A stretch of 64,000 nt of DNA from Shigella phage ESh36, in sequence record ON528746; one strand, given 5' to 3'. The position numbers and the translations under genes are program-made. Shown one piece after another: positions 1 through 64,000 of this stretch (positions are counted from its first letter, which is position 1; each line of letters starts with the position of its first letter). The notes under the pieces were generated by a model. That model had not been told where the DNA came from, did no database searches, and saw nothing but the letters and a program-made list of their open reading frames with translations.

Positions 1-1729
1 AATCATAGTAACGGAAATGAATATTACCAAGAGCACCATAAAGACTGTTAATAAGAATTTTACGGTTCAACTGATTTGTGTTAGCAAGCGTAGCTGCTTT
101 TTCACATTCTTCGATCAGACTATTAAGAACAGATTCAGTGTAATTCGATAATTCGTTTAAGAAATCATCACTGAACTTAACATATCGTTCAACTTCTGGT
201 TTAGTTGAACAAGACCCTGCACCTTTCATAATAATCTTTTTAATAGCTTCGGCATTCATTTCTTCCGCGAACATTTTCTTTTTCCAATCTTTACGCTGGA
301 AAAATACTTTAGCGATTTCCTTTGGAATGATACCTTCTTGGTGCTTATCATACATCCATCCATTCGGAGAGCAAGAATATTCATCACTTGGCTTAGGAGC
401 TGTTCCTGCGATATATTCATGAATTGGATGAACTTTAAACTGCCCACGAATAGTCTCAGGACTAATGTTAACCTGACGAATAATGCTAGGATACAGAGAC
501 GTCAAGTCAAAACTCATAATGTATCGACGAGCAATCGGTTTAGGTTCAAACACAAATGCACCTGGAAAACTCTGTTTAACGTGCGAACCTTGTTGAGGAA
601 TAACCTTATGTTCACCTTTCAGTGAGTTAAAAATAATAGCATCCCAAGTTTTAATAGGACTCATTACACCAGAAAAAGGCATTTTAGCGTAATAAGACAT
701 ACTTAAAACTAGATCGATAAACCCACGAATTTTATCAATTGCTTGAACTGATTCTACGTCAATGATGTTATAACTAATGTATCGTTGATGATTAGTCTCA
801 CGAAGTTTATTAATAGGACCATCGTACGGCAATTTACCTTTTTTGGTTTCATGTTGAGCAACTGATTCCAAAGAGAACGATGGCAAATTAGTAAATGCGA
901 ATTTCTTGTACAAATCTAAATAATCAAGAATAGATACGCCATCAATAGAATAAATTTCTTTGCTACCGTACATATTTTGAATTAGTTTAGATTTTACTCG
1001 ACCGATTGGAGAGAAGCGTTTCATACTACGTTCACCGAGAACCATTTTAACGCGATTCATGATATACGGAACGTCAAATCCCTCAATATTCCAACCAGTA
1101 AAAATAGCAGGTCGTTTCTGTTCCCAAAGATTGATATATTCCATGAGCATATCACGCTCATTATCGAATGGCATATAAATTACTCGGTCAAGAATTTCTT
1201 GAGGAACTTCATCACCACCTTCACAGTCAAGCTTAGCAGCTAACTTTGCATCCCATTTTGATACTGAACCGTACATTGAATTCAACAAATCAAAGACGTA
1301 AAAACGATCGTCAATTGAATCATAATGAGTGATAGCATCAATTTCATATTCAGCTTTCATTGGGTCAGGAAATTTATCACCAGTAACCTCAATGTCACAG
1401 TTAGCTACACGAACAAATTTTCGGTCATAAACAATTTCTGAACCATATGTATCACTGATATAAGCGAGTTTAAAATCGTTCATACCGAGAGCTTCGAGAC
1501 CAATGTCTTCCATTCGTTTCATCCAGTCTCGTGCATCTTTCATTGATGGAAATTTTTGAGGAGCGCAGTTTTTACCATAGATGTCTTTGTACTTTGACTC
1601 TTCCTTACAGTGCCTAAACATAGTCGGAAGATATTCTACTTCACGAGTACGTTCCTTTCCGTTTTCATCAATATAACGTTCAACAATGTTATTTCCGACT
1701 GTTTCAATAGAGATATAAAATTCTTTCAT
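1..1729 (-). CDS. 43: DNA polymerase gp43, N-terminal ~576 codons (partial; 3' end lies beyond window start)
   Basis: ATG at 1729 with SD; translation begins MKEFYISIETVGNNIVERYIDENG and contains the exonuclease motif VANCDIEVTG; matches T4 gp43 N-terminus. Confidence 0.9.
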   Translation of the reverse strand, partial: MKEFYISIETVGNNIVERYIDENGKERTREVEYLPTMFRHCKEESKYKDIYGKNCAPQKFPSMKDARDWMKRMEDIGLEALGMNDFKLAYISDTYGSEIVYDRKFVRVANCDIEVTGDKFPDPMKAEYEIDAITHYDSIDDRFYVFDLLNSMYGSVSKWDAKLAAKLDCEGGDEVPQEILDRVIYMPFDNERDMLMEYINLWEQKRPAIFTGWNIEGFDVPYIMNRVKMVLGERSMKRFSPIGRVKSKLIQNMYGSKEIYSIDGVSILDYLDLYKKFAFTNLPSFSLESVAQHETKKGKLPYDGPINKLRETNHQRYISYNIIDVESVQAIDKIRGFIDLVLSMSYYAKMPFSGVMSPIKTWDAIIFNSLKGEHKVIPQQGSHVKQSFPGAFVFEPKPIARRYIMSFDLTSLYPSIIRQVNISPETIRGQFKVHPIHEYIAGTAPKPSDEYSCSPNGWMYDKHQEGIIPKEIAKVFFQRKDWKKKMFAEEMNAEAIKKIIMKGAGSCSTKPEVERYVKFSDDFLNELSNYTESVLNSLIEECEKAATLANTNQLNRKILINSLYGALGNIHFRYYD

Positions 1730-1768
1730 AGATATTCCTTAGTTTATAGCCCGAGTTATTAGGCTCTT
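1730..1768 (-). promoter_or_regulatory. Gene 43 translational operator: 5-bp stem/8-nt loop hairpin (AGCCU-AAUAACUC-GGGCU) next to the SD
   Basis: Hairpin at 1748-1765 immediately 5' of the gene 43 SD/ATG; matches the remembered T4 gp43 autoregulatory operator layout. Confidence 0.55.
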
Positions 1769-1787
1769 GATATATTATACTCCAAAT

Positions 1788-1805
1788 AAGGGGCCGAAGC
1801 CCCTT
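1788..1805 (-). other. Intercistronic C(UUCG)G-type RNA hairpin after regA
   Basis: Plus strand AAGGGGC-CGAA-GCCCCTT, i.e. GGGGC-UUCG-GCCCC on the transcribed strand. Confidence 0.6.
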
Positions 1806-1807
1806 GC

Positions 1808-2176
1808 TTAATTACCAATCGTATATTTTGGAACGAGTTTCCATTCATGTTTTTGTTTAAAAGAAATAACTCGGAAGTTATTAGTTAAATCTTTCATAAA
1901 AGTTCTTTGACCAGGAGCGATTTCAATCAGTCCCCAATCTTCTAACAGCCATGCAATCGAATCACGACGAACTTCATCTTCTTCTGTCATTTCAACTTGG
2001 CGACCATCCATACGAAGCATTTCTTTAAAATGAACGATATAGTATAGTCCTTTTTTCTGAAGAATATGACAGGACTGATACAGAACTTTATCTTTATTAT
2101 TAGCAATTCCCATACGAGTCAAAGTTTCTTTTACTTTCAGAAAATCTTCAGGTTTTTTAAGAGTAATTTCAATCAT
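1808..2176 (-). CDS. regA: Translational repressor RegA
   Basis: 122 aa ORF; length, sequence and position (after 62, before 43) match T4 RegA. Confidence 0.9.
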   Translation of the reverse strand: MIEITLKKPEDFLKVKETLTRMGIANNKDKVLYQSCHILQKKGLYYIVHFKEMLRMDGRQVEMTEEDEVRRDSIAWLLEDWGLIEIAPGQRTFMKDLTNNFRVISFKQKHEWKLVPKYTIGN

Positions 2177-2177
2177 T

Positions 2178-2741
2178 TTACCATTCCAATGCTAGTTTTT
2201 TGAGTTGTTTCTGTTCTTTTACGTTCTTAGTCACTTCTTTCAAAAAATCATCCGTGACTAAACCTTTTAGTTCTTTTAATACTAAAGGAAGTTTTCCATT
2301 TTTAGTAAGAATTGATTTATAGTTAATTGCATCATTTGTATTAACTTGATACCGCTTAGCAAGTAACTTAATAATCAATACTTCAGTAGAATCTTCGACC
2401 AGTTTTGCCCATTTACTATATCTTTTACCCCGAGGAACAGCAGCCATCAGATAATTAAAATGGGCTTCATCGCTTAAACCTGATCCAATTAAATTCATAG
2501 CATATACAGCTGGCATGCATTCAGGAAATTGCGATAATGCATTCTCAACCATGTATTTTGAATAATCTTTTTGAGCAATAGAGCATTTAGTTTTATTATT
2601 AATAGCTCCAATTATTTCAAAAAACTCATTTTCAGCTTTTTCCTTAAAAGAATCAGCAGCAGATTGGACAGCTGTCCAATCTTTTGAATACCAAGCAACT
2701 TGATGCTCGTTTAATTGAATATCATCTTCAAATAAGCTCAT
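2178..2741 (-). CDS. 62: Clamp loader small subunit gp62
   Basis: 187 aa ([20 protein letters not shown]...); adjacent to 44 and regA; matches T4 gp62. Confidence 0.88.
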
Positions 2742-2742
2742 A

Positions 2743-3702
2743 TCACTTCCACTGCATTTCGCATGCTAATTGAATGAAAAGATATGCTAAATGTAATTCC
2801 GTATTAGCCGCAATTCCATGATACTGGTTATTTTCACCAACAATTTCATACATACGAATAATACTTTGCGGAGTTACGCGTGTATAGATTTCTTCGGCAA
2901 GCTTACCAACGAACCACGAATAATCAGCTGCATATTTTGGTGCTAAAGCTCTGAGTTGTTTAACATCTTTATTTTTGAGAGACTCAAGAACATCATCAAT
3001 AGCACCACGATCGTTAGTAACCAGTGATAAAATACCAGCATCCAAAACACCTTTAGATGAATAACTATCGAGCTCACCAATAGTTTTACGAAAATCAGGA
3101 AAATTCTTTTTAACCAAAGCTGCTACAACTTTCATATCAGCTATAGCAATTCCTTCATGCTTACAGATTTCAGTCAACCGACGAATCATCTGCTTCATCA
3201 TTTCAATTTTATCTTCATCGGTCGGTTGACCGAACGTAATAACTCGGCAGCGTGACTGAAGCGGTTTAATAATACCATCAATATTGTTAGCAGTAATAAT
3301 AATACTGCAGTTTGAACTATAAGCTTCCATAAAGGAACGAAGATGCCGCTGAGACTCTGCTAATCCTGAACGGTCAAATTCATCAATAACAATTACTTTT
3401 TGACGACCATCAAATGAAGCTGCACTAGCAAAATTAGTCAAAGGACCACGAACGAAATCAATTTTACAATCTGACCCATTCACAAACATCATATCAGCAT
3501 TTACATCATGACACAATGCTTTTGCTACAGTTGTTTTACCTGTTCCTGGAGAAGGAGAATGAAGAATAATATGTGGAATTTTACCTTTACTTGTAATAGA
3601 TTTAAAGGTTTCTTTATCAAAGGCGGGAAGAATACATTCATCGATAGTAGATGGACGATATTTCTGTTCAAGAATGTGTTCTTTTTCATTTACAGTAATC
3701 AT
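2743..3702 (-). CDS. 44: Clamp loader ATPase gp44
   Basis: 319 aa from the ATG at 3702 (MITVNEKEH...); Walker A GTGKTT; the ORF-track start at 3717 is a TTG extension. Confidence 0.9.
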
Positions 3703-3733
3703 AATTTCCTCATTCAAGTTTTAGTGTAAATTT

Positions 3734-3749
3734 AAGGGCCGAAGCCCTT
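3734..3749 (-). other. Intercistronic C(UUCG)G-type hairpin between 45 and 44
   Basis: AAGGGC-CGAA-GCCCTT on plus strand, directly after the gene 45 stop. Confidence 0.55.
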
Positions 3750-3751
3750 TA

Positions 3752-4438
3752 TTAAAAATCGTGGGTAGAATCAGCTTCAAGAGCTACTACATAATTCGCG
3801 TGTTCACCTTCAAATTTAGCAGCACCTTGTTTACCTTTTGCCCAGAGCAGAAGTTTATAATTTCCTGGTTGCATTTTCATATTTGCCATATTGATAATGA
3901 AATTAAATGTATTTTCACCGTCATAATCACCAAGAGTCAAAGAATATTTAACACGGGTCAAAGCAGAATCTTCTACTTTATTAAAACCGTTAATTACGAT
4001 TTTACCTTCTTTTATTGTGATAGCAATTGTATCAATCTGCAGACCACGAGATACACGCAACAGTTGTTGAAGGTCTTCAGCTTTAATTTCAGTAACAACA
4101 GATGCTACCGGGAATGGAATTGGTTTATTAGGAGCCACTACTGTGCTCGGATCAGCTGCTGGCCAAAAAATTGTTGAACGAGCATCAGCAATTTTAATAT
4201 TTCCATCTTCTGACTGGGAAATTTCTGCATCGTCATTAACTAGGGACAGAATACCGAGAAAACCGTTCAAATCGTAAATTGCTACATCAAAATCAATAGT
4301 GTCAGAAATATTTGCTTCCGCATAAGTTGTACCATTAACTGCGCGAGTCATAATAAATTGACCAGATTTAAGCATAATACCAGAGTTAATAGTAGCGAAA
4401 TTTTTAAGCAGAGCAGTAGTATCTTTAGACAGTTTCAT
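3752..4438 (-). CDS. 45: Sliding clamp gp45
   Basis: 228 aa; MKLSKDTTALLKNFATINSGIMLK... matches T4 gp45. Confidence 0.9.
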   Translation of the reverse strand: MKLSKDTTALLKNFATINSGIMLKSGQFIMTRAVNGTTYAEANISDTIDFDVAIYDLNGFLGILSLVNDDAEISQSEDGNIKIADARSTIFWPAADPSTVVAPNKPIPFPVASVVTEIKAEDLQQLLRVSRGLQIDTIAITIKEGKIVINGFNKVEDSALTRVKYSLTLGDYDGENTFNFIINMANMKMQPGNYKLLLWAKGKQGAAKFEGEHANYVVALEADSTHDF

Positions 4439-4493
4439 GTAATTTCCTTCAATTCAAATGAGATTTAATTTTATAACTAATTTAATAAAGCAA

Positions 4494-4883
4494 TTAACGA
4501 TTAAAATCAGAAGCAATTGTTTCCGCAACAATTTGAGCAGCAACAATTAGACGTTCATCTGCATTACCGCAATAATCATCTTCAAGGCGTTCACCACATG
4601 AAGTCATAATAAATTTAGCACCAGCATTTAAAGATTCTGTCGTATGTTTGCGCATTAGTTCAATCCATTTATTACTTACTTCACGATCGATAGCTTCATA
4701 ATACGCATGACGAGCAGGTGCAGATTTAATTTTATTCTGAATAACTTCCATTGCGTTATCAGAAAGAGACAAAACCCATGCTCGACGAATTTTATTTTGG
4801 TTTTGTGGATTTGAATCAGAACGCACGTGTTTTGGCTGAATATCTTTTACATCAACAGTATAATTCACAGTAATTTTAGTCAT
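4494..4883 (-). CDS. rpbA: RNA polymerase-binding protein RpbA (by synteny)
   Basis: 129 aa ORF between 45 and 46, the size and position of T4 rpbA. Confidence 0.5.
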
Positions 4884-4892
4884 AATACACCT

Positions 4893-5081
4893 TTAGTCAT
4901 AATAATCAGTAACAGTCCAAGCTTCATTTCTGTTGGACATTATTTTCGTATATTCTGCTTTAAATGCATTCTTAAGCATAGATTCAGTAACTATATGCTC
5001 TTCATTAGAAAAATTATTTCTCAGAATATATCGTTTTATTTCAGGAATAGTTAATAGATGCTGTCCAGTTGAATATTCCAT
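4893..5081 (-). CDS. Hypothetical protein (T4 45.2 position)
   Basis: 62 aa ORF between rpbA and gene 46. Confidence 0.4.
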   Translation of the reverse strand: MEYSTGQHLLTIPEIKRYILRNNFSNEEHIVTESMLKNAFKAEYTKIMSNRNEAWTVTDYYD

Positions 5082-5136
5082 GTTTTTCCTCCATAGAGAT
5101 TATACTCTAATAAATTAAAGCATAATCTCTTATAAA

Positions 5137-6819
5137 TTAAACCATTACAGTAAATCGACCAACTTTCTTCATTTGAAGATGCTGACCATATGCTTGCGGG
5201 TCGTGGTCTCTATGTGAAATAACAAAAACATTAGTATTTTTTAAACTATCTAAAATAGTTGAAATAGCTTTTACACCTTCAACATCAGTTGCTGAATCAA
5301 AAACTTCATCGAGAATTAGTGTGTTTATTTTAACACCTGAAACTTTTTCAGCAATATCACGCCAAGTAAATAGAAGAGCAATATCAATTCGTGCTTTTTC
5401 GCCTTGACTGAATGAAGCATAACTAAAATCTTCACGACCACGGGATTTAATTGTCTCATTAAATTCTTCATCTAATGTAAACACATAATCCGCTTCCATT
5501 ATTTTAAGATAATGGTTAATCTGCTTATTAAATAATGGAATGTACTTTTTAATAATAGCACCTTTAATACCAGAATCTTTGAGCATATCAGTCAAAATTC
5601 CTCTGTGGTATTTTTCCATTACTAAATTAGTTTTTGTCTTAACAATTTTATCAAGTTCTTCTTGAAGCAGTGCTATTTCATCAGCATGGTCAATAAACTC
5701 GGATGATGCTTTTTCTATAGCTGCTTTAACTTTTTTAGCTTTATCTACAGTCGTGATTAGAGATTGCTTTTTATTGCGAATATCATTTGCCAACGTCTGT
5801 TGGGTTTTAATATTATCTCGGTATTCATCAACGAGAACTTTTAAATTATCACGATGTGTTGAAAGCTGTTCAAACGAATGCGTGCATTCAGAAACTTTAT
5901 CTTTAATTTTAGAAACAACTTTATCACCGGAACTTAATTGTGACAAACAGGTTGGACATAATCCACCTTCGTGATACATATTAATGACTTTATTATACGA
6001 GTCAATTTTTGATTTAATTAAAAATGCTTCTTGGCCGATTTTATTAAATGCATCAGTCGGGTCTTCATCCAAAACAATATTAACTAATCTTTCATTAGCT
6101 TCTTCTATTTCCGATTTTAGCGTTCTAGCTTCTTTTGCCAAATCATCATACATATTCTGTAGACGAGTAAGGTTATCACCAGTTAATTTTTTCTGGCGTT
6201 CAACGTTATCATTATATATTTTAATTTGTTGGATAATACTATCTTTTTTAACATCAAGCACTTGGTTTTGTGAATTTAATTCACGTATTAGTGCTTTATT
6301 AAGCTTATCCATTTCAGCTAATGTTCCTACCTCGAGCAGGTCTTCCACAAGCTTTCTTCGTGCAGGGGTCGACAAACCCATGAAAGGGGTATACCCTGCT
6401 GTACCAAGGACAACAATCTGCTTGAAACTGGCATATGACATTCCGATAAGCTGTTCAAATTCTGCTTGGAAATCTTTACTGCTGGCAGATTCATTAAGAC
6501 GTGTACCGTTAACGGTGATTTCGAAAACGTTTGGTTTTTGCCCTCTTTTGATATAGTACTTTTTCTCATCATATTCCATCCACAGTTCAACTAAAAGTTC
6601 TTTCTTATTTGTGCTGTTTATTAATTGACCTTTCTTTACATCACGAAATGGCTTGCCAAAAAGCCCAAATGTGATGGCTTCTAACATAGTAGACTTACCA
6701 CCACCATTTCGTCCAGTAATAAGAGTTTTTTGAACCTTATCTAGTTGAATGTCAATAGGATTTCCACCTACTGACATTATATTTTGATACCTAACTCGGT
6801 TTAGTTTAAAATTCTTCAC
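5137..6819 (-). CDS. 46: Recombination nuclease ATPase subunit gp46 (SbcC/Rad50-like)
   Basis: 560 aa; Walker A GRNGGGKST; long coiled-coil middle; matches T4 gp46. Confidence 0.9.
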   Translation of the reverse strand: MKNFKLNRVRYQNIMSVGGNPIDIQLDKVQKTLITGRNGGGKSTMLEAITFGLFGKPFRDVKKGQLINSTNKKELLVELWMEYDEKKYYIKRGQKPNVFEITVNGTRLNESASSKDFQAEFEQLIGMSYASFKQIVVLGTAGYTPFMGLSTPARRKLVEDLLEVGTLAEMDKLNKALIRELNSQNQVLDVKKDSIIQQIKIYNDNVERQKKLTGDNLTRLQNMYDDLAKEARTLKSEIEEANERLVNIVLDEDPTDAFNKIGQEAFLIKSKIDSYNKVINMYHEGGLCPTCLSQLSSGDKVVSKIKDKVSECTHSFEQLSTHRDNLKVLVDEYRDNIKTQQTLANDIRNKKQSLITTVDKAKKVKAAIEKASSEFIDHADEIALLQEELDKIVKTKTNLVMEKYHRGILTDMLKDSGIKGAIIKKYIPLFNKQINHYLKIMEADYVFTLDEEFNETIKSRGREDFSYASFSQGEKARIDIALLFTWRDIAEKVSGVKINTLILDEVFDSATDVEGVKAISTILDSLKNTNVFVISHRDHDPQAYGQHLQMKKVGRFTVMV

Positions 6820-7079
6820 AAAAGATTCCTTTTAATGTATCTTTTAGACCATTCTATCATATCATCATAATCTAAAAAGTATTCATCAAATTCAGCCATG
6901 CAAACAACACCTTGTGCTGATTTTGATGTGATATAAATTATTCCAACATATCTAGAATCTTCTTCGGTGTAATCAATATTTGCTATGAATTCATCGTTAA
7001 TGTCAAATGTCGAAAACTTCACAGTATGCATCCTTAATACAAGATACAGCCATATCTTGTAATGATTTAGGTGTGTCAT
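6816..7079 (-). CDS. Hypothetical protein (46.1 position); start uncertain
   Basis: 87 aa ORF overlapping the next ORF; an internal ATG at 7031 (MHTVKF...) may be the true start. Confidence 0.35.
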   Translation of the reverse strand: MTHLNHYKIWLYLVLRMHTVKFSTFDINDEFIANIDYTEEDSRYVGIIYITSKSAQGVVCMAEFDEYFLDYDDMIEWSKRYIKRNLL

Positions 7080-7266
7080 TATCTAAAATGTTGAAGTTAA
7101 AAGATACAGCCCAGTCAGTGCAGACCGTAACCTTTTTAATACAATTATCTTCAACCTCTAGCGGTTCAAACCAATATTCAATAATTTCTTTATGCCCAAT
7201 ATCATCTTTTACTTCGCATTCAAAATGCTGACTCATCATAACATTTTTAAATTCATCAAAAGTCAT
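7003..7266 (-). CDS. Hypothetical protein (46.2 position)
   Basis: 87 aa ORF, 4-nt overlap with the gene 47 stop. Confidence 0.4.
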   Translation of the reverse strand: MTFDEFKNVMMSQHFECEVKDDIGHKEIIEYWFEPLEVEDNCIKKVTVCTDWAVSFNFNILDNDTPKSLQDMAVSCIKDAYCEVFDI

Positions 7267-8282
7267 TGTGTTGCCTCTACATATAACTGATTTGCATATT
7301 GAATAAGTGCTTCGCGATCAGAATCAGTGATGTCTGGAATTGCATTAATGTATTCTTCCATCAATGTCTGAAGAGATTGAACTTCAACTTCTTCACTATC
7401 ATCTGACTCGACAGAGTTATCAATCTTTGACACAACTCGTAATGAATGCACAACTTTTTCTAGTTCAGATTCGAACTTCGTTAGATTTTTGTCTACTTCA
7501 GTTACTATAACACGTACTGATAGATTTGTAAAATCTTTATAGTCAATTTTTCCCTTAAATGGATATTGAATTCGACGATGCCAGGTAGTGTTGTTTGGAA
7601 TAAATTCCATTCGTTCTGTTTCTGTATCAAACATCCAGAACCCGCGAGGGTCATTCTCGTCACCTGCAGTTAGTGTCCATGGTGTCCCAATATATCTGAC
7701 ATTAGCAGCCTCAGAGATAGTATGGAAGTGACCAGACCACACCTCTTTATAAGTCTTAAGGAAATCAGGTTCAAGACCGTGAGATTTCATTCCTTTATAA
7801 AAATAAAATCCATTCAGTTCCCAGTGACCAACACAAAAAGAAGCAGATGAAGTTTTGATATGTTCAAGAATTTCACCAGTATTTTCTTCACACATCCAAG
7901 GAATTAAATCAATCAAACATCCGTCAAAATCTACTGTAGTAGGCTTATCATATACTTTAACATTAGGATATTTAGCCAAAAGCTCAGTAGAAGCATTTGG
8001 ATGCATTACATTTTTGTAGTGGAGATCGTGATTTCCTACAATAGTATGTAATGTGATTCCAGCGTCATCAAGCATTTGAACTATTTCACGGGCAAACTCC
8101 ATTGTTTTATGCGTGATCGCTTTTCGCACATCAAAAATATCACCATATTGAATCCATACCGTAATTCCATTTTTCTTAGAATATTCTATCGCTTGCTTAA
8201 TTCCATCAATTTGAATACCGCGAATCCACTCATCATCAGCTTTAACGCCTAAATGCCAATCACCCAAGTTTAGTATTTTCAT
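7263..8282 (-). CDS. 47: Recombination nuclease subunit gp47 (SbcD/Mre11-like)
   Basis: 339 aa; phosphoesterase motifs GDWHLG, GDIFD, GNHD; matches T4 gp47. Confidence 0.9.
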   Translation of the reverse strand: MKILNLGDWHLGVKADDEWIRGIQIDGIKQAIEYSKKNGITVWIQYGDIFDVRKAITHKTMEFAREIVQMLDDAGITLHTIVGNHDLHYKNVMHPNASTELLAKYPNVKVYDKPTTVDFDGCLIDLIPWMCEENTGEILEHIKTSSASFCVGHWELNGFYFYKGMKSHGLEPDFLKTYKEVWSGHFHTISEAANVRYIGTPWTLTAGDENDPRGFWMFDTETERMEFIPNNTTWHRRIQYPFKGKIDYKDFTNLSVRVIVTEVDKNLTKFESELEKVVHSLRVVSKIDNSVESDDSEEVEVQSLQTLMEEYINAIPDITDSDREALIQYANQLYVEATQ

Positions 8283-8392
8283 GATGTCTTTTCCATCCTA
8301 ATTTAGCTGCTTTTGAAACCAGTTCTTTAATTTTTCCTTTTGCCCATTCAGGACCAGGAGGTTCATGACATAACATTTGCTTAACTCCGTTA

Positions 8393-8884
8393 TTATACCA
8401 TTTTTTTACCTTTATTATGTGATGAAGCTTTAAATTTATTTGACCTTCCTTTTACATAACCTTCTGGAATATAAGGTAAAAAGGCAGATTTTCCTGTTAA
8501 TGGATCATGTGAATGTATATTTCCTTTACAATTATGAGAACCATATAATGGATGATTTTGTCCTTTATTATCTCTTCCAAATGAACCTTTTGGAGCAGCA
8601 TATGACATATTAAAGAATAATGGATTTTTAACTGCATCATGCAATCGTTGATAATATAACTCGCATTTAATAGCTTCTTCACGCGTATCAAATTCAGCTA
8701 AAATGCATGAATCAAATAAGTGAGGATTATCTGAAAGCTCTTTATTATAAATTTTCTTATACTTTTTAGATAAAACTGAACCATGATATCCAGCTAAATG
8801 CCTATCTAAAGACGTAGATCCAATATAAAAAGGAGGAAGTTTATCTCCACTATATATTGTTAAATAAGTTATATATTTTTTCAT
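8393..8884 (-). CDS. GIY-YIG nuclease-domain protein (Seg/I-TevI-like catalytic domain, short form)
   Basis: 163 aa; N-terminal TIY-x8-YIGST then R and FDSCILAEF...REEAIKCELYYQRL, paralleling I-TevI GIY-x10-YVGSA...FECSILEEI...ERENFWIKEL. Confidence 0.5.
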   Translation of the reverse strand: MKKYITYLTIYSGDKLPPFYIGSTSLDRHLAGYHGSVLSKKYKKIYNKELSDNPHLFDSCILAEFDTREEAIKCELYYQRLHDAVKNPLFFNMSYAAPKGSFGRDNKGQNHPLYGSHNCKGNIHSHDPLTGKSAFLPYIPEGYVKGRSNKFKASSHNKGKKMV

Positions 8885-9044
8885 ATATCAAGAACCGTCA
8901 TTGAAATGCAAAATAAAATTATTGAAATAAATCCATCTGGAGTGCTAAAGAACCCAATCCAACACGCTCTAGTGAATAGATAAAACGCTAGAAAAAGTAT
9001 CACATATCCAAGAAATATCATTATATCAAACTCCGTATAAAGCT

Positions 9045-9062
9045 AAAGGGCCGAAGCCCTTT
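9045..9062 (-). other. C(UUCG)G-type hairpin at the 3' end of a-gt
   Basis: AAAGGGC-CGAA-GCCCTTT overlapping the a-gt stop codon. Confidence 0.55.
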
Positions 9063-10263
9063 ATTTTGTAATAATGTCAAATTGTTCTTTAAAGCAGAAG
9101 CTTGAATCTTGATGCTGATACAAAAATTCATAAGCTTTTTCGCGTTCGCGGTCATAAAGAGCTCGGTCAGATGACAGTTCTTTAATACGTTCAAATGTTG
9201 ATTCCATGTCATTTTCATCAAACCAAACGATACCGCTATCATGAGAAATTAACGGAGTATTATCAACACGAAATTTTAAATTTTCGCCAGTAGATTTCCA
9301 AAATACTGGAATTGTTCCGCATGCACCAAGCTCTAGATGAGTATATTCTAAAGAACGTTGTAGATATTTTTTATCTAATTTACTCAGCTGATAACCAAAT
9401 CCGGATTTACTCATGCGTTCAAGCATTTCACTATTTACATAACGGTCAAGAATTTGCGTTGGCAAATTAGGAGCAATTTTAATTTGGTCTACTTGATGAA
9501 GACGATAATACTCATATGGAATTCCTTTTTCTTTAATAGGAATGAACGCTGGAGAACGTTCCAGACCTTCCATAATAGTACTTAGTCCTGCAGGTTTAAG
9601 ATGTTTTTCGTGAAAATCAAACATCTGATAAAAACCTTTCCATGTAGTCGTACGACCAATCCAACGGTTGACATTCATATTAATTTCAGAAACATCTTTC
9701 CAGTATGTTGATCGAACCTTCGCAATATCCATAGGAGGCTGAAAGTTGTATACAGTCGGTGCTTCTTCAATATCATCAAACAGAGAAACTGTTTCTGGAT
9801 ACCATTCTTTCATCAAAACTTTATTAAAATCGCCATTATCAGAATGGCTAAAAATAACATCAGCTCGACGAACAGTTTCTTCTAATCCCAAATTTCGGCG
9901 CAAAGAAAGAGAAGAATGGTCATGTTGATAAACTACAACACGAACCGAAGGTTTAATGTTATCAATAATTTTTTTATAGTTATTAATAGTGTCTTCTTCG
10001 ACTGAAGTAGCAGGAACTGAATTGATAATTAGAATATCACAATCATTTACCAGCTTAAGTGTTTTATCGTATTCTTTTGCCAATAAAACCGGAATTGAAA
10101 ATGATTTATAATCATGCGCGCAATTACGAGTAAATGATTTATCTTTAGCATAAACCAAAGTTACTTCATGACCATTTTTAATAAACCAATCACGCTGCTC
10201 GAGAGAAAATTTAGTTACGCCGCAACCTTCAAGACCTCGAGCCATAAAAATGCATACTTTCAT
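9061..10263 (-). CDS. a-gt: DNA alpha-glucosyltransferase
   Basis: 400 aa; near-identical to remembered T4 a-gt (…FMARGLEGCGVTKFSLEQRDWFIKNGHEVTLVYAKDKSF...). Confidence 0.9.
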   Translation of the reverse strand: MKVCIFMARGLEGCGVTKFSLEQRDWFIKNGHEVTLVYAKDKSFTRNCAHDYKSFSIPVLLAKEYDKTLKLVNDCDILIINSVPATSVEEDTINNYKKIIDNIKPSVRVVVYQHDHSSLSLRRNLGLEETVRRADVIFSHSDNGDFNKVLMKEWYPETVSLFDDIEEAPTVYNFQPPMDIAKVRSTYWKDVSEINMNVNRWIGRTTTWKGFYQMFDFHEKHLKPAGLSTIMEGLERSPAFIPIKEKGIPYEYYRLHQVDQIKIAPNLPTQILDRYVNSEMLERMSKSGFGYQLSKLDKKYLQRSLEYTHLELGACGTIPVFWKSTGENLKFRVDNTPLISHDSGIVWFDENDMESTFERIKELSSDRALYDREREKAYEFLYQHQDSSFCFKEQFDIITK

Positions 10264-10312
10264 TTAATATCCTCATTGTTTTGGTTTATTTTACCAAAAA
10301 TTTATAAAGCAA

Positions 10313-10332
10313 TATAGGAGCCGAAGCTCCTA
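10313..10332 (-). other. C(UUCG)G-type hairpin upstream of a-gt
   Basis: TAGGAGC-CGAA-GCTCCTA palindrome. Confidence 0.5.
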
Positions 10333-10446
10333 TCCGCATAATACACCATACAGAGGCTCATTAGAGCTTCTAAATTTTATACGTTTATGTGTTATAGTTC
10401 CTTCTGCTTTAGCTTTATCGTGAGCCTCTTTAAAGCGTCTCATCAT
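10330..10446 (-). CDS. Possible small ORF (38 aa), below the ORF-track cut-off
   Basis: ATGATG...TAG frame read manually (MMRRFKEAHDKAKAEGTITHKRIKFRSSNEPLYGVLCG); stop sits inside the hairpin; weak SD. Confidence 0.2.
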   Translation of the reverse strand: MMRRFKEAHDKAKAEGTITHKRIKFRSSNEPLYGVLCG

Positions 10447-10506
10447 TTCTACTTTAGAGGAACGAATTTTATTATAATCTATTTCAGAAGTCTGGGTGTT
10501 CATCTT

Positions 10507-10713
10507 TCACAGTTGCCACCATTTTTTGACTTGATAAGAATCAACCCACACTTTCATATTAGGGTCTGCTCTTACAATAGGAGGATTAACTTCTTTAATT
10601 GAACTATCATGGTATTCTTTTTCAGAAATTTTCACACAAAGATGACCATTCAAAGATTCAGTAAATCCTGCATTAATTTTAAGACGCTTGAATTTTACGT
10701 GTGTAAGCATCAA
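10507..10713 (-). CDS. Hypothetical protein
   Basis: 68 aa ORF in the early-gene orientation; overlaps the next ORF. Confidence 0.3.
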   Translation of the reverse strand: MMLTHVKFKRLKINAGFTESLNGHLCVKISEKEYHDSSIKEVNPPIVRADPNMKVWVDSYQVKKWWQL

Positions 10714-10996
10714 TCATATCCTCAATCTGCGATCTAGTAGTCTTCCAAAGAATACTAATGAGTTCATCGTTATATGGCTGTTTTAGAATATCCCGACTTT
10801 TCTTGATAGCATATTCGTATTGAGCAAAATTATTGTTTTCAGCTGCAATTTGAGCGTGTTTATAAAGACGGTTCAGTTCGCGTTTATTTTTAGACAATAA
10901 CTTATTTGCTTTTCTTTCTGCTTCAAGACGGTTCTTTTCTTCAATAGAAGAAATAAGCTTTTCCACTTCATCATTAATTTCGGGTTTATCAGTCAT
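10679..10996 (-). CDS. Hypothetical protein (coiled-coil)
   Basis: 105 aa ORF; compact packing with neighbours. Confidence 0.45.
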   Translation of the reverse strand: MTDKPEINDEVEKLISSIEEKNRLEAERKANKLLSKNKRELNRLYKHAQIAAENNNFAQYEYAIKKSRDILKQPYNDELISILWKTTRSQIEDMIDAYTRKIQAS

Positions 10997-10997
10997 A

Positions 10998-11216
10998 TTA
11001 TTTCTCTAATATAATATAAAAATCATCATCTGTTAAATGATACCGATAGTTTAATTCTACACCATTAGATTTAAAAGCGGTATCATACGGATTTTCTGGA
11101 TCAATATCAATGTCAAGAGCTAAAACTTCCCTGAGATACATTTTAAGTAAATAGGGAATAGCTTCAACTTCAGGTATTTCTTCCAAGAATCCGGAGAGGT
11201 TAATCGTTAGCCTCAT
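10998..11216 (-). CDS. Hypothetical protein
   Basis: 72 aa ORF immediately downstream of gene 55. Confidence 0.45.
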
Positions 11217-11757
11217 ATAAAAAATCCAAACTAGGAGAATCGTCTACAACACTTTTCTTTTCAGCCCCCGGTGTTCTATAGGTTGATTCTTCGTAATGCG
11301 TCATTTTATCGTAGATGTCTTGAATAAAAGTTTCATCTACTAACGCAACCATATCGTCGTCACGACTGTCATAGACATTGTGAACGAAGTAACTATATTT
11401 CTTTGCAACTTCCTTACGTTCTTTTTTAATACGTTGGACGAATGCATTAAAACAAGCTTGAGTTATATATGCATGTGGGTTTTTATATTTCGTTTCATCA
11501 AAATTATGAAGCCCCTTAATAGAAGCTTCTATACCATCTGCAATCATTTCTTGTTTCCAGGATTGGGTGTATCCTGAAAAGTTGAAACGTTTAGATAAGC
11601 CTTCTGCAATAAGCATAATGGCTAATCCGATAGTATCATTCTGACGAACTACTTTATTTGGGTCTTTATTATTTGCTAATTCTGTTTTCCAATCAATAAT
11701 AGCTTGTAAAAGCTCTTTATTGTTTACGTAATTATATTTAGGCTTAGTTTCTGACAT
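11200..11757 (-). CDS. 55: Late-transcription sigma factor gp55
   Basis: 185 aa from the ATG at 11757 ([24 protein letters not shown]...); matches T4 gp55. Confidence 0.9.
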
Positions 11758-11835
11758 TTTCACCTCTTAGCTCAATTCATAGATCTATTATATCATAATA
11801 TTTGAATATCTATCTTAAAGCATAGAGGATATCAG

Positions 11836-12105
11836 TTATCTAAGTAAACAGTATGCTTGGAACACTTTCTCCATCATCTTTTTAAATTCATGAATATCTA
11901 TATAATGACTAGTTAAATCAGCATGATATAAAAAGTCTAAAAACTTTTCATGTGTGCTAACATATTCGCTTTCATTTAATTCAGAAACATGGCTTTCCCA
12001 ATATCCAACACCAGTCTTATTTGGGAAAAATGAAATTTTCATGCATTGGTCAACATAGAAAATACCAAAATTTTCAATAGCAATAGAAATATTAATTAAT
12101 TTCAT
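11836..12105 (-). CDS. Hypothetical protein (55.x series)
   Basis: 89 aa ORF. Confidence 0.4.
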   Translation of the reverse strand: MKLINISIAIENFGIFYVDQCMKISFFPNKTGVGYWESHVSELNESEYVSTHEKFLDFLYHADLTSHYIDIHEFKKMMEKVFQAYCLLR

Positions 12106-12323
12106 ACATTCATCAACTTAGCCGCTTCAAGAGCTGCATCTAGTGAATCAAACTGGTCAACGTATTCAATCAATTCGCCATAATTAGCGTATAACCACCA
12201 TTGGCTAAATTCATACTCAAGGATGAATCCATTTCCTTCAATTTGAGTTAAACCAATGCCATTTGTATTTACTTCATATCCGGCAAGACGTAAATCGTTA
12301 ATAAGAGCTTCGTTCATATTCAT
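12102..12323 (-). CDS. Hypothetical protein (55.x series)
   Basis: 73 aa ORF; 4-nt overlap with neighbour. Confidence 0.45.
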   Translation of the reverse strand: MNMNEALINDLRLAGYEVNTNGIGLTQIEGNGFILEYEFSQWWLYANYGELIEYVDQFDSLDAALEAAKLMNV

Positions 12324-12646
12324 ACCTTAGCAATTTTCAGATCAGCAAATTTTTTCTTGCGTTGATTTTTCATACGACGAATAGTTTTATCGGAAATTTC
12401 ATGCTTTTGATAAGCTTTAGATTCTACGCCAAAAGCTTTAACATCAAATTCTGACAAGATATATTGAACCAACAATTCACGGACAGTATTGCGCCCAATC
12501 TTCTGATCATTCTGTTTCATCGTCTGATGAAGCTCTTTTTCCCATTTATCCAAAATTTGAGGAGTTACAATATCGCCTTTTTCTAGCAAAGAAACTACTT
12601 TATCATATGCGTAAGAATTGATGGCGTTTTTAATTTGAATAGTCAT
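12320..12646 (-). CDS. Hypothetical protein (55.x series)
   Basis: 108 aa ORF; 4-nt overlap. Confidence 0.45.
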   Translation of the reverse strand: MTIQIKNAINSYAYDKVVSLLEKGDIVTPQILDKWEKELHQTMKQNDQKIGRNTVRELLVQYILSEFDVKAFGVESKAYQKHEISDKTIRRMKNQRKKKFADLKIAKV

Positions 12647-12684
12647 ACATTATCCTCAATTGCGTTAAAATTTTATTATCCAAA

Positions 12685-12700
12685 AAGGGCCGAAGCCCTT
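12685..12700 (-). terminator. C(UUCG)G hairpin followed by a U-run (intrinsic terminator candidate)
   Basis: AAGGGC-CGAA-GCCCTT, then TTTTATTATCCAAAA on plus = U-rich tract on the transcript. Confidence 0.55.
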
Positions 12701-12899
12701 AGCTAAACTGTTTGGCACCCTTCCAGCCTTCGTACATCATTGCGACTGATATTAATATTGCTCCTGCGCATTTTGAATATTTGTGATTCCAAAACCAGTT
12801 CAGAAAAACTTCGTCATCAATACCTTGGGCTATCATATTTTCAAAGAACTGACGACGAGCTTCAGCAATTCGTTGTGATAATTTAGATTCAGGATTCAT
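12699..12899 (-). CDS. Hypothetical protein
   Basis: 66 aa ORF. Confidence 0.4.
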   Translation of the reverse strand: MNPESKLSQRIAEARRQFFENMIAQGIDDEVFLNWFWNHKYSKCAGAILISVAMMYEGWKGAKQFS

Positions 12900-13031
12900 T
12901 TAAATTTTCCAGTTACCATTTTCATCAATAAATTTAATCCAATCATTTACTGACCACTTGGTCGTATCGCCTTTTGGAGCAACATTTAAAGTGTATAATC
13001 CTTGTTTAAAAAGCATGCGTTTGATATTCAT
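12900..13031 (-). CDS. Hypothetical small protein; start placed at the internal ATG
   Basis: ORF-track 12900..13115 overlaps its neighbour; ATG at 13031 (MNIKRMLFKQ...) gives 43 aa. Confidence 0.3.
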   Translation of the reverse strand: MNIKRMLFKQGLYTLNVAPKGDTTKWSVNDWIKFIDENGNWKI

Positions 13032-13038
13032 ATTTTCC

Positions 13039-13332
13039 TCAGCTGTAACGATAGCACTCGTTTGATTTACGCTTAGCAACTCGTTGAGAAGTATTGTAAT
13101 CAAAATCATCGTCAATGTAAACTGATTTTTTCAACTTTCTTACTTCACCACGTAATTGGCGATTTAACTCATCTTTAACTTCTGAATCAATGCCTTTCAT
13201 TCTACGCCATTTATCAGAGCGAAAAATGTTTTCGACCATATCTTTATGACTTACACCATCAGGAGCTTTACGCTTTCCAAAATAGTCATAATCACGCACT
13301 TTTAAATCTTTACGACGATACGTTTTACCCAT
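13039..13332 (-). CDS. Hypothetical basic protein
   Basis: 97 aa from the ATG at 13332 with SD (MGKTYRRKDLKVRDYDYFGKRK...). Confidence 0.4.
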   Translation of the reverse strand: MGKTYRRKDLKVRDYDYFGKRKAPDGVSHKDMVENIFRSDKWRRMKGIDSEVKDELNRQLRGEVRKLKKSVYIDDDFDYNTSQRVAKRKSNECYRYS

Positions 13333-13529
13333 GGAGTTTAATTTCCTTAGCAACTGAACTAAATACAGCACGATCACAAATCAAGCGTTTATTCCATTTA
13401 AGTAAAGTATAGTGAACCTCAAAATCATCTACTGCTGTAACAATAACAATATGTCCGTTAACACGATAATACTGATCTCTTTTAATCTCTTTATCAACCA
13501 TATCAATTCCTCAAAGGCAATTCATGTGT

Positions 13530-13563
13530 TAATAATACCACAGTTTGAACTTCTTGTAAACAA
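13530..13563 (-). promoter_or_regulatory. T4-type early promoter
   Basis: On the transcribed strand: GTTTAC, 18 bp spacer, TATTAT, with AT-rich upstream tract. Confidence 0.6.
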
Positions 13564-13629
13564 CTTTGTGAAAATTATTTTAGGGAATGATAAGAAGGGA
13601 ACGATAGTTAGAATGGTAATATACAGAAT

Positions 13630-13654
13630 GTGAGAAAGAAAGGCCCAGAGGGCC
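13630..13654 (-). terminator. Intrinsic terminator downstream of nrdH
   Basis: GGCCC-AGA-GGGCC hairpin followed on the transcript by UUUCUUUCUC. Confidence 0.6.
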
Positions 13655-13658
13655 CATC

Positions 13659-13967
13659 TTAGTCTTCTATGATATCTCTATCATATCCAAGTGAAATGAG
13701 AGTTTCTTTGAAGTGTTTAATGTTCTTTTGTCTAGAATCATTGATGAAAATGACTGGATAACGAATGTTAAGAGATGTGAATCCAGCGCGTTTAGCAAGA
13801 GATACAATCAGTGGACGATCATACTCAATCTTACCATTATTTGTAAGAACTTTATAGAAAGTAAAAGGAGCATTGAGCTCCTTTAGAAGTTTTGTAACTG
13901 ATTGACATCCAGGACAACGACCTACTTCATCTGGAATTCCATAGACTTCAATCTTGTTCTGTTTCAC
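13659..13967 (-). CDS. nrdH: Glutaredoxin-like redoxin NrdH
   Basis: 102 aa; CPGC active-site motif near the N-terminus; position upstream of nrdG/nrdD as in T4. Confidence 0.6.
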   Translation of the reverse strand: MKQNKIEVYGIPDEVGRCPGCQSVTKLLKELNAPFTFYKVLTNNGKIEYDRPLIVSLAKRAGFTSLNIRYPVIFINDSRQKNIKHFKETLISLGYDRDIIED

Positions 13968-13969
13968 AA

Positions 13970-14182
13970 CTATTCCTTACTAAGAGCAGCATTCAGCTTA
14001 TTAGTAATTTTATCCAGACGCTCATTGAACTCGCTAGAAGACAGTCCTTTTTCTGGAGAAATCAAACTAATCACGAAAAATATAGCAATAAAAGGAATAA
14101 GGAAAATAGCTCCAACTGCCATAAACAGAAAGAATGTTACAGTTGTAAGAAAATCAGCTAAACCTTTGCGAAATTTATACAT
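13970..14182 (-). CDS. Small membrane protein
   Basis: 70 aa; one long hydrophobic segment (FLFMAVGAIFLIPFIAIFFVISLI). Confidence 0.4.
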   Translation of the reverse strand: MYKFRKGLADFLTTVTFFLFMAVGAIFLIPFIAIFFVISLISPEKGLSSSEFNERLDKITNKLNAALSKE

Positions 14183-14297
14183 ATTTTACCCTTAATTGAT
14201 TAACCAAGCATTGATAAGCACTAAACTATATTGCGAATAAAATTCTGGACCAAAATGAAAAATCATATCATTTATAGTGTCCATAATATAATTCAAT

Positions 14298-14768
14298 TTA
14301 ATCATGTTTCCACACCCCATCGGTATTTGACCAAAGTCGCTGATTATCTGATCCTCGCCACAGCTTTTTAGTCGGAAGATTTTTCTCATACTTCCCATCA
14401 ATAATAACATCAACATATTTAAGCATTTCTAGTTGTTTAATATCCTCAAACTTATATCCTGTCCACAACCAAATGCTTTTATTTGGATAAAGATTTTTTA
14501 CTGTTTGAACAATGCAATGAATAACATCTCGGTTATCAGGATAGAGAGGGTCTCCTCCAGTTATAGTCAATCCTTCTATATAATCATTATTCAAACATTC
14601 AATTAATTGTTCCAGTGTTTCACCAGTGAATGGAACGCCATTTCTAGCATTCCATGTTGATTTATTATAACACCCTTCGCATTTATGCAAACAACCTGTG
14701 ACGAAAAGAACGACCCTGCATCCAGGGCCATTCACAAAATCACAAGGATAAAATCTATCATAATTCAT
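14298..14768 (-). CDS. nrdG: Anaerobic ribonucleotide reductase activating protein NrdG (radical SAM)
   Basis: 156 aa; radical-SAM-like cysteine cluster CLHKCEGC; 4-nt overlap with nrdD. Confidence 0.85.
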   Translation of the reverse strand: MNYDRFYPCDFVNGPGCRVVLFVTGCLHKCEGCYNKSTWNARNGVPFTGETLEQLIECLNNDYIEGLTITGGDPLYPDNRDVIHCIVQTVKNLYPNKSIWLWTGYKFEDIKQLEMLKYVDVIIDGKYEKNLPTKKLWRGSDNQRLWSNTDGVWKHD

Positions 14769-16582
14769 TGGTGTTTAACCCTACGCATGATTTCTTTATT
14801 TTTTCCAAGATTAAATCCGCGTTCGTTCGGATTTCCCAAATAACCACAAGTTCTTCTTATTGTGTTCATCTTTTTAGGATCAGTTTCTCCACAAATAGAA
14901 CAAACAAATCCGTTTTCAGTAGGAGTCATTTCATGAGTACTTCCACACGTAAAACATTTATCTACTGGCATATTAACACCAAAATAATCTAAATGTTGTG
15001 CAGCATAATCCCATACAGCCTCAAGACCTTTTAGGTTATTTTTCATATCAGGAAGTTCAACATAAGAAATGTGACCACCTGTCGCAATGAAATGATATGG
15101 TGCTTCGCGAGAAATCTTTTCAAACGGAGTGATATTTTCTTCTACTGAAACATGGAAACTGTTAGTGTACCATCCTTTATCAGTAACATCTTTTACACTT
15201 CCATATTTTTCAGTATCAAGTTTACAGAAGCGATAACAAAGGTTTTCAGCAGGTGTAGAATACAAACTAAAAGCAAAACCGGTTCTTTCAGTCCACTGCT
15301 TAAGACGAGCATTCATTTTAGTTAAAATTTCCTGTCCAATATCACGACCGACAAGAATATTCAATTCGTGAATACCAATGTATCCCAAAGACACTGAACT
15401 TCTACCGTTTTTAAATAACTCAATTATGTCGTCATCAGGTTTAAGACGAACCCCGAATGCACCTTCTTGGTAAAGAATAGGAGCAACAGTCGCTTTAACT
15501 CCTTTTAAGGAACTAATTCTACACATCAAAGCTTCAAAGCATAAATCCATTCGCTCATTGAACAATTCGGCAAATTTTTGTTCATTGAACTGTGTTCCAA
15601 TATAAGAATCTAACGCAATGCGAGGAAGATTCAGTGTTACAACACCAAGATTATTACGTCCATCAAGAATTTCATTACCAGTCGAATCTTTCCATACGCT
15701 TAAGAAACTACGGCAACCCATTGGAGAAACAGGAATAGATGAACCAGTGATAGCTTTATTGTTCTTAGCTGAAATAATATCAGGATACATTCTTTTGCTT
15801 GCACACTCTAGAGCAAGCTGCTTAATATCATAGTTCGGATCATCTTTATAAAGATTAACACCTTCTTCAACGAACATAACAAGCTTAGGGAAAATAGGAG
15901 TTATCCCATCGCGACCAAGACCTTTAATACGATTTTTCAGAATTGCTTTCTGAATCATTCGTTCAGTCCAGTCAGTTCCCGTACCAAATGTAATTGTTAC
16001 AAAAGGCGTTTGTCCGTTTGAACTAAAAAGAGTATTTACTTCATATTCATAAGCTTGGAATGCATCGTATACGTCTTTTTCTGTTTTAGATTGAGCATAA
16101 TTCAACGCATCAGCGATTTGCCATTTTTCTGCGTCCTCAATATGTTTTGCGTAGGTACGTTTAACATAAGGAGAAAGTACTTTATCTACATTCGCAAAGG
16201 TCGTTCCGCCATATTGATGGGAAGCAACCTGTGCAGTAATTTGTGCCATAATTGCAGTAGCAACGCCAATTGATTTAGGAGTTTCAATCTGTGCATTACC
16301 GAGCTTAAATCCGTTCTCAAGCATTCCTTTTAAATCTACTAAACAGCAATTAGTAAATGGAAGAGCAGGGGAATAATCAATATCATGGAAATGAATAATT
16401 CCGCTTTCATGCGCTTTCATAATAAAAGACGGGACCATATTTTTGGCAATGTGTTTAGACACAATACCAGCCATAAGGTCCCGTTGAGTTGGAAAAACAC
16501 GAGAATCTTTATTAGCATTCTCGTTTAAAAGGTCTTTATTAGTTTTATGAATCAATCCTTCAATTTCTTTTTCAATTGTCAT
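14765..16582 (-). CDS. nrdD: Anaerobic ribonucleoside-triphosphate reductase NrdD, uninterrupted
   Basis: 605 aa continuous ORF; C-terminal glycyl-radical motif RRTCGYLG and Cys cluster CFTCGS...CSICG. Confidence 0.9.
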   Translation of the reverse strand: MTIEKEIEGLIHKTNKDLLNENANKDSRVFPTQRDLMAGIVSKHIAKNMVPSFIMKAHESGIIHFHDIDYSPALPFTNCCLVDLKGMLENGFKLGNAQIETPKSIGVATAIMAQITAQVASHQYGGTTFANVDKVLSPYVKRTYAKHIEDAEKWQIADALNYAQSKTEKDVYDAFQAYEYEVNTLFSSNGQTPFVTITFGTGTDWTERMIQKAILKNRIKGLGRDGITPIFPKLVMFVEEGVNLYKDDPNYDIKQLALECASKRMYPDIISAKNNKAITGSSIPVSPMGCRSFLSVWKDSTGNEILDGRNNLGVVTLNLPRIALDSYIGTQFNEQKFAELFNERMDLCFEALMCRISSLKGVKATVAPILYQEGAFGVRLKPDDDIIELFKNGRSSVSLGYIGIHELNILVGRDIGQEILTKMNARLKQWTERTGFAFSLYSTPAENLCYRFCKLDTEKYGSVKDVTDKGWYTNSFHVSVEENITPFEKISREAPYHFIATGGHISYVELPDMKNNLKGLEAVWDYAAQHLDYFGVNMPVDKCFTCGSTHEMTPTENGFVCSICGETDPKKMNTIRRTCGYLGNPNERGFNLGKNKEIMRRVKHQ

Positions 16583-17052
16583 TTTAAACTCTTTCTAAGC
16601 TGCTTCTTAAATGAAGCTATTAATTGTGTTTTAGTGTCAGATTCATTATATTCAAATCCTCTTTGAAGCATCTCAGCCATCATTTCCTCTTTTCCTAAAC
16701 GAGAAAATTCCTTTGATTTATCTCCAACGAAGTTAGGGTGAATATTATTTTGGGTGTAATCGGATTTTAAATAAGTAAGTAAATTTTCTAACCATTCAAG
16801 ATAATCAACACCTTGTCCCTTTAAGCCAGAACGATTAAATTTGTGTTTCATTTGACCTTCTGCAGCATTGCAGAGATTACAGAGCAATCCACGTACCTTT
16901 CCAGCTTTCGGTCCATTTAATTCATGGTCATGGTCAAGATGATTAGCTTGAACATCAGGATTTAATTCTCGTTGGCAAATTAAGCATTTACCGTTTTGTG
17001 CATTATAAAATTTCTGTTTTTCTTCTTTATATAATTTGCCAGTCAATAACAT
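16579..17052 (-). CDS. 49: Endonuclease VII (Holliday junction resolvase) gp49
   Basis: 157 aa; MLLTGKLYKEEKQKFY...HLDHDHELNGPKAGKVRGLLCNLCN matches T4 EndoVII. Confidence 0.9.
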   Translation of the reverse strand: MLLTGKLYKEEKQKFYNAQNGKCLICQRELNPDVQANHLDHDHELNGPKAGKVRGLLCNLCNAAEGQMKHKFNRSGLKGQGVDYLEWLENLLTYLKSDYTQNNIHPNFVGDKSKEFSRLGKEEMMAEMLQRGFEYNESDTKTQLIASFKKQLRKSLK

Positions 17053-17100
17053 AATAAACCCTTACCTTAAATAGATAAGGGTATTTATTATTTTCAAGTA

Positions 17101-17565
17101 TTAAAACGCTCGGTCAGAAAAAGAAATTTGAGTTTCAAGCCATTCAATATATTCTGCCGCAGCTTGCATTAAATTTCCTTCATAGCCATCGTTGTTTTCT
17201 TGTGCAGCTAATTTAGCTAATGCATATGAAATGCGTTCACCTTGAAAAGCGGCTTTAGGTTTATGAATAGCTTGATCAACTCGTTCTACAACTTCTTCAA
17301 TTTCGCCATTTTCTACTGATTCAGTGTTCCACAAGCACCAATACGTAATTGGCTTATCGTAAATGTTAATAACCTTTCCGCCAGAAAGTTCAATTTCAAT
17401 AATTCCAGTATCAGGTTCTATATCATCTTCGCATTCTTTTGCAAGTTCACGAACTTTAAAGACAGTACCTGCACTAAGTTCCGGCCAGTAATTACATAGC
17501 CCTTTATCAGCACGATTAATTCTAAACCACTTATCTACTGCAATCATATCCCATCTCCATATCAA
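17101..17565 (-). CDS. Hypothetical protein at the position of T4 pin (protease inhibitor); identity not verified
   Basis: 154 aa ORF immediately after gene 49. Confidence 0.35.
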   Translation of the reverse strand: MIWRWDMIAVDKWFRINRADKGLCNYWPELSAGTVFKVRELAKECEDDIEPDTGIIEIELSGGKVINIYDKPITYWCLWNTESVENGEIEEVVERVDQAIHKPKAAFQGERISYALAKLAAQENNDGYEGNLMQAAAEYIEWLETQISFSDRAF

Positions 17566-17670
17566 TTAAGTCATTTATCGTTGGTTCATTATATACTGTT
17601 TCTTCATCAGTGTAAACCGGTTCTTCCGGCTCTGGCTCTACAGTTTCCCATCTAGCCGCCCACCAAGGTT

Positions 17671-18018
17671 TTATAGCGTAATCCATTCTCGTATTGTCTG
17701 AGTTACTACACGTTCACGAGGTTCGACTAATTCAACAGTCGGAACTGCATAATACCAATCAGAATGGTAAGAACCTGAGCGAGATTCATTTACGGAAACA
17801 TGCACATTATGTTTTGGACTAAAATAAACACACTGACGATATTGGCATTTGCCGTCTTGCACCCAGTCTTCTATTTCGACAGGTTTAAGATAATCCGAAA
17901 AATCGAAATCATAGTTTTCTGAAAATGCATCATGGTCTTCGATGATTTCACTCAGAACTGCATCAACATCGTAAATCATATTTACCCCAATTTGACCATA
18001 CAATCGCCGTATTTCCAT
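17671..18018 (-). CDS. Hypothetical protein (49.x)
   Basis: 115 aa ORF. Confidence 0.4.
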   Translation of the reverse strand: MEIRRLYGQIGVNMIYDVDAVLSEIIEDHDAFSENYDFDFSDYLKPVEIEDWVQDGKCQYRQCVYFSPKHNVHVSVNESRSGSYHSDWYYAVPTVELVEPRERVVTQTIREWITL

Positions 18019-18197
18019 TTAGAAATAGACTTTTCACCATTAGAATAATAAACTTCGAGTTTAGCGCGGCCATTTTTAATTTGAATAACCTTTGCTGTCA
18101 TCAAAGTTCCATACCCATAATAAACTGCAACCTCATCACCCACATATACCGCGCTTCCGCGGTAGTCATGGATATAATCAGTTCCTTCGAGCATCAT
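17982..18197 (-). CDS. Hypothetical protein (49.x)
   Basis: 71 aa ORF; overlaps neighbours. Confidence 0.35.
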   Translation of the reverse strand: MMLEGTDYIHDYRGSAVYVGDEVAVYYGYGTLMTAKVIQIKNGRAKLEVYYSNGEKSISKWKYGDCMVKLG

Positions 18198-18457
18198 TTA
18201 AAGTATTCCCGCAATTGGTCAAATCCACCAATATGACTTCCATCAGGAGCAAATACCTGAGGCATCGTCAATCCAATTTGAGTATCACGACCCAGTTTCG
18301 TCAGAAGCTCAGCGATTTTCTCATCATCAAAAACACCTTTTTCCGGCATAATGTTGATAAATTCAAACGGCTGTTTCTTCACAGTCAAAAGACGTTTTGC
18401 ATTATCGCAATACACACATTTGTGGATGTTGCTATCATAACCATATACTTTAAACAT
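18194..18457 (-). CDS. nrdC: Thioredoxin/glutaredoxin NrdC
   Basis: 87 aa; CVYC active site; MFKVYGYDSNIHKCVYCDNAKRLL... matches T4 NrdC. Confidence 0.88.
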   Translation of the reverse strand: MFKVYGYDSNIHKCVYCDNAKRLLTVKKQPFEFINIMPEKGVFDDEKIAELLTKLGRDTQIGLTMPQVFAPDGSHIGGFDQLREYFK

Positions 18458-18458
18458 A

Positions 18459-18716
18459 TTATTCCTTAATTCCTAGTACTTGTTTAAAAGTCTCGTCGTA
18501 ATCAAGACTTTGGCCCGTTTGTTCTTTATGTTTGTATATAATATCACTTACTTCTGATAGCATATTTTTATATGAACGAGTTAAAGCAGATTTAAGCACG
18601 CTGTATCTATCAGGAAATTTACCATGTTCATTATAATAAGCTATTGCTAATTCACGGACTGCTTTTTCAGCAATCTCCATATATTCTTTACGCTTTTTCA
18701 TTTTCTTCTCGGTCAA
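18459..18716 (-). CDS. Hypothetical protein (nrdC.1 position)
   Basis: 85 aa ORF. Confidence 0.45.
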
Positions 18717-19002
18717 ATCGGTGTTTACAATGACGACATTTATAACGAAGATTACTAGTCTGCCAATGAACTAATTGAACCTGTTCAGTTCCACATTCAG
18801 GGCAATTAGGAACGTTTTTAGAAGCCCTTTCGCGACGTTCAACCATGACCATTACAGAATCCCAATTAATAGGGCTGCTATAATCATCACAACCGTGAAT
18901 CTTTCCACGCATTTCCAGATCGTCTTCTTCACCAGCCATAATAATTTTAATTAGACTAGAATTACTTGAAGCTGCAATGTCTTCTAATAGACGCTTTTTC
19001 AT
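18688..19002 (-). CDS. Hypothetical Cys-rich protein (zinc-ribbon-like; nrdC.2 position)
   Basis: 104 aa; CPECGTEQ...CRHCKH. Confidence 0.45.
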
Positions 19003-19925
19003 TTCAATACCTCAATAGCATTGCGTAAACCATTTGCTTTGGCGGTTAAAGCCTTAAGAACTTTAGTATGCTCTTCAATTTGTTTTTCAACTTCAATCAA
19101 ACGAGCATTGAGATATTCGCGTTCTTCTTTCATAGTATCATTTCCATGATTGGATTTTGGTGTAGGTTTAAATTCACTAGGGTCCTTTAATTTAATAACA
19201 AATTTAGTTTCAAACAGTGAAAGACCATAATTCGTATTATCATCAAAGGATTTGACTACATCCATATCAGATAATAACACGCGCAAATTATAAGCCAAAG
19301 AACTAATAGTTTCATTGTGTTTATTAGCTTCGCGTGGTTTCATATACGGAAGATTTTTATATATTTCATGCGGAGCACAAACAATAATTGACAATTCAAA
19401 TTGCCCATTCTGGGACGATGGAGTGAATTTAGCCGTAACCCAGTCTTTTACATTCACATTAATAGTACGGTTATCACCATGACAAAACAGTCTACGAGAA
19501 TGCTTAAAAAGCATATTCACGTTATTATTGAATTCGTGTGAAAATTCACTAGCAAATTTTTCTTTACTATCTTTAGAAAACCATTCTTCTAAATAAGTTC
19601 TTTTCACGTCGTTAATAATATTAAATGTAACAACACTAGCATTTGATACATTAGTCTCAATGTAGCTTGGATACATAAATTTTTTAACATTATTAACAGC
19701 TATCACAGAAGATAGTAATCGGGAACGTTTGAACCACTCGAGCAAAGAACCAAGAGAATGTGAATACGCATTTTGTGTATCTTTACAAATATGGTTTTCC
19801 CATCCAATATAGTCTAAAAAATCACGAAGAATATTATTGATTACTGCTCTGTGTCCGATCTGATAATTACGGTGTTTAGTAATAAGACTGTCAAAATAAT
19901 CAATATAATGTTTACGAGTTTTCAT
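18999..19925 (-). CDS. Hypothetical protein with C-terminal coiled coil (nrdC.3 position)
   Basis: 308 aa; K/P-rich linker then helical heptad tail ...[24 protein letters not shown]. Confidence 0.5.
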   Translation of the reverse strand: MKTRKHYIDYFDSLITKHRNYQIGHRAVINNILRDFLDYIGWENHICKDTQNAYSHSLGSLLEWFKRSRLLSSVIAVNNVKKFMYPSYIETNVSNASVVTFNIINDVKRTYLEEWFSKDSKEKFASEFSHEFNNNVNMLFKHSRRLFCHGDNRTINVNVKDWVTAKFTPSSQNGQFELSIIVCAPHEIYKNLPYMKPREANKHNETISSLAYNLRVLLSDMDVVKSFDDNTNYGLSLFETKFVIKLKDPSEFKPTPKSNHGNDTMKEEREYLNARLIEVEKQIEEHTKVLKALTAKANGLRNAIEVLK

Positions 19926-19977
19926 GTTCTTCTCACTTGGTTAATGATTTATACTCCGAGCCATCCTTGGCTTTAAA

Positions 19978-20979
19978 TTACTTAATTAACTGTAAAGCTT
20001 GTTCCAAACGATCAAGGCGATTAACAGATTCTTCCCAAATCCTTTTAGCACTTTCATATTCTTTTTCTGCTTTATTTTTAATTTCTAAAGCTTCTTTATA
20101 AGCTTTTTCTAGTGCAATAACTTCTGGACGAATTTCTATTGGCTCAGGAGAATCATCGAGCCAATCCATCAATTCTTCAAGTGTGGTTTCTTCTTTAGGA
20201 GCATTCACAATTTCTTCACATTTCTTCTGATGAATTTCTTTATCTGTTAGTGAATAAGTACATTTCACTTCACGAAGACTAACTACAATTTTATATCCTT
20301 CCCAACCGCATATATTCTTAAAAGGATATGTATGAATATTTTCTACTGTTTCCATACAAAGTAGTGCAGTCTCTAATTGACGAGTTATATCGCTAGCAAT
20401 TGAGAAAAATTTATTGATGTTCTTTTGATTAGCTTCTGGTGTAAAAAATTCATAATTCACAAAAATAGCTGCTTTATTTTTATCAAGTTCATATTCTTTT
20501 ATGATAATCATATCAGAAGCCCAAGGATGAATTTGACGATAATCGCCATAACATAATTTAGAAGCTGATTTTAGAATCTGTCCTTTGAAAAGTCTGAAAT
20601 TACTGATCCAACGACGAGTAAAAATATTCTCAGGGTCTTCTTTATTATTAAGATGATATGAATTAACATCACCGAACCAATTATATCCTACTACATCTTT
20701 AGTTCGTTTAATTTCTTTCCCAAATTTACCAAGAATATCTTGGTTAACTAAATATGAAAGAAGACGAGACCCTTTAAAGGTTTCCTTAATATCATCTTTA
20801 TATTCGCGACTAGAAATTTTATGAACTTCATGAATAAATTTGCTGGAAGAAACAATACTTGCATCAGTATTATTGAGCCATTGATTGATAATGGAAATAA
20901 CGCTATTCTGACTAGACACAGGTTTAACTTTATCATCAATAACGCTATTGAATGATTTGATATATTCGTTACGAGTCAT
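19978..20979 (-). CDS. Hypothetical protein with C-terminal coiled coil (nrdC.4 position)
   Basis: 333 aa from the ATG at 20979 with strong SD; the ORF-track start at 21030 lies inside the promoter. Confidence 0.5.
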   Translation of the reverse strand: MTRNEYIKSFNSVIDDKVKPVSSQNSVISIINQWLNNTDASIVSSSKFIHEVHKISSREYKDDIKETFKGSRLLSYLVNQDILGKFGKEIKRTKDVVGYNWFGDVNSYHLNNKEDPENIFTRRWISNFRLFKGQILKSASKLCYGDYRQIHPWASDMIIIKEYELDKNKAAIFVNYEFFTPEANQKNINKFFSIASDITRQLETALLCMETVENIHTYPFKNICGWEGYKIVVSLREVKCTYSLTDKEIHQKKCEEIVNAPKEETTLEELMDWLDDSPEPIEIRPEVIALEKAYKEALEIKNKAEKEYESAKRIWEESVNRLDRLEQALQLIK

Positions 20980-21005
20980 ATTAATCTCCTCAGTAGAAAG
21001 TAAGA

Positions 21006-21039
21006 ACATTATACCACATCCTTGTGGCAAAGTAAACTA
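21006..21039 (-). promoter_or_regulatory. T4-type early promoter
   Basis: Transcribed strand GTTTAC-18 bp-TATAAT. Confidence 0.6.
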
Positions 21040-22059
21040 GTTTAGTGCATTTAGTGCATTGTTCAGTTTAGAACGTTGCTTTGTCAGATTTTGAACCCTT
21101 GACTGAGCTTGTTCTAACACCTTTTCAGTTTCTAGCACTTCATTGGTCGCTTTAACGAGTTCATCATCTACTGCCTTAAGAGACTTCTCAATCGCGTCAG
21201 CGTGCCATTTTTCTACAGGTTTAAAATTTGAATTTTCAGTAGGAAGAAAACTCACTTTATTAAGTTTACATGCATCTATATTGCTTGAGCTATACATCCA
21301 AAATTTAGGATCGTTTGATGAGTAATTGGATAAATTTAAGATATCTTGCACTTCCTGCTTTTTCTCTTGCGGGACTTCGTCCTTTCTCAAAAAATCGTAT
21401 TTAAATGAAACGAACATATCAAGTTCATATGTTGTTGTGTCTAATTTAAATCGTTCGAAATGCTGTGAAATCTTAGACTGAACAGTGGCAACAACATCCA
21501 TATACTTAAATGCTTCTGTCAACTGCGATTTAAGGCATTCGCAAATTGAAAGAGAATTTTTTGTATTAGGTTTAAAGCTAATTCGCGCAGTTCTGTTATT
21601 TTCTTTTAATGGTCTTACTTCCATCTGAAGAGTATAACCATCAAATTTCAGGTTCTTTAAGTTAATGTCAGAACCTTTTAATCGACTAGCAGTCGACAAA
21701 ATTTGCTTTAATTGTCTACGGAACAGAGCAATAAATCTCCATTCAATACGATAATGATTTGGATTGAAAAATCCAGATGATAAATCGACCTTACTTTGAC
21801 CAACACCTTGAACAAATAGAGGATTTTTATAATCAATAGTTTTACAGAAATCGGTGAGCTGTTCACGAGCAGTCATTTGAGTAATATACCCAGCTTCATT
21901 AAAATTACGCACCCATTCACTGCTGTTCAGATGTTTAAAGGCGTGAATGGAACAATTAACTTTATCAGGGTCTAAATTATTTTCACACAAAAATGTCATA
22001 ACATTACGAGTATCGCTGGCAGTACGAACCATATCTTCAATTTGAGAACGAGTTTTCAT
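21037..22059 (-). CDS. Hypothetical protein with C-terminal coiled coil (nrdC.5 position)
   Basis: 340 aa; tail ...VLEQAQSRVQNLTKQRSKLNNALNALN. Confidence 0.5.
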   Translation of the reverse strand: MKTRSQIEDMVRTASDTRNVMTFLCENNLDPDKVNCSIHAFKHLNSSEWVRNFNEAGYITQMTAREQLTDFCKTIDYKNPLFVQGVGQSKVDLSSGFFNPNHYRIEWRFIALFRRQLKQILSTASRLKGSDINLKNLKFDGYTLQMEVRPLKENNRTARISFKPNTKNSLSICECLKSQLTEAFKYMDVVATVQSKISQHFERFKLDTTTYELDMFVSFKYDFLRKDEVPQEKKQEVQDILNLSNYSSNDPKFWMYSSSNIDACKLNKVSFLPTENSNFKPVEKWHADAIEKSLKAVDDELVKATNEVLETEKVLEQAQSRVQNLTKQRSKLNNALNALN

Positions 22060-22067
22060 GGTATTCC

Positions 22068-22976
22068 TTAAGATTTAAGTAAATCGACAATTTTAATTAA
22101 CTTTTCACGCTCAGATTTAGCTTTACTACTCAGTCCAGATAGTCTGAAAATTTCATCATCATATTGTTGAATAGAAATATTCAGCTCTTCAATTTGCTTA
22201 TTAAAATAATCAATTTGTTCAGAATGTTTTTCGTTACTACGAACTGGTGCAGGTTTTGTAGGCAATTTAGTTGAACTGGATTCATCCGGGCGATAAATTA
22301 AAATACAACTTGAACCAATCGGACATTTAGCACCAGACACATATTCTAATGTTCCGGCTTCTTTTAAAACTTCAAAAGCTAAACAGAGATGATGCCCCAT
22401 ATTGACATAATCTGTAGAGTGAGCTCTGATGTAATAATCATCTCCGCGAATACTAAATTTAAAGCATTTAAGGTCTTCTGTATTATTGGTCTTAAAAATC
22501 ATTTGTTTATCTAGACCTTTAGCTAATCGAGCGCCCAATGCTAATAATCGTCGTTGATTTTCCCACAAATCCGCAATCATTTGGTCAAATGATAATTTCG
22601 GCATTAGTCGACCATAAAGGTCATATCCTTTATTATAATTACGAAGGATTTCACTCGCGTTAATACGAGACAACGCTCCAATTTTATTAAGGGCTTTCAT
22701 AATGCGATTAGATAAAAGCATTCCAGACCCGTTTGTTCGTTGTAAATGTTTTTCTAATCCAAATCCAATATCAACTTTAAACTTATCTAAAATTTCAGCA
22801 TGAACATCTCTGTCAATAACATTCAAATCCAAAGTTGGGTTAAATCTATGAAAAAATTTATCTGGCTCTCCACGACGAAGTACAGTCCATTCATTTGATT
22901 TTTTATTAACTAAAGATTTAATTACTGCATTGACATTATTAATTACTACTGACATATTTTCCTCACTCAATTTCAA
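22068..22976 (-). CDS. Hypothetical protein with C-terminal coiled coil (nrdC.6 position)
   Basis: 302 aa; tail ...EIFRLSGLSSKAKSEREKLIKIVDLLKS. Confidence 0.5.
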   Translation of the reverse strand: MKLSEENMSVVINNVNAVIKSLVNKKSNEWTVLRRGEPDKFFHRFNPTLDLNVIDRDVHAEILDKFKVDIGFGLEKHLQRTNGSGMLLSNRIMKALNKIGALSRINASEILRNYNKGYDLYGRLMPKLSFDQMIADLWENQRRLLALGARLAKGLDKQMIFKTNNTEDLKCFKFSIRGDDYYIRAHSTDYVNMGHHLCLAFEVLKEAGTLEYVSGAKCPIGSSCILIYRPDESSSTKLPTKPAPVRSNEKHSEQIDYFNKQIEELNISIQQYDDEIFRLSGLSSKAKSEREKLIKIVDLLKS

Positions 22977-23370
22977 TTTTACTAAATATACAGAATAAGA
23001 TGGAACAGACTATATAAGCACCACACACAGATTGAACTAATACCATTCCAAAGAACCAAACAATATTATCAAACAATGTCTGTTTTACGTCGAAAGGACG
23101 TAAACTTACAGTAATATTATCACCTTTTTCTATTGAAGAATACATCTCTGGGGAAATATATTCACTAAATCTATAACCGTCTTTTAGTTCATATACGGCA
23201 ATAAACGATAAACTAGACCCTTTTCCTTGTGTTCCTGTAATGGTATTAACTACAGTAACATCATAATCTTTATAATGCATATAATCATTAATTGCGTAAT
23301 AACCATATGCAACTACTACACATAAACAACATATCAATAAATTCAATCTTTTAATTATCAACCGTTTCAT
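22963..23370 (-). CDS. Membrane protein (nrdC.7 position)
   Basis: 135 aa; N- and C-terminal hydrophobic segments. Confidence 0.45.
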   Translation of the reverse strand: MKRLIIKRLNLLICCLCVVVAYGYYAINDYMHYKDYDVTVVNTITGTQGKGSSLSFIAVYELKDGYRFSEYISPEMYSSIEKGDNITVSLRPFDVKQTLFDNIVWFFGMVLVQSVCGAYIVCSILFCIFSKIEIE

Positions 23371-23425
23371 AATAATCTCAATTAAAAGGGCTTAGAACCA
23401 TTATACCATCCTTGGTATAAAGCGG

Positions 23426-23953
23426 TTATGCGAGTACCGTCTTTAACCGTTCTTCAAACTTCCGAAGAGTATTTTGGCGTTCAGCTCTTTGCTTTTTGTA
23501 AGTTTCAATACGCTCTGAAATGAGAGTGTATCGTTCATTTACCGATTCTTTCATAAAATCAGGAATTTCACGAGAAGCTTTAATCTCGTCAAATTTATCA
23601 ATAACAGCTTGTTCTTCAGCAATTAAGTTATCATACATTAAAATATCTTTCTTGATGAACTCAATATCTTCTTGAGTTACACGAGATAATTTAGATGCTT
23701 TATCCTTTTTGTACTGTTCGTTAGTATCACGAGACCAGTGTAATGTACGATTTTTATTCGTATTCTTGTAAATTTCTACAATACCAATCTCATCAATAAT
23801 AACGATCCAATTCCAACGGGATTTGTAAATTTGTCCTCCATCAACAGTGATTTCACCTCCGATTGAGATGTCATTAAAGAACTTGCTTTGTGCTTCAGAT
23901 TTAAATTTACCATCGTTGTAATTTACCAAGTTGAAAATATCTTTAGCGTTCAT
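23426..23953 (-). CDS. Hypothetical protein (nrdC.8 position)
   Basis: 175 aa; SD GGAGG before ATG; early promoter immediately upstream. Confidence 0.5.
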   Translation of the reverse strand: MNAKDIFNLVNYNDGKFKSEAQSKFFNDISIGGEITVDGGQIYKSRWNWIVIIDEIGIVEIYKNTNKNRTLHWSRDTNEQYKKDKASKLSRVTQEDIEFIKKDILMYDNLIAEEQAVIDKFDEIKASREIPDFMKESVNERYTLISERIETYKKQRAERQNTLRKFEERLKTVLA

Positions 23954-23979
23954 TTTCTGTTCCTCCGTAGTTGATAGTT

Positions 23980-24013
23980 GTATAGTACCACAGAGGAACA
24001 GTCTTGTAAACCA
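23980..24013 (-). promoter_or_regulatory. T4-type early promoter
   Basis: GTTTAC-18 bp-TACTAT on transcribed strand. Confidence 0.6.
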
Positions 24014-24328
24014 CTAAAAGAAACTTCTTTCACAATTTTTTCCACTGAACCAGGCGCTCACTGCTTTCTTAGTCTCAGGAGCAGTGTTATCCATAAACCA
24101 TTCAAAGGCAGCCTTTTTATGATTCTGGAGGGCTTCTCGGGCTTTAATCTGCTCACGGTCTATTAACACTAACATATGAGCCTTTCTTGTCACCATGGGC
24201 TTCTTATGATTTTTTGAATACTCCCAGTCATTTGTCCATCGCATTGTCGTTGCGAACTTAAATACTGCTTCTTTAATTTTAGTTTCGTAAATTTCACGAG
24301 CCTTTGAGTATAACATCATTACCTCCAT
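24014..24328 (-). CDS. Hypothetical protein (nrdC.9 position)
   Basis: 104 aa ORF. Confidence 0.45.
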   Translation of the reverse strand: MEVMMLYSKAREIYETKIKEAVFKFATTMRWTNDWEYSKNHKKPMVTRKAHMLVLIDREQIKAREALQNHKKAAFEWFMDNTAPETKKAVSAWFSGKNCERSFF

Positions 24329-24417
24329 TCACCAGTTTAATTCTAGTCATCTTTTTAATGGCAATCCATATAATCTATTTCTGAACTGCCTTTTTGTCAT
24401 AGAAGTCCTCTTATGAA

Positions 24418-25404
24418 TTATTTCAGAAGAGTAACCTCAGCAATTTCTTCCCAACCGTTTTTGTCGGTCATAATAAAGTCAGCAAGATAAAGAGCAGTAC
24501 GCAGTGAAACATTGCGTAAACGATTAACATTAACTTTCATCCATGATAATGCTTTATAAGTTTCTTCATCAGAAAGACCGCGCTTTTGCATCATGTCAGT
24601 TGAAAGAATAACATCTTCAACCCTGACCATAATTTCTTCATTAGTGTGAACACCCAAATCTAAATAAACTGAGCGGGACACTAATGCTTGTAAATGTGGA
24701 GCAAGTTTAGTACCACGGTCTAATTCGCGGTCAATGTCAACGTTTGTGATAAAAACAATCGTTCCTTTAAATTCAAACTCACGCTCAATGCCTTTTTCTT
24801 CTAAGTAAGAAGATGCAGTGCTCCAGCAGACTTTACGGGTCTCTCCGGTGTCCAGAGCGGCTTTTAGAAGATTAAGAATGTCCATATCAGAGAAAACATC
24901 CACATCATCAATCAAAAGGACAGAATTCTCTTCACGATTATTCCAGAGCTGTTCATAAAGACCAATACCAGAGATTTTACCGTTAATGCTTTTATATTCA
25001 ATGTATCCCTTATCATTTGCTTTATTCAAAGCTTTATCTAAAGAATACGTTTTACCAATACCCGCCGCACCAGAGATAATTAATGAACGAATGTTTCCGT
25101 TAATAATACCATTCGTCATCATTCCCATAACATTAAATCTTTTATTAATGCGGGTTTTCATATCTTCATATGATTCTTTAACTTCTTCAACTTTTACACC
25201 ATCATATGAAATGTCTGATTTGTAAACCCAAACACCGCGACGCTTACCGTCAATTTCAACAAAAACTTTACCATCTCCTTGTGCATCTACCGGAGCATTA
25301 TCTGGGAACCATTCACCTAAGAGCTCAAAAGTTCCAGAGATTTCTTTACCGAAGTAGATACCCTTATTGATAGTTACAGTTTTCATTTTATTCTCCAATC
25401 TCAC
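24418..25404 (-). CDS. P-loop ATPase (AAA-like; nrdC.10 position)
   Basis: 328 aa; Walker A GAAGIGKTY and Walker B-like LLIDDVD. Confidence 0.55.
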   Translation of the reverse strand: MRLENKMKTVTINKGIYFGKEISGTFELLGEWFPDNAPVDAQGDGKVFVEIDGKRRGVWVYKSDISYDGVKVEEVKESYEDMKTRINKRFNVMGMMTNGIINGNIRSLIISGAAGIGKTYSLDKALNKANDKGYIEYKSINGKISGIGLYEQLWNNREENSVLLIDDVDVFSDMDILNLLKAALDTGETRKVCWSTASSYLEEKGIEREFEFKGTIVFITNVDIDRELDRGTKLAPHLQALVSRSVYLDLGVHTNEEIMVRVEDVILSTDMMQKRGLSDEETYKALSWMKVNVNRLRNVSLRTALYLADFIMTDKNGWEEIAEVTLLK

Positions 25405-25420
25405 ATTTGTTTTGATAGGG

Positions 25421-25454
25421 TAATAGTATCACACTACTACCCTTCTGTAAACAA
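25421..25454 (-). promoter_or_regulatory. T4-type early promoter
   Basis: GTTTAC-18 bp-TACTAT. Confidence 0.6.
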
Positions 25455-25455
25455 T

Positions 25456-25719
25456 TTATTTTAACGTTCGCCAAATTTTTACTGCTTCACGGCGAGATAC
25501 TTCTACAGCTCCAAGTTCTATAGCTTTTTGGCGTCGGCGAGCGTGTAAGTCATAATGTTTAATGCGTTTATCTTGAAACCAAGAACGTTTCATTCCTATT
25601 GCTTCTGCCATTTCATGAAGCTCTTCAATATCTCCATCAGTGAACATATGACAATTTTTAGTTGGATGACCGCGAAGTTTCCATCCATGATTCATTAAAA
25701 CATCTACGTAAACTGTCAT
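25456..25719 (-). CDS. Hypothetical protein (nrdC.11 position)
   Basis: 87 aa ORF. Confidence 0.45.
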   Translation of the reverse strand: MTVYVDVLMNHGWKLRGHPTKNCHMFTDGDIEELHEMAEAIGMKRSWFQDKRIKHYDLHARRRQKAIELGAVEVSRREAVKIWRTLK

Positions 25720-25865
25720 TGATTCTTCTCCAAATAAGTTTCGATAATTTTCTGAGCGAGATAAACCGCGTTATCTTCAGTTGCGTCTTCTAAGAAACTT
25801 TCAAAACACTCTGAAATTTCTTCTGTGTCAATCAACTTTTTTACTTCAATTGGTGTAATTTTCAT
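25716..25865 (-). CDS. Hypothetical small protein; start moved to the ATG downstream of the promoter
   Basis: ORF-track 25716..25982 runs through the promoter; ATG at 25865 with GGAG SD gives 49 aa (MKITPIEVKK...). Confidence 0.35.
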   Translation of the reverse strand: MKITPIEVKKLIDTEEISECFESFLEDATEDNAVYLAQKIIETYLEKNQ

Positions 25866-25897
25866 TTTATTCTCCAAATCCGTATCAGTTGATAGTT

Positions 25898-25931
25898 GTA
25901 TAGTACCATAAAGCTTTATGCTTGTAAACCA
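25898..25931 (-). promoter_or_regulatory. T4-type early promoter
   Basis: GTTTAC-18 bp-TACTAT with AT-rich UP-like tract. Confidence 0.6.
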
Positions 25932-25959
25932 CTTTGTGAAAAATTTTTGAAATAAAAAA

Positions 25960-25975
25960 GGAGCCCGAAGGCTCC
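25960..25975 (-). terminator. Intrinsic terminator after the nucleotidyltransferase-fold gene
   Basis: GGAGCC-CGAA-GGCTCC hairpin followed on the transcript by UUUUUUAUUUC. Confidence 0.65.
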
Positions 25976-25978
25976 CTA

Positions 25979-26989
25979 TCATTTATAATAACTTCGGTGG
26001 TTTTCAAGATAAACCCTCTCAAGGAAGTCATCCCAAAAACCCATGTCTACTTTTTGCTGCATACCGTTCTTAGAAGCTTCAGTAGATGCTGCTTCTACTT
26101 GATCGACCACATCTTCCAAAAACTCTTGAACCGTTTTAAATGGATGCTTACCCAACTTCACGTCGAGAATAAAGGGAGCATCTTGGAGTGGATAAATCAA
26201 GTCGCCAGTTTTGTAAATTTCCAATAGTTGAAGTCCACCACGACAAGCATGGCTCAGAGCTTTCCAGTCAATGCCTTCGTTGGCTTCGGCTTTACGAGCA
26301 CGTTCACCGTATTCAGCATCTAATTTGTTCAGTGACTGCTTAAGCTCAATAAGAGAAAGCGTTGTCTGATATTTACGACCCAACACAGTGTAGAACGTTT
26401 GTGGACCTGTTTTCTCATGATTATGGAATACCCATTCACAGAATTCGTTCTCTGGAAGACGATGCTTAATATCTTCAACTTTAGTACGACGCTGCTTAAT
26501 GGAACCGTCTTCTTGGTAATCAATCCACTGCTCAGGGATTTGATTAACTACTTTCAATACATCACGTAATGCAGCCAAACGAGAACCCTTAACGCCGTAT
26601 TTAGAAGCTTGCTTGCGAACATATCCTAAATAGGATTTCATGTTAGTCGTATAAAAACGAGAACGGTTGTCTTGAATAAACTTCCACACATCAGGCAAAT
26701 CAGATTTAACCACTAGTTCAGGTGGAGTGTGAAGCATATCTAATGCTACAGTTTCACCATCTGCTGCTAATTTAAAGAAATATTTAAGACTGTATAGTTC
26801 ATGGTCAATATCATCTTTAGTGTTTTTAGATGATGTGTTGTTAGTATTTTTACTCATGTGCTCTTTAACATTTCCAATAAGAATATCGCGAGCAGGAGGA
26901 ACAAAGATTTCTTTAAAATCTACATCAGATTCTGGAGTAGAAGTTCCATAAAGATGACTACCAAAATAAGACTTAACTACAGTTTTCAT
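25979..26989 (-). CDS. Polymerase-beta-type nucleotidyltransferase-fold protein (function unknown)
   Basis: 336 aa; N-terminal GS-x9-DxD motif (YFGSHLYGTSTPESDVDF) with a downstream acidic residue (ALDMLH); ~230 aa helical C-terminal region; TAATG-coupled to the upstream membrane gene. Confidence 0.6.
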   Translation of the reverse strand: MKTVVKSYFGSHLYGTSTPESDVDFKEIFVPPARDILIGNVKEHMSKNTNNTSSKNTKDDIDHELYSLKYFFKLAADGETVALDMLHTPPELVVKSDLPDVWKFIQDNRSRFYTTNMKSYLGYVRKQASKYGVKGSRLAALRDVLKVVNQIPEQWIDYQEDGSIKQRRTKVEDIKHRLPENEFCEWVFHNHEKTGPQTFYTVLGRKYQTTLSLIELKQSLNKLDAEYGERARKAEANEGIDWKALSHACRGGLQLLEIYKTGDLIYPLQDAPFILDVKLGKHPFKTVQEFLEDVVDQVEAASTEASKNGMQQKVDMGFWDDFLERVYLENHRSYYK

Positions 26990-27462
26990 TATTCAGCCTT
27001 ATATTCAATAACAGGACATACTTTAGCTTTACGAGCTTTTAAAAATTCAACGATAATCGATTTCTTGGGTTGAATAGGAGGTAAACCTTTATACGCCCTA
27101 TCAATATTTTCTATGTGTAAAGCATAATCCTTTTTCCATTTATAATCTTTATATTTTTCATACAAATGCGCAGGAATAACAAATGAACCGATAATAAGTA
27201 AAACAACCAAAAGCGCAAGTATAAATGCTGATGGAAGAAGAGTCCATAAACTACCGAAAATAAGCCAACGTTGTAGGCTTTCTGCACAAATAATTGTTAG
27301 ACCTGCGAGTATAGTACATCCGAAAAAAGAAACGAAAAATGTAGGGATAACAATAGACCAAAAGTATGCACACAGTGTCTTAGGTCGTTTCCATTCATCG
27401 TTAAACAGTTTGAATAATTTATAGTGCCAAGAGTTTTCATTAATAATCATAATTATAATCAT
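26989..27462 (-). CDS. Two-TM membrane protein
   Basis: 157 aa; two long hydrophobic segments then a K-rich tail; overlaps both neighbours by 1-4 nt. Confidence 0.5.
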   Translation of the reverse strand: MIIIMIINENSWHYKLFKLFNDEWKRPKTLCAYFWSIVIPTFFVSFFGCTILAGLTIICAESLQRWLIFGSLWTLLPSAFILALLVVLLIIGSFVIPAHLYEKYKDYKWKKDYALHIENIDRAYKGLPPIQPKKSIIVEFLKARKAKVCPVIEYKAE

Positions 27463-27980
27463 CCTTTCATTGAAGGTGTAACAGTTGTTAAATACTTAAT
27501 CATAGCCTCAGCTTCTGATTTTGATAATGAAATTTCTTCATTGTTTTGACGAATAGAAATAAAATCCGGATGACGGTCACCACCAGCTTTTAAAACACAC
27601 ATATAAGTATCAGTTTCATCTTCAATATTTGAAATGATTGAAGCAGTTCCACATGAATGCGGTTTTTGATAAATCAATACAGCTTTTCTTCCGCCATTTG
27701 ACTGTTCATAAACTTTTAACACATCAAACAAATCGCTTCTTTTATCAATAGCTAAGATGTTGTTTTCATCTTCAATATTAAATCCTTCGGATACTTCATA
27801 AAGTGTCACCCATAAATCACCAATATCAATAACAGCGTTCACTTTTCCATGACTTTCAAGAGCATTACAAATTTTCTTAATTTCATCATAACTCATTTTA
27901 ATAATATCATCTCCTTGAATAAGGAAGATGTCATTTTTAAATTCAACACGAATTAAACCACTTCCACTTGAAATAAACAT
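27459..27980 (-). CDS. Hypothetical protein, paralogue A
   Basis: 173 aa; shares EGFNIEDENNILAID and C-terminal SKSEAEAMIKYLTTV with the adjacent 184-aa ORF. Confidence 0.5.
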   Translation of the reverse strand: MFISSGSGLIRVEFKNDIFLIQGDDIIKMSYDEIKKICNALESHGKVNAVIDIGDLWVTLYEVSEGFNIEDENNILAIDKRSDLFDVLKVYEQSNGGRKAVLIYQKPHSCGTASIISNIEDETDTYMCVLKAGGDRHPDFISIRQNNEEISLSKSEAEAMIKYLTTVTPSMKG

Positions 27981-27986
27981 ATTTCC

Positions 27987-28541
27987 TCACTTTGAAATCA
28001 TAATTGGAATGACAGAATCGAGATAAGTCTTTAGCGCAATAGCTTCGTCTTTGGTAAATGTGACAATATACGATCGAAAATCATCAATTTGACGAATAGT
28101 TAAGACATCACCATCTTCATAGCATTTTGAAACATTTAAAATAGTTTCATCATTCTGATTACAGGAGTTAGTAATAATAGCATTACATTTTTTAAACCAT
28201 TTTAAATTATGTTTTCTTTTAGTAGAATCATAAAAATATTTAATGTTAGTTATAAAATTATCCCAATTATTAATTGATAAGCACATTGACTCGCTTTTAA
28301 TATTAAATCCTGGGCATGAAGAATAAAAATTAATTTTATGCTCATCATTAATGCTTACAATTTTATCAGTGTAAGCATATTCAATTTGGGTTAAACGAAC
28401 AATTTCACTAAACGTAAAATATAACATATCGTCTTCTTGCGTCAAACGATACATGTTATTTACTTTTTCTATAGCCAATTCACCAAAAAGCGGACTAACT
28501 TCTAATACTAATCGTTTCATATTAATCCTTTTTATTGGCAC
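27987..28541 (-). CDS. Hypothetical protein, paralogue B
   Basis: 184 aa; PGFNIKSESMCLSINN and TKDEAIALKTYLDSV motifs parallel paralogue A. Confidence 0.5.
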   Translation of the reverse strand: MPIKRINMKRLVLEVSPLFGELAIEKVNNMYRLTQEDDMLYFTFSEIVRLTQIEYAYTDKIVSINDEHKINFYSSCPGFNIKSESMCLSINNWDNFITNIKYFYDSTKRKHNLKWFKKCNAIITNSCNQNDETILNVSKCYEDGDVLTIRQIDDFRSYIVTFTKDEAIALKTYLDSVIPIMISK

Positions 28542-28800
28542 GAATTTGTTCTAAAATTTTAGAGTATTCCTTTGTATCAGATTTACGTACAATCGATACA
28601 CTATACGGCATACTATCGGTGTCTTTTATAAAGCGTTCCAAATGACATTCTAATAAAATTTCTGGATTATAAATCGTGTACATCAAATTACCTGTTGCTC
28701 CACGATATTGACAGACTTCTACTGATTGAACACCATTCCATAATTTTGTTAAGACCAAATCACCTACTTCTAATTTAGGAAAGCCCATGTTATTCACCAA
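28522..28800 (-). CDS. Hypothetical protein
   Basis: 92 aa ORF overlapping neighbours. Confidence 0.4.
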   Translation of the reverse strand: MVNNMGFPKLEVGDLVLTKLWNGVQSVEVCQYRGATGNLMYTIYNPEILLECHLERFIKDTDSMPYSVSIVRKSDTKEYSKILEQIRANKKD

Positions 28801-28975
28801 TTAAAGTTTCAATATAAGAATCAAGATTTACTTTAGCTTCTTCCATAAGAGTTTTGTATTTAATCTTGTTAGCATGTCCGGAGAAAGCTGATTCATCAAT
28901 AACTGTTGCTGTATGAACAGCTTTGCTATATGTTTCAATTAATTCTTTTAATTTAAAAGCCTGCTCACTTGTCAT
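28790..28975 (-). CDS. Hypothetical small protein (first gene after the promoter)
   Basis: 61 aa ORF. Confidence 0.4.
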   Translation of the reverse strand: MTSEQAFKLKELIETYSKAVHTATVIDESAFSGHANKIKYKTLMEEAKVNLDSYIETLIGE

Positions 28976-29105
28976 TACATACTCCTTTGAATAATATCAA
29001 TAATGTTGTTCACCAGATTATAAGTAAACATTGGGTAATTATATTGAATCATCACATACACAACAAACAAAACTTTCATTCTCTTCTCCTTGGCAGTTGA
29101 CAAGA

Positions 29106-29139
29106 TTACTATACCATAACCTTGCCAACTTGTAAACCA
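29106..29139 (-). promoter_or_regulatory. T4-type early promoter
   Basis: GTTTAC-18 bp-TATAGT. Confidence 0.6.
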
Positions 29140-29313
29140 TTAAATGACGTTTTCAATAAAATTCTGAAGCTTTGTGTGAGCATCAACCATGATTTTCATT
29201 TCTTCTTTTGCGAAAGCTGTACCTCTTTCACGAGAAGAACATTCATAGTCAGAAACTGCATTAGCATATTCTTCAATTAGCTTCATTAAAAACATCTGCT
29301 TTTCAGTTTTCAT
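29140..29313 (-). CDS. Small ORF (57 aa) missed by the ORF track
   Basis: Manual read: MKTEKQMFLMKLIEEYANAVSDYECSSRERGTAFAKEEMKIMVDAHTKLQNFIENVI; stop abuts the promoter -35. Confidence 0.35.
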   Translation of the reverse strand: MKTEKQMFLMKLIEEYANAVSDYECSSRERGTAFAKEEMKIMVDAHTKLQNFIENVI

Positions 29314-29497
29314 TATTCCACCTAATCATTTCAAGATATTGAACTAACTTAGCTTTAGATTTATCCAAATCCTTTTTAGCTGCTTCTATACCATCGTATG
29401 AATATCCTTCACAATGCTCAACTGCTAATTGATATGAATCTATTTCAATATCACGTGCTAATTTAATGATTTTTTCAAACTGTTCGCGTGTTAGCAT
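29303..29497 (-). CDS. Hypothetical small acidic protein
   Basis: 64 aa ORF. Confidence 0.4.
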   Translation of the reverse strand: MLTREQFEKIIKLARDIEIDSYQLAVEHCEGYSYDGIEAAKKDLDKSKAKLVQYLEMIRWNNEN

Positions 29498-29499
29498 AC

Positions 29500-29739
29500 T
29501 TACACTCTCGTATTATGATCGATAATTTCATCAAGAAACATATCTAACGCTTCTATAGCATTATCCACTTTAGTTTCAAAGTCTTTAATGCCTTTATTCG
29601 AAATACCCGATGAATACCAAGCAAAGTCAATCAGCTCTTCATCTGCTTTACGAATTGAAGCCACTAATTCCTTGATTTTATCTGCTTGCTCTATACTAAT
29701 CATTATTCCACCACATATGACAGAGAGAATATTGCACAC
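29500..29739 (-). CDS. Hypothetical small protein
   Basis: 79 aa ORF. Confidence 0.4.
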
Positions 29740-29879
29740 GCCATGTGAATTGCAACTTCATCACACATATCATAACGTTTCTTAAGAAGTTCTACAAGTT
29801 CTTCACTAGTGACTTCATCCATGTCGACGAAAAAATCACCATTAATGATGACATAGCGATTAAGTGCTTCAATTTTCAT
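29703..29879 (-). CDS. Hypothetical small protein; start moved to the ATG after the promoter
   Basis: ATG at 29879 with GGAG SD gives 58 aa ([17 protein letters not shown]...); the ORF-track start at 29924 is inside the promoter. Confidence 0.4.
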
Positions 29880-29905
29880 GATGTTCTCCTCTTTATCCGA
29901 TGGTT

Positions 29906-29939
29906 GTATAGTACCACAGCTCAAACGTAAAGTAAACCG
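29906..29939 (-). promoter_or_regulatory. T4-type early promoter
   Basis: GTTTAC-18 bp-TACTAT. Confidence 0.6.
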
Positions 29940-29952
29940 GTAAAATGAAAAA

Positions 29953-29970
29953 AGTCTCCCGAAGGAGACT
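29953..29970 (-). terminator. Intrinsic terminator (UUCG-loop hairpin plus U-run)
   Basis: AGTCTCC-CGAA-GGAGACT; transcript continues UUUUUUCAUUUU. Confidence 0.65.
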
Positions 29971-29974
29971 AACG

Positions 29975-30361
29975 TTATTCGAGGGAAAGAAGATACTTAC
30001 TCTGGTAAAACATTCCAGTAATATCATCTATCGTGCTTTGGATGGCTGGAGGCATTTCTTTATAAATGCTGTTAGATTGGTCTAGTATGCGATCAATCAT
30101 TTTAATTGTGTCGGTAGGAAGTTTACTAGCATCTGGAATTGAAGGTGTGTATTTTCTACCAGAATACCCCAAATATTGCTCACCAAATTTATCAATCAAA
30201 TCTGGCAACTCGGAGAAAATAAAATCGTATGCTTTGTGTCTAGCATAACTTTTAGTTTCAAAATGCGCAGAATGAAAATAAGCTTGTGCAGCCATTAATA
30301 AACCTAAGTATTCATCTGCCTTTGAAGGTTTTCCACTTTGTGAAAAGTCGCTGAATTTCAT
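29975..30361 (-). CDS. Hypothetical protein (rI.-1 position)
   Basis: 128 aa ORF; 4-nt overlap with rI. Confidence 0.45.
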
Positions 30362-30651
30362 TCAGTCTCCAATTTAATGTTCATAATTCTAGCGTATGAT
30401 TGTGCCATCTCCGCGCCTCGCTCTATACATTCAAAATCGGAAGAGCACGGGTCATTTTTATAAGTCGTTCGCATAAAACTATAGAACTGTTCAGATGATT
30501 CTACGCTTTTATTTTCAAAAAGCATATAAACGTGTCTAATACCAGATTCCATAAATTTATCAAAATGAGGATCGACATTCGCTTCAATTGGTGGAGATAA
30601 AGCAAACGCTAATCCTAGCATGGCAAATAGTGCCGTTGCTTTTAAGGCCAT
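30358..30651 (-). CDS. rI: Lysis inhibition regulator RI
   Basis: 97 aa; MALKATALFAMLGL...ANVDPHFDKFMESGIRHVYMLFENKSVESSEQF... matches T4 RI (signal anchor). Confidence 0.88.
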   Translation of the reverse strand: MALKATALFAMLGLAFALSPPIEANVDPHFDKFMESGIRHVYMLFENKSVESSEQFYSFMRTTYKNDPCSSDFECIERGAEMAQSYARIMNIKLETE

Positions 30652-30663
30652 AAAGGCCTCCTA

Positions 30664-30876
30664 TCATTTTTGTCCTGTATTTACTTTATGCCGATGCACG
30701 GCCTTAACTTTATCAAGGTATTTTTCAAAATTTCGCAATCTAGTATAGTCTGCCGGAGATTGGTTGAGTGATACTTCTCGACGCAAAGCTGAAATGATAT
30801 TTCCAACTTCCCTACGAATTTCATCTAATTGAAGAACAGTAAGATTGCGAAGTTGCTTTTCAGTTAATTGTAGCAT
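30664..30876 (-). CDS. Hypothetical protein (rI.1 position)
   Basis: 70 aa ORF. Confidence 0.45.
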
Positions 30877-30918
30877 ATATACCCCTTTAGTTAGATAAAC
30901 CTATTTATAACTTTTGCA

Positions 30919-31500
30919 CTAACCGAGCTTTTTAGTTAATTCATTCCAATGTTTTCTACACAAAGAAACATAAATTTCATCACCAATACAGATTTGATTA
31001 CCTTCTTTAACTGGTGTTCCATCTTCCATTAATCGAGCTGTCATAATAGCTTTTTTACCACAATGACAAACTGCCTTTAGTTCAATAAGTTTATCTGCAA
31101 TCGCCAAAAGTTCTTTAGAACCTTCAAACAATTTTCCAGCGAAATCAGTCCTTAGCCCATAAGCCATAACAGGAACATTATATGTATCAACAATTCGACT
31201 TAATTGATGCACCTGTTCAGTTTTTAAAAACTGAGCTTCATCTACAAATACACAATGAATATCTTTTTGTGCTTCAGCCCATTTATAGAACTCAAAAATA
31301 TCCATATCATCCGTAATAATATTCGCTTCCTGCTTAATTCCAATGCGAGAAACGACTTCACAGACAGAATCGCGAGTATCAATAGCAGGCTTAAGAACTA
31401 ATACACTCATTCCGCGTTCTTTATAATTATGTGCAGCAGTCAAAAGAGAAGCAGATTTTCCAGCATTCATTGCTGCGTAAGTAAAAATTAAACTCGCCAT
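30919..31500 (-). CDS. tk: Thymidine kinase
   Basis: 193 aa; P-loop AAMNAGKSASLL; matches T4 Tk. Confidence 0.9.
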   Translation of the reverse strand: MASLIFTYAAMNAGKSASLLTAAHNYKERGMSVLVLKPAIDTRDSVCEVVSRIGIKQEANIITDDMDIFEFYKWAEAQKDIHCVFVDEAQFLKTEQVHQLSRIVDTYNVPVMAYGLRTDFAGKLFEGSKELLAIADKLIELKAVCHCGKKAIMTARLMEDGTPVKEGNQICIGDEIYVSLCRKHWNELTKKLG

Positions 31501-31509
31501 ATCACCTTC

Positions 31510-31695
31510 TTAAAGCATATTCACATAAGCTATTAATTCGTTTTCTTTCTTATCAAACCGATCAGCAAATTCTTCCTGCTGTTCAGGAGATAGCGGGCCG
31601 TATTCATCATAAAAGGTGTTTGCTTCTGTATGCTCATCTAGAAGTTCATGGATAAGCTCAAACAATTTATCTTTTTGTTCTTTACTCAGACTCAT
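31510..31695 (-). CDS. Hypothetical small acidic protein (tk.1 position)
   Basis: 61 aa ORF. Confidence 0.4.
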   Translation of the reverse strand: MSLSKEQKDKLFELIHELLDEHTEANTFYDEYGPLSPEQQEEFADRFDKKENELIAYVNML

Positions 31696-31861
31696 GTATT
31701 AATTTCCAGGAGTTTTAAAATAATTCGCTTTTGCTTAAATATTTCCATGGTTAAATGACCAGTATCTTTTTGACCGATTCCAATGGCAAAACCTTTATTG
31801 ACAGCGAGTTCAATTAAATTATCAAGCTCACGTAACACTTCATATTGTAACTCAAAACTAT

Positions 31862-32089
31862 TCATTTTGGTTTACCTTCTTTAACGAAATCAGGATAAGG
31901 ATAAAATCCTGAATAAAATCCTTCACCTTTATGATTGATGCATCCTTTATTAGAACAATAGCACCAATAATCGAAATCACAAGCCATTTCATCATTACAT
32001 AAAGCAAAAACAACCGGCCATTCACACTTTTCGCAGTGGGCATTTTTAAGAATACTTGTTTGGCTCATAACCATGTAACCTTTAAACAA
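31862..32089 (-). CDS. Cys-rich small protein (tk.2 position)
   Basis: 75 aa with 9 Cys (CEKCEW...CNDEMACDFDYWCYCSNKGC). Confidence 0.4.
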   Translation of the reverse strand: MFKGYMVMSQTSILKNAHCEKCEWPVVFALCNDEMACDFDYWCYCSNKGCINHKGEGFYSGFYPYPDFVKEGKPK

Positions 32090-32277
32090 TATTCTTCTAC
32101 GTGTTGTTTACGACCTTTCTTATCAATAAAGGTATATTCAACGAATGTTCCAATATAGTCTTTATCTACATCATGAGGACTATTAATTGGGCATTTAGTA
32201 CGGCAAATGCGTTCCCATTGACGAATAATTTCCACTTTGTTTTTAGGATCAAACGGATGCGGGTAATGTACTTTCAT
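32065..32277 (-). CDS. Hypothetical protein (tk.3 position)
   Basis: 70 aa ORF. Confidence 0.4.
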   Translation of the reverse strand: MKVHYPHPFDPKNKVEIIRQWERICRTKCPINSPHDVDKDYIGTFVEYTFIDKKGRKQHVEEYCLKVTWL

Positions 32278-32728
32278 AATCCACCACTATTAAATCAATA
32301 TCAGGAGTAAACATGTCGATTAATTTAGAAACCTTATCCCAATCGCCGCCAGCAATACCGCAACCTATGCGTGGAATGTAAATTACTGGTTTAAACAAAA
32401 GGGTTTCTGCCTGTAGATTTAATTCTATCATGCAGTTTACTAAAGCACCATAATCAAGATTAGGACCCGGTTCATATTGCGTATACAGGTTATAGCATAT
32501 ACCAAATCCTGTAGGATTATGTTTAAAAACAATAGACATATCGCCTAATTTATCACGAGAACCGTACTCGGTAGTGGTTTTATCTATTTCTAAAATTTTG
32601 GGATAGGCTCTTGCTAATTGACCTGCTACGCCAGAGCCCATTGTGTGGAAGCAATTGCACCCGTGCGCAATAATATTACCTTGAAGAAATAGGGCGACAA
32701 TATCGCCCTTGATATATTTTACAATCAT
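32249..32728 (-). CDS. Macro-domain-like protein (ADP-ribose binding/processing fold; tk.4 position)
   Basis: 159 aa; N-x2-N...GxGVAG segment (IAHGCNCFHTMGSGVAGQLARAYP) and later GCGIAGG, as in macro domains. Confidence 0.45.
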   Translation of the reverse strand: MIVKYIKGDIVALFLQGNIIAHGCNCFHTMGSGVAGQLARAYPKILEIDKTTTEYGSRDKLGDMSIVFKHNPTGFGICYNLYTQYEPGPNLDYGALVNCMIELNLQAETLLFKPVIYIPRIGCGIAGGDWDKVSKLIDMFTPDIDLIVVDYESTLPASV

Positions 32729-33072
32729 CTAGTACTCAATCCTCGATTATAAGAATCTACTAAACGGTCAACCATTGAATGACAAGCGGCTTTATCTTTC
32801 TCCTCCGCAACTGAACATTCTAAGGTATTCCACTTTTTAGCATATCGTTTTAACAATGTATCATTTTTGTATCTGCTTGATTTATCTCTTTCTCCGTCTT
32901 TATATGCATATATTAATTTCTGTGCAAATTCAGCTTGGCATGCTTTATTTTTCCCGCAATAATCCGCGGCAGTACGATTTACATACTCTCTAATTTCAGT
33001 ATATGATGTATCTGCTGATGCAGAAGCAGAAAATGAAATTAATCCTATACATAAAACCAAAATTTTAGTCAT
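32725..33072 (-). CDS. Secreted/periplasmic small protein at the vs position
   Basis: 115 aa; N-terminal signal peptide (MTKILVLCIGLISFSASASA); several Cys. Confidence 0.45.
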   Translation of the reverse strand: MTKILVLCIGLISFSASASADTSYTEIREYVNRTAADYCGKNKACQAEFAQKLIYAYKDGERDKSSRYKNDTLLKRYAKKWNTLECSVAEEKDKAACHSMVDRLVDSYNRGLSTR

Positions 33073-33610
33073 TTACTATTTCCAAAAGTTTATTATTTTT
33101 AAGGTAATTAGCCTTTTCTAGGACTTCAGAAGCATATTTAGAACCTGCTTTAACATTCCATCCCGAATTATAAGAGGATATTGCTTTTCTTATATCGCCC
33201 TTATGTATATTTAACCAATAAGAAAGTTCAATGTACGCCCAGGAAGCTGAATTGGACCGTTTATTCAACATTCTTTTTATTTCAGCATCGGTCATATTAT
33301 AACCAAGTTCCTTAACTCTTGCTCGCATAGTTGGCAAATAATTTTGGAACATTCCATAGGCATGATGCTTTGGTTTAGATTTTAAATTAACTCCGGCAGA
33401 GCTTTCTTGCCACAAAATAGCAGCCATTATATGACCCAATCCGCTCTTGTGGATATTTTTGTGTGTTTTATATTTTCCATCCTTAGAAAATTGTTCCCCG
33501 AATTGATATGCGTAACGCATGTTATCGAGTTGGACATTACTGAAAGTATGCTCGGAGCTATGCGCCATCATTGAAATGGCCAATAGACCAGCGAGTAGTG
33601 CTTTTCTCAT
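33065..33610 (-). CDS. Lytic transglycosylase-like protein with signal peptide (vs.1 position)
   Basis: 181 aa; signal peptide; SLT-type segment AAILWQESSAG...YGMFQ. Confidence 0.55.
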   Translation of the reverse strand: MRKALLAGLLAISMMAHSSEHTFSNVQLDNMRYAYQFGEQFSKDGKYKTHKNIHKSGLGHIMAAILWQESSAGVNLKSKPKHHAYGMFQNYLPTMRARVKELGYNMTDAEIKRMLNKRSNSASWAYIELSYWLNIHKGDIRKAISSYNSGWNVKAGSKYASEVLEKANYLKNNKLLEIVND

Positions 33611-33617
33611 GCTTACC

Positions 33618-34079
33618 TCATTGAGTTTTAATTACTGCTTTAGAAGCCTTTCCTGGTAAACGACGACTGTTGATAATTGCCATCCTGCATTGAAGCGACG
33701 GGTCTTTGAACTTCGCATTAGGTTTACAAACTGTAAATCCAAGCCAAAGATTTCCATCTGTAATTTCTAAACGTCCAGGACGGTATTCAACCCCATCAAT
33801 AAAATCCTCGTCAATGTCAGGACGCGGAGGCATACTCAGGAATTCATTAACTTCTAAAACATGGTCTTTTATTTTGTGGAATAATTCAAAAACATATGTC
33901 TCATCAATCTCCCGTTGAATTGCACGATCAAGAAGATGCTGAGAATATTTTAGATGAAACGATGAGACCCCTGCTGCTTTTGATGCCTCACGAATCTCAT
34001 TGTTAATTTGACGAAACTCCGACTCAAAGTGACGACGAAGCTTATTTCGACGGATAAAAACTTCTGTGTTGATAGTCAT
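33618..34079 (-). CDS. regB: Endoribonuclease RegB
   Basis: 153 aa; MTINTEVFIRRNKLRRHFESEFRQINNEIREASKAAGV... matches T4 RegB. Confidence 0.88.
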   Translation of the reverse strand: MTINTEVFIRRNKLRRHFESEFRQINNEIREASKAAGVSSFHLKYSQHLLDRAIQREIDETYVFELFHKIKDHVLEVNEFLSMPPRPDIDEDFIDGVEYRPGRLEITDGNLWLGFTVCKPNAKFKDPSLQCRMAIINSRRLPGKASKAVIKTQ

Positions 34080-34104
34080 GTTATTCTCCTCTTAACTGAT
34101 AGAA

Positions 34105-34138
34105 AAATTATACCACAGTCAAGAGGAAAAGTAAACAG
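34105..34138 (-). promoter_or_regulatory. T4-type early promoter (regB)
   Basis: GTTTAC-18 bp-TATAAT ~25 nt upstream of the regB ATG. Confidence 0.65.
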
Positions 34139-34417
34139 TTATTCTTTAAATCTAATCAATTTATTCATAGACTTTGAAACTTCTGCACGGACCTCATGCA
34201 GGTTTTTAAGCTGTTCAAGACGTTGCTCATAGTAAGCAATTTCATCTTCTTCAAGACAGTCCTGTGAATCTTCTTTAAGATAACGCGCATAGTCCTGGAA
34301 AGCTTTACGGACTACTTCTTGGAAGTCATCAAGACTTTGAATTTTCTTAGGAGCAACAGATACACGACGAGGGGCAGTATAATACTCATAACCAAACCCT
34401 GCGCTTAATTGAGCCAT
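34139..34417 (-). CDS. Hypothetical protein (vs.3 position)
   Basis: 92 aa from the ATG at 34417 ([13 protein letters not shown]...), overlapping the stop of the upstream gene. Confidence 0.4.
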
Positions 34418-34683
34418 TAATATTTTTCCTCTGGTTGGAACACAGCACGACAAGCCCACATACTGGCTTCTTTGAGTTTCGTTTTAGCAATAGTTAACTG
34501 ATCGAGGCTTTCAGCATAATTCTTCGCGAATTCACAGTCTTCACAATTATCTAGTGCTTCCCAAAATTCATCGTATAAAGCGTCAAAGATAAGTCCTAAA
34601 CGAACTTCAGCATCTTTGATAGCATTCACTTTACTGATTTTATCGTCAGTATGTGGCTTATAACCTTTAATATCTTCAATCAT
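34417..34683 (-). CDS. Candidate Acb2 (anti-CBASS cyclic-oligonucleotide sponge; vs.4 position)
   Basis: 88 aa from the ATG at 34683 with GAGGAAG SD; position equals T4 vs.4, which I recall as Acb2; sequence not independently verified. Confidence 0.4.
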
Positions 34684-34897
34684 ATTTGACTTCCTCACCA
34701 GTACATAAATCATATTCAACTAAACGAATAGGTTCATGAATGCCATATCCTTGAACAGAAATTTCTGTCGTAGGATAAATTCCATCAATATCACCCATGG
34801 TCCATGCTTCATTAAATTGCTGTTCGCCTGAATTACTAAACCACTCGGCGAAAGCATTTAACACATCTTTAGAACCTTCAATAATTATCTTTGCCAT
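34676..34897 (-). CDS. Hypothetical protein (vs.5 position)
   Basis: 73 aa ORF. Confidence 0.4.
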   Translation of the reverse strand: MAKIIIEGSKDVLNAFAEWFSNSGEQQFNEAWTMGDIDGIYPTTEISVQGYGIHEPIRLVEYDLCTGEEVKYD

Positions 34898-35259
34898 TAC
34901 AAGCTCTCAGTAAAGGTACGAGCGATAACGTCGCGCTGCTGTTCCGGAGTCAGAGAGTTAAAGCGAACTGCATAACCGGATACACGGATGGTCAGCTGCG
35001 GATATTTTTCCGGATGCTTAACTGCATCTTCCAGAGTTTCACGACGCAGAACGTTAACGTTCAGGTGCTGACCACCTTCAATTTTAACGGTAGGCTGTGA
35101 TTCAATTTCAATTTCACGGGCATGCAAACCGTAGAAAATTTCTGGGTCTACAAAAGAGTCCTCTTTAAAGGTTTTAGAAACAATAATTCGTGCTTGAATA
35201 CCATCTTCAAAATAAATAGTACCTTTATGTGTGCCTTCAAGAATTTGATATGCTTTCAT
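34897..35259 (-). CDS. Autonomous glycyl radical cofactor GrcA/YfiD homologue (vs.6 position)
   Basis: 120 aa; C-terminal ~60 aa (...[59 protein letters not shown]) matches E. coli GrcA as remembered; glycyl radical motif RVSGY. Confidence 0.8.
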
Positions 35260-35265
35260 ATAACC

Positions 35266-35646
35266 TCAATTAGAAAATAAATTTATCCAAGATTGTTCTT
35301 TAATTAAAAATGGCTCAGAATCATATGCCATTAAACTTTGTGTGATTAGTCCTTTAAAAGGCCCATCAATAAATTCCATGGTAAAATATGGAATTTTATT
35401 CATTAATCTTGCATTAGGAGCAGTACACAAAACTCTGCATCCTTTGAATACACCTTTTTGTAATTTGTATTGCTTAGGATAAAATTCGCTCAAGACGTTG
35501 TTATTTGCCAAAATTTCAAAATGATTCACCAATTTATTTTTAATAGTTTTTGGTGAAAAATAAAGATATTCGAAAAGTTGCGTGTCTGTCATCATTGCAT
35601 TCCAATCACAAAAAATTGAGGACGAGTAATACCGCCAATGCAGCAT
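35266..35646 (-). CDS. Hypothetical protein (vs.7 position)
   Basis: 126 aa ORF. Confidence 0.4.
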   Translation of the reverse strand: MLHWRYYSSSIFCDWNAMMTDTQLFEYLYFSPKTIKNKLVNHFEILANNNVLSEFYPKQYKLQKGVFKGCRVLCTAPNARLMNKIPYFTMEFIDGPFKGLITQSLMAYDSEPFLIKEQSWINLFSN

Positions 35647-36098
35647 TTACTATTGCAGCAGTGTTGCACAGTTTCAATATGAATATCATAAATTTTATCC
35701 ATATCAGGAGATTTAACAGGCTCATCGATTATATACAAAATCCGCGAAAGCGATAAACCTCTGAACTTGCTACCTCTATTACCAACAAAACTACGGATAG
35801 AATCGGTAAATAAGCGGAATCGAATATCATCGCTAGAATAACGAGAAAATTCTTTTTTAATGTGGCCCGCAGAAATTTTAGCGTAAGCTGAAGTATTAGA
35901 AAGAACAATAACTGTTCCACCATTATACAGCCAATTAGCAGCAAAGTTAGTCACAGCAGTTGATTTACCTGATTGACGTCCACCATCTAAACGAAGTGTA
36001 CAATATTCTTTAAATAAATGTGACGAATAAGGTACATAAAATCCACTATTACAAATTTCTTCTACTCTAGCATCAGAATGGTGTGTAAAAGCATTCAT
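35592..36098 (-). CDS. Small P-loop NTPase-like protein (vs.8 position)
   Basis: 168 aa; Walker A GGRQSGKST and Walker B-like ILYIIDEP. Confidence 0.45.
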   Translation of the reverse strand: MNAFTHHSDARVEEICNSGFYVPYSSHLFKEYCTLRLDGGRQSGKSTAVTNFAANWLYNGGTVIVLSNTSAYAKISAGHIKKEFSRYSSDDIRFRLFTDSIRSFVGNRGSKFRGLSLSRILYIIDEPVKSPDMDKIYDIHIETVQHCCNSKCCIGGITRPQFFVIGMQ

Positions 36099-36286
36099 CA
36101 GGATAGATAAGGACCAGTTAAAAATGTTCTCATTTTATTCTCTCTAAATTTGGGCCATTCCATGGCACATGAATTGTCCATTTCTGTATTTACCCATTAC
36201 CGCACTTGGGCTCGACCTTATTACAGGTTGGCGGGAATCCCTCATAGAATCATGAGGTCCAGCTTGTTCCCATATTTCTTATTTGC

Positions 36287-36760
36287 TTATTTGAATGATT
36301 TGACGTACTGAATAGAGCCTTTGCTATTCACGAAAGCGATTTTACCATTTTTGTTATACATGGTAGCAGTACGCTGATAACCATAAGTTTGTTTACCAGA
36401 TTGATAACCAACTAATGCGAAATTATCTTCACCCATTTTATTCTGCTTCGCGCGGATACGTTCATGACCATGTGCCATAAGAACCTTAGCGTCGCCAGTT
36501 GCAATGGATCTACGAGTTTTTTCATCTTCAACTGTATTAACAAAGTCGTCAAATGAATCAAATTTAGCGTGAGATTTATTATACAGTTTTCCATCTACTG
36601 CATAATTATATCCCTGTACATCCATCTCAACTTCTGTACCATCATCCAATACAGCAGTGATTTTTTGACCTTTTTTAAATTTCAAAAGATCAGTAAAAGA
36701 TTCAGCGATAATTTGAGAATTAATAGCTGCTTCAGTGATAAATTCTTGATATGTTTTCAT
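36287..36760 (-). CDS. Head internal protein (IP family) with capsid targeting sequence
   Basis: 157 aa; N-terminal MKTYQEFITEA leader typical of T4 internal proteins (cleaved after the Glu by the prohead protease). Confidence 0.6.
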   Translation of the reverse strand: MKTYQEFITEAAINSQIIAESFTDLLKFKKGQKITAVLDDGTEVEMDVQGYNYAVDGKLYNKSHAKFDSFDDFVNTVEDEKTRRSIATGDAKVLMAHGHERIRAKQNKMGEDNFALVGYQSGKQTYGYQRTATMYNKNGKIAFVNSKGSIQYVKSFK

Positions 36761-36769
36761 GTGTTTCCT

Positions 36770-37186
36770 TTAAATGTAAATAGTTTTACCGTAGTATTTA
36801 TACCAGTGTGGCTTCATTAAAATTTTTTCATCGAGTCGTTGTTGACTCAACTTAATAGCTGATTTGCATGGATTATAATCATTTTTCCATTCTGCTGAAA
36901 TATCGCTGATGTCAGGAACTTCAGTATCTTTTATACTGAACCCACGTTTTAAGCATTCCGTTATAATGTCTGATTGACGCTTTCGCAAAAATTCTAACTT
37001 ATCGTAAAAGAACGTAACATGACCAGAACCTAAAATAAACTCGGAAGATATTTTAAAATCTTTAACCCGTTTACCATTTGCCACATGTTTACGAACTATA
37101 CCAAAAACACGTGGCAATTCACGGTATTCTGCGATTAAATGTTGATCAGCAAGTTCAGATACTAAAGTCAAATTAATACGAGTCAT
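36770..37186 (-). CDS. denV: Endonuclease V (pyrimidine dimer DNA glycosylase)
   Basis: 138 aa; [17 protein letters not shown]...[11 protein letters not shown]...; matches T4 DenV. Confidence 0.9.
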
Positions 37187-37209
37187 TTTATCCCTCCAAG
37201 TAATTGTGA

Positions 37210-37243
37210 ATATACTATCACAATTCTAGGAGAAAGTAAACAA
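37210..37243 (-). promoter_or_regulatory. T4-type early promoter (denV)
   Basis: GTTTAC-18 bp-TAGTAT. Confidence 0.6.
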
Positions 37244-37245
37244 CT

Positions 37246-37776
<531 letters not shown>

Positions 37777-38232
37777 TTAAAAGAGGCTGTTCATTATTCG
37801 GTAAAGTGAAGGACCCATCACATATTGCCACTGAGTGCGAGGAATAAGAGCAAAAGCATCCATCTCTGGAATCATAACTCCATCTTTATTTTCAAAATAG
37901 GACTCGCAATGGCAATTTCTAAACATCTCATGCTCTACCGGAATCGTATAATAAAATAACTGTAAGTCTTTATTACTGGAATATTTAAATACACCTAGGT
38001 CTTCTAGAAGGTCTGGATTATAATTGCTAAAGCCAGTCTCTTCTAAACATTCTCTTTTTGCAGCTTCCAGTGCGCTTAAGTCAGAACTTTCTACACGGCC
38101 CTTTGGAATATCCCAGCGATGTGCCATCATTCCAGGCTTACGAGAACCAGTAACCCGACCCATAAATAAATCTTTATCTTCTGTCATAAAGATAATACCA
38201 GCTGATAATGTTTTCATTTTAATTTCCTGCAT
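37777..38232 (-). CDS. nudE: Nudix hydrolase NudE (e.1)
   Basis: 151 aa; Nudix box GRVESSDLSALEAAKRECLEETGF. Confidence 0.85.
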   Translation of the reverse strand: MQEIKMKTLSAGIIFMTEDKDLFMGRVTGSRKPGMMAHRWDIPKGRVESSDLSALEAAKRECLEETGFSNYNPDLLEDLGVFKYSSNKDLQLFYYTIPVEHEMFRNCHCESYFENKDGVMIPEMDAFALIPRTQWQYVMGPSLYRIMNSLF

Positions 38233-38702
38233 TCAGTGATAAAGTTATTTAAATTTTGAGCATATTTCTTTTCATCATAAATCTTTTGCTGTCTGCGTAA
38301 ACGCCATGGCATTTCAATGAACGTGTACCATATCCCAGATAATATTGCTGCTGTAAAAATATTAACAAGTATGGTTAAAATAATCCAATCTCCCGTTCTG
38401 TCTACTGGACTTTCTCCAAAGAAGCAAAATACAAATGATGTCACAGGAAAACTAATAATATACCACAGAATCATAATCTTATCTGTGAACCAATCAGTGT
38501 TCGTTAATTTAGCGCGACCGTTATGAATACACACGAATTTATCGTCTGTTATAGTAGATGGCTTAACTGGTTGATATCCCATTCTAAACTCCCTAATCAA
38601 CAAATTTTTCATATCTTCGGAACAGCCATTCCAGTCAACTCTATCAACTGAAATGCCATCATCCCCATCATCTAAATCATACCAGCGAGTTTTTAAAATC
38701 AT
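38214..38702 (-). CDS. Membrane protein (e.2 position)
   Basis: 162 aa; two adjacent hydrophobic segments in the C-terminal half. Confidence 0.45.
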   Translation of the reverse strand: MILKTRWYDLDDGDDGISVDRVDWNGCSEDMKNLLIREFRMGYQPVKPSTITDDKFVCIHNGRAKLTNTDWFTDKIMILWYIISFPVTSFVFCFFGESPVDRTGDWIILTILVNIFTAAILSGIWYTFIEMPWRLRRQQKIYDEKKYAQNLNNFITECRKLK

Positions 38703-39061
38703 TTGATTTTCCTACAATCATTCACGAATTCTTTCATTGATTCATTTTCAATATAAGACATGTAGTTATTATATTCTTTTAATTGTATTTTGTAATCCTT
38801 TTTTCTTTGCCAATTTATTTTAAAATTATCATAATGAAAATATAAAATAATACCAAAGAATGAAAATAATGAAATAATTTTAGTATAACAAAGCTCACTC
38901 CAAACTTCTGTTATATTTACTGTGCCGTCGATGTTTAAAATAAGACAGTCAATTAACAATCCAAAAAGACTACCCGCAAGAGCTGCAGCCAACGCTACAG
39001 CAAAAATTAAAAATGACTCAGAAAACGAATATTTGACTTTATTTAGTTTTGGCTTTTGCAT
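38699..39061 (-). CDS. Membrane protein (e.3 position)
   Basis: 120 aa; two TM-like segments. Confidence 0.45.
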   Translation of the reverse strand: MQKPKLNKVKYSFSESFLIFAVALAAALAGSLFGLLIDCLILNIDGTVNITEVWSELCYTKIISLFSFFGIILYFHYDNFKINWQRKKDYKIQLKEYNNYMSYIENESMKEFVNDCRKIK

Positions 39062-39456
39062 CGTGATTCCTTAACAAATTTCATAATTTCATTAAATTCA
39101 TACATATCAAGTTTAAGCTGGTGTTCCTTTTTAATCTTTTCACACTGTGCTTTCCAATCACGTACACGTTTACGATAATGTCTTCCTTGATACCAATATC
39201 CTATCCAATTTACAGGTACTAATAAAAGTGGAACTATTAATGGAAGAATTAGCATTAACACAAGTATTTCGCCAGAATCAATATCAGTCATAACATCTAA
39301 AACACCTCCAATAATCAATAGAATTACAAATGATATGAGTATAACAGGACCTATTAACACATCAGTAGAAATTATCTGGCGCTTTAATTCATACTTTAAG
39401 GGTTTACTTGGAAGATACATTGATGGCTTTGACATATTCTCTACATTCCTTAACAA
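39043..39456 (-). CDS. Membrane protein (e.4 position)
   Basis: 137 aa; two TM-like segments; 3' end RCKSQN resembles the CRKLK/CRKIK ends of e.2/e.3. Confidence 0.45.
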   Translation of the reverse strand: MLRNVENMSKPSMYLPSKPLKYELKRQIISTDVLIGPVILISFVILLIIGGVLDVMTDIDSGEILVLMLILPLIVPLLLVPVNWIGYWYQGRHYRKRVRDWKAQCEKIKKEHQLKLDMYEFNEIMKFVKESRCKSQN

Positions 39457-40012
39457 ATTTTTCTAGTAATAAATCGCTTTCAAAACTAGGATTTTCCACG
39501 AATTTATCAAAAAGATCATCAACAATAGTTAAGATATTCTTTTTACTAAGAATACGTTTATTTTCATGCTTTGTTTCAGAATCAATTATAAGAGTAAAGA
39601 AATATTTCTTTCCCTGAAATTTTACCGTAGTATCAATATAGAACAAATTTGACTTTTGTAAATTACGTTTAAACCATGCGTCACTTAAACTATAAACGCC
39701 AAGATAATCATAATCGTCATTTAAATAACAAACCGTCCATTCAGGAGAAATGAAATCAGTAAATTCAACATCAAAATCACACGTCAATGAATGAATTGAT
39801 TCAATACTGTTAATGAGTATTCCAGGACGTATTAAAGACTTTTTACCTCTAGAAAATCTTCCAGAAAGACTTTCAACAGTTTCATATGAAGAACCCCAAT
39901 AATAATTACGTCCTTCTGCCATACGTTTAAGAGCATTTAATAATTGGTCTGGAACATCAACCTGTCTTTGGAACTCTTCAAACATTGAATTGAAATCACT
40001 TTGCATTTTCAT
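39404..40012 (-). CDS. Hypothetical protein (e.5 position)
   Basis: 202 aa ORF. Confidence 0.45.
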   Translation of the reverse strand: MKMQSDFNSMFEEFQRQVDVPDQLLNALKRMAEGRNYYWGSSYETVESLSGRFSRGKKSLIRPGILINSIESIHSLTCDFDVEFTDFISPEWTVCYLNDDYDYLGVYSLSDAWFKRNLQKSNLFYIDTTVKFQGKKYFFTLIIDSETKHENKRILSKKNILTIVDDLFDKFVENPSFESDLLLEKFVKECREYVKAINVSSK

Positions 40013-40032
40013 TCCTACTTACTCCAAGTAAT

Positions 40033-40048
40033 AGGGGCCGAAGCCCCT
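40033..40048 (-). other. C(UUCG)G-type hairpin between e.6 and e.5
   Basis: AGGGGC-CGAA-GCCCCT. Confidence 0.55.
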
Positions 40049-40053
40049 TATCA

Positions 40054-40647
40054 TTATTTCAGAGAATTAATATATTCCTGAACATCGGCAGAGGTAGTTT
40101 CAACCCCAGAAATATTACCATTAAAGGTTTCAACTCGAGCAAGAGTATCTTCAATATCAACCTTAGTCAGTGCTGCAATTTCAACTACATCATCAGCAGT
40201 ACTAATTCCAAGGGCATTCGCGGCGCGAGTTTCACGGATATATTCCAATTTAACTGCAAGTTCTTGGCGAGCATCATCTAACTCAACTACTTTCTTGGCA
40301 ATTTCAATTCGCATTTCAGCATAACCATCAGCTTTAGTAGTCAACTGCTCAGCTGTTCGACGATATAGTAAGCCGAGTTTAGCATGCATTGTTACATCTT
40401 GACCTTCGGAAAGAAGCTTGCGAATTTCACGCTCTTTTGATTCAGCCTGTTTATTCTTTTCAATAACAAGTTCACGAATACGCTTTTCTTCATTAATAGA
40501 TTTAACAGAAGCGGTTTTTAGATCTTTAATTTTATCAAGTAGTTTTGCTGCTGCAGCAGTATACTGTTCTTCAACAGATAGATTTTTAGCCATAGCAGAA
40601 CCAAGTTTAGTGCGAATAAACTCAACAATTTTCTTCAGTGTGTTCAT
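40054..40647 (-). CDS. Coiled-coil protein (e.6 position)
   Basis: 197 aa; largely helical/coiled-coil composition. Confidence 0.45.
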
Positions 40648-40672
40648 AGTATTTCCTTAGGTTGGTATAATT

Positions 40673-40705
40673 AGATAATATCACGTTTTAATAGATGGTA
40701 AACTT
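40673..40705 (-). promoter_or_regulatory. T4-type early promoter
   Basis: GTTTAC-17 bp-TATTAT. Confidence 0.55.
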
Positions 40706-41039
40706 ATTCTTCGTCTAGCTCGTCGATAAAGACGTTGATGGCCTCGATAACGGCATCATTGATAGCTAATAAAATAAAATCATCGTCAGTACCTTTAGAA
40801 GATTCTAAAGCATTGATATATGCTTGGTTGGCGAGTTCCCAAGCCTTTTTAAAATAAGGAGCTTCATCATCAGGACAAATATCCCGCACGCCTTCAAAGA
40901 TACGTTTGGCATAATCTAACACCCATTGTACAGGCATGTTTTGAGAACGTTCGTTAAACTCTTTAAAGTCCTTAGATTCAAAAAGCTCTTCAGGATAATT
41001 ATTTCTATTACAAAAAGCTTTACTAAAGTTACGTTTCAT
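40704..41039 (-). CDS. Hypothetical acidic protein (e.7 position)
   Basis: 111 aa ORF. Confidence 0.45.
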   Translation of the reverse strand: MKRNFSKAFCNRNNYPEELFESKDFKEFNERSQNMPVQWVLDYAKRIFEGVRDICPDDEAPYFKKAWELANQAYINALESSKGTDDDFILLAINDAVIEAINVFIDELDEE

Positions 41040-41095
41040 AATGTTTTCCTCATTTGTATAGGCTCATAATATCTCAGTCATGAGCCTATGTAAAC

Positions 41096-41359
41096 TTATT
41101 TCATATTATTGAAATATTCTTCTGCGATTTCGTCGTTATCATGGTAAACTTTAGAAGACAGTTTAACATAACCTTCAGCAGTGAACATGTTAATCACAAC
41201 CTTTACAGTATACCACTGACCGTCTTCATTACCCATTACTGCATAAGTTTCAAACATCGGATGGTCAGGACCGATAACTTTAATATCATTCACTGTACGA
41301 CCAAAATCTTCTGAAACACATTTCATAAAGAAGTTGAACAGTTCACCGTAATTATCCAT
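41096..41359 (-). CDS. Hypothetical protein (e.8 position); start moved downstream of the promoter
   Basis: ATG at 41359 with GGAG SD gives 87 aa (MDNYGELFNFF...); the ORF-track N-terminus is translated promoter. Confidence 0.45.
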   Translation of the reverse strand: MDNYGELFNFFMKCVSEDFGRTVNDIKVIGPDHPMFETYAVMGNEDGQWYTVKVVINMFTAEGYVKLSSKVYHDNDEIAEEYFNNMK

Positions 41360-41400
41360 TTCATTCTCCAAGTTGTTTTCTGTATCAGTAGTTGATAGTT

Positions 41401-41434
41401 GTATAGTACCATGGAAGAACAGAGATGTAAACAG
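41401..41434 (-). promoter_or_regulatory. T4-type early promoter
   Basis: GTTTAC-18 bp-TACTAT. Confidence 0.6.
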
Positions 41435-41554
41435 TTTTGTGAAAAAATTTTTAGGGAATTCTAGGGCAGGGATGGGCAATTAAAGGATAGGATAATATAT
41501 TATAAAGGGTATAAACTAAATGATGCCTAGAGAGGCCCGGAAAGGCCTAGATAC

Positions 41555-41580
41555 CAAAAAGCCCTATCATTTAGATAGGG
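41555..41580 (-). terminator. Intrinsic terminator downstream of the internal-protein gene
   Basis: CCCTATC-ATTTA-GATAGGG hairpin followed on the transcript by CUUUUU. Confidence 0.6.
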
Positions 41581-41588
41581 ATTTAAAA

Positions 41589-42152
41589 TTATTTACCTAG
41601 TTTACTTATTATAGCTTCTGCAGCAGCTTTTAGCTTAGATGCAGTGTTAATACGATTTTTAATTTCAGTATACGCATCGCCAAGAACATCAAGGCTATCA
41701 GAATAAACACTTACACTATTGCGTTCGCTATTTGAAATAGAACCTTTAGTTTTGCGGTCAAAATCGGTGTACACGTCTTGAAGATCGCGGGCTGCCTTCT
41801 TTGCATCATCCAATGCATCAAGAGCTTTATTCAAAGCATTAACGTATTTTTTAGTGTCGAACATATTCTTAGAAATTTTAACAGGTGCGCGTTCAGGAGT
41901 AGCTAACACAGATTTAGGAACCTGAGCGCCAGATGCCAATTTCTTAGAAATTTTGAAAAATGCTTTATTGAATTTATTTTCTTGACTCATTGTAAAAGAA
42001 CTATTATCGATGTTGTACATTTCAATAGCTTTAGCTTTCCACTTAAGAAAATCGCCGCGGTCTTTTGGGTCCAATTGGAAGAATACTTTAGTAAGATCTG
42101 CTTCAGATGGTAATTTTGCTGCTTCGGTTAAAAATTCGGCATAGGTTTTCAT
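41589..42152 (-). CDS. Head internal protein (IP family) with capsid targeting sequence
   Basis: 187 aa; N-terminal MKTYAEFLTEA leader. Confidence 0.6.
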   Translation of the reverse strand: MKTYAEFLTEAAKLPSEADLTKVFFQLDPKDRGDFLKWKAKAIEMYNIDNSSFTMSQENKFNKAFFKISKKLASGAQVPKSVLATPERAPVKISKNMFDTKKYVNALNKALDALDDAKKAARDLQDVYTDFDRKTKGSISNSERNSVSVYSDSLDVLGDAYTEIKNRINTASKLKAAAEAIISKLGK

Positions 42153-42242
42153 TTAAAATCCTTGAAATAATTTATCGGTTGGTTATTAATTATTTATTAC
42201 TTTGTTACTATCCGTAACAGCGTTATCCGAGTGATTCAAACT

Positions 42243-42270
42243 AAAAAGCCCCAACCTTTCGGTCGGGGCT
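42243..42270 (-). terminator. Strong intrinsic terminator ending the tRNA/small-RNA transcription unit
   Basis: 10-bp stem AGCCCCGACC/GGUUGGGGCU with GAAA loop, followed by UUUUU on the transcript. Confidence 0.7.
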
Positions 42271-42272
42271 AA

Positions 42273-42586
42273 GCCTTGCGGCAACCTTGTCGGGGTTCCA
42301 CCTGCTAAGGCAAGTGTTTGTACGAAACGCCGGGACTTGAACCCGGTTATTAAGTAGTTGACGCTACTCAATATTTTTAAAAGGCCATATCTCGACCATA
42401 TCCGAACGTTCCGTCAAAAACGCTACTCGGCTTACGGCAAAGATATTTCCTCGAATCGATAATTCGGTGCGCCGTTTCTGCTGTGATATAAGGGGACATT
42501 AACAAAACATAAAGATTTATTAATGCCAGTCCTTAAACAGGGAACATCAGTCCGACGACTTACCGGTAGCGACCCGGTTTCTTGTC
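42273..42586 (-). ncRNA. Candidate stable small RNA(s) between tRNA-Arg and the terminator (T4 species 1/2 position)
   Basis: No credible ORF; lies inside the tRNA operon before its terminator; contains a T-arm-like CCGGG-UUCAAGU-CCCGG element; boundaries not determined. Confidence 0.3.
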
Positions 42587-42662
42587 TGGTCGAGGCAGTA
42601 GGGATCGAACCTACGACCCAGGACTTAGAAGGTCCTTGCTCTTCCTTCTGAGCTATGCCTCG
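42587..42662 (-). tRNA. tRNA-Arg (anticodon UCU)
   Basis: Manual cloverleaf: acceptor CGAGGCA, anticodon loop CUUCUAA, T-loop GGTTCGATCC, CCA encoded. Confidence 0.85.
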
Positions 42663-42666
42663 TATT

Positions 42667-42741
42667 TGGCGGACGTGATAGGATTCGAACCTATAACCAA
42701 TCGCTTAACAGGCGATCGCTCTGCCATTGAGCTACACATCC
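42667..42741 (-). tRNA. tRNA-Asn (anticodon GUU)
   Basis: Manual cloverleaf: D-stem GCTC/GAGC, anticodon stem ATCGC/GCGAT, loop CUGUUAA, T-arm ATAGG-TTCGAAT-CCTAT, CCA encoded. Confidence 0.8.
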
Positions 42742-42745
42742 AAAT

Positions 42746-42832
42746 TGGTGGGGAGTGATGGAGTCGAACCACCCGAGTCGCAATGACAATGAATTTACAG
42801 TCCACACCGCTACCTCTACGGGATAACTCCCC
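42746..42832 (-). tRNA. tRNA-Tyr (anticodon GUA), type II with long variable arm
   Basis: 87 nt; anticodon loop CUGUAAA; variable arm GTC-ATTGC-GAC; T-loop GGTTCGACTCC; CCA encoded. Confidence 0.75.
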
Positions 42833-42845
42833 TTAATTCTTAATT

Positions 42846-42920
42846 TGGTGGCCCTGGGTGGAATTGAACCACCATCTGGCGATTATGAGTCGCTTGCTTG
42901 AACCTTCCAGCTACAGGGCC
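42846..42920 (-). tRNA. tRNA-Ile (anticodon CAU, Ile2/lysidine type; Met not excluded)
   Basis: Anticodon arm GCGAC-UCAUAAU-CGC as in E. coli tRNA-Ile2; acceptor GGCCCTG/CAGGGCC; unusual short D-stem. Confidence 0.7.
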
Positions 42921-42921
42921 T

Positions 42922-42997
42922 TGGTGCTGATTGACGGAATCGAACCGCCGACCTTCTCATTACAAGTGAGTTGCTCTACCTACTGAGCTAAATCAGC
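42922..42997 (-). tRNA. tRNA-Thr (anticodon UGU)
   Basis: Canonical cloverleaf; anticodon loop CUUGUAA; CCA encoded. Confidence 0.85.
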
Positions 42998-43002
42998 AAA
43001 AC

Positions 43003-43092
43003 TGGCGGAGGCGATAGGATTTGAACCTATGAGTCGCCGGAGCGACTGCCGGTTTTCAAGACCGGTGCATTAAACCACTCTGCCACGCCTCC
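43003..43092 (-). tRNA. tRNA-Ser (anticodon UGA), type II
   Basis: 90 nt; matches remembered T4 tRNA-Ser; anticodon loop CUUGAAA; long variable arm. Confidence 0.88.
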
Positions 43093-43094
43093 AG

Positions 43095-43168
43095 TCTCCA
43101 TACAAGGATTTGAACCTTGGACCTCCTGATCCCAAATCAGGCGCTCTACCAAACTGAGCTACACGGAG
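43095..43168 (-). tRNA. tRNA-Pro (anticodon UGG); 3' CCA not encoded
   Basis: Anticodon loop UUUGGGA; followed by CU and then the tRNA-Ser 5' end (Pro-Ser dimeric precursor arrangement). Confidence 0.85.
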
Positions 43169-43178
43169 TAAATTAAAT

Positions 43179-43252
<74 letters not shown>

Positions 43253-43257
43253 AAATT

Positions 43258-43344
43258 TGGTGCGAGAAGTGGGACTCGAACCCACAAGGAAATCATTCCG
43301 CAGCATTTTAAGTGCTGTGCCTTTACCAATTTGACCATTCTCGC
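43258..43344 (-). tRNA. tRNA-Leu (anticodon UAA), type II
   Basis: 87 nt; matches remembered T4 tRNA-Leu (GCGAGAAUGGUCAAAUUGGUAAAGGCACAGCACUUAAAAUGCUGCGG...). Confidence 0.9.
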
Positions 43345-43345
43345 G

Positions 43346-43418
43346 CTGGGAATAAAGGACTCGAACCTTTGCATCTAGCAGTCAAAGTGCTATGCCTTAC
43401 CAACTTGGCTAATTCCCA
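43346..43418 (-). tRNA. tRNA-Gln (anticodon UUG); 3' CCA not encoded
   Basis: Starts UGGGAAU; anticodon loop CUUUGAC; discriminator G then one C before the tRNA-Leu 5' end. Confidence 0.88.
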
Positions 43419-43504
43419 ATTATTAACAAAGGCTCTCAAACAAGAACCCTTGATGATAGAGGGTATTAATCAGTGCGATATGAGTTAATAATAACAAATA
43501 ATTC

Positions 43505-44020
43505 TTAAAGCAAATTAAACATTTTAACTGTCGGCAAAACAATTTCTTCTTCGATATAAGCAAATTCTACATGTTCAACTACACGCAAGAAATCATATTC
43601 ATAGTATTCAGAAGCATGACCAAGAATATCAATGAGGCCTTCAGATATCTTATTACCATTCACAAAGAATAAGTCAAATACACGTTCTTCATCTTCTTCG
43701 GATTTATTACCAAGGTCAACTTCTATATCAAAAACTTTTTTAATGAATTCTGGATAAAGTTGGTCTGAGAACAGTCCTTCAACCAAATATTCATATATAA
43801 AAAGCTCCTGCTCGCTGAACAAACCATTACCACAATAACGGTCAGCTTTAGTGCTAGAATGACGACTCTTAAACTTCTTCAAGAGATATTTAAATTGCTG
43901 GAGCTCATGCTCTTCTACACCAAATAGTGTTTTGGTTTTATAGTTGTCACCATCATTTTCATAGGTAGTGACATCAATTACGTAGCCCTTAGGAATTGTG
44001 CTGCCTAAACGAATATACAT
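43505..44020 (-). CDS. Hypothetical acidic protein
   Basis: 171 aa ORF; first gene region upstream of the tRNA cluster. Confidence 0.45.
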   Translation of the reverse strand: MYIRLGSTIPKGYVIDVTTYENDGDNYKTKTLFGVEEHELQQFKYLLKKFKSRHSSTKADRYCGNGLFSEQELFIYEYLVEGLFSDQLYPEFIKKVFDIEVDLGNKSEEDEERVFDLFFVNGNKISEGLIDILGHASEYYEYDFLRVVEHVEFAYIEEEIVLPTVKMFNLL

Positions 44021-44316
44021 TTGCTCACCATATTAATGTAAGTATATTTAATACATTCAAGACCCAAAGGATTCTTGAAAATATCATATTCAAGAGGACC
44101 TTTTTCTGTTTCAATAAAGAAATCAAAATTTACTGTATTAAATTTGCGGTCTTCCTTTACTAATTTAACTTGAGAAGATGAACGGCCAATGTAAACCTTT
44201 TCAACTTCAAAATATGTTAAAATACCATAATCATCAATCAAGGATTTAGCTGCTTCTTGATCATATTTATATCCATTTTCAATGGATGATACTTTCGCAT
44301 AAAGAATCATTATCAA
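44005..44316 (-). CDS. Hypothetical protein
   Basis: 103 aa ORF; overlaps neighbours. Confidence 0.4.
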   Translation of the reverse strand: MIMILYAKVSSIENGYKYDQEAAKSLIDDYGILTYFEVEKVYIGRSSSQVKLVKEDRKFNTVNFDFFIETEKGPLEYDIFKNPLGLECIKYTYINMVSKCIFV

Positions 44317-44702
44317 CCTTCATCAACAATAGTGTGCGTATTGGCATTAACTATTTGCCACCAATCAAAGCGATTAGAACCATACATCGGTTTGTTTTCA
44401 TTTTCTTTGATAATGTCACGGAGTTCATCTTCGGTAGCGGCTTTCGCTATTAAATCAGCATATCCACCACGAGGATAATAATTATCACCTGCAAAAAGTA
44501 AAAAGTTTGGTTTAATGTTATTGAACTCTTCAAGAGTAATAACTTTTCCTGACGGTTGAACAATCTCTACATATTTATATCCCAATTTTTGAGCAGCATC
44601 TACTGCTTCAAGCAAAGTATCATGAGCCCATCCAATTTGACAACCTGGCTTTTCAGATGGATTCGCCTGATAATCCGCATACACTTTATACATTCTATTC
44701 AC
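44313..44702 (-). CDS. Hypothetical protein
   Basis: 129 aa ORF. Confidence 0.45.
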   Translation of the reverse strand: MNRMYKVYADYQANPSEKPGCQIGWAHDTLLEAVDAAQKLGYKYVEIVQPSGKVITLEEFNNIKPNFLLFAGDNYYPRGGYADLIAKAATEDELRDIIKENENKPMYGSNRFDWWQIVNANTHTIVDEG

Positions 44703-44880
44703 CTTTAGAAATTTTATCCATAACGATAGCGATTAAACCAATTAAAAATGCTACTACAAGTGAAAACACATTTTCTGCTGTAGTTAATAATCCACATATA
44801 AATCCAACAAACATTGAAAAACTAAAAGCAGAAGCAGAAATTGCAATAGCAACATTTCGAATTAATTCACAACGTTTCAT
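44695..44880 (-). CDS. Small membrane protein; start moved downstream of the promoter
   Basis: ATG at 44880 with GGAG SD gives 61 aa, mostly hydrophobic (…AISASAFSFSMFVGFICGLLT…VVAFLIGLIAIV). Confidence 0.45.
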   Translation of the reverse strand: MKRCELIRNVAIAISASAFSFSMFVGFICGLLTTAENVFSLVVAFLIGLIAIVMDKISKGE

Positions 44881-44907
44881 TTTTATTCTCCTCAGTAGTT
44901 GATAGGG

Positions 44908-44941
44908 TAATAGTATCACAACTAAAACCCTATGTAAACAA
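44908..44941 (-). promoter_or_regulatory. T4-type early promoter
   Basis: GTTTAC-18 bp-TACTAT. Confidence 0.6.
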
Positions 44942-44951
44942 CTTTGTGAAA

Positions 44952-45209
44952 TTATTTTAAATCTTCTAATCGTTTCTTCATCTTAGAACCATTTTTAGCA
45001 ATTTCTCCTGCATCGGAGCATAATGCTAAAAGCGCTTTAACTTTAGTTTGATCTCCTTTAAAAGACGAAGGATCGACTGCAGCAGCAAGTTCTTTAATAC
45101 GAGAGAAAAGACGCTCAGCTTCAGCTAAAGCCATTCCAAGCTTTACTTCCATACCGTGGGAAGATTCAATGATAGTAGTTTTTGTAGCAAACTCTTTGAA
45201 AGTTTTCAT
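44952..45209 (-). CDS. Head internal protein, IPI-position allele with capsid targeting sequence
   Basis: 85 aa; N-terminal MKTFKEFATKTTIIE leader; sits just upstream of 57B as T4 ipI does, but the mature part differs from remembered T4 IPI. Confidence 0.5.
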   Translation of the reverse strand: MKTFKEFATKTTIIESSHGMEVKLGMALAEAERLFSRIKELAAAVDPSSFKGDQTKVKALLALCSDAGEIAKNGSKMKKRLEDLK

Positions 45210-45237
45210 TTTATTTTCCTAATTAATTTTGATGAGA

Positions 45238-45271
45238 TAATAGTATCACTACCTCATCAGCATGTAAACAA
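45238..45271 (-). promoter_or_regulatory. T4-type early promoter (internal protein gene)
   Basis: GTTTAC-18 bp-TACTAT; ~30 nt upstream of the ATG. Confidence 0.6.
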
Positions 45272-45281
45272 CTTTGTGAAA

Positions 45282-45978
<697 letters not shown>

Positions 45979-45979
<1 letters not shown>

Positions 45980-46704
45980 TATAGTACCTTTAGTGTATTT
46001 TTAATTTTAGAAAAAAGTTCTTCAAGAGAACCATCGTTTGTAATTACTAAATCGCCATCACGAATTGGCAATCCAGCTTCTGTAATATGTGTATCATTGG
46101 ATTTTTGGCCAGGACGAACTACATGAATTACTGTAGCACCCATCGCCCTAGCCGCATCCATTTCATGATCTTGACGGGTATCAGGAACGATATAATAATC
46201 ATAACCTGAGTTAAATTTATCAAGATAATCTAAAGCAAATAATTTTACCCAGTACATGCGGTCGAAGTTATTAACAATCAAATCCGTACCTAGGGCTTGC
46301 ATCAGACGACGGACTGACCATTGATCTTCAATATTATTTATAACGTCAGCAATCTTATTAAATGCTACGAAAGTAACTGATTCTTTTCCTTCGTCATCAA
46401 AAACAAACACGCCTTTAATTGGGCTTTTACTATTAAGATAGCAAAATGCTTGTTCCATAATCGTAATTACTTCTAATTTAGTCAGATTTAAATTAGTCTC
46501 ACGATCATAATCAATTCCTTCAAACTCTTTACGAGTTAAGCAAGGATAATCATTGTTTGCTGCAAATACACCCCATGCATAAGCCAACGCATCTTTAATA
46601 GGACCAGCAAGTTGATATTTAGCTGCAGAATAATTATTCATGATAAAATCTGCAGTAGTATCTTTTCCACTACGCTTTACACCGCTTAAAAAGATTAGTT
46701 TCAT
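45979..46704 (-). CDS. 1: Deoxynucleoside monophosphate kinase gp1
   Basis: 241 aa from the ATG at 46704 (MKLIFLSGVKRSGKDTT...); P-loop; the ORF-track start is a 13-codon extension. Confidence 0.88.
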
Positions 46705-46753
46705 GTGTTTCTCCTCAAATTTAATTAAGATTATAACACACAAAACTGAAGCA

Positions 46754-47284
46754 TTAAACTTCTGCTATAATTTTTCCATCTTTTTCTACTTGAAAATAGG
46801 TGTAAGGAATCGTTGCAGTACATACTAAAGCCGGGTCTGAATCTTCCGTGTAGCTAAATTCTACTTCAGATAGGTCAGAAACCCAAGGCTTATAAAAATT
46901 TATTGACATCACGATTTCAGTTTTGCTATTATCTAAAATGTAAAGCGTAATGTATTCAGGACCTGTTTTTTGGGCAGTATTTTCACCTGTAAGATAGTTG
47001 CTAGTTCCTAGCATCCATTCATACATTCCTATCCACGACTTAAGCTCTTCATCAACTATAAATCTCACGATGAGTGGATCGTACTCAAATGTAACTCCTG
47101 GACGTTGTGCTCTGCCTAGTCCAAACGGCCCAGTCACGGTATCAGTAACAGGTATCCTAATTCCCGGAATAGGAACTGACTGAGCATTTAAAGTAAAAGC
47201 AGATGTAGTATTACTATGTGGTATTGATACTACAAAGTTAGTTGTATTTGCTTGGTTAAAAATTTGTTGCAGTGCTTGCGACAT
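46754..47284 (-). CDS. 3: Tail sheath stabiliser/tail completion protein gp3
   Basis: 176 aa from the ATG at 47284 (MSQALQQIFNQANTTNF...); order 1-3-2-4 as in T4. Confidence 0.8.
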   Translation of the reverse strand: MSQALQQIFNQANTTNFVVSIPHSNTTSAFTLNAQSVPIPGIRIPVTDTVTGPFGLGRAQRPGVTFEYDPLIVRFIVDEELKSWIGMYEWMLGTSNYLTGENTAQKTGPEYITLYILDNSKTEIVMSINFYKPWVSDLSEVEFSYTEDSDPALVCTATIPYTYFQVEKDGKIIAEV

Positions 47285-47390
47285 ATATTCCTCATAATGC
47301 TTTATAAATGTTGGTGGTATAATGGGTCTAAGTCCCTTCCATTCAATTCCAATTAGAACAAACAATAGAAAAGAATGGAAGATAATAGAA

Positions 47391-48215
47391 TTAGATATTT
47401 GACCAGACTTTGTTTGCAGAGAAACGTTTTCCTTTTGAAACGAACTGCTGAAGTGGCATTAACACAACGTTCGCCCAGTCTTTCGGGGCGATTTCAACAA
47501 GGCTACCCATAATATTACCGGGTATATATGCCTTAATCATTTGGTCTGCACCCCTAAATCCTTTCACTTGACTCCAATCAATTTTTAATTTCGTTTTATT
47601 AGTAATAGTAGGTGTATTTGAATATTGCTTTAAAAGCTCTTCTAGAAATTGCTGACGAGCTTTAGGTGGAATATAGTGCAAGTTCAATCCGTACATTAAA
47701 TTATGTTTACCTAAACCAAGGTAAATTATCAAAGGAAATTTATCCCAGTAAGGAAGAGTTTCCTTGTGTTTAGCATCATAAGCAAAAGCATATATTCGTC
47801 CCGGCTGCGGGCGAACAACCTTATGTCCTTTTACTTGCTTAATAGTTTCAGCAAACCACTTTCTGGTTTTATTATTAATTGCTGCGCCTTCATTACGAAT
47901 TTTATCGCGCAATGTTTGTCTGAATGAATTTATCATAAGCAGTTGTCTTTCTTGCTTATTGAGTTTATTCATTGGTTTTGATTCAAGCTTTTGAATCTTT
48001 TCAGCCGTTTTAATTCCTGAAGCATATTTTGACATTGCTGAAGTAAACGTAGAGTATTTGATTCCTCTTTCTTCAGCAAATTGCTTTCCTGTCATTCCTT
48101 TTGCTTTGGCCTTTTTATATTCAAGACCTATTTGAATCCATTTCTTTTCGTTTAATGATTGCTTAACCTTTGGAACTTGGGGAGTGCTTTCATTAATTAT
48201 TTGAAAAATAGCCAT
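47391..48215 (-). CDS. 2: DNA end protector protein gp2
   Basis: 274 aa; size and position match T4 gp2. Confidence 0.8.
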
Positions 48216-48667
48216 TATGCCCCCTTAAAGCCAAGAGCTCGTAATCCATCTTCTGTCAGAATTCTAAATTTTATTCCACGCTTTTCAGCTAAAGCTTGCG
48301 CTGCTTTCCATTTGTCGGTATTAACAGAATATGTATAAATTTCATTCATAAATCTTTTCTTCGCTGCGGTTGTTAGATGTGCTGGTTTAACTGGTGGTTG
48401 TGTTTCTTTTTTAGGTTTTATTTCAATAAAAAATTCTTGTCCAGAAGAATCTTTCATCCAAATATCCATGAAGTATCTACGTTTTTTCCCTTCTGCATTA
48501 CAAAAATAAGGAATTACTGCTGTTTCACTACCCCATGCAATAATTTCTGGATTTTTATCTAACCATTCAAAAAAGAATTTTTCCCAATTTGATCTATACG
48601 TAATTTTTTTAGGGTCACCTCTATACTTTGATATATTTTTAGGAACCCATTTTCCAGAATATGCCAT
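48215..48667 (-). CDS. 4: Head completion protein gp4
   Basis: 150 aa; overlaps the gene 2 start by 1 nt. Confidence 0.8.
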
Positions 48668-48678
48668 TGGATTCTCCT

Positions 48679-48686
48679 TATAAATA
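48679..48686 (+). promoter_or_regulatory. Late promoter (TATAAATA) for gene 53
   Basis: Exact TATAAATA ~29 nt upstream of the gene 53 ATG, followed by SD AGGAGG. Confidence 0.65.
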
Positions 48687-48693
48687 GATAATA

Positions 48694-48701
48694 TATTTAT
48701 A
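48694..48701 (-). promoter_or_regulatory. Late promoter (TATAAATA on the minus strand) for gene 4
   Basis: Plus-strand TATTTATA = minus-strand TATAAATA, ~27 nt upstream of the gene 4 ATG. Confidence 0.55.
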
Positions 48702-48714
48702 AACAGGAGGGCCC

Positions 48715-49305
48715 ATGCTCTTTACATTTTTTGATCCGATTGAATATGCGGCCAAAACGGTGAATAAAAACGCGCCGACTATTCCTATGACAGATATTTT
48801 TAGAAACTATAAAGACTATTTTAAACGCGCTCTTGCGGGATACCGCTTACGTACTTATTATATCAAAGGTTCACCACGCCCGGAAGAATTAGCAAATGCT
48901 ATATATGGAAATCCACAGTTGTATTGGGTTTTATTGATGTGTAATGATAATTATGATCCGTATTATGGATGGATTACTTCGCAAGAAGCTGCTTATCAAG
49001 CATCTATACAAAAATACAAAAACGTAGGTGGAGACCAAATAGTATATCATGTGAATGAAAACGGTGAAAAATTTTATAATTTAGTATCATATGATGATAA
49101 TCCATATGTTTGGTATGACAAAGGCGATAAAGCTAGAAAATATCCTCAATATGAAGGAGCACTTGCTGCGGTCGATACGTATGAAGCTGCTGTTCTTGAA
49201 AATGAAAAACTTCGTCAAATAAAAATAATAGCAAAATCAGACATCAATTCATTTATGAACGACCTTATACGTATAATGGAGAAATCTTATGGAAATGATA
49301 AGTAA
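48715..49305 (+). CDS. 53: Baseplate wedge protein gp53
   Basis: 196 aa; size and position match T4 gp53. Confidence 0.85.
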   Translation: MLFTFFDPIEYAAKTVNKNAPTIPMTDIFRNYKDYFKRALAGYRLRTYYIKGSPRPEELANAIYGNPQLYWVLLMCNDNYDPYYGWITSQEAAYQASIQKYKNVGGDQIVYHVNENGEKFYNLVSYDDNPYVWYDKGDKARKYPQYEGALAAVDTYEAAVLENEKLRQIKIIAKSDINSFMNDLIRIMEKSYGNDK

Positions 49306-51019
49306 TAACCTTAATTGGTTTGTTGGTGTTGTTGAAGATAGAATGGACCCATTAAAATTAGGTCGTGTTCGTGTTCGTGTAGTTGGTCTGCATCCACCTC
49401 AAAGAGCACAAGGCGACGTAATGGGTATTCCAACCGATAAATTACCATGGATGTCAGTTATTCAACCCATAACTTCCGCAGCAATGTCTGGAATTGGAGG
49501 CTCCGTTACTGGTCCAGTAGAAGGAACTAGAGTTTATGGTCATTTTTTAGACAAATGGAAAACTAACGGAATTGTTCTTGGCACGTACGGTGGAATAGTT
49601 CGCGAAAAACCGAATAGACTTGAAGGATTTTCTGACCCAACTGGACAGTATCCTAGACGTCTAGGAAATGATACTAACGTATTAAACCAAGGCGGAGAAG
49701 TAGGATATGATTCGTCTTCTAACATTATCCAAGATAGTAACTTAGACACTGCAATAAATCCTGATGATAGACCGCTATCAGAGATTCCAACTGATGATAA
49801 TCCAAATATGTCAATGGCTGAAATGCTTCGCCGTGATGAAGGATTAAGACTAAAAGTTTATTGGGATACTGAAGGATATCCGACAATTGGTATTGGTCAT
49901 CTTATCATGAAGCAACCAGTTCGTGATATGACCCAAATTAATAAAGTTTTATCAAAACAAGTTGGTCGTGAAATTACCGGAAATCCAGGTTCTATTACAA
50001 TGGAAGAAGCGGTAGCTTTATTTGAACGTGATTTGGCTGATATGCAACGTGACATTAAATCGCATTCTAAAGTTGGCCCAGTTTGGCAAGCAGTTAATCG
50101 TTCTCGTCAAATGGCATTAGAAAATATGGCATTTCAGATGGGTGTTGGTGGTGTAGCTAAATTTAACACAATGTTAACTGCTATGTTAGCCGGAGATTGG
50201 GAAAAAGCATATAAAGCTGGTCGTGATTCATTGTGGTATCAACAAACAAAAGGCCGTGCATCCCGTGTTACCATGATTATTCTTACAGGGAATTTGGAAT
50301 CATACGGCATTGAAGTGAAAACACCGGCTAGGTCTTTGTCAGCAATGGCTGCTGCTGTAGCAAAGTCTTCTGATCCAGCTGACCCTCCTATTCCGAATGA
50401 TTCTAGAATTTTATTCAAAGAGCCTGTTTCTTCATATAAAGGTGAGTATCCGTATGTTCACACAATGGAAACTGAAAGCGGTCATATTCAGGAATTTGAT
50501 GATACCCCTGGGCAAGAACGATACAGATTAGTTCATCCGACTGGAACATATGAGGAAGTATCACCCTCAGGAAGAAGAACAAGAAAAACTGTTGATAATT
50601 TGTATGATATAACAAATGCTGATGGTAATTTTTTGGTAGCCGGTGATAAAAAGACTAACGTCGGTGGGTCAGAAATTTATTACAATATGGATAATCGTCT
50701 CCACCAAATAGATGGAAGCAATACAATATTTGTACGTGGCGATGAAACTAAGACAGTTGAAGGTAATGGAACTATCCTAGTTAAAGGTAATGTTACTATT
50801 GTAGTTGAAGGTAATGCTGACATTACAGTTAAAGGAGATGCTACCACTTTAGTTGAAGGTAATCAAACTAATACAGTAAATGGAAACCTTTCTTGGAAAG
50901 TTGCCGGGACAGTTGATTGGGACGTTGGTGGTGATTGGACAGAAAAAATGGCATCTATGAGTTCTATTTCATCTGGTCAATACACAATTGATGGTAGCCG
51001 TATAGACGTAGGTTTATAA
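49289..51019 (+). CDS. 5: Baseplate hub and tail lysozyme gp5
   Basis: 576 aa; internal lysozyme domain paralogous to e (MLRRDEGLRLKVYWDTEGYPTIGIGHL); C-terminal VEGN/VKGN beta-helix repeats. Confidence 0.92.
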   Translation: MEMISNNLNWFVGVVEDRMDPLKLGRVRVRVVGLHPPQRAQGDVMGIPTDKLPWMSVIQPITSAAMSGIGGSVTGPVEGTRVYGHFLDKWKTNGIVLGTYGGIVREKPNRLEGFSDPTGQYPRRLGNDTNVLNQGGEVGYDSSSNIIQDSNLDTAINPDDRPLSEIPTDDNPNMSMAEMLRRDEGLRLKVYWDTEGYPTIGIGHLIMKQPVRDMTQINKVLSKQVGREITGNPGSITMEEAVALFERDLADMQRDIKSHSKVGPVWQAVNRSRQMALENMAFQMGVGGVAKFNTMLTAMLAGDWEKAYKAGRDSLWYQQTKGRASRVTMIILTGNLESYGIEVKTPARSLSAMAAAVAKSSDPADPPIPNDSRILFKEPVSSYKGEYPYVHTMETESGHIQEFDDTPGQERYRLVHPTGTYEEVSPSGRRTRKTVDNLYDITNADGNFLVAGDKKTNVGGSEIYYNMDNRLHQIDGSNTIFVRGDETKTVEGNGTILVKGNVTIVVEGNADITVKGDATTLVEGNQTNTVNGNLSWKVAGTVDWDVGGDWTEKMASMSSISSGQYTIDGSRIDVGL

Positions 51020-51045
51020 ATTTACATCATTAGAGAATTCAACAA

Positions 51046-51582
51046 TTGGCTAATATACTTCCAATGAGCGCTGATTTAGGAGAATCCATGGAAGGTTCTT
51101 CTATCGACGTCACCTTTACCGCTCAATTAGAAACAGGTGAAACGTTAGTATCTATAAATATAACTAGTTACGAAGAAACTCCTGGGGTTTTAGTAGAAGA
51201 AAATCGCTTATATGGAACATATGAATCTGTATTTGGTTTCGGAAATGACGCGTTGAAATATCGTTTAGGCGATGAATTTAAAACTGCTGCTTCATGGGAA
51301 GAACTTCCAACTGATTCTAATACTCAGTTGTATTTGTGGAAAGCTCCTCAAAATCTCCAGAAGACATTCACTTACGAAGTAACATTAATATATGACTATC
51401 AAGAACAAAGTGAATCTGGAGGTTCTGGCAGTAATTCTAGGTCATCTTCTGATACTACTGAACCAACCGATCCTCCAGCTCCAATAAGAAAAACTCTTGT
51501 TAAAAATTACACAAAAACTATAGTTGGAAATTGGAGTCGTTGGGCTAATAAATTAAGAAGCTACGTGTATGAGAGGCAATAA
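51046..51582 (+). CDS. Hypothetical protein (5.1 position)
   Basis: 178 aa ORF between genes 5 and 5.4. Confidence 0.5.
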
Positions 51583-51876
51583 ATGTCAGGATTAAGTTAT
51601 GATAAGTGTGTTACTGCTGGCCATGAAGCGTGGCCTCCAACAGTTGTGAATGCTACACAAAGTAAAGTATTCACTGGAGGAATTGCTGTTCTCGTAGCAG
51701 GCGATCCAATTACAGAACATACAGAAATTAAAAAGCCATATGAAACACATGGCGGAGTGACACAACCTAGAACTTCTAAGGTATATGTCACAGGAAAGAA
51801 AGCTGTTCAAATGGCTGATCCAATATCATGCGGTGATACTGTGGCTCAGGCATCATCTAAAGTATTCATTAAATAG
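51583..51876 (+). CDS. 5.4: PAAR-repeat spike tip protein gp5.4
   Basis: 97 aa; PAAR-like protein ([20 protein letters not shown]...); size matches T4 gp5.4. Confidence 0.75.
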
Positions 51877-51884
51877 GATTTAAA

Positions 51885-53867
51885 ATGGCAAATACCCCTG
51901 TAAATTATCAATTAACAAGAACAGCAAATGCTATTCCCGAGATATTCGTCGGGGGTACATTTGCTGAAATAAAACAAAACCTCATTGAATGGCTTAATGG
52001 TCAAAATGAATTTTTGGATTATGATTTTGAAGGCTCAAGATTAAACGTTCTGTGCGACCTTTTGGCTTATAATACATTGTACATTCAGCAGTTTGGTAAT
52101 GCTGCCTTGTATGAAAGCTTTATGCGTACTGCTAATTTGCGTAGTTCAGTAGTTCAAGCTGCACAAGATAATGGATATTTACCTACTTCAAAATCAGCTG
52201 CTCAAACTGAAATTATGCTAACTTGCACAGACGCATTGAATAGAAATTACATTACTATTCCTCGTGGTACTCGCTTTTTAGCATATGCAAAAGATACTTC
52301 CGTTAATCCTTACAACTTTGTATCTACCGAAGATGTTATTGCTATTCGCGATAAAAATAACCAATATTTTCCGCGTTTAAAATTAGCCCAGGGACGTATA
52401 GTAAGAACTGAAATCATTTATGATAAATTAACACCTATTATCATTTATGATAAAAATATTGATAGAAACCAGGTTAAATTATACGTTGATGGAGCAGAAT
52501 GGATTAACTGGACAAGAAAGTCAATGGTTCATGCTGGTTCTACCTCGACAATTTACTACATGCGTGAAACTATTGATGGAAATACTGAATTCTATTTTGG
52601 TGAAGGTGAAATTTCTGTTAATGCTTCTGAAGGAGCATTGACTGCTAATTATATTGGAGGTCTTAAACCTACTCAGAACTCTACGATTGTTATTGAGTAC
52701 ATCAGTACTAACGGTGCGGATGCGAATGGCGCAGTCGGATTTTCATATGCAGATACATTAACAAATATAACTGTCATCAATATTAATGAAAATCCAAACG
52801 ATGACCCAGATTTTGTTGGGGCAGATGGCGGCGGCGATCCAGAAGATATTGAACGTATTCGCGAATTGGGTACTATTAAACGTGAAACCCAGCAACGCTG
52901 TGTAACTGCGACTGACTATGATACATTCGTTTCAGAGAGATTTGGTTCTATTATTCAAGCAGTTCAGACGTTCACTGATTCTACTAAACCTGGTTATGCA
53001 TTTATTGCTGCTAAACCTAAATCAGGATTGTATTTAACTACCGTACAGCGTGAAGATATTAAAAATTATCTCAAAGACTATAATTTAGCTCCTATTACGC
53101 CATCAATTATTTCTCCTAATTATCTTTTTATTAAGACTAATTTAAAAGTCACATATGCTTTAAATAAGCTGCAAGAATCCGAACAGTGGCTCGAAGGTCA
53201 AATAATTGATAAAATTGATCGTTATTATACCGAAGACGTAGAAATTTTTAATTCATCTTTCGCTAAATCTAAGATGTTGACATATGTAGATGATGCAGAT
53301 CATTCTATCATTGGCTCATCAGCGACAATTCAAATTGTTCGTGAAGTACAAAACTTCTATAAAACGCCTGAAGCAGGTATTAAATACAATAATCAAATAA
53401 AAGATCGTTCTATGGAATCTAATACGTTTTCATTTAATTCTGGACGAAAGGTTGTAAATCCTGATACTGGTTTAGAAGAAGATGTATTATATGACGTTCG
53501 CATAGTATCAACAGACCGAGATTCTAAAGGAATTGGTAAAGTTATTATTGGTCCATTTGCTTCTGGCGATGTTACAGAAAATGAAAACATTCAGCCATAT
53601 ACAGGCAACGATTTTAACAAATTAGCAAATTCTGATGGACGCGACAAATACTATGTTATCGGTGAAATAAATTATCCAGCTGATGTGATTTATTGGAATA
53701 TCGCTAAAATTAATTTAACATCTGAAAAATTTGAAGTTCAGACCATCGAATTATATTCTGACCCAACCGATGATGTTATCTTTACTCGCGACGGTTCACT
53801 GATTGTATTTGAAAATGACTTACGTCCACAATACTTAACTATCGATTTGGAGCCTATATCACAATGA
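51885..53867 (+). CDS. 6: Baseplate wedge protein gp6
   Basis: 660 aa; size and order match T4 gp6. Confidence 0.88.
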   Translation: MANTPVNYQLTRTANAIPEIFVGGTFAEIKQNLIEWLNGQNEFLDYDFEGSRLNVLCDLLAYNTLYIQQFGNAALYESFMRTANLRSSVVQAAQDNGYLPTSKSAAQTEIMLTCTDALNRNYITIPRGTRFLAYAKDTSVNPYNFVSTEDVIAIRDKNNQYFPRLKLAQGRIVRTEIIYDKLTPIIIYDKNIDRNQVKLYVDGAEWINWTRKSMVHAGSTSTIYYMRETIDGNTEFYFGEGEISVNASEGALTANYIGGLKPTQNSTIVIEYISTNGADANGAVGFSYADTLTNITVININENPNDDPDFVGADGGGDPEDIERIRELGTIKRETQQRCVTATDYDTFVSERFGSIIQAVQTFTDSTKPGYAFIAAKPKSGLYLTTVQREDIKNYLKDYNLAPITPSIISPNYLFIKTNLKVTYALNKLQESEQWLEGQIIDKIDRYYTEDVEIFNSSFAKSKMLTYVDDADHSIIGSSATIQIVREVQNFYKTPEAGIKYNNQIKDRSMESNTFSFNSGRKVVNPDTGLEEDVLYDVRIVSTDRDSKGIGKVIIGPFASGDVTENENIQPYTGNDFNKLANSDGRDKYYVIGEINYPADVIYWNIAKINLTSEKFEVQTIELYSDPTDDVIFTRDGSLIVFENDLRPQYLTIDLEPISQ

Positions 53868-56800
53868 CAGTAAAAGCACCTTCAGTCACTAGTCTCAGAA
53901 TTTCCAAGTTATCCGCAAATCAGGTGCAAGTACGCTGGGATGACGTTGGTGCTAATTTCTACTATTTTGTAGAAATCGCTGAGACAAAAACGAACTCGGG
54001 GGAAAATCTCCCGAGTAATCAATACAGATGGATTAACTTAGGATATACTGCAAATAACAGCTTCTTTTTTGATGATGCTGACCCATTGACATCATACATT
54101 ATCAGAGTAGCTACAGCTGCGCAAGATTTTGAGCAGTCTGATTGGATTTATACCGAAGAGTTTGAAACTTTTGCTACAAATGCTTATACATTTCAAAACA
54201 TGATTGAAATGCAATTAGCCAATAAATTCATTCAGGAAAAATTTACTCTTAATAATTCTGATTATGTTAATTTTAACAATGACACTATAATGGCTGCATT
54301 GATGAATGAATCATTTCAATTCAGCCCATCGTATGTTGATGTTTCATCAATAAGTAATTTTATTATTGGTGAAAATGAGTATCATGAAATACAAGGTTCT
54401 ATTCAGCAAGTATGTAAGGATATTAACCGAGTTTATTTGATGGAATCAGAAGGAATTCTATATCTTTTTGAGCGCTATCAACCTGTAGTTAAAGTATCCA
54501 ATGATAAAGGACAAACCTGGAAAGCCGTAAAGCTCTTCAATGACCGTGTAGGATATCCTTTATCTAAGACAGTATATTACCAATCTGCGAGCACAACATA
54601 CGTTCTAGGATACGACAAGATTTTCTATGGCCGTAAATCGACTGACGTTAGATGGTCAGCAGATGATGTCAGATTCAGTTCGCAGGATATAACATTTGCT
54701 AAACTTGGCGACCAGTTACATTTAGGATTTGATGTAGAAATCTTTGGTACTTATGCTACATTACCTGCAAATGTATATCGTATAGCTGAAGCCATTACTT
54801 GTACGGATGATTATATCTATGTTGTTGCCAGAGATAAAGTTAGATATATAAAAACGAGCAATGCACCTATAGATTCTGATCCATTATCTCCAACATATTC
54901 GGAAAGGCTATTTGAACCTGATACAATGACTATAACTGGAAATCCTAAAGCAGTATGCTATAAAATGGATTCTATTGGTGATAAAGTTTTTGCTCTTATT
55001 ATCGGTGAAGTTGAAACATTAAATGCTAATCCTAGAACGTCAAAAATAATTGATTCTGCTGATAAAGGAATATATGTTTTAAATCATGACACAAAAACGT
55101 GGAAAAGAGTTTTTGGCAACACTGAAGAAGAAAGAAGACGTATTCAACCTGGATATGCGAATATGTCAACTGATGGTAAATTAGTTTCTCTGTCTTCGAG
55201 TAATTTTAAATTTTTAAGTGATAACGTTGTTAATGACCCTGAAACTGCAGCGAAATATCAGTTAATCGGTGCTGTTAAATATGAATTTCCTCGTGAATGG
55301 CTAGCCGATAAGCATTATCATATGATGGCATTTATAGCAGATGAAAAATCTGATTGGGAAACTTTTACACCTCAGCCAATGAAATACTACGCAGAACCGT
55401 TCTTTAACTGGTCTAAAAAATCTAACACACGGTGCTGGATAAACAACTCTAATAGAGCTGTAGTAGTTTATGCTGATTTAAAATACACTAAAGTTATAGA
55501 AAATATTCCGGAAACATCGCCAGATAGATTAGTTCATGAATACTGGGATGATGGTGATTGTACGATAGTAATGCCAAATGTTAAATTCACAGGATTTAAA
55601 AAATATGCGTCTGGGATGCTTTTTTATAAATCTTCTGGTGAAATAATTTCTTACTATGATTTTAACTATCGAGTGAGAGACACGGTTGAAATAATTTGGA
55701 AGCCAACTGGAATATTTTTAAAAGCATTTTTACAAAACCAAGAGCGTGAAACTCCTTGGTCACCAGAAGAAGAGCGTGGATTAGCTGACCCTGATTTAAG
55801 ACCATTGATTGGCACAATGATGCCTGATTCTTATTTACTACAAGATTCGAATTTTGAGGCATTTTGCGAAGCATATATTCAATATCTTTCTGATGGATAT
55901 GGAACTCAGTATAACAATTTACGAAATTTAATTCGTAACAAATATCCACGAGAAGAGCATGCATGGGAATATTTGTGGTCAGAGATATATAAAAGAAACA
56001 TTTATTTAAATGCTGACAAACGTGATGCTGTTGCAAGATTTTTCGAATCACGTAGCTATGATTTTTATTCTACTAAAGGAATTGAAGCATCATACAAATT
56101 TCTTTTTAAAGTTCTTTATAATGAAGAGGTTGAAATTGAAATTGAATCTGGGGCTGGTACTGAATATGATATAATCGTTCAATCTGATTCTTTGACTGAA
56201 GATTTAGTAGGACAAACGATTTATACAGCCACAGGAAGATGTAATGTTACTTATATAGAAAGAAGTTATTCTAATGGTAAATTGCAATGGACCGTAACTA
56301 TTCATAATCTTTTGGGAAGATTAATTGCTGGTCAAGAAGTTAAAGCAGAAAGACTCCCTAGTTTTGAAGGCGAAATTATTCGTGGAGTTAAAGGAAAGGA
56401 TTTGCTTCAAAACAATATAGACTATATTAATAGAAGTAGATCATACTATGTAATGAAAATTAAATCCAATTTACCTTCTTCCCGCTGGAAATCTGACGTT
56501 ATTCGTTTTGTTCATCCAGTAGGATTTGGATTTATAGCAATTACCCTTTTAACGATGTTTATTAATGTTGGTTTAACTCTTAAACATACAGAGACTATAA
56601 TTAATAAATACAAAAACTATAAATGGGATTCTGGATTGCCTACTGAATATGCTGATAGAGTAGCTAAATTAACTCCAACCGGTGAAATTGAGTATGATTC
56701 AGTAACAGGCGAAGCAATTTATGAACCTGGCCCAATGGCTGGTGTAAAATATCCTCTTCCTGATGACTATAATGCTGAAAATAATAATTCAATATTTCAA

Positions 56801-56962
56801 GGTCAATTGCCATCTGAACGACGTAAATTAATGAGTCCTCTATTTGATGCATCTGGAACAACATTTGCACAATTTAGGGATTTAGTTAATAAACGTCTAA
56901 AAGATAATATAGGAAATCCAAGAGACCATGAAAATCCAACACAGGTTAAAATAGATGAATGA
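53864..56962 (+). CDS. 7: Baseplate wedge protein gp7
   Basis: 1032 aa; ATGA overlap with gene 6; size matches T4 gp7. Confidence 0.88.
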   Translation: MTVKAPSVTSLRISKLSANQVQVRWDDVGANFYYFVEIAETKTNSGENLPSNQYRWINLGYTANNSFFFDDADPLTSYIIRVATAAQDFEQSDWIYTEEFETFATNAYTFQNMIEMQLANKFIQEKFTLNNSDYVNFNNDTIMAALMNESFQFSPSYVDVSSISNFIIGENEYHEIQGSIQQVCKDINRVYLMESEGILYLFERYQPVVKVSNDKGQTWKAVKLFNDRVGYPLSKTVYYQSASTTYVLGYDKIFYGRKSTDVRWSADDVRFSSQDITFAKLGDQLHLGFDVEIFGTYATLPANVYRIAEAITCTDDYIYVVARDKVRYIKTSNAPIDSDPLSPTYSERLFEPDTMTITGNPKAVCYKMDSIGDKVFALIIGEVETLNANPRTSKIIDSADKGIYVLNHDTKTWKRVFGNTEEERRRIQPGYANMSTDGKLVSLSSSNFKFLSDNVVNDPETAAKYQLIGAVKYEFPREWLADKHYHMMAFIADEKSDWETFTPQPMKYYAEPFFNWSKKSNTRCWINNSNRAVVVYADLKYTKVIENIPETSPDRLVHEYWDDGDCTIVMPNVKFTGFKKYASGMLFYKSSGEIISYYDFNYRVRDTVEIIWKPTGIFLKAFLQNQERETPWSPEEERGLADPDLRPLIGTMMPDSYLLQDSNFEAFCEAYIQYLSDGYGTQYNNLRNLIRNKYPREEHAWEYLWSEIYKRNIYLNADKRDAVARFFESRSYDFYSTKGIEASYKFLFKVLYNEEVEIEIESGAGTEYDIIVQSDSLTEDLVGQTIYTATGRCNVTYIERSYSNGKLQWTVTIHNLLGRLIAGQEVKAERLPSFEGEIIRGVKGKDLLQNNIDYINRSRSYYVMKIKSNLPSSRWKSDVIRFVHPVGFGFIAITLLTMFINVGLTLKHTETIINKYKNYKWDSGLPTEYADRVAKLTPTGEIEYDSVTGEAIYEPGPMAGVKYPLPDDYNAENNNSIFQGQLPSERRKLMSPLFDASGTTFAQFRDLVNKRLKDNIGNPRDHENPTQVKIDE

Positions 56963-57959
56963 TTCAAGTGTTATCTATCGTGCGATAGTTACTTCAAAAT
57001 TTAGAACAGAAAAAATGTTGAATTTTTATAATTCAATTGGAAGTGGTCCGGATAAAAACACTATCTTTATTACATTTGGAAGATCAGAACCGTGGTCATC
57101 AAACGAAAATGAGGCGGGATTTGCCCCACCTTATCCCACCGATTCTGTGTTAGGTGTAACTGACATATGGACGCATATGATGGGAACAGTAAAGGTTCTT
57201 CCATCAATGCTTGATGCAGTTATTCCTCGTCGAGATTGGGGAGATACTAGATATCCGGATCCGTATACATTTAGAATTAACGATATTGTAGTGTGTAACT
57301 CAGCTCCTTACAACGCTACTGAATCAGGCGCAGGCTGGTTAGTATATCGTTGTTTAGATGTTCCTGATACTGGAATGTGTTCAATCGCATCTTTAACTGA
57401 TAAGGATGAATGCCTTAAATTAGGCGGAAAATGGACACCTTCTGTTAGGTCAATGACTCCTCCTGAAGGTCGAGGAGATGCTGAAGGAACAATTGAACCT
57501 GGGGACGGGTATGTATGGGAATATCTTTTTGAGATTCCACCCGATGTATCTATAAATAGATGCACGAATGAATATATCGTGGTTCCTTGGCCTGAGGAAT
57601 TAAAAGAAGATCCAACTAGATGGGGGTATGAAGATAATCTCACTTGGCAACAAGATGATTTTGGATTAATTTACCGGGTTAAGGCAAATACTATCCGTTT
57701 TAAAGCATATTTAGATTCAGTTTACTTTCCTGATGCTGCATTGCCAGGAAATAAAGGATTTAGACAAATATCAATAATCACAAATCCTCTTGAAGCTAAA
57801 GCTCATCCAAATGACCCAAATGTTAAAGCTGAAAAGGATTATTATGATCCAGAAGATTTAATGAGGCATTCGGGCGAAATGATTTATATGGAAAATAGGC
57901 CACCTATTATCATGGCAATGGATCAAACAGAAGAAATCAATATTCTGTTTACATTTTAA
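56955..57959 (+). CDS. 8: Baseplate wedge protein gp8
   Basis: 334 aa; size and order match T4 gp8. Confidence 0.88.
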   Translation: MNDSSVIYRAIVTSKFRTEKMLNFYNSIGSGPDKNTIFITFGRSEPWSSNENEAGFAPPYPTDSVLGVTDIWTHMMGTVKVLPSMLDAVIPRRDWGDTRYPDPYTFRINDIVVCNSAPYNATESGAGWLVYRCLDVPDTGMCSIASLTDKDECLKLGGKWTPSVRSMTPPEGRGDAEGTIEPGDGYVWEYLFEIPPDVSINRCTNEYIVVPWPEELKEDPTRWGYEDNLTWQQDDFGLIYRVKANTIRFKAYLDSVYFPDAALPGNKGFRQISIITNPLEAKAHPNDPNVKAEKDYYDPEDLMRHSGEMIYMENRPPIIMAMDQTEEINILFTF

Positions 57960-57964
57960 ATTAA

Positions 57965-57990
57965 GGGAGCCCATGGGCTCCCTTTTTCTT
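57965..57990 (+). terminator. Intrinsic terminator after gene 8
   Basis: Perfect palindrome GGGAGCC-CATG-GGCTCCC followed by TTTTTCTT. Confidence 0.7.
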
Positions 57991-57998
57991 TATAAATA
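57991..57998 (+). promoter_or_regulatory. Late promoter (TATAAATA) for gene 9
   Basis: Exact TATAAATA ~25 nt upstream of the gene 9 ATG. Confidence 0.65.
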
Positions 57999-58022
57999 CT
58001 ATAAACTCATAAGGAAACCGCT

Positions 58023-58889
58023 ATGTTCATTCAAGAACCAAAGAAATTGATTGATACCGGCGAAATTGGTAACGCTTCTACTGGTGATATCTTATTCGAC
58101 GGTGGTAATAAAATTAATAGTGATTTTAACGCAATTTATAATGCGTTTGGCGATCAGCGCAAAATGGCAGTAGCAAATGGCACTGGAGCAGATGGCCAAA
58201 TTATTCATGCTACGGGATATTATCAAAAACATTCTATAGCAGAGTACGCAACTCCAGTAAAAGTTGGCACTAGGCATGATATTGATACCTCTACTGTAGG
58301 TGTTAAAGTTATCATTGAAAGAGGCGAACTTGGTGACTGTGTTGAATTTATTAACTCAAATGGATCTATATCAGTTACTAATCCTTTAACGATTCAAGCA
58401 ATTGATTCAATTAAAGGTGTTTCAGGCAATTTAGTAGTAACTAGCCCATATAGTAAAGTAACTTTACGCTGTATTTCATCTGATAATTCTACATCGGTTT
58501 GGAATTATTCTATTGAAAGTATGTTTGGACAAAAGGAATCACCAGCTGAAGGTACATGGAATATTTCTACATCCGGATCAGTTGATATTCCATTATTTCA
58601 TCGTACTGAATACAACATGGCTAAATTGCTAGTTACGTGCCAATCAGTAGATGGAAGAAAAATTAAAACAGCAGAAATAAATATTCTTGTAGATACCGTT
58701 AATTCAAAGGTCATTTCTTCTGAATATGCTGTCATGCGGGTCGGCAATGAAACCGAAGAAGATGAAATCGCTAATATTGCATTTAGTATTAAAGAAAATT
58801 ATGTAACAGCGACTGTAAGTTCTTCTACTGTTGGCATGAGAGCAGCAGTTAAAGTTATCGCTACGCAGAAAATCGGGGTGGCTCAATAA
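58023..58889 (+). CDS. 9: Baseplate long-tail-fibre socket protein gp9
   Basis: 288 aa; size and order match T4 gp9. Confidence 0.88.
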   Translation: MFIQEPKKLIDTGEIGNASTGDILFDGGNKINSDFNAIYNAFGDQRKMAVANGTGADGQIIHATGYYQKHSIAEYATPVKVGTRHDIDTSTVGVKVIIERGELGDCVEFINSNGSISVTNPLTIQAIDSIKGVSGNLVVTSPYSKVTLRCISSDNSTSVWNYSIESMFGQKESPAEGTWNISTSGSVDIPLFHRTEYNMAKLLVTCQSVDGRKIKTAEINILVDTVNSKVISSEYAVMRVGNETEEDEIANIAFSIKENYVTATVSSSTVGMRAAVKVIATQKIGVAQ

Positions 58890-60694
58890 TGAAACAAAAT
58901 ATTAATATCGGTAATGTTGTAGATGATGGTACCGGTGACTACCTGCGTAAAGGTGGTATAAAAATAAATGAAAACTTTGATGAACTTTATTATGAGCTTG
59001 GTGATGGGAATGTTCCATATTCAGCCGGTGCCTGGAAAACTTATAATGCTTCATCTGGGCAAACACTAACGGCAGAATGGGGGAAATCATACGCTATTAA
59101 TACTTCGTCTGGGAGAGTAACACTACAACTTCCTAAAGGAACTGTTAATGATTACAACAAGGTAATTAGAGCTAGAGACGTATTCGCTACATGGAACATC
59201 AATCCAGTTACTTTAGTAGCTGCTTCCGGAGATACAATTAAAGGGTCGTCATCGTCAGTTGAAATTAATATTCAATTTAGTGATTTGGAGCTAGTTTATT
59301 GTGCTCCAGGACGTTGGGAATATGTCAAAAATAAGCAAATTGACAAAATTACCAGTTCAGACATTAGTAATGTAGCTCGTAAAGAATTTTTAGTTGAAGT
59401 TCAAGGACAAACTGACTTTTTAGATGTTTTCAATGGAACTAGTTATAATGTTAATAACATCAGAGTAAAACACCGCGGTAATGAATTGTATTACGGCGAT
59501 GTTTTTAGCGAAAACAGTGACTTTGGCTCTCCGGGCGAAAATGAAGGCGAATTAGTTCCTCTTGATGGATTTAATATTCGATTAAGACAGCCTTGTAATA
59601 TTGGTGACACTGTTCAAATTGAAACATTTATGGATGGTGTATCACAATGGAGAAGTTCATATACAAGACGCCAAATAAAAGTACTGGATTCAAAACTAAC
59701 ATCAAAGACTTCTTTAGAAGGAAGCATTTATGTTACTGATTTATCGGCGATGAAATCAATTCCATTTTCTGCATTTGGATTAATTCCTGGTGAACCAATT
59801 AATCCGAACTCTCTTGAGGTTCGTTTTAATGGAATTTTGCAGCAGCAGGCTGGAACAGCTGGATATCCTCTGTTTTTGTGTGAAGGCGCTAATTCAGATA
59901 CGCAAGAAGGATGTATATCTCTTGGTGGCGAATGGAAAGAATCAAACACCGATTATTCTATAGAATATGAAGACGGAAAACCTATCAGTCTTTTATTTGA
60001 TAGAAAATTTGAATCCGGTGACATTATCGTTATAACATGGTTCAATAATGATTTAGGAACTCTTTTAGAAAAAGATGACATTATTGAATTAACTGATGAC
60101 CGTTATGTTAGTAAAGGATCATCTACTGAAGTTACTGGTGATGTAGCCTTAACAGATTTTGATAAAATCGGTTGGCCAAATGTTGAAAAAGTTGATTCTT
60201 ATACTAGAACGTATAATTCAATATCATCTATTTTCGATAGCATTTATCCCGTAGGTTCAATTTATGAAAATGCTATAAACCCAAATAATCCGGTGACTTA
60301 TATGGGATTTGGTTCATGGAAATTATTTGGTAAAGGACAAGTTTTAGTAGGATGGAATGATGATGTTACGGATCCAAACTTTGCTTTAAACAATAATGAT
60401 TTAGATTCTAGCGGAAATCCTTCACATACGGCAGGTGGAACGGTTGGAACAACATCAGTAACGCTTGAAAACGCAAATCTTCCTGCAACTAAAACCGACG
60501 AAAGAGTTTTAATTGAAGACGAAAATGGATCGGTTATTATTGGAGGTTGCCAATATGACCCAGATGAAACTGGTCCTATATATACAAAATATCGTGAAGA
60601 TTACGCAACAACAAACTCTTCACATACTCCTCCTGCTAATATTAGTAATATTCAACCGTCTATTACTGTATACCGTTGGATAAGGATTGCATAA
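58889..60694 (+). CDS. 10: Baseplate wedge/short-fibre attachment protein gp10
   Basis: 601 aa; size and order match T4 gp10. Confidence 0.88.
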
Positions 60695-61353
60695 TGAGTT
60701 TACTTAATAATAAAGCGGGAGTTATTTCCCGCTTAGCAGATTTTCTTGGTTTTAGAACTAAGAAAAATGATATTTCGGTTATGAATAATCAGCCAGTAGG
60801 TGCTGTAACAATTTCACAAATAGCAAAAGGGTTTTATGACCCAAATGTAGAATCTGCTATTAATGATGTTAGAAATATGGCAGAGCAACAGGTTGGAGCT
60901 GTATTAGTTAATATAAGTGGCGTATCTCCTACTGGCGTGCAGCAAACAGACTATTGGTCATTTGAAGGAACTGTTACTGATACTTCAGCCAAACCAGGTG
61001 ACCCAGTTATTGTTAACATGTTTGGTATTCCAGTTAAAGCTACTAATGGAATGACTTCAATCGAATTCACGAGTGCCGTTAGAACAGCTCTACAGGAAAT
61101 GGTTGCAAAATTTATTGCAATTGATTCATTTGAAGACCATCCTACTATAGGAAATAAAATACAAGTTAAGTATTTAGATAACCAAGAACATATCTTAGAA
61201 CAATACTCTGATAAAGGAATTACTTTCAAACAAGAAATAATTTCTCCTTCTAAACCTGGGTATGGAACTTGGCAATTATTAGGTGCGCAAACTGTTACGC
61301 TAGATAGTCACACACAACCTACAGTATTTTATTATTTTGAGAGAATAGCATGA
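60694..61353 (+). CDS. 11: Baseplate wedge protein gp11
   Basis: 219 aa from the ATG at 60694 ([20 protein letters not shown]...), matching the T4 gp11 N-terminus; the ORF-track start is an upstream extension. Confidence 0.88.
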
Positions 61354-62900
61354 GTAACAATACATATCAGCACGTATCAAATGAATCAAAATATGTTAAA
61401 TTCGATCCTACTGGATCGAATTTTCCTGACACTGTCACGACAGTGCAGTCTGCATTATCAAAAATAAGTAATATTGGCGTAAATGGTATTCCTGATGCAA
61501 CTATGGAAGTTAAAGGAATAGCAATGATTGCGTCAGAACAAGAGGTTTTAGATGGAACTAATAATTCTAAAATCGTTACACCAGCTACATTAGCAACAAG
61601 ATTATTGTATCCAAATGCTACTGAAACTAAATATGGTTTAACGCGTTATTCAACAAATGAAGAAACATTAAAAGGCTCAGATAATAATTCATCAATAACA
61701 CCACAAAAACTGAAATACCACACTGACGATGTGTTCAAAAATAGATATTCGTCTGAGTCATCAAACGGGGTTATTAAAATATCATCTACACCTGCAGCTT
61801 TGGCTGGAGTTGATGATACTACTGCGATGACTCCGCTAAAAACCCAAAAACTTGCAATAAAATTAATTTCGCAAATAGCTCCTTCAGAAGACACTGCAAC
61901 AGAATCGGTGAGAGGAGTAGTTCAATTATCTACTGTTGCACAAATTCGTCAAGGAACTCTTCGCGAAGGATATGCAATTTCTCCGTATACCTTTATGAAT
62001 TCTGTTGCAACACAAGAATATAAGGGTGTTATACGTTTAGGAACACAATCGGAAATTAACAGTAATTTAGGAGATGTTGCAGTAACAGGTGAAACATTAA
62101 ATGGTCGAGGAGCTACTGGTTCTATGCGCGGTGTAGTAAAATTAACGACGCAAGCCGGTATTGCCCCCGAAGGTGATGGCTCTGGAGCATTAGCATGGAA
62201 CGCAGATGTAATTAATACTCGCGGTGGACAAACTATTAACGGTTCTTTAAATTTAGACCATCTTACAGCAAATGGAATTTGGTCACGCGGCGGTATGTGG
62301 AAAAATGGCGATCAACCTGTTGCCACTGAAAGATATGCGTCTGAAAGGGTTCCAGTTGGAACTATTATGATGTTTGCAGGTGATTCTGCACCTCCAGGTT
62401 GGATTATGTGCCATGGTGGAACCGTGTCAGGAGATCAATATCCTGATTATAGAAACACAGTTGGAACAAGATTTGGTGGTGATTGGAATAACCCTGGCAT
62501 TCCTGATATGCGAGGTCTTTTCGTCAGAGGAGCTGGCACAGGAGGTCATATTTTAAATCAACGAGGACAAGATGGTTATGGAAAGGATAGACTTGGCGTA
62601 GGATGTGACGGAATGCATGTTGGCGGTGTTCAAGCACAACAAATGTCATACCATAAACATGCTGGTGGCTGGGGAGAATACCAAAGACATGAAGCTCCAT
62701 TTGGCGCGTCCGTTTATCAAGGATATCTTGGAACTAGAAAATATGCCGACTGGGATAACGCTTCATACTTCACTAATGATGGATTTGAATTAGGTGGACC
62801 GAGAGATGCCCTTGGTACACTTAATCGTGAAGGATTAATTGGTTATGAAACTAGACCATGGAATATATCATTAAACTATATTATTAAAATTCATTACTAA
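61350..62900 (+). CDS. 12: Short tail fibre protein gp12
   Basis: 516 aa; position after gene 11; T4 gp12 is slightly longer. Confidence 0.85.
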
Positions 62901-62909
62901 GGATTACAA

Positions 62910-64000
62910 ATGATTGAATTAAAAGAGTTACCTTTTGTTGATAGCGTTCCTGACGAAGGTCAGGAACGTATTTCATGGATTAAAAATGGTGAAGAAATAT
63001 TAGGAGCTAGTACTAAGTATGGAAATGATGGATCAATGAATAGACCAATTGTTTCCGTGTTTAAAAACGTCGAAGTTCTTGATGAAAATGTGGGAATTCT
63101 TAAAACTGCCATTGAAACATCACAGAAAGATATTAAAACAATTCAAGGAGTTTTAGATGTATCAGGAGATATAGAAGCGCTATCACAGATCAGCGTTAAT
63201 AAAAATGATATATCAAGTTTAAAGACGCTCACAAGTGAACATACTGATATATTAAATGGTACAAATACTACGGTTGATAATATTCTTTCTGATATTGGTC
63301 CATTTAATTCGCAAGCAAATTCAGTTTATAGAACAATTAGAAATGATTTATTGTGGATTAAACAGGAATTAGGACAATATTCTGGCCAAGACATTAACGG
63401 TCTTCCTGTTGTTGGTAATGCTAGCACAGGAATGAAGCACCGTATCATTAATAATACAGATGCTATAACTTCCCAAGGAATACGTCTAAGTGATTTGGAA
63501 GAAAAATTTATTGAATCTGATGTAGGTTCGCTTACAATCGAAGTAGGAAATCTTAGACAGGAATTAGGACAAAGACCGCCTTCATTTAGTGAAAGTATAT
63601 ATTCACGTGTGCATAATTTAGATCAATCACAAATTAATCTTAATTCCGAAATTAAATCTATCAAAACTTCTATTGGATATCCAGGAAATACTTCAATAAT
63701 CACAGATGTTAACACTAATACACGAGAAATTTCAGCTTTAACTGATGAGCTAAATAAAAGCGGAGGTGTTAAACAGCGATTAACTGTCATTGAAACATCA
63801 ATTGGCTCAGATGATATTCCTTCTAGTATTAAAGGTAAAATTAAAGATAATACAACATCTATTGAGTTTTTAAATGGAATTGTTGGTGAAAACACTTCAT
63901 CTGGACTACGAGCAAACGTTTCGTGGTTAAACCAAATTGTTGGAACTGATTCTAGCGGTGGACAACCTTCTCCTCCTGGGTCTCTTTTAAATAGAGTTTC
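62910..64000 (+). CDS. wac: Fibritin (whisker antigen control), N-terminal ~363 codons (partial; continues past window end)
   Basis: Open frame from ATG 62910; ...ISWIKNGEEILGA...NGLPVVGN...SWLNQIVGTDSSGGQPSPPGSLLNRV matches T4 fibritin; N-terminal residues diverge. Confidence 0.85.
   Translation, partial: MIELKELPFVDSVPDEGQERISWIKNGEEILGASTKYGNDGSMNRPIVSVFKNVEVLDENVGILKTAIETSQKDIKTIQGVLDVSGDIEALSQISVNKNDISSLKTLTSEHTDILNGTNTTVDNILSDIGPFNSQANSVYRTIRNDLLWIKQELGQYSGQDINGLPVVGNASTGMKHRIINNTDAITSQGIRLSDLEEKFIESDVGSLTIEVGNLRQELGQRPPSFSESIYSRVHNLDQSQINLNSEIKSIKTSIGYPGNTSIITDVNTNTREISALTDELNKSGGVKQRLTVIETSIGSDDIPSSIKGKIKDNTTSIEFLNGIVGENTSSGLRANVSWLNQIVGTDSSGGQPSPPGSLLNRV

Follow-up and report, generated by a model that had tools for sequence, protein, structure and literature searches.

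How does a gene of a strictly virulent phage come to carry the DNA of its host in one half only? The question is raised by a 120-aa open reading frame (ORF) in Shigella phage ESh36, of which we analyzed a 64-kb stretch of DNA (the window). A preliminary description, made from the letters alone, took the product for a homolog of the glycyl-radical cofactor GrcA/YfiD and the gene for a chimera, formed when host DNA was recently captured. We asked what the gene is, where the host-like part begins and ends, which phages share it, and whether it was acquired once or many times.

The gene and its neighbors

By synteny and protein identity, the ORF is the ortholog of T4 vs.6, which encodes Y06I (Table 1). 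In the T4 reference, vs.6 (NP_049730.1) has the equivalent position between vs.7 and vs.5, the same length and a host-type 3' half, and the two proteins differ at 2 of 120 residues (S54P, R73H). The 1.4 kb around the gene are 99.8% identical to Shigella phage ESh16 and 97–98% identical to many other Tequatrovirus genomes. The vs.6 stop codon overlaps the ATG of the vs.5 homolog (TAATG), where the host sequence is TAAGG. For the vs.7 homolog, relatives are annotated with a start at an internal ATG, which makes the gene 330 nt long. No similarity was found between this upstream gene and the host ung-grcA intergenic region, and a promoter and terminator scan of the region gave matches at chance level only.

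The ORF matches the Pfam family Gly_radical (PF01228) at 2.4e-18, with 67.1 bits against a cut-off of 22.2. A match to TIGR04365 (spare_glycyl, E 1.4e-45) spans aa 20–120, but it misses the cut-off of this NCBIfam equivalog (154.7 vs 170 bits) because the N-terminal half has diverged. RefSeq names the T4 protein GrcA, although its ortholog in the window is under that cut-off. The window protein also matches PDB 6owr (GrcA) at 9e-42, in an alignment that covers GrcA 28–127 and starts at aa 22, and its aa 58–120 align with the C-terminus of PflB (697–759, which contains Gly734) at an E of about 5e-26. The radical glycine is Gly95 (codon 34975–34977), the counterpart of GrcA Gly102. With a separate gene on either side, the ORF encodes a small stand-alone protein and not the end of a full-length enzyme.

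The vs.6 gene and its biochemical function are already known. PMC8683613 cites Wagner et al. 2001 as showing that Y06I and E. coli YfiD/GrcA alike take a glycyl radical from the activating enzyme of pyruvate formate-lyase (PFL) and restore activity to PFL that oxygen has cleaved. Repair of oxygen-damaged PFL, the role that the preliminary description had guessed, has thus been shown biochemically for the T4 protein, according to that citation.

Table 1. Features at the vs.6 locus of the window
Feature	Position	Strand	Basis
vs.6/Y06I ortholog, autonomous glycyl-radical cofactor (GrcA-like), 120 aa	34897..35259	-	ORF list, Pfam, TIGR04365, PDB 6owr, synteny
Downstream gene, vs.5 homolog	34676..34897	-	ORF list, alignment, T4 and Shfl2 annotation
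Upstream gene, vs.7 homolog	35266..35646	-	ORF list, annotation of relatives
RVSGY glycyl-radical motif, aa 92–96	34972..34986	-	Sequence; aligns with GrcA Gly102
Host-derived patch, 175 nt, equal to E. coli grcA nt 200–374 (O157:H7-type allele), encodes the glycyl-radical domain	34907..35081	-	Alignment, megablast
Phage-type 5' half, aa 1–59/60, AT-rich, diverged GrcA N-terminal region	35082..35259	-	Composition, alignment
Phage-specific tail, last three sense codons and stop	34897..34906	-	Alignment, variant lists

A host-derived patch and its edges

Residues 61–120 of the window protein are identical to E. coli GrcA 68–127 at 60 of 60 positions, RVSGY included, just as the preliminary description had it. 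In the DNA, gene nt 179–363 agree with E. coli grcA nt 200–384 at 183 of 185 positions, and the pairwise alignment holds an uninterrupted run of 175 identical nucleotides (window 34907–35081). The only two differences (GAG for GAA and TTG for CTG) are synonymous and fall in the last three sense codons, adjacent to the TAATG overlap. Past the stop codon, the alignment shows no similarity to the grcA locus. By these alignments the transferred tract ends about 10 nt short of the stop codon.

The 5' edge is abrupt. The phage reads GTT AAA ATT|GAAGGTGG where the host reads GTT CGC GTT|GAAGGTGG, and identity to grcA goes from about 43–45% upstream of the edge to 100% at window 35081/35082. Composition changes too: the patch has a GC of 0.497, compared with 0.349 on average over the window (z = 3.3) and 0.34 in the 5' half. 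Only 0.74% of 175-nt windows reach the GC of the patch, and apart from the patch itself these all fall within the tRNA cluster or immediately upstream of it. GC at third positions (GC3) rises from 0.20 in the 5' half to 0.46 in the 3' half, while E. coli grcA has 0.44 in both halves. The preliminary description had placed GC-richer DNA at about 34897–35080, which is right to within a few bases, and the step inside the gene that it proposed as a check is there (GC from 0.34 to 0.50). An abrupt step in identity inside the ORF that coincides with a step in composition is what is looked for in a mosaic gene, and so is a donor lineage that can be identified: E. coli here, and Klebsiella for the Jiaodavirus phages described below.

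The N-terminal half had been called phage-like and divergent. This holds, but the half is a diverged GrcA homolog and not unrelated phage sequence, with 33% amino acid identity to GrcA 28–67 over 40 aa (E = 1e-5). Because it is still recognizably GrcA-like, vs.6 is, by this comparison, an old phage grcA homolog with its 3' half replaced and not a fusion of unrelated parts.

When the whole window was compared by megablast with 5,426 complete E. coli genomes, the patch was the sole match, and all of these genomes have a grcA match at 95–99%. We also took 60 evenly spaced E. coli genomes and compared their grcA with a 172-nt query (34910–35081). About 5 of the 60 (about 8%), O157:H7 among them, match the query at 100%; about 43% match it at 99.4%, about as many at 98.8% (again some 43%) and the remainder at 98.3%. 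The related genes pflB and tdcE match the patch at only 75–81%, and on these identities the donor gene is grcA and neither of the other two.

Phages without the patch, and the direction of transfer

Pseudotevenvirus-type phages (IMG/VR L094–L096 and Citrobacter phage Margaery) encode the identical 60 C-terminal amino acids without the patch, and their DNA is only 81–85% identical to bacterial grcA, with a best value of 83–85% against about 80 sampled genes. Because the same 60 aa are found at 81–85% nucleotide identity, protein constraint does not explain an identity of 99–100%. The preliminary description would have failed had the identity been no higher than protein conservation alone gives, and it is well above that level. 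Homologs from T5-like, Krischvirus-like, Aeromonas and jumbo phages have 67–79% nucleotide identity to grcA.

For a 176-nt core (grcA nt 200–375), identity falls from 99.4% with E. coli to 97.7% with Escherichia sp. MOD1-EC7003 and 92% with Citrobacter amalonaticus. The 5' and 3' halves of E. coli grcA diverge congruently from those of other enterobacteria. Since the patch is host-like in GC3 and the rest of the gene and genome is AT-rich, the one reading that fits these comparisons comfortably is transfer from host to phage, with E. coli itself as the donor.

Recurrence among phages of E. coli

The patch is not private to the window phage, and T4 vs.6 itself carries one. Matches to the 3' half of E. 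coli grcA at 95–99% were found in at least 515 phage records, and the carriers include T4, T2, other Tequatrovirus and members of a second genus, Mosigvirus. Eight metagenome contigs carry the junction after 12 loci with junction 20-mers were screened. We rejected L177, L178, L179 and L182 as carriers, as these are chance 20-mer matches in unrelated genes encoding ...VKIEGG.... We also rejected L175 as a third lineage. Its flanks are 38–40% different from Tequatrovirus, but it is APCEc01/JK42-like, with a different downstream neighbor that inflates the distance, and we take APCEc01/JK42-like phages to be of Mosigvirus type.

Between Tequatrovirus and Mosigvirus, the 5' half differs by 10.5% (third positions 20%) and the flanks by about 26%, against 1.5% in the patch (third positions 4.5%). 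The patch is the most similar stretch between the two genera. Within Tequatrovirus, diversity is 1.9% in the patch and 4.7% in the 5' half. The tail, here the last 12 nt, is the most variable part among phages, at 10% within Tequatrovirus and 19% between the genera.

We read seven E. coli alleles and 25–28 E. coli-phage sequences base by base. The seven alleles vary in the core at nt 213, 222, 225, 234, 240, 246 and 303, and six of these seven sites also vary among the 25–28 phages, with the same alternative bases (hypergeometric P = 0.0016–0.005, third positions only). The sample is small, and the test weakens from 0.0016 to 0.005 as phage variants are added. Four of the seven E. coli core haplotypes recur exactly in phages: the O157 type in the window phage, the SK1144 type in T2, L084, L085, L088, RPN187 and L186, the O104 type in L183, and the SC418 type in Shfl2. 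T4 has A213 (the commoner allele) and the private non-synonymous R73H, unlike the window phage with its O157:H7-type G213. The haplotypes give moderate support to several E. coli alleles having been donors.

A synthetic query with ten phage-only variants came no closer than the baseline allele in any of the 5,426 E. coli genomes. Because the phage-only variants are absent from these genomes, the shared sites are not simply common mutational hotspots. One phage-only variant, 216T, occurs in both phage genera (ph0021, phiC120, L087, L175 and NRG-P0074) and in none of the 5,426 E. coli genomes; therefore phage-phage exchange in the patch also occurs. Shared variants are sometimes found on differing backgrounds. 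L083 has G213 with C240 where K-12 has A213 with C240, and 222T and 246G are linked in SCU-101 and separate in L176 and L180. For such cases, short tracts, unsampled alleles or parallel mutation are needed.

We found no imprint of the laboratory host. Three of the four phages isolated on K-12 are without the K-12 allele (C240), and phiC120, isolated on O157:H7, is without the O157 allele. Nor was a host-matched patch found in a Salmonella isolate, as Tequatrovirus SG1 keeps the E. coli type. The patch does not record the isolation host, and conversion is not frequent on laboratory time scales, judging by SG1 and the phages isolated on K-12. Some lineages of coliphages have been left unconverted, namely Krischvirus, Pseudotevenvirus and the T5-like phages. 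T4 degrades the DNA of its host, so the supply of donor should be limited.

Klebsiella and Raoultella phages as a replicate

Phages of the genus Jiaodavirus (JIPh_Kp122, Ra_O-1, Ro_M12a, Roth68 and PKO111) have a gene of like architecture. Their core patch is 92–98% identical to Klebsiella grcA (mostly 96–98%) and about 88% to E. coli; PKO111 reaches only 92% to the best available Klebsiella allele. As the Klebsiella reference we used L191, whose protein NCBI names K. variicola GrcA. The Jiaodavirus patch encodes the Klebsiella-type LLDAVEH, whereas E. coli and its phages have LEDAVKH, and a Ser variant (LTSEQQ) of the Klebsiella allele is also present in Roth68. The 5' half of the Jiaodavirus gene has a GC3 of 0.24 and the 3' half one of 0.59, against 0.67 in the 3' half of Klebsiella grcA.

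Within Jiaodavirus, diversity is 2.4–9.0% in the patch and 0.6–4.5% in the 5' half, which is the reverse of Tequatrovirus and mirrors host genes that are themselves more diverse. In both systems, patch diversity tracks the diversity of the host gene and not that of the phage backbone, as one would expect if the patch were copied from hosts repeatedly. On nucleotide identity, we are certain of at least two independent donors, namely E. coli and Klebsiella.

The observation in the preliminary description is confirmed by these results and its interpretation is supported, with refinements. The gene does have a part of host origin, and repeated conversion from several host alleles and genera is favored over a single capture.

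Alternative explanations

A single capture in the ancestor of Tequatrovirus and Mosigvirus, followed by vertical descent, would require that identity to the host be held by selection at the nucleotide level, on codon usage or mRNA structure. The common 5' junction and the similar tail substitutions (375G, 378T/379T) in all E. coli-type patches are in its favor, as is the very strong purifying selection on the protein. We nevertheless think it quite unlikely. With the same 60 aa encoded elsewhere at 15–19% nucleotide differences, no nucleotide-level constraint is evident. The divergence of third positions (20% in the 5' half, 4.5% in the patch), the coincidence of phage variants with segregating E. 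coli alleles and the Klebsiella-type patch in Jiaodavirus also speak against it. The patch could also have been captured once or a few times in the recent past and then spread among co-infecting T-even phages, with the host no longer a donor. The distribution of 216T is what such spread would give, but the exact recurrence of four E. coli haplotypes and six of the seven host polymorphisms are left unexplained, and the Klebsiella-type patches are more diverse than the phage backbone. As a full account we consider it unlikely, without calling it far-fetched, and we believe that spread between phages probably operates alongside conversion from the host and not in its place. Haplotype sharing alone has no direction, and two-way exchange has been inferred for cyanophage psbA (PMC1484495), which would allow phages to have been the source of the 3' half of grcA, or of individual alleles of that half, in E. 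coli and Klebsiella. It is composition that makes this highly improbable, since the GC3 of the patch (0.46; 0.59 in Jiaodavirus) fits the host (0.44; Klebsiella 0.67) and not the phage (0.20–0.24). The congruent divergence of the two halves of E. coli grcA points the same way, as does the native phage sequence in unconverted lineages, which is AT-rich with 67–85% identity.

Host reads or DNA mis-assembled into phage genomes would also produce a match of this kind, and for such an artifact there is nothing beyond the identity itself. We put its chance at virtually nil, given that the same in-frame junctions are present in the T4 reference, T2, more than 500 independent GenBank genomes, IMG/VR contigs and the eight metagenome contigs, and that phage-specific tail substitutions are present and host flank is absent. 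A different kind of doubt concerns function. T4-like phages encode a glycyl-radical anaerobic ribonucleotide reductase (NrdD), and the vs.6 protein might serve this enzyme, or nucleotide metabolism, and not the PFL of the host. A role of this kind was suggested in PMC1524935 from a Pfam match. We find it very unlikely: the C-terminal domain is identical to that of GrcA and aligned to PflB 697–759 (9e-42 and 5e-26, respectively), the RVCGY motifs of NrdD type in the same contigs are unrelated in sequence (8 of 60), and Y06I is reported to reconstitute cleaved PFL in vitro (cited in PMC8683613).

Probable recurrent conversion by host grcA

We hold with good confidence that vs.6 is an old phage grcA homolog whose 3' half has been overwritten by host grcA through recurrent gene conversion, and that its product is a spare part for PFL. 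The recombination mechanism, the conversion frequency and the benefit in vivo are what we infer in this account.

If the protein works as T4 Y06I and E. coli GrcA do, the PFL-activating enzyme of the host would put the radical on Gly95. The radical-bearing protein would then dock onto host PFL that oxygen has cleaved at Gly734 and bring its activity back, and with PFL restored, the infected cell may regain its fermentative energy supply.

As for the DNA, an old grcA homolog is present in T4-like and T5-like phages, and we hold that its 3' half was converted in three lineages, those of Tequatrovirus, Mosigvirus and Jiaodavirus. Before conversion, this half would have shared about 80% of its sequence with grcA, like its counterpart in unconverted lineages, and the patch could have begun with a rare homeologous exchange. 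Thereafter, 175–185 bp of identity, the sole host homology in this part of the genome, may serve as the substrate for phage recombination on fragments of host DNA. The patch would be self-perpetuating, as every conversion renews the identity and further conversions stay possible. Tracts presumably cannot extend in the 5' direction because homology ends where the conserved domain begins, and not in the 3' direction because the ATG of vs.5 overlaps the stop codon and the last bases must stay phage-type. The tail being the most variable part (10–19%) is consistent with such a 3' limit on conversion. T4 recombines with homologous inserts on plasmids in infected cells, which makes the step from chromosome to phage plausible.

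We lean, with less assurance, towards a stronger form of this reading, in which the 3' half of vs.6 would be in ongoing concerted evolution with the chromosome of the current host population. Conversion of this kind may also be what keeps the fit between the radical domain and the PflB and PflA of the host (LEDAVKH in E. coli phages, LLDAVEH in Klebsiella phages).

Relation to known systems

The window protein resembles E. coli GrcA/YfiD (PDB 6owr) in being a small autonomous domain with RVSGY, an identical C-terminal 60 aa and a homologous N-terminal region. It differs in being 7 residues shorter, with an N-terminal half that is only about 33% identical, and its gene sits in a phage cluster under phage expression signals, without the promoter or flanks of the host gene. 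The unconverted homologs (Margaery and L094–L096, Karamvirus CC31, Krischvirus JSE and the T5-like phages) belong to the same family and have the same or a similar C-terminal protein, but only 67–85% nucleotide identity to any sampled bacterial grcA.

Mosaic psbA and psbD genes of marine T4-like cyanophages were reportedly described by Zeidner in 2005, and again by Sullivan in 2006 (PMC1484495). In these genes, G+C is patchy and recombination tests indicate intragenic exchange between host and phage (PMC1484495). Like vs.6, they are auxiliary metabolic genes of T4-like phages and bear signs of intragenic recombination between host and phage copies. The psbA signal is diffuse and its direction debated, unlike that of the vs.6 tract, which is a single block with base-exact edges, is 99–100% identical to a named donor species and allele, occurs in T4, the model phage, and has a parallel in phages of a second host genus.

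Plasmid marker rescue and the insertion/substitution system of T4 copy from non-phage DNA with a few hundred bp of homology or less. Those substrates are engineered, whereas the donor for vs.6 would be a natural chromosome, which T4 degrades. The searchable literature gave the work on function and a note at the level of Pfam (PMC1524935), but no description of vs.6 as a mosaic at the nucleotide level or of its concerted evolution, although an earlier mention in older papers is possible, and the repeated, host-tracking conversion of vs.6 appears to be undescribed in searchable papers.

Implications

T4, the textbook example of a virulent phage, is commonly seen as genetically isolated, since it breaks down and excludes cytosine DNA. 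A perfectly matching tract of 175 bp that follows host allele and genus would mean that natural recombination from chromosome to phage takes place wherever short homology exists. If the concerted evolution is real, strictly virulent T-even phages, though they destroy host DNA, repeatedly copy about 175 bp of grcA, and the patch would be a natural archive, open to dating, of the host species and allele met most recently. It would then be the first tractable natural system in which gene flow from hosts to virulent phages and the lengths of the tracts can be measured.

The patch is a compact marker, as the donor allele can be read from one PCR amplicon. With it, the rate at which virulent phages sample host DNA and the length of conversion tracts become testable, and so does the question of whether auxiliary metabolic genes are kept host-matched by conversion rather than by point mutation. 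On the practical side, the patch will cross-map with E. coli and Klebsiella reads in decontamination, qPCR and metagenomic host assignment.

Changes within phage vs.6

Only two amino-acid changes fall in the host-derived patch among the E. coli-phage sequences (n = 28): in T4, vs.6 has a private non-synonymous change, Arg73His, which comes from G>A at grcA nt 239, and in phage ph0021 a glutamate is replaced by aspartate (273 A>C). We also found a vs.6 frame that is broken after about 42 codons, in a Jiaodavirus-like contig (IMGVR_UViG_2974754850_000001, 1501-1863); either the gene has become a pseudogene there or sequencing introduced an indel.

Genes and RNAs around vs.6

The features that we noted in the rest of the window are collected in the table. 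The Pfam match of the Vs.4 homologue (1.9e-19) scores 70 bits, where the cut-off is 27, and on this basis we read the protein as probably an Acb2-type anti-CBASS cyclic-nucleotide sponge. Between vs.7 and denV (window 35592-36760, minus strand) the gene content is not the same as in T4, as two of the ORFs in the table differ, and there is a local rise in GC to 0.47 at 36150-36274.

Features of the window other than vs.6
Feature	Window coordinates	Strand	Remarks
Vs.4 homologue	34417-34719	-	Pfam Acb2_Tad1_hairpin match; second gene downstream of vs.6
168-aa ORF	35592-36098	-	T4 has the 219-aa vs.8 at this position
157-aa ORF	36287-36760	-	Extra; absent from T4
GC-rich stretch	42241-42439		Just upstream of the tRNA cluster; GC at least 0.497 over 175 nt
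tRNA cluster	42587-43418	-	10 tRNA genes (ARAGORN)

The tRNA-Asn/Tyr part of the cluster (window about 42681-42838) is matched at 83-88% by about 240 plasmids, which are non-mobilizable, 90-137 kb in size and come from E. coli, Shigella and Salmonella. These are probably phage-plasmids with related tRNA genes. ARAGORN calls no tRNA in the GC-rich stretch beside the cluster. Small stable RNAs are known to adjoin the tRNA genes of T4, and the stretch could encode RNAs of this kind.

One plasmid record, CP057073.1 (E. coli, 137 kb), matches four separate pieces of window about 36191-43170 at 90.6% within 99451-100863, a region that carries the annotation "hypothetical protein". It may hold a T4-like fragment, or the sequence may have been mis-binned.

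Bacterial grcA records

Vagococcus is a Firmicute, yet the grcA of "Vagococcus sp. WN89Y" (NZ_JBQPOM010000029.1, on a 253-kb contig) is enterobacterial, with 91% amino-acid identity, which suggests that this genome is contaminated or mislabelled. The Salmonella representative, "Salmonella enterica strain s1", has the Klebsiella-type residues LLDAVEH; in P0020, a large cluster of S. enterica proteins, the residues at this place are LEDAVKH. Finally, in Klebsiella sp. WOUb02 grcA lies on a 275-kb replicon whose annotation calls it a plasmid ("plasmid unnamed4", NZ_CP170105.1); this replicon may be a chromid or a chromosomal contig that was mis-assigned.

Follow-up and report, generated by a model that had tools for sequence, protein, structure and literature searches.

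The question raised by this locus is what a small gene carrying the leader of a T4 internal protein encodes on the far side of denV, and what its product might do for the phage. The original prediction was made on the window, by which we mean the whole 64,000-nucleotide stretch of Shigella phage ESh36 DNA analysed here (sequence record ON528746). It described an internal-protein-type product of 157 aa with a capsid targeting leader, placed between denV and the ORF in the vs.8 position, and suggested that a relocated or novel allele might supply a different injected counter-defence cargo. The layout that it described is borne out: the minus-strand order is e, a 59-nt spacer without an ORF that leaves denV next to e, denV itself, 9 nt, ip4, 188 nt and a vs.8 homologue, whilst the T4 reference record reads e > ipIII > ipII > denV > vs.8, as had been stated. 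The window is ~98% identical to Shigella phage ESh16 (ON528726.1) and 100% identical to it over 36000-37300. From upstream to downstream the locus comprises the following features.

37246-37740, minus strand: e (lysozyme), the upstream border of the variable locus, from the annotation of relatives.
37187-37245, minus strand: e-denV spacer, of which the first ~55 nt are, by alignment, the sequence preceding T4 ipIII and T2 ip4.
36770-37186, minus strand: denV (pyrimidine dimer glycosylase), directly upstream of ip4; Pfam Pyr_excise, 51 bits (cut-off 23 bits).
36795-36802, minus strand: TATAAATA, a late-promoter-type motif 34 nt upstream of the ip4 ATG, inside denV codons Y-K-Y.
36761-36780, minus strand: shared 5' module TTTACATTTAAAGGAAACAC, with the Shine-Dalgarno sequence AAGGAA, overlapping the last denV codons and the denV stop.
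36287-36760, minus strand: ip4 CDS, 157 aa, ATG start, TAA stop; precursor of internal protein Ip4, DUF7412.
36731-36760, minus strand: capsid targeting sequence, ip4 codons 1-10 (MKTYQEFITE), ending in the prohead-protease motif I-T-E.
36701-36709, minus strand: second candidate gp21 site, ip4 codons 18-20 (I-A-E, E20/S21), from a motif scan.
36099-36286, minus strand: decayed 5' part of a T4-type vs.8, downstream of ip4; 188 nt, not a true intergenic region.
35592-36098, minus strand: vs.8 homologue, 168 aa, with the P-loop GGRQSGKS, the downstream border; aligns to T4 vs.8 residues 53-219.

Sequence and profile matches make it virtually certain that the ORF at 36287-36760 is ip4, already known from the T2-like Tequatroviruses as a gene for an internal head protein. 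Its translated product opens MKTYQEFITEAAINS... (also given as MKTYQEFITEAAINSQIIAESF...) and belongs to the Ip4/DUF7412 family by a full-length match to Pfam PF24183 (319.4 bits, E 5.7e-96, against a curated cut-off of 27 bits; residues 1-157 on profile positions 1-158); it also matches PHROG 3155, 'internal virion protein' (E 6e-102). A structure search among viral proteins returned a single real match, UniProt Q38388, named 'Ip4', from Enterobacteria phage K3 (99% identical, TM-score 0.94), and the gene is labelled Ip4 in the records of phage ime09 (YP_007004502.1) and phage JK1. Across its 157 residues it is the same protein as the Ip4 of K3, ime09, T2, RB3, RB18 and RB33 (99-100% identity, the T2, RB3, RB18 and RB33 proteins being 100% identical). 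By tblastn ip4 was present in 470 phage records, 290 of them with an identity of at least 99% and another 160, from T4-like phages of Klebsiella, Salmonella, Serratia and others, at 60-80%. In the T-even carriers it fills the same slot, following e or e-denV and preceding vs.8, and nothing of substance separates the window copy from those of other Ip4 phages: the neighbours vary, and in the window the 5' end of vs.8 is decayed. Beyond these phages the family is tiny, with 14 clusters at 90% identity among 5.8 billion proteins and just 4 at E <1e-10 in a profile search of 1.84 billion representatives; this search for remote homologues widened the family slightly and gave no functional clue. Among the database homologues, that of Klebsiella phage vB_Kpn_AM_K5 is 184 aa long, with a longer, divergent C-terminus past residue ~133, and another is a 39-aa truncation; both probably come from broken copies or from copies with a frameshift. 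Gene, name and family are all on record already, as is the variability of the locus, and in the field the ip genes already count as anti-restriction cargo that is injected; the name is said to come, probably, from Repoila et al. in 1994. Full-text literature searches for Ip4 with phage terms returned nothing specific, nor did literature searches yield data on Ip4 in mature heads, on its trimming or on its ejection.

Both labels that had been offered for the gene, 'relocated' and 'novel allele', have to be given up. Novelty is ruled out by the identical and near-identical copies, together with the Pfam and PHROG families, since this is a named family with copies in T2, K3, RB3, RB18, RB33 and ~290 records. 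A moved ipII or ipIII is ruled out as well, the leader being all that the protein has in common with IPI, IPII or IPIII in sequence, and the slot after denV is a normal one in 164 sequenced phages, the number of records in which a 401-nt probe of the denV-ip4 junction is fully covered. Alignment with T4 IPII and IPIII, a comparison that the original prediction had itself proposed, confined the likeness to the leader. The BLASTP alignment of IPIII with Ip4 stops at residue 13, that of IPII with Ip4 (27% identity over 98 columns, E 4e-6 in a six-sequence database) is leader-driven, no similarity was detectable after residue 13-17, and the mature part has none of the similarity to ipII or ipIII that would mark an allele; tblastn of IPI, IPII and IPIII against the window found leaders only. 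What Ip4 has in common with IPII and IPIII, whose genes lie on the other side of denV, is the leader, the ribosome-binding-site module, the e-to-vs.8 locus and the character of a small basic protein, and by analogy the three presumably share the same route of packaging, gp21 cleavage and injection.

ip4 lies in the e-vs.8 interval, which along with tRNA-57B is where variable ip loci are found. This interval is a variable locus with one ip slot on each side of denV, as the other gene orders in T2, ime09, Klebsiella phage K65 and Salmonella phage NP4 make plain. Phages pSs-1 and JK1 have the order e-denV-ip4-vs.8, identical to the window, and in their records and that of ime09 denV is annotated as endonuclease V. 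In ime09 the order is e, an ip gene like RB69ORF127c, denV, Ip4 and vs.8; K65 has e, ip4 and another ip gene; NP4 has lysozyme followed by Ip4; and in T2 (PV648364.1, 5419-6474; AP018813.1) ip4 comes directly after e, with no denV at the locus. T4 therefore fills the first of the two slots, the window phage the second and ime09 both. The absence of denV fits the classical UV sensitivity of T2. DUF7412 homologues were also found on three metagenomic contigs (the region given for one is 139-1215), and one of these distant homologues (36% identical) follows a Pyr_excise gene (27.8 bits against the cut-off of 23), the product of which has no significant BLASTP similarity to the window denV. On this single case the denV-ip4 order may be old; we do not rely on an ancient linkage, given that it is one case and that the two other distant contigs lack it.

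The leaders MKTYQEFITEA of Ip4 and MKTYQEFIAEA of T4 IPII and IPIII agree in 10/11 residues and 29/33 bases, a likeness at the sequence level far beyond chance. For IPIII, the first 10 residues are enough to bring foreign proteins into the head; residues 4 and 7 matter most for targeting, residues 8 and 10 for processing, and the gp21 protease cuts after Glu in L/I-X-E (PMC9026906). All four of the residues mapped in IPIII are retained in Ip4 (Y4, F7, I8 and E10), the targeting residues Y4 and F7 being as in IPIII, and the sole change from the IPIII leader, A9T, falls at the free X position. The leader ends in the gp21 motif, I8-T9-E10 followed by A11, and cleavage is predicted between E10 and A11. 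Amongst 12 homologues of 61-82% identity M1, K2, F7, E10 and E20 are invariant. The last of these closes the second candidate site, which in a 14-sequence alignment reads [I/L/M]-x-E-[S/A], with E20 invariant and I, L or M at position 18, and we infer from this pattern that gp21 uses E20 as well. The mature N-terminus of Ip4 would then be A11 and/or S21. T4 IPI/IPI*, which inhibits the GmrSD of strain CT596, is an internal protein too, made with an N-terminal propeptide and injected; it has a single L/I-x-E site, which at residues 17-19 (ITE, then A) is comparable to the second site of Ip4, whilst its leader subtype (MKTFKEF), its locus next to 57B and its sequence, unrelated to Ip4, set it apart. 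The distant metagenomic homologues, at 36-38% identity, have the variant leader MNFxxFLNE followed by S, written out as MNF(K/E)(D/Q)FLNE, and since a different leader with the same end motif persists in them, the leader appears to be maintained for function. Taken together, the leader and its motifs make it very probable that Ip4 is packaged, processed and injected.

The gene is under strong purifying selection. Between the window and T2 there are 21 nucleotide differences in ip4 and 0 amino-acid changes, and because 20/21 of these differences lie at third codon positions and none alters the protein, the minus-strand frame is the coding frame; against the Klebsiella and Salmonella phage homologues dN/dS is 0.13-0.15. 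Ip4 is basic, with a pI of 9.1, like IPII and IPIII. Its AlphaFold2 model is of moderate confidence (pLDDT 75.6, pTM 0.69) and shows residues ~30-157 as a compact alpha/beta domain, the N-terminal ~25 residues being of lower confidence. Neither in sequence nor in fold is Ip4 similar to a known GmrSD inhibitor (Ip1, Ip2 or Ip3).

How such a gene could have come to stand after denV is suggested by the sequence on its 5' side. The 20 nt before the ip4 ATG (TTTACATTTAAAGGAAACAC) are identical at 19/20 bases to the sequence upstream of T4 ipII, and the core ATTTAAAGGAAACA is found upstream of T4 ipIII and T2 ip4 as well. In T4, GGGAACAA... comes directly after denV; in the window ip4 stands as a clean insertion between this sequence and the denV stop. 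T2 ip4 carries the whole spacer that in T4 precedes ipIII, and the first ~55 nt after e are common to the window, where they stand before denV, to T4, before ipIII, and to T2, before ip4. Cargo genes that are otherwise unrelated have in common a module of ~50 nt made up of ribosome-binding site plus leader. Such a module would be the expected substrate for homologous exchange, and the sequences fit cassette exchange at a known variable locus. A model of ip exchange through a homologous module is reportedly due to Repoila et al. in 1994. By sequence comparison the e-denV-ip4 block is a mosaic with a sharp boundary in the e-denV spacer: denV differs from T4 denV at 28.8% of bases and 32/138 residues, whereas the adjacent e differs by 5.5%.

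AAGGAA provides a good Shine-Dalgarno sequence ahead of the ip4 ATG, and the gap of only 9 nt makes co-transcription with denV likely. The evidence for TATAAATA as a late promoter of ip4's own is weak, since the motif lies within denV codons, is absent in ime09, which has TACAAGTA at that position, and occurs in the window at a frequency not above chance (12 found against 10.7 expected). Just ahead of e, at 37754-37774, the TATAAATA motif occurs twice more. On the other side of the gene, the 188 nt 3' of ip4 have no Rfam match and no tRNA and fold like their shuffles (z = 0.32); an RNA element or terminator is ruled out there, the stretch being decayed vs.8 coding sequence. T4 vs.8 starts with MRDSRQPVIRSSPSAVMGKYRNGQFMCHGMAQ, and a 33-aa ORF at 36144-36245 corresponds to its first 32 residues. 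Compared with T4, two deletions past this ORF, of 8 bp and of 1 bp, split vs.8, with the result that the main ORF starts at an internal Met (MNAFTHH). The 8-bp deletion is carried by T2, ime09, pSs-1 and JK1 too, whilst the 1-bp deletion is found in the window only, among the phages compared.

We propose the following course for Ip4 during infection. The 157-aa precursor would be made from its strong ribosome-binding site, on a transcript that probably includes denV too and that perhaps starts at late promoters near e or inside denV. Residues 1-10 of the precursor, MKTYQEFITE, would steer it into the prohead scaffolding core, and the gp21 prohead protease would cut the leader off after Glu10, with a second trim probable after Glu20. 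The mature protein, of ~15-16.5 kDa and pI ~9, would stay amid the packaged DNA and then be co-injected with it. Once in the cell it would most likely inhibit, stoichiometrically, a single host nuclease active against glucosyl-hydroxymethylcytosine DNA; the nuclease proposed is a type IV restriction enzyme of the GmrSD type, belonging to a subtype outside those assayed so far.

That the phage injects a counter-defence cargo different from that of T4, as the original prediction supposed, is a reasonable inference by analogy, and it is strengthened by the fact that Ip1, Ip2 and Ip3 are all GmrSD inhibitors, each acting on one GmrSD variant with no cross-protection (PMC12373910). The GmrSD targets of Ip2 and Ip3 are those of ECOR21 and ECOR17 respectively (PMC12373910), and IPIII is needed on strain ECOR17 and is active from the cytoplasm without its leader (PMC9391042). 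On this analogy we lean, if only slightly, towards an anti-defence role for Ip4. A type IV restriction enzyme as its target, with Ip4 inhibiting a subtype beyond those assayed, is by the same analogy a tentative suggestion that falls somewhat short of probable. Published tests bear directly on this part of the proposal. Against a panel of active GmrSD variants ip4-10 gave no reproducible inhibition (PMC12373910, Supplementary Fig. 9), the 'ip4' of that study being equated with the present protein by the shared name. T2 is restricted by the GmrSD of ECOR17 and by that of ECOR21 (PMC12373910), and as T2 carries an identical Ip4, the protein does not block these two enzymes, the targets of Ip3 and Ip2, at native dose. 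The near-perfect conservation of Ip4 over hundreds of phages is, as far as the sequences go, unlike that expected of a fast arms race.

The same observations could be accommodated by an injected effector with a target outside GmrSD, either another early or first-line defence or a conserved host housekeeping factor, which would have to be one that needs neutralising in the first seconds of infection. The absence of a reproducible GmrSD interaction for ip4-10 (PMC12373910) and the restriction of T2 both favour such a target, the strong conservation points to a conserved target more readily than to the hypervariable GmrSD family, and the fold of Ip4 is an orphan. There is also a precedent in T4 Alt, a CTS-type packaged protein that modifies host RNA polymerase and no defence system (PMC9026906). 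We nevertheless consider this reading rather unlikely, for all three T4 Ip proteins with known targets act on GmrSD enzymes, and of the 20 GmrSD clusters common in enterobacteria no more than a part proved active and could be assayed, which leaves room for another subtype as the target. Conservation and the outcome of the ip4-10 assays (PMC12373910) would also suit a protein that is mainly architectural, a basic, DNA-associated filler for core assembly, DNA condensation or ejection with no host target; the mature protein is basic (pI 9.1), dN/dS is low, the gene sits where T4 has IPIII, the most abundant T4 internal protein, and in T2 it even has the upstream spacer of ipIII. Yet T4 does without Ip4 and has unrelated proteins in the locus, so that no structural role of Ip4 can be essential, and IPII and IPIII, once seen in just this way, are now specific inhibitors (PMC12373910). 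Compact and rich in invariant surface-type residues, the predicted alpha/beta domain would moreover resemble a specific binder, and an architectural role seems to us unlikely.

A further reading takes the leader for an evolutionary relic and Ip4 for a cytoplasmic early protein that is never packaged. It could appeal to the position of ip4 9 nt after denV, which makes co-transcription probable, and to the fact that no conserved late promoter was found upstream of ip4. A relic would, however, hardly keep all four mapped residues, with E10 invariant down to 61% identity, nor would homologues at 36-38% identity be expected to retain a lineage-specific leader ending in L-N-E, then S; and in IPIII the first 10 residues are by themselves enough to package foreign proteins (PMC9026906). 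We regard this last reading as highly improbable, and retain as the preferred one that of an injected Ip4 directed against a host nuclease.

Two other ORFs in the window start with leaders of this kind. The first, of 187 aa at 41589-42152 (minus strand), begins MKTYAEFLTEA, then AKL, and so has Y4, F7, L8 and E10, with a pI of 9.5. Flanked by the e.8-side ORFs and the tRNA cluster, it occupies a place without an ip gene in T4 and falls within a region (window 40665-42586, between e.6/e.8 and the tRNA cluster) in which the window differs from ESh16, which lacks the ORF; the window phage is thus a related mosaic Tequatrovirus distinct from ESh16. The ORF matches PHROG 2280 ('unknown function') and no Pfam family, and is present in 164 phage records, being a 'hypothetical protein' in every record sampled; on its sequence it is a candidate for an un-annotated internal protein. 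The second, of 85 aa at 44952-45209 (minus strand), starts with MKTFKEFATKTTIIE, then S, an IPI-type leader. It occupies the classical ipI locus, adjoining the 57B homologue, and matches PHROG 3499, 'internal head protein', and beyond the leader it is unrelated to T4 IPI. With ip4, the window thus encodes three leader-bearing proteins, none of them an orthologue of T4 Ip1-3.

For the biology of these phages, the shared module of ribosome-binding site and leader gives a concrete view of how unrelated cargo may swap into the same slots, and the conserved second candidate cleavage site predicts the N-terminus of mature Ip4. Were the target to lie outside GmrSD, the near-invariant sequence of Ip4 would reflect a conserved target and no arms-race partner, and, taken with the 187-aa ORF at 41589-42152, the injected cargo of T2-like phages would be functionally unlike that of T4. 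Among internal proteins with no assigned target, few are as widespread or as well conserved as Ip4 (~470 records, including T2), which makes it a promising subject for target searches in wild strains.

Follow-up and report, generated by a model that had tools for sequence, protein, structure and literature searches.

The open reading frame on the minus strand at 41589 to 42152 of the window, the 64,000-nucleotide stretch of Shigella phage ESh36 DNA (ON528746) analyzed here, probably codes for an internal head protein (Ip) of the T-even type, from a family that has yet to be annotated as such. We refer to the frame and its 187-aa product as ORF187. As far as its sequence goes, ORF187 has the features of the Ip class and, among these, lacks only the classical locus. 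The classical ip loci lie next to 57B or next to e/denV, and ORF187 lies between rnaC and e.8, which is a matter of location and not of mechanism. The original prediction had described the frame as an internal-protein-like gene, and every sequence-level part of that reading holds.

The window is a Tequatrovirus (T4-like) segment. Its region 41000 to 43500 matches 1062 phage records, with vB_EcoM_JB75 at the top (97.8%). The minus strand carries, in order, the tRNA genes (43418 to 42587), the rnaD/rnaC stretch, ORF187 (42152 to 41589), e.8 (41359 to 41096), e.7, and e.6 onward. We assigned e.8 by its 96% identity to T4 e.8, and positions 42240 to 42632 are about 90% identical to the T4 stretch with rnaC, rnaD, and part of tRNA-Arg. 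The elements of the gene and its surroundings are these:

Positions 41589 to 42152, minus strand: coding sequence of the 187-aa precursor (ORF187), stop codon included, from the list of open reading frames.
Positions 42123 to 42152, minus strand: codons 1 to 10, MKTYAEFLTE, a leader like a capsid targeting sequence (CTS) with a predicted gp21 cut after E10 (LTE/A, the slash marking the cut), from the pattern and the family alignment.
Positions 42159 to 42163, minus strand: Shine-Dalgarno (SD) sequence AAGGA of ORF187, six nt 5' of the ATG, read from the sequence and invariant in seven relatives.
Positions 42191 to 42198, minus strand: AATAAATA, a T4-late-promoter-like octamer (consensus TATAAATA) starting 46 nt 5' of the ATG, from sequence and comparison.
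Positions 42242 to 42270, minus strand: upstream terminator ending the tRNA/rnaD/rnaC unit, the 5' boundary of the cassette, from its 10-bp stem and fold.
Positions 41556 to 41580, minus strand: terminator of ORF187 and 3' end of the cassette, stem CCCTATC...GATAGGG plus CTTTTT, from sequence, fold, and the T4 junction.
Positions 41556 to 42241, minus strand: 686-bp cassette missing from T4, made up of promoter-like motif, SD sequence, ORF, and terminator, from blastn against T4 and a three-way alignment.

A 187-aa frame opening with MKTYAEFLTEA had been predicted here. The frame is present and its ATG was verified as the earliest start codon past the upstream stop; the protein begins MKTYAEFLTEAAKLPSEADL. 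Its predicted placement between e.8 and the tRNA operon agrees with the order given above. T4 was said to carry no ip gene at this site, and in fact it has no gene there of any kind, as only 285 bp of non-coding DNA separates its e.8 from rnaC.

ORF187 is under purifying selection. In comparisons with RB14 and an IMG/VR relative (L005), pN/pS is 0.05 to 0.10, with 15 to 22 synonymous versus 3 to 8 non-synonymous substitutions. By tblastn the protein is encoded in 164 phage records at 85 to 100% identity, all Tequatrovirus-like, and at most 164 of the 1062 records matching the region carry it. RB14, JB75, fPS-90, and the BASEL phages Paracelsus and KarlGJung are among the carriers. Each of the 164 annotates it as hypothetical, the sole point in favor of a frame that arose by chance or was wrongly called as a gene in an intergenic spacer. 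Against such a reading stand the substitution pattern, homologues in at least five genera, a good SD sequence with a dedicated terminator, and an AF2 model with a pLDDT of 80. The selection and conservation data already refute it, and we leave it next to no probability. The phrog_2280 profile ("unknown function") matches ORF187 with an E of 2e-53, residues 1 to 181 aligning with profile positions 1 to 178 of 178. In RB14 the orthologue (L010, 1501 to 2064) is named RB14ncORF136c, and the record remarks on similarity to RB69ORF148c/149c. The RB69 copy may be split by a frameshift, since the RB14 note cites both RB69 frames and BFVD gives RB69ORF149c as 146 aa.

To the 5' side of ORF187, the tRNA cluster (42587 to 43418, minus strand) is one unbroken block of ten genes, including those for tRNA-Asn, tRNA-Tyr, and a tRNA with a CAU anticodon. 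ARAGORN assigns the last to Met, and the annotation of RB14 and T4 to Ile. T4 encodes eight tRNAs, and its tRNA-Ile and tRNA-Arg genes are separated by segB, a homing endonuclease gene that the window lacks. Two mechanically called ORFs, at 42186 to 42371 and 42377 to 42505 (both minus strand), fall inside the region homologous to T4 rnaC/rnaD. The stretches are annotated in MH355584 as CDSs JB75_0133A and JB75_0133, which are probably spurious protein calls. Rfam models gave no match on these rnaC/rnaD-homologous stretches.

The ORF187 family extends beyond Tequatrovirus. An exhaustive HMMER search returned one distant relative, P0013 (31% identity), and tblastn with P0013 returned 350 phage records that overlap with the 164 of ORF187. 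A profile search returned 30 protein clusters of the family. They come from Karamvirus (KMB19), a Mosigvirus-like phage (JQD51), Winklervirus (CHI14), Kagamiyamavirus (EcS1), and fHe-Yen9-01, and also from the coliphages AnYang, KIT01, and CLB_P2, which we take to be of the Dhakavirus/Gaprivervirus type. The matches in BFVD were homologues only, RB69ORF149c and a fHe-Yen9-01 protein. In all four genomes inspected the homologue comes directly after the tRNA cluster or after an rnaC-type terminator, and the genes farther downstream match the T4 e.x series in size and order, a correspondence judged by these two features and not by homology. With the family at the same place across genera, it is T4 and not ESh36 that is exceptional at this locus. 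No homologue was found in the 62 kb of T4 scanned (1 to 50000 and 64000 to 76000). Unlike the hypervariable classical ip genes, the ORF187 family is conserved in position across genera, which could mean a different, more general role.

Relative to T4, the cassette is inserted directly after the rnaC terminator and consists of an 89-nt leader region, ORF187, and the gene's own terminator. By blastn and three-way alignment, T4 joins the rnaC terminator to the e.8 upstream region at ...AGCCCCGACCGAAAGGTTGGGGCTTTTT/GGTATCTAAGCC..., and in the window the cassette ends on the e.8 side at ...CCCTATCTAAATGATAGGGCTTTTT/GGTATCTAGGCC (here the slash marks the joint). These insert ends place GGGCTTTTT at both cassette junctions. 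The terminator claimed at 41555 to 41580 is real. Its 7-bp stem (41580 to 41562) is followed by CTTTTT and folds at -11 kcal/mol (z = -2.7), with one of 200 shuffles folding equally well. The rnaC terminator on the other side has a 10-bp stem, folds at -21.7 kcal/mol (z = -4.1), and is identical in T4. As the cassette has its own terminator and the strong rnaC terminator stands upstream, ORF187 is insulated on both sides. It is a self-contained unit between two terminators, at a site that is empty in T4.

We also examined how ORF187 might be expressed. A scan for sigma-70 promoters on the minus strand upstream of the gene found none, and no MotA box with an acceptable -10 (TAnnnT) was found there by eye. 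The octamer AATAAATA departs from TATAAATA at its first base. In T4-like late promoters the T at -13 is poorly conserved, with A or T common at that position (Nolan et al. 2006, PMC1524935). A lone match carries little weight, as the window has 17 copies of WATAAATA versus 24 expected and so shows no enrichment; positional conservation alone supports the octamer as promoter-like. Across seven Tequatrovirus relatives ATAAATAATTAATAACC is invariant, and the first base of the octamer is A or G. In every lineage examined, and also in a paralogue of ORF187, a NATAAATA motif stands 33 to 46 nt 5' of the ATG. Karamvirus KMB19, Mosigvirus-like JQD51, and the JB75 and fD1 cassette with the paralogue have it as a perfect TATAAATA; CHI14, EcS1, RB14, CT01, and the metagenomic contig L006 have GATAAATA. 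In the window, JB75, fD1, JQD51, and KMB19, the lineages with upstream sequence read far enough, the motif comes after a terminator. The surrounding intergenic sequences are visibly different between genera, as seen without a cross-genus alignment. From the comparison of NATAAATA across lineages we infer that transcription of ORF187 is late and gp55-dependent.

Mutagenesis of the T4 IPIII leader found that targeting depends critically on positions 4 and 7, and processing on positions 8 and 10 (PMC9026906). At these four positions ORF187 has Y, F, L, and E. Its N-terminus resembles a CTS, a signal of some 10 residues in which position 4 is aromatic (here Y4) and position 7 is Phe (F7). The leader ends in the (L/I)-x-E motif of gp21, L8-T9-E10/A11, the only such site in the protein, where cleavage is predicted. 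It matches the leader of T4 IPII/IPIII (MKTYQEFIAEA) at 8 of 11 positions and that of a 157-aa ip gene in the window, ip157 (MKTYQEFITE/A), at 10 of 12. Past residue 12 we found no similarity of ORF187 to IPI, IPII, IPIII, or the window's other ip genes; among known IPs, too, similarity ends after the leader. The strict pattern MK[TS][YF].[ED]F[LI].E has two matches in the six frames of the window, ORF187 and ip157, and none in 200 shuffled windows. Together with the residues kept at the critical positions, this bears out the leader as the putative capsid targeting sequence that the original prediction had seen in it. The same prediction had counted ORF187 as a second internal-protein-like gene. 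The gene is Ip-like; counted with a looser pattern, which adds an Ip5-type gene at 44952 to 45209, it is the third CTS-like gene and not the second.

Both other genes lie at classical loci. The ip157 gene (36287 to 36760, minus strand) is at the ipII/ipIII locus and has a perfect TATAAATA at 36802, which begins 42 nt 5' of the start codon. In that form, the window contains no orthologue of IPII or IPIII. The Ip5-type gene (85 aa, minus strand) is at the ipI locus, belongs to phrog_3499 ("internal head protein"), and has an early-type promoter.

The leader ranks with the best-conserved stretches of the ORF187 family, whose members are otherwise only 23 to 30% identical to ORF187. In a 22-sequence alignment of the family, F7 of the leader never varies, and conservation is 90% or higher at M1, E6, L8, and E10. 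A second LxE-A site, near residue 17, is seen in most members. In L006, a T4-like contig, the homologue is P0013, which starts MITFNEFLNES. After P0013 and a terminator this contig encodes an unrelated 144-aa protein (2092 to 2526) that starts MITFKQFLNES and has precomputed ART-PolyVal/DUF3990 hits. The gene is preceded by CATAAATA, itself after the terminator. That an unrelated gene shares the leader type of P0013 makes the leader a portable module. T4 packages an ADP-ribosyltransferase (Alt), and an ART with an Ip-type leader would fit the leader as a mark of proteins for injection. The L006 gene is a candidate packaged ADP-ribosyltransferase.

To judge by T4 gene 61.1, the CTS motif is not fully specific. 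This gene (NC_000866 18966 to 19130, L016, minus strand; 54 aa, hypothetical) starts with MKTFKEFIKEDMVAGD. In the 62 kb of T4 scanned, its product gp61.1 (MKTFKEFIKE) matches the strict pattern, with an IxE site at positions 8 to 10. The product is not known as a packaged protein. Either it is an unrecognized one or it advises caution on the specificity of the motif.

A paralogue of ORF187 is encoded at the same site in other phages. In JB75 the site between rnaC and e.8 holds two cassettes. The first consists of the rnaC terminator, TATAAATA, JB75_0134 (157 aa, MKSYAQFLNE/A), and a second, 30-nt copy of the rnaC terminator. The second consists of AATAAATA, the ORF187 orthologue, and its own terminator. 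Phage fD1 has the first cassette only, with direct terminator repeats on both flanks, and lacks ORF187. The 157-aa paralogue gene is not in the window; its positions elsewhere are these:

JB75 (L001), positions 4279 to 4752: gene for the 157-aa paralogue.
fD1 (L007), positions 5943 to 6416: gene for the 157-aa paralogue.

JB75_0134 corresponds to fD1 g140 and to e112_137 of vB_EcoM_112. It is annotated as hypothetical and found in 512 phage records. Aligned by hhalign, the JB75_0134 and ORF187 families gave a probability of 96% (E 1.2e-9, 152 columns) at about 24% identity, by which the 157-aa family is remotely paralogous to that of ORF187. Four states of the site are seen: T4 has no cassette, fD1 has just the first, the window and RB14 have just the second, and JB75 has both. 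By sequence these states look like gain and loss through recombination at the terminator repeats, a logic comparable to the PeSL shuffling in RB49 and phi1 (PMC2839356).

We searched the full-text literature for a virion proteome of a phage encoding ORF187 or a close homologue, the locus tags RB14ORF136, Shfl2p135, RB69ORF148c/149c, and JB75_0135 included, and found none; the fPS-90 paper has no proteomics in it. The paralogue has been seen. LC-MS/MS of fD1 virions lists g140 as a stringent "PPAP" (particle-associated) protein (PMC8309999 Table S3). The same list includes fD1 g129 (157 aa, ipII/III locus, "Head protein"; PMC8309999 Table S3), which by size and position we take to be the counterpart of ip157. 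In all, 113 to 137 of the 277 phage proteins were found in the fD1 preparation (PMC8309999). As DenV, lysozyme e, NudE, and thymidine kinase also scored as particle-associated, the dataset is not specific for packaging, and the detection of g140 backs packaging of the paralogue weakly. If processed, g140 would have AVLNEASSTEIQAVAK or ASSTEIQAVAK as its N-terminal peptide.

ORF187 might instead be a cytoplasmic accessory protein, made late or by read-through and left unpackaged, with a CTS-like N-terminus that is a relic of recombination at conserved 5' ends of genes or has another use such as translation initiation or mRNA context. The similar leader of T4 gp61.1, which is not a known internal protein, would fit this account, as would the literature search, in which no virion detection of the ORF187 product was found, and a promoter motif that is imperfect and by itself not above chance. 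Against this account, the leader, L8-x-E10 included, is kept among homologues of such low identity. The unrelated neighbor with the same leader in L006 is what is expected of a targeting module and not of a relic, and the paralogue was detected in virion preparations. We consider an unpackaged product unlikely.

An internal head protein cut after E10 would have 177 aa, a mass of 19.6 kDa, and a pI of 9.5. The pI values of T4 IPII and IPIII are 9.56 and 9.65. The original prediction had proposed a structure prediction of the mature part, which we ran with AF2 on the 22-sequence alignment; with 4 sequences the pLDDT was 63, and the 22-sequence run, with a mean pLDDT of 79.7, was used instead. 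The model is helical, with a short leader helix ahead of the N-terminal domain, and has three parts:

Positions 41934 to 42104, minus strand: residues 17 to 73, predicted three-helix N-terminal domain (AF2, block pLDDT 72 to 89).
Positions 41856 to 41933, minus strand: residues 74 to 99, low-confidence and probably disordered basic linker (pLDDT below 50 for residues 79 to 89).
Positions 41595 to 41855, minus strand: residues 100 to 186, predicted long antiparallel helical C-terminal domain (AF2, pLDDT 84 to 96).

Homologues from other genera have a much longer linker with many Pro, Ala, and Lys residues (alignments A4 and A5). The orthologue of Shigella phage CT01 (L008, 2501 to 2989) has residues 71 to 95 (25 aa) deleted in frame between two KISK repeats. 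The deletion is almost exactly the predicted disordered linker, which is therefore dispensable. The model has no fold match to the PDB and hints at no activity; the best E was not below 0.3 with Foldseek and not below 0.19 in the profile search of the PDB. Pfam returned sub-threshold helical-bundle noise only, for example Cytochrome b562 at 17.7 bits versus a cut-off of 30, and PADLOC had no match for ORF187. Neither by sequence nor by fold is ORF187 similar to the mature domains of Ip1, Ip2, and Ip3, the GmrSD-inhibitor class.

A role on DNA in the manner of a histone has to be taken seriously as an alternative to defense inhibition. ORF187 would then be packaged as a structural or DNA-condensing protein, through histone-like charge neutralization or as an accessory of the scaffold core. 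The mature protein is basic (pI 9.5), the long Pro/Ala/Lys linkers in other genera resemble histone-H1 tails, and family and position are conserved across genera in contrast to the arms-race hypervariability of Ip1-3. However, T4 and many Tequatroviruses have normal heads without the gene, carried by no more than 164 of the 1062 records, and the linker is short in ORF187 and deleted in CT01. All three characterized IPs, moreover, are anti-restriction factors (PMC12373910). We rate a purely structural or DNA-condensing function as quite improbable.

As an internal head protein, ORF187 would be expressed from a small transcription unit of its own, bounded on the 5' side by the rnaC terminator and on the 3' side by its own. 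The gene would be read late from the gp55-type promoter AATAAATA, during prohead building. MKTYAEFLTE would act as the capsid targeting sequence that brings the precursor into the scaffolding core of the prohead, and the gp21 prohead protease would cut after LTE10. The resulting 177-aa basic protein would begin at A11 (AAKLPSEADLTK), be kept in the head with the DNA, and be injected along with it. We infer packaging, cleavage, and injection of the ORF187 product from its sequence. After injection, its most likely role would be to protect the incoming DNA or to block a first-line host defense. An anti-defense role is the weakest step of the proposal, a best guess by analogy that we hold tentatively and with rather more doubt than belief. 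Each of Ip1, Ip2, and Ip3 inhibits its own GmrSD type IV restriction enzyme, and the three have only the leader in common (PMC12373910), and IPIII has a role in host range (PMC9391042). The absence of ORF187 from T4 and most Tequatroviruses suggests that it may be dispensable.

Together, the ORF187 family and the 157-aa paralogue are encoded in several hundred phage records. The site downstream of the tRNA/rnaC cluster could be a third Ip locus, widespread in the Tevenvirinae and lost by T4, with one superfamily (the ORF187 family and the paralogue) whose members are packaged and injected; we give this wider reading not quite an even chance. If true, the locus would have been overlooked because the model phage T4 lost it. 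Its position and architecture are kept across genera, unlike those of Ip1-3, so its proteins may be directed at a conserved target in the host or at a defense class beyond the GmrSD variants known so far. Internal proteins are the earliest phage proteins to encounter the host. A 2025 paper that showed all three T4 IPs to be specific GmrSD inhibitors described two Ip loci, and ip4-10 tested against further GmrSD variants gave no new pairs (PMC12373910). Our analysis adds a leader-bearing family at a putative third site, in at least 164 records as ORF187, 350 with P0013 (overlapping), and 512 for the paralogue, all of them annotated as hypothetical. None of the database records examined names ORF187 as an Ip; the original ip4-ip10 list (Repoila et al. 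1994) lay outside this comparison, and an earlier notice is possible. These proteins are new candidates to match with orphan defense systems and to use in engineering the host range of T4-like phages for therapy. They are also a natural test of how well a 10-residue targeting signal predicts packaging. No new principle is involved, as the Ip class, its signal, and the finding of ip genes by their leaders are already established; what is new is the member and the locus.

Among known systems, the cassette resembles moron or PeSL-type mobile cassettes in phage hyperplastic regions in being a single accessory gene with a promoter-like signal and a terminator. Like PeSLs, it comes and goes cleanly between conserved neighbors and has short repeats where it joins them (PMC2839356). 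PeSLs, however, have strong early sigma-70 promoters and the ORF187 cassette only a late-type promoter-like signal, and the repeated element at the cassette site is, unlike in PeSLs, a terminator. The JB75_0134 cassette has the same site after the rnaC terminator and the same architecture of terminator, late promoter, CTS gene, and terminator. It differs from that of ORF187 in its perfect TATAAATA and in the direct repeats of the rnaC terminator, about 30 nt long, on its flanks. The paralogue also has virion MS support, if non-specific, which ORF187 does not.

With T4 IPII and IPIII, encoded at the ipII/ipIII locus beside gene e, ORF187 shares the leader MKTYxEF(I/L)xE/A and the protease site. 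Its predicted mature pI is like theirs (9.5 versus 9.6), and its precursor is close in size to that of IPIII (187 versus 193 aa). Like theirs, its gene is an accessory one, probably non-essential, that some close relatives have and others lack. Unlike IPII and IPIII, ORF187 lies between rnaC and e.8 and has no similarity to them past residue 12. The T4 ipII and ipIII genes have early-type promoters upstream, whereas ORF187 has the late-type motif only and is insulated by terminators. T4 IPI (Ip1), the GmrSD inhibitor of the ipI locus beside 57B, is likewise a leader-bearing injected protein, as ORF187 would be. ORF187 differs from it in having a short leader of the IPII/III type and an unrelated mature part. 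Outside Tequatrovirus, however, the second LxE-A of the ORF187 family, near residue 17, is like the end of the long 19-residue IPI leader (ITE/A).

Follow-up and report, generated by a model that had tools for sequence, protein, structure and literature searches.

Predicted orthologues of T4 rnaD and rnaC at the end of the tRNA operon of Shigella phage ESh36, and a covariation-supported tRNA-shaped fold for rnaC

Between the last tRNA gene of its tRNA operon and the terminator that follows, Shigella phage ESh36 (record ON528746) carries some 310 bp (positions 42273–42586 of the 64,000-nt stretch of DNA that we analyzed, hereafter the window) for which the question is what, if anything, they encode. 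A first-pass annotation, made from the letters alone, had set this interval between tRNA-Arg and a strong terminator (42270–42243), both of which we also find, on the minus strand and with tRNA-Arg at 42662–42587, and had offered two readings of it, either the species 1/2 RNAs of T4 or a degenerate tRNA. Aligning the region with T4 (NC_000866), whose record annotates rnaD and rnaC immediately downstream of tRNA-Arg, we found a base-for-base, colinear correspondence, with 104 of 119 positions identical for rnaD and 136 of 139 for rnaC, and with the order rnaD then rnaC, directly past tRNA-Arg and ending at the same terminator, common to both phages. Judged from these sequence comparisons, the interval almost certainly comprises the orthologues of T4 rnaD (species 2) and rnaC (species 1), so that the first of the two readings was correct; the pair is an already-known element, and its presence in ESh36 is ordinary. 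The parts of this end of the operon are as follows.

42587–42662, minus strand: tRNA-Arg(UCU), last gene of the 10-tRNA operon (ARAGORN; Rfam tRNA model, 65.8 bits)
42466–42585, minus strand: predicted rnaD orthologue, 120 nt, 104/119 identical to T4 rnaD (NC_000866 71053–71171)
42460–42465, minus strand: spacer GAAUUA between rnaD and rnaC, 6 nt (T4 alignment)
42321–42459, minus strand: predicted rnaC orthologue, 139 nt, tRNA-shaped in its probable fold, 136/139 identical to T4 rnaC (NC_000866 70908–71046)
42271–42320, minus strand: 3' trailer from rnaC to the terminator, 50 nt, with small hairpins
42243–42270, minus strand: intrinsic terminator of the tRNA operon (motif and hairpin scan)

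Both rnaD and rnaC lie toward the 3' end of the 10-tRNA operon and precede the one terminator that it has, and the encoded CCA of tRNA-Arg is followed by a single nucleotide and then by rnaD. In the terminator, a GAAA loop caps a stem of 10 bp, 7 of them G-C (42270–42247), and a U-run reaches to 42243; trailer plus terminator are identical to T4 at 75 of 79 positions; the upstream parts of the operons differ, with 10 tRNAs and no segB in ESh36 against 8 tRNAs plus segB in T4. Looking for sigma-70-like or T4 late-promoter motifs between tRNA-Gln and the terminator, we found none, which fits the co-transcription with the tRNAs that had been proposed. That the interval lacks a credible ORF likewise held, as its transcribed strand has only two, of 61 and 42 aa and both starting with TTG, the longer of which reads through the terminator. 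Folding of the 349-nt stretch lay beyond chance (z = -5.9 versus shuffles; z = -4.5 for rnaC alone), and the sequence of the interval has conserved counterparts in over 700 phage records.

In T4, both RNAs are stable late transcripts by RNA-seq and northern blot, with sizes of about 140 nt (rnaC) and 120 nt (rnaD), and they are termed small regulatory RNAs of unknown function (PMC9697503); by analogy with T4, their counterparts in ESh36 would share this expression, these ends and this stability. A review states the roles of rnaC and rnaD as unknown (PMC3014915), papers up to 2025 concur, and our literature search, with the 1970s–80s originals and the 2003 T4 genome review outside its coverage, returned no reported function for either. 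Taken jointly, the identity, structure and biogenesis set out here for the pair are in our judgment very probable.

Having an identity for the interval, we evaluated the structure of rnaC. The window copy departs from T4 rnaC by three substitutions, two in the T loop (UUCAAGU in ESh36, UUCGAAU in T4) and one in the P2 hairpin, and has the same fold, the same place after rnaD and the same terminator downstream. The parts of its fold are these.

42452–42458, minus strand: 5' strand of the acceptor stem, CGAUUCG, pairing with 42329–42323
42382–42451, minus strand: P2, a 3-bp D-stem-like helix (AGG/CCU) around a long three-segment hairpin (consensus fold), with apical loop UUGACG at 42417–42412 and an unpaired GG at 42386–42385
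42374–42381, minus strand: A-rich single-stranded linker UUUAAAAA
42348–42373, minus strand: P3, an anticodon-arm-like 10-bp hairpin with a 6-nt loop CGUCAA at 42363–42358 (covariation)
42330–42346, minus strand: T arm CCGGG-UUCAAGU-CCCGG, whose 5-bp stem closes a loop of 7 nt resembling a T loop (consensus fold), already picked out by the first-pass annotation
42323–42329, minus strand: 3' strand of the acceptor stem, CGUUUCG, followed by U (42322) and ACA (42321–42319)

In this architecture a 7-bp acceptor stem is stacked on the 5-bp/7-nt T arm, and the 'D loop' carries an inserted hairpin of about 60 nt in addition to the GG dinucleotide. The earlier statement that no full cloverleaf forms is right for the canonical form, yet a cloverleaf-like four-way junction is present, with the acceptor stem closing onto the T arm. 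As annotated, T4 rnaC starts 1 nt before the first acceptor pair and ends in UA rather than CCA; the U-ACA of ESh36 occupies the place where phage PM2 and Marfa-like phages encode U plus CCA.

Covariation makes it highly probable that rnaC adopts this tRNA-shaped four-way junction. A first RNAalifold run, for which 8 sequences had been aligned with plain MAFFT, gave 44 pairs, and compensatory changes were seen in 18. The larger set, 22 distinct sequences from eight genera, gave 46 pairs that are 93.7% paired, 30 with double changes, these counts being taken from a model-fitted alignment that is itself biased toward structure; none of 500 shuffles was as good, and slid controls were about 40% paired. 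A structure conserved across relatives, against whose absence the small-RNA proposal had been staked, is found. Compensatory changes occur in 8 of the 10 pairs of P3, the middle pair of the T arm is G-C, U-A or A-U, the third pair of the acceptor stem is A-U or G-C, and two U.U mismatches in that stem become U-A pairs in phage PM2.

Tertiary contacts of two kinds, kissing loops and an elbow-like contact, are probable too, though less firmly so than the junction. The P2 loop UUGACG is complementary to the P3 loop CGUCAA over 6 pairs (99.2% paired), the two loops remain complementary across eight genera, and in all 4 Marfa-like sequences they read UUGGCG and CGCCAA, an A-U to G-C double change; this compensatory change of one lineage supports kissing between P2 and P3. 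As for the elbow, none of 29 sequences varies at G84 or at T-loop C56, and G83 is C in exactly those four sequences in which T-loop U55 is G, a co-substitution that supports contact of the GG with the T loop, as made by G18/G19 in tRNA. Each contact draws on one lineage-specific co-substitution, possibly a single event in each case. In the Kanagawa and Winkler phages the T-loop consensus is mostly lost (UGCAUGC), and strict tRNA mimicry by rnaC is therefore not universal.

We then compared rnaC with known RNA classes. Over 42273–42586, neither ARAGORN nor the Rfam tRNA model, at its gathering threshold (29 bits) and at E ≤ 10, gave a match, nor did the Rfam tRNA model on five divergent homologues. 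Searching Rfam at gathering and permissive thresholds with the window and these five homologues, as had been suggested, returned no family for rnaC or rnaD, with matches to mascRNA (15.3 bits against a threshold of 42.5; T arm only) and anti-hemB (14.3 bits) at chance level, while our own rnaC covariance model, R1, scores 166 bits on window rnaC and 168.8 bits on T4 rnaC. That model also makes weak matches on genuine tRNAs, and second weak matches that we considered as rnaC paralogues (e.g., L077 2636–2777 and L154 1073–1191) are ordinary tRNAs.

With canonical tRNA (RF00005), rnaC shares an acceptor stem of 7 bp that runs directly into a T arm of 5 bp and 7 nt, the four-way junction, a single discriminator-like U, a GG covarying with the T loop, a placement inside tRNA arrays and, in some lineages, an encoded CCA. 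It differs in an anticodon-like arm of 10 bp with a 6-nt, intramolecularly paired loop in place of 5 bp and a free 7-nt loop; in a D arm that keeps a 3-bp stem and the GG (canonically 3–4 bp and a 7–11-nt loop with GG) but holds the hairpin of about 60 nt; in a 9-nt linker in place of position 26; in the lack of a variable region; and in its length of 139 nt. At the 3' end, where tRNA has a CCA that is either encoded or added, ESh36 encodes U-ACA, and PM2 and Marfa-like phages encode U-CCA. The tRNA-like domain of tmRNA offers another likeness, in that the rnaC minihelix bears a big non-tRNA insertion replacing the D and anticodon arms; however, searching the window for tmRNA with ARAGORN and Rfam gave no match, rnaC has neither a tag reading frame nor a pseudoknot series, and its third acceptor pair is A-U or G-C, whereas tmRNA and tRNA-Ala are marked by a G.U at this position. 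YrlA (RF02553) and mascRNA-type RNAs (RF01684) are likewise non-coding RNAs with a tRNA-like module, processed by tRNA enzymes as rnaC would be. The architecture of rnaC is different from that of YrlA, whose 5' and 3' ends form a Ro-binding stem, and the YrlA model (gathering threshold 69 bits) gave only matches of 19–23 bits, on genuine tRNAs and none on rnaC or rnaD.

Evaluating the distribution of the two RNAs, we found rnaC matches in 742 phage records, 679 of them (RB69 included) 95–100% identical, and rnaD matches in 734. By their occurrence in sequenced genomes, rnaC and rnaD are separable modules. Phages of six genera (Karam-, Kanagawa-, Moon-, Winkler-, Mosuguk- and Marfa-type) carry rnaC without rnaD inside tRNA arrays, where its tRNA neighbours vary (Trp, Gly, Met), the rnaC–tRNA spacers are 2–11 nt and terminators are far away. 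Conversely, in the Dhakavirus phages UP19 and CUA3 rnaC is exactly missing while rnaD, trailer and terminator are kept, and in RB69 and D5505 an ORF intervenes between tRNA-Arg and rnaD. A loose pattern scan of IMG/VR (CGTCA...TAACCNGGTTC) gave at least 120 loci, with 7 genuine by covariance model among the matches listed; a tighter scan picked up 27 loci, of which 13 were genuine (11 new, plus L009 and L077 from the loose scan), and yielded no deeper homologues, all genuine loci belonging to the same enterobacterial T4-like genera. Searching 5,426 E. coli genomes by similarity, an approach blind to short antisense targets, we found no sequence similar to rnaC, and thus no host or prophage counterpart. 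Related records label the region 'hypothetical protein', tRNA-OTHER, tRNA-Met or tRNA-Lys, or leave it unannotated.

The rnaD orthologue is near-identical to T4 rnaD over its 5' ~50 nt and 3' ~25 nt and has an overall fold alike, with the differences clustering in an apical hairpin that is a hot spot.

42562–42578, minus strand: HP1, the 5' hairpin of rnaD, ACCGG-GUCGCUA-CCGGU, whose 5-bp stem closes an invariant loop of 7 nt
42487–42538, minus strand: variable apical hairpin of rnaD (alignment and folds)

Among relatives the apical region takes three unrelated sequence types of differing length, each of which folds as a hairpin. In the consensus fold, pairing reaches 97.2% and 5 pairs show compensatory change; the A-U pair that closes HP1 is replaced by G-C in 2 sequences and by G-U in another 2, whereas the basal helix is invariant and so lies outside covariation testing. 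Against shuffles, the window copy folds modestly better (z = -2.5), the other types more weakly. These features lead us to view rnaD as a structured module in its own right, in which the core is conserved and the apical hairpin can be exchanged. When a T4-like phage was evolved on a semi-permissive host, rnaD acquired a convergent SNP (PMC12685909), and the role of rnaD may relate to host adaptation. The stem and loop sizes of HP1 had raised the idea of a permuted or partial tRNA, which found no support and was dropped, and a predicted plus-strand terminator at 42562–42578 is the antisense image of HP1.

As to how the two RNAs may be made, the acceptor/T-arm minihelix of rnaC would serve as a substrate for the tRNA maturation machinery, with RNase P cutting at the rnaC 5' end, the same cut freeing rnaD, and tRNA 3'-end nucleases removing the trailer. 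In this scheme the species 1 precursor would be processed by RNase P, and the 2–11-nt spacers to tRNA genes in other genera are expected if rnaC is matured like a tRNA.

Several other explanations of the locus were weighed. The degenerate tRNA of the first-pass annotation would make rnaC a decaying, functionless tRNA pseudogene, processed via its surviving acceptor and T-arm remnants, and the failure of ARAGORN and the Rfam tRNA model to match in the window, the inconsistent labels in relatives (tRNA-OTHER, tRNA-Met, tRNA-Lys), the 6-nt anticodon-like loop and the ACA instead of CCA all agree with it. Decay sits poorly, however, with an RNA that is 95–100% identical in 679 of 742 records and conserved above the functional tRNA-Arg (136/139 against 40/75 identical to T4), that keeps 30 of 46 pairs, non-tRNA hairpins included, by compensatory changes, that holds P2/P3 loop complementarity across eight genera and that accumulates stably in T4 (PMC9697503); we consider this reading very unlikely. 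Less likely still is that the interval codes for small proteins, either the 61- and 42-aa ORFs on the transcribed strand or the 'hypothetical protein' ORFs that many related GenBank records annotate over the region: TTG is the start codon of both ORFs, and the longer, of 61 aa, crosses the terminator hairpin, substitutions pair across helices and not by codon positions, the rnaD centre is swapped for unrelated sequences of differing length, and the T4 curators annotate RNAs here.

The two remaining alternatives accept an RNA and dispute what it does. If the interval were a structured 3' trailer or processing signal that aids tRNA-Arg maturation and termination, with functionless released products, its position at the operon 3' end, after tRNA-Arg and before the terminator, would be explained, as would the staying together of trailer and rnaD where rnaC is absent; but rnaC lies mid-array in six genera with distant terminators and Trp, Gly or Met neighbours, an ORF separates tRNA-Arg from rnaD in RB69 and D5505, and whole folds are conserved beyond the cleavage sites, so that this explanation appears improbable. 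A slightly better chance, still a small one, goes to rnaC and/or rnaD being trans-acting antisense sRNAs on phage or host mRNAs and not tRNA mimics. The name small regulatory RNAs in the T4 RNA-seq paper (PMC9697503), the convergent rnaD SNP in adaptation to a new host (PMC12685909) and invariant, partly unpaired rnaD segments such as GGACUGAUGUUCCCUG speak for it. Against this, comparison of the conserved rnaD segments with the 64-kb window gave no significant target beyond their own gene, the sole other complementary match (59190–59205, 2 mismatches) being within shuffle range. The T4-mapped 3' ends of rnaC and rnaD lie at least 50 nt upstream of the terminator, in contrast to terminator-ended base-pairing sRNAs, and leave the mature RNAs without the hairpin and U-tail typical of Hfq-dependent sRNAs. 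Nearly all conserved rnaC bases are in intramolecular pairs, and the 5,426 E. coli genomes hold nothing similar to rnaC, by a search that addresses similarity and not short targets.

Returning to a tRNA-like role, rnaC presumably cannot decode, because its anticodon-like loop is 6 nt long and probably masked. Its most likely role, though a tentative choice in absolute terms, is that of a mimic or decoy of tRNA which would keep a tRNA-binding factor occupied; this factor would be a nuclease or defence protein of the host that is directed at tRNA, or else an enzyme that processes or modifies tRNA. Phage tRNAs counter tRNA-targeting defence, an example being T5 tRNA-Lys against PARIS (PMC11464382), and the decoy analogy starts from this likeness, in that a tRNA-operon product is perhaps valuable by engaging or escaping host tRNA-directed nucleases; those tRNAs, however, decode and replace cleaved host tRNAs, which rnaC presumably cannot do. 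More speculatively, rnaC could represent a kind of phage tRNA mimic that has yet to be described, tRNA-shaped, with a true acceptor/T-arm minihelix, an elbow contact and an anticodon-like loop permanently locked by kissing with the D-loop hairpin. It would be a mobile cassette among enterobacterial T4-like tRNA arrays that acts as decoy or inhibitor of a tRNA-binding host factor (such as an anticodon nuclease or another defence aimed at tRNA) or captures a tRNA-processing or -modifying enzyme. According to the older T4 literature, laboratory hosts support the growth of phages with deletions across the tRNA region.

The rnaD–rnaC pair is a routine genome feature of more than 700 sequenced relatives, often unannotated or mislabelled, and it comprises two abundant T4 RNAs that have been without a known function for about fifty years. 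What we add to existing annotation is the covarying rnaC fold and the separability of rnaC from rnaD. The comparative model would permit a proper RNA family for annotation, and it gives experimental handles on rnaC, namely the tRNA shape, the locked anticodon-like loop and the elbow-like contact, alongside its cassette-like gain and loss independent of rnaD. Should rnaC turn out to act as a decoy against tRNA-directed immunity, this would add a further example to the growing picture in which phage tRNA arrays serve in counter-defence.

We aligned the minus-strand stretch 3' of tRNA-Arg, up to the intrinsic terminator (window 42273-42586), with the T4 reference genome (NC_000866), as the first-pass annotation had proposed, and its sequence identifies this interval as an already-known element, orthologous rnaD and rnaC. 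T4 carries two misc_RNA genes immediately 3' of tRNA-Arg, annotated as rnaD ('species 2 RNA', 71053-71171) and rnaC ('species 1 RNA', 70908-71046), with e.8 as the next gene beyond them, and this segment aligns colinearly with the window. Having offered the T4 species 1/2 RNAs or a degenerate tRNA as identities, the first-pass annotation was correct in the former, and the location, terminator, T-arm-like motif and lack of a credible ORF that it described were confirmed by coordinates and by ORF and promoter scans. The source of the window is, on sequence similarity, a T4-like phage, and the 501 bases around the interval match 767 phage records, nearly all from Tequatrovirus and relatives.

Features of the tRNA operon and its 3' end (all minus strand; identities are to T4)
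44579-44572 and 44271-44264: T4 late-promoter motifs upstream of the tRNA cluster
43418 to 42587: ten tRNA genes, head to tail, in the order Gln, Leu, Gly, Pro, Ser, Thr, Met, Tyr, Asn, Arg (9/10 confirmed by Rfam at gathering score)
42585-42466: rnaD, T4 boundaries mapped, 104/119 identical
42578-42562: rnaD 5' hairpin, ACCGG-GUCGCUA-CCGGU
Within rnaD: long irregular hairpin with closing helix GUCGUCG/CGGCG-AC
Within rnaD: apical hairpin, variable
Between rnaD and rnaC: 6-nt spacer, from T4 boundary mapping
42459-42321: rnaC, T4 boundaries mapped, 136/139 identical
42458-42452 (CGAUUCG) with 42329-42323 (CGUUUCG): rnaC acceptor stem, 7 bp
42451-42382: P2, a 3-bp D-stem-like helix (AGG/CCU) around a long three-segment hairpin
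Between P2 and P3: A-rich, single-stranded linker
42373-42348: P3, anticodon-arm-like 10-bp hairpin with 6-nt loop
42346-42330: T arm (CCGGG-UUCAAGU-CCCGG), 5-bp stem and 7-nt loop, 1 nt past P3
rnaC 3' end: acceptor 3' strand, then U, then ACA
42320-42271: trailer; trailer plus terminator 75/79 identical
42270-42247, U-run to 42243: intrinsic terminator, 10-bp stem with 7 G-C pairs, GAAA loop

Both RNAs lie within the tRNA operon, where a promoter scan from tRNA-Gln to the terminator found neither a sigma-70-like site nor the T4 late-promoter motif TATAAATA. On the plus strand, a scan-reported terminator-like site (42562-42578) is the rnaD 5' hairpin read in antisense, with a T-rich run after it, and is probably not a real terminator. 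The tRNA region of T4 is the source of the species 1/2 transcripts, whose biological roles are called unknown (PMC3014915); RNA-seq in T4 classed rnaC and rnaD as late RNAs, a classification validated by northern blot, with an RNAC riboprobe described (PMC9697503); and a 2025 paper, which describes a convergent rnaD SNP in a T4-like phage after its evolution on a semi-permissive host, still lists both as 'of unknown function' (PMC12685909). A covariance-model search of Rfam, also proposed at first pass, returned no family for rnaC or rnaD. GenBank labels for rnaC are inconsistent ('tRNA-OTHER (aa)', 'tRNA-Met', 'tRNA-Lys'; MK373779, PQ898399, NC_054919, many others), and 'hypothetical protein' CDSs often cover both genes; such labels are probably mistaken, and a dedicated RNA family would avoid them.

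Folding of the window rnaC gave -50.2 kcal/mol (z = -4.5 against shuffles). We gathered homologues from T4, RB69 (Mosigvirus), several IMG/VR contigs, Karamvirus (VIPECLOM01, Pet-CM3-4, VPA32, UFV01), the unclassified SonariX, Kanagawavirus (CIP9, Q7622, KLB31), Moonvirus (KM16), Winklervirus (Kc304), Mosugukvirus (PM2), Marfavirus and one Marfa-like Klebsiella phage. When 8 of these were aligned with plain MAFFT, RNAalifold called 44 pairs, of which 18 carry compensatory changes, and a covariance model made from this alignment recovers 24 full-length homologues (87-169 bits). Across the 22 distinct sequences, in an alignment fitted to the model and so biased towards it, 46 pairs are 93.7% paired and 30 show double changes; 0/500 shuffles reach rnaC on any measure, and slid partners give ~40% paired. 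The same fold came from the independent 8-sequence run. Among homologues the third acceptor pair is A-U or G-C, and in PM2 the two U.U positions become U-A and AGG/CCU becomes UGG/CCA. Where the window has U then ACA, the sequence is U then CCA in PM2 and the Marfa-like phages, arranged as at a tRNA 3' end.

Two candidate tertiary contacts are each supported by changes in one lineage and so fall short of proof. The apical loop of P2 (UUGACG, 42417-42412) and the loop of P3 (CGUCAA, 42363-42358) are exact reverse complements; both loops are kept in VPA32, KLB31 and PM2 despite stems swapped for unrelated sequences, and in all four Marfa-like sequences a double change (A-U to G-C) turns them into UUGGCG and CGCCAA. 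With the six loop-loop pairs 99.2% paired, this supports a putative kissing-loop contact. An unpaired GG (42386-42385), immediately 5' of the CCU strand, occupies the place of tRNA G18/G19 if AGG/CCU is the D stem. Its second G and the T-loop C (tRNA position 56) are invariant in 29 distinct sequences, and C replaces the first G in precisely those four Kanagawa/Winkler sequences that have G instead of U at T-loop position 55, supporting a putative elbow-like contact. Given both contacts, the evidence supports a tRNA-shaped rnaC, with an acceptor/T minihelix and elbow, whose anticodon-like loop is masked by a hairpin insertion in the D loop.

In 14 rnaD sequences the 5' ~50 nt and 3' ~25 nt are nearly invariant, and the centre falls into three unrelated sequence types sharing one fold. 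The consensus is 97.2% paired with double changes in 5 pairs, the basal helix being invariant and thus outside the covariation test; the thermodynamic signal is modest.

Beyond Tequatrovirus and Mosigvirus, rnaC sits not at an operon end but inside tRNA arrays, set off by spacers like those of tRNA genes: between tRNA-Trp and tRNA-Gly in Karamvirus, immediately 3' of tRNA-Met in Kanagawavirus and Marfa-like phages, and, in Winklervirus, PM2 and a single IMG/VR contig, immediately 5' of tRNA-Trp. No rnaD was found in these phages. Conversely, Dhakavirus UP19 (locus L138, 401-607) and phage CUA3 (L137) have tRNA-Arg, rnaD, trailer and terminator without rnaC, and the missing segment matches the rnaC boundaries at both ends. 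On these arrangements rnaC behaves as a discrete cassette, transferable like a tRNA gene and not tied to rnaD. Nor need rnaD adjoin a tRNA, since RB69 (L008, 134-478), D5505 (L141, 552-902) and similar phages have a ~115-aa hypothetical-protein ORF between tRNA-Arg and rnaD. A similarity search of 5,426 complete E. coli genomes found nothing resembling rnaC. In Kosakonia phage Kc304, an Rfam tRNA (L134, 354-425; 36 bits) directly 5' of rnaC was missed by both ARAGORN and the record annotation.

The window tRNA-Arg(UCU) (42587-42662) is identical to its T4 counterpart (L001, 2674-2748) at 40/75 positions, whereas rnaD and rnaC flanking it are 87-98% identical to T4; rnaC is therefore much better conserved than the adjoining functional tRNA. 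The window operon has ten tRNAs, including Asn, Tyr and Met-CAU, and lacks the segB homing endonuclease, versus eight tRNAs plus segB in T4, and these differences suggest that the tRNA region has undergone cassette replacement. In many close relatives a ~555-bp insertion lies directly 3' of rnaC, a 474-bp hypothetical-protein ORF between two copies of the same terminator; that of phage G9062 (L002, 2933-3509) corresponds to window 42243-42270, where the window has one terminator and no such ORF. A partial terminator repeat in the trailer (CCCCGAC...GGUUG) is possibly the scar of a similar event.

Conservation and covariation contradict a decaying tRNA pseudogene, the degenerate-tRNA alternative raised at first pass, for rnaC. 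Small proteins are likewise contradicted, as the only transcribed-strand ORFs (61 and 42 aa) both start with TTG, the longer reads through the terminator, and substitutions are paired, unlike a codon pattern. Against a mere 3' processing signal stands rnaC in mid-array beside different tRNAs. Antisense base-pairing regulation is less favoured than tRNA mimicry: no target was found within the window, and the mature RNAs would lack a terminator 3' end. A 16-nt plus-strand site (59190-59205) is the reverse complement of conserved rnaD GGACUGAUGUUCCCUG with 2 mismatches, within chance expectation.

RNase P and tRNA 3'-end enzymes recognise acceptor/T-arm minihelices, and rnaC would present such a substrate. 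Both RNAs would be excised from the operon transcript, with one cut at the rnaC 5' end also releasing the rnaD 3' end and loss of the 50-nt trailer generating the rnaC 3' end; older T4 work reportedly dealt with precursors of species 1 and 2. Because its anticodon-like loop is 6 nt and paired, rnaC presumably cannot decode, which favours a tRNA mimic over a base-pairing regulator, and we consider its occupying a tRNA-binding factor a tentative and rather improbable role. Phage tRNA arrays have been connected with evasion of tRNA-directed defence (PMC11464382), which makes a decoy testable while lending it no direct support.

Because rnaC and rnaD are expected in a T4-like phage, the significance is modest. 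The searchable literature yielded neither an rnaC covariation model nor rnaC/rnaD separability; we add a structural model of rnaC backed by covariation, and evidence for separable cassettes, both of which make the long-standing question of rnaC/rnaD function more approachable.
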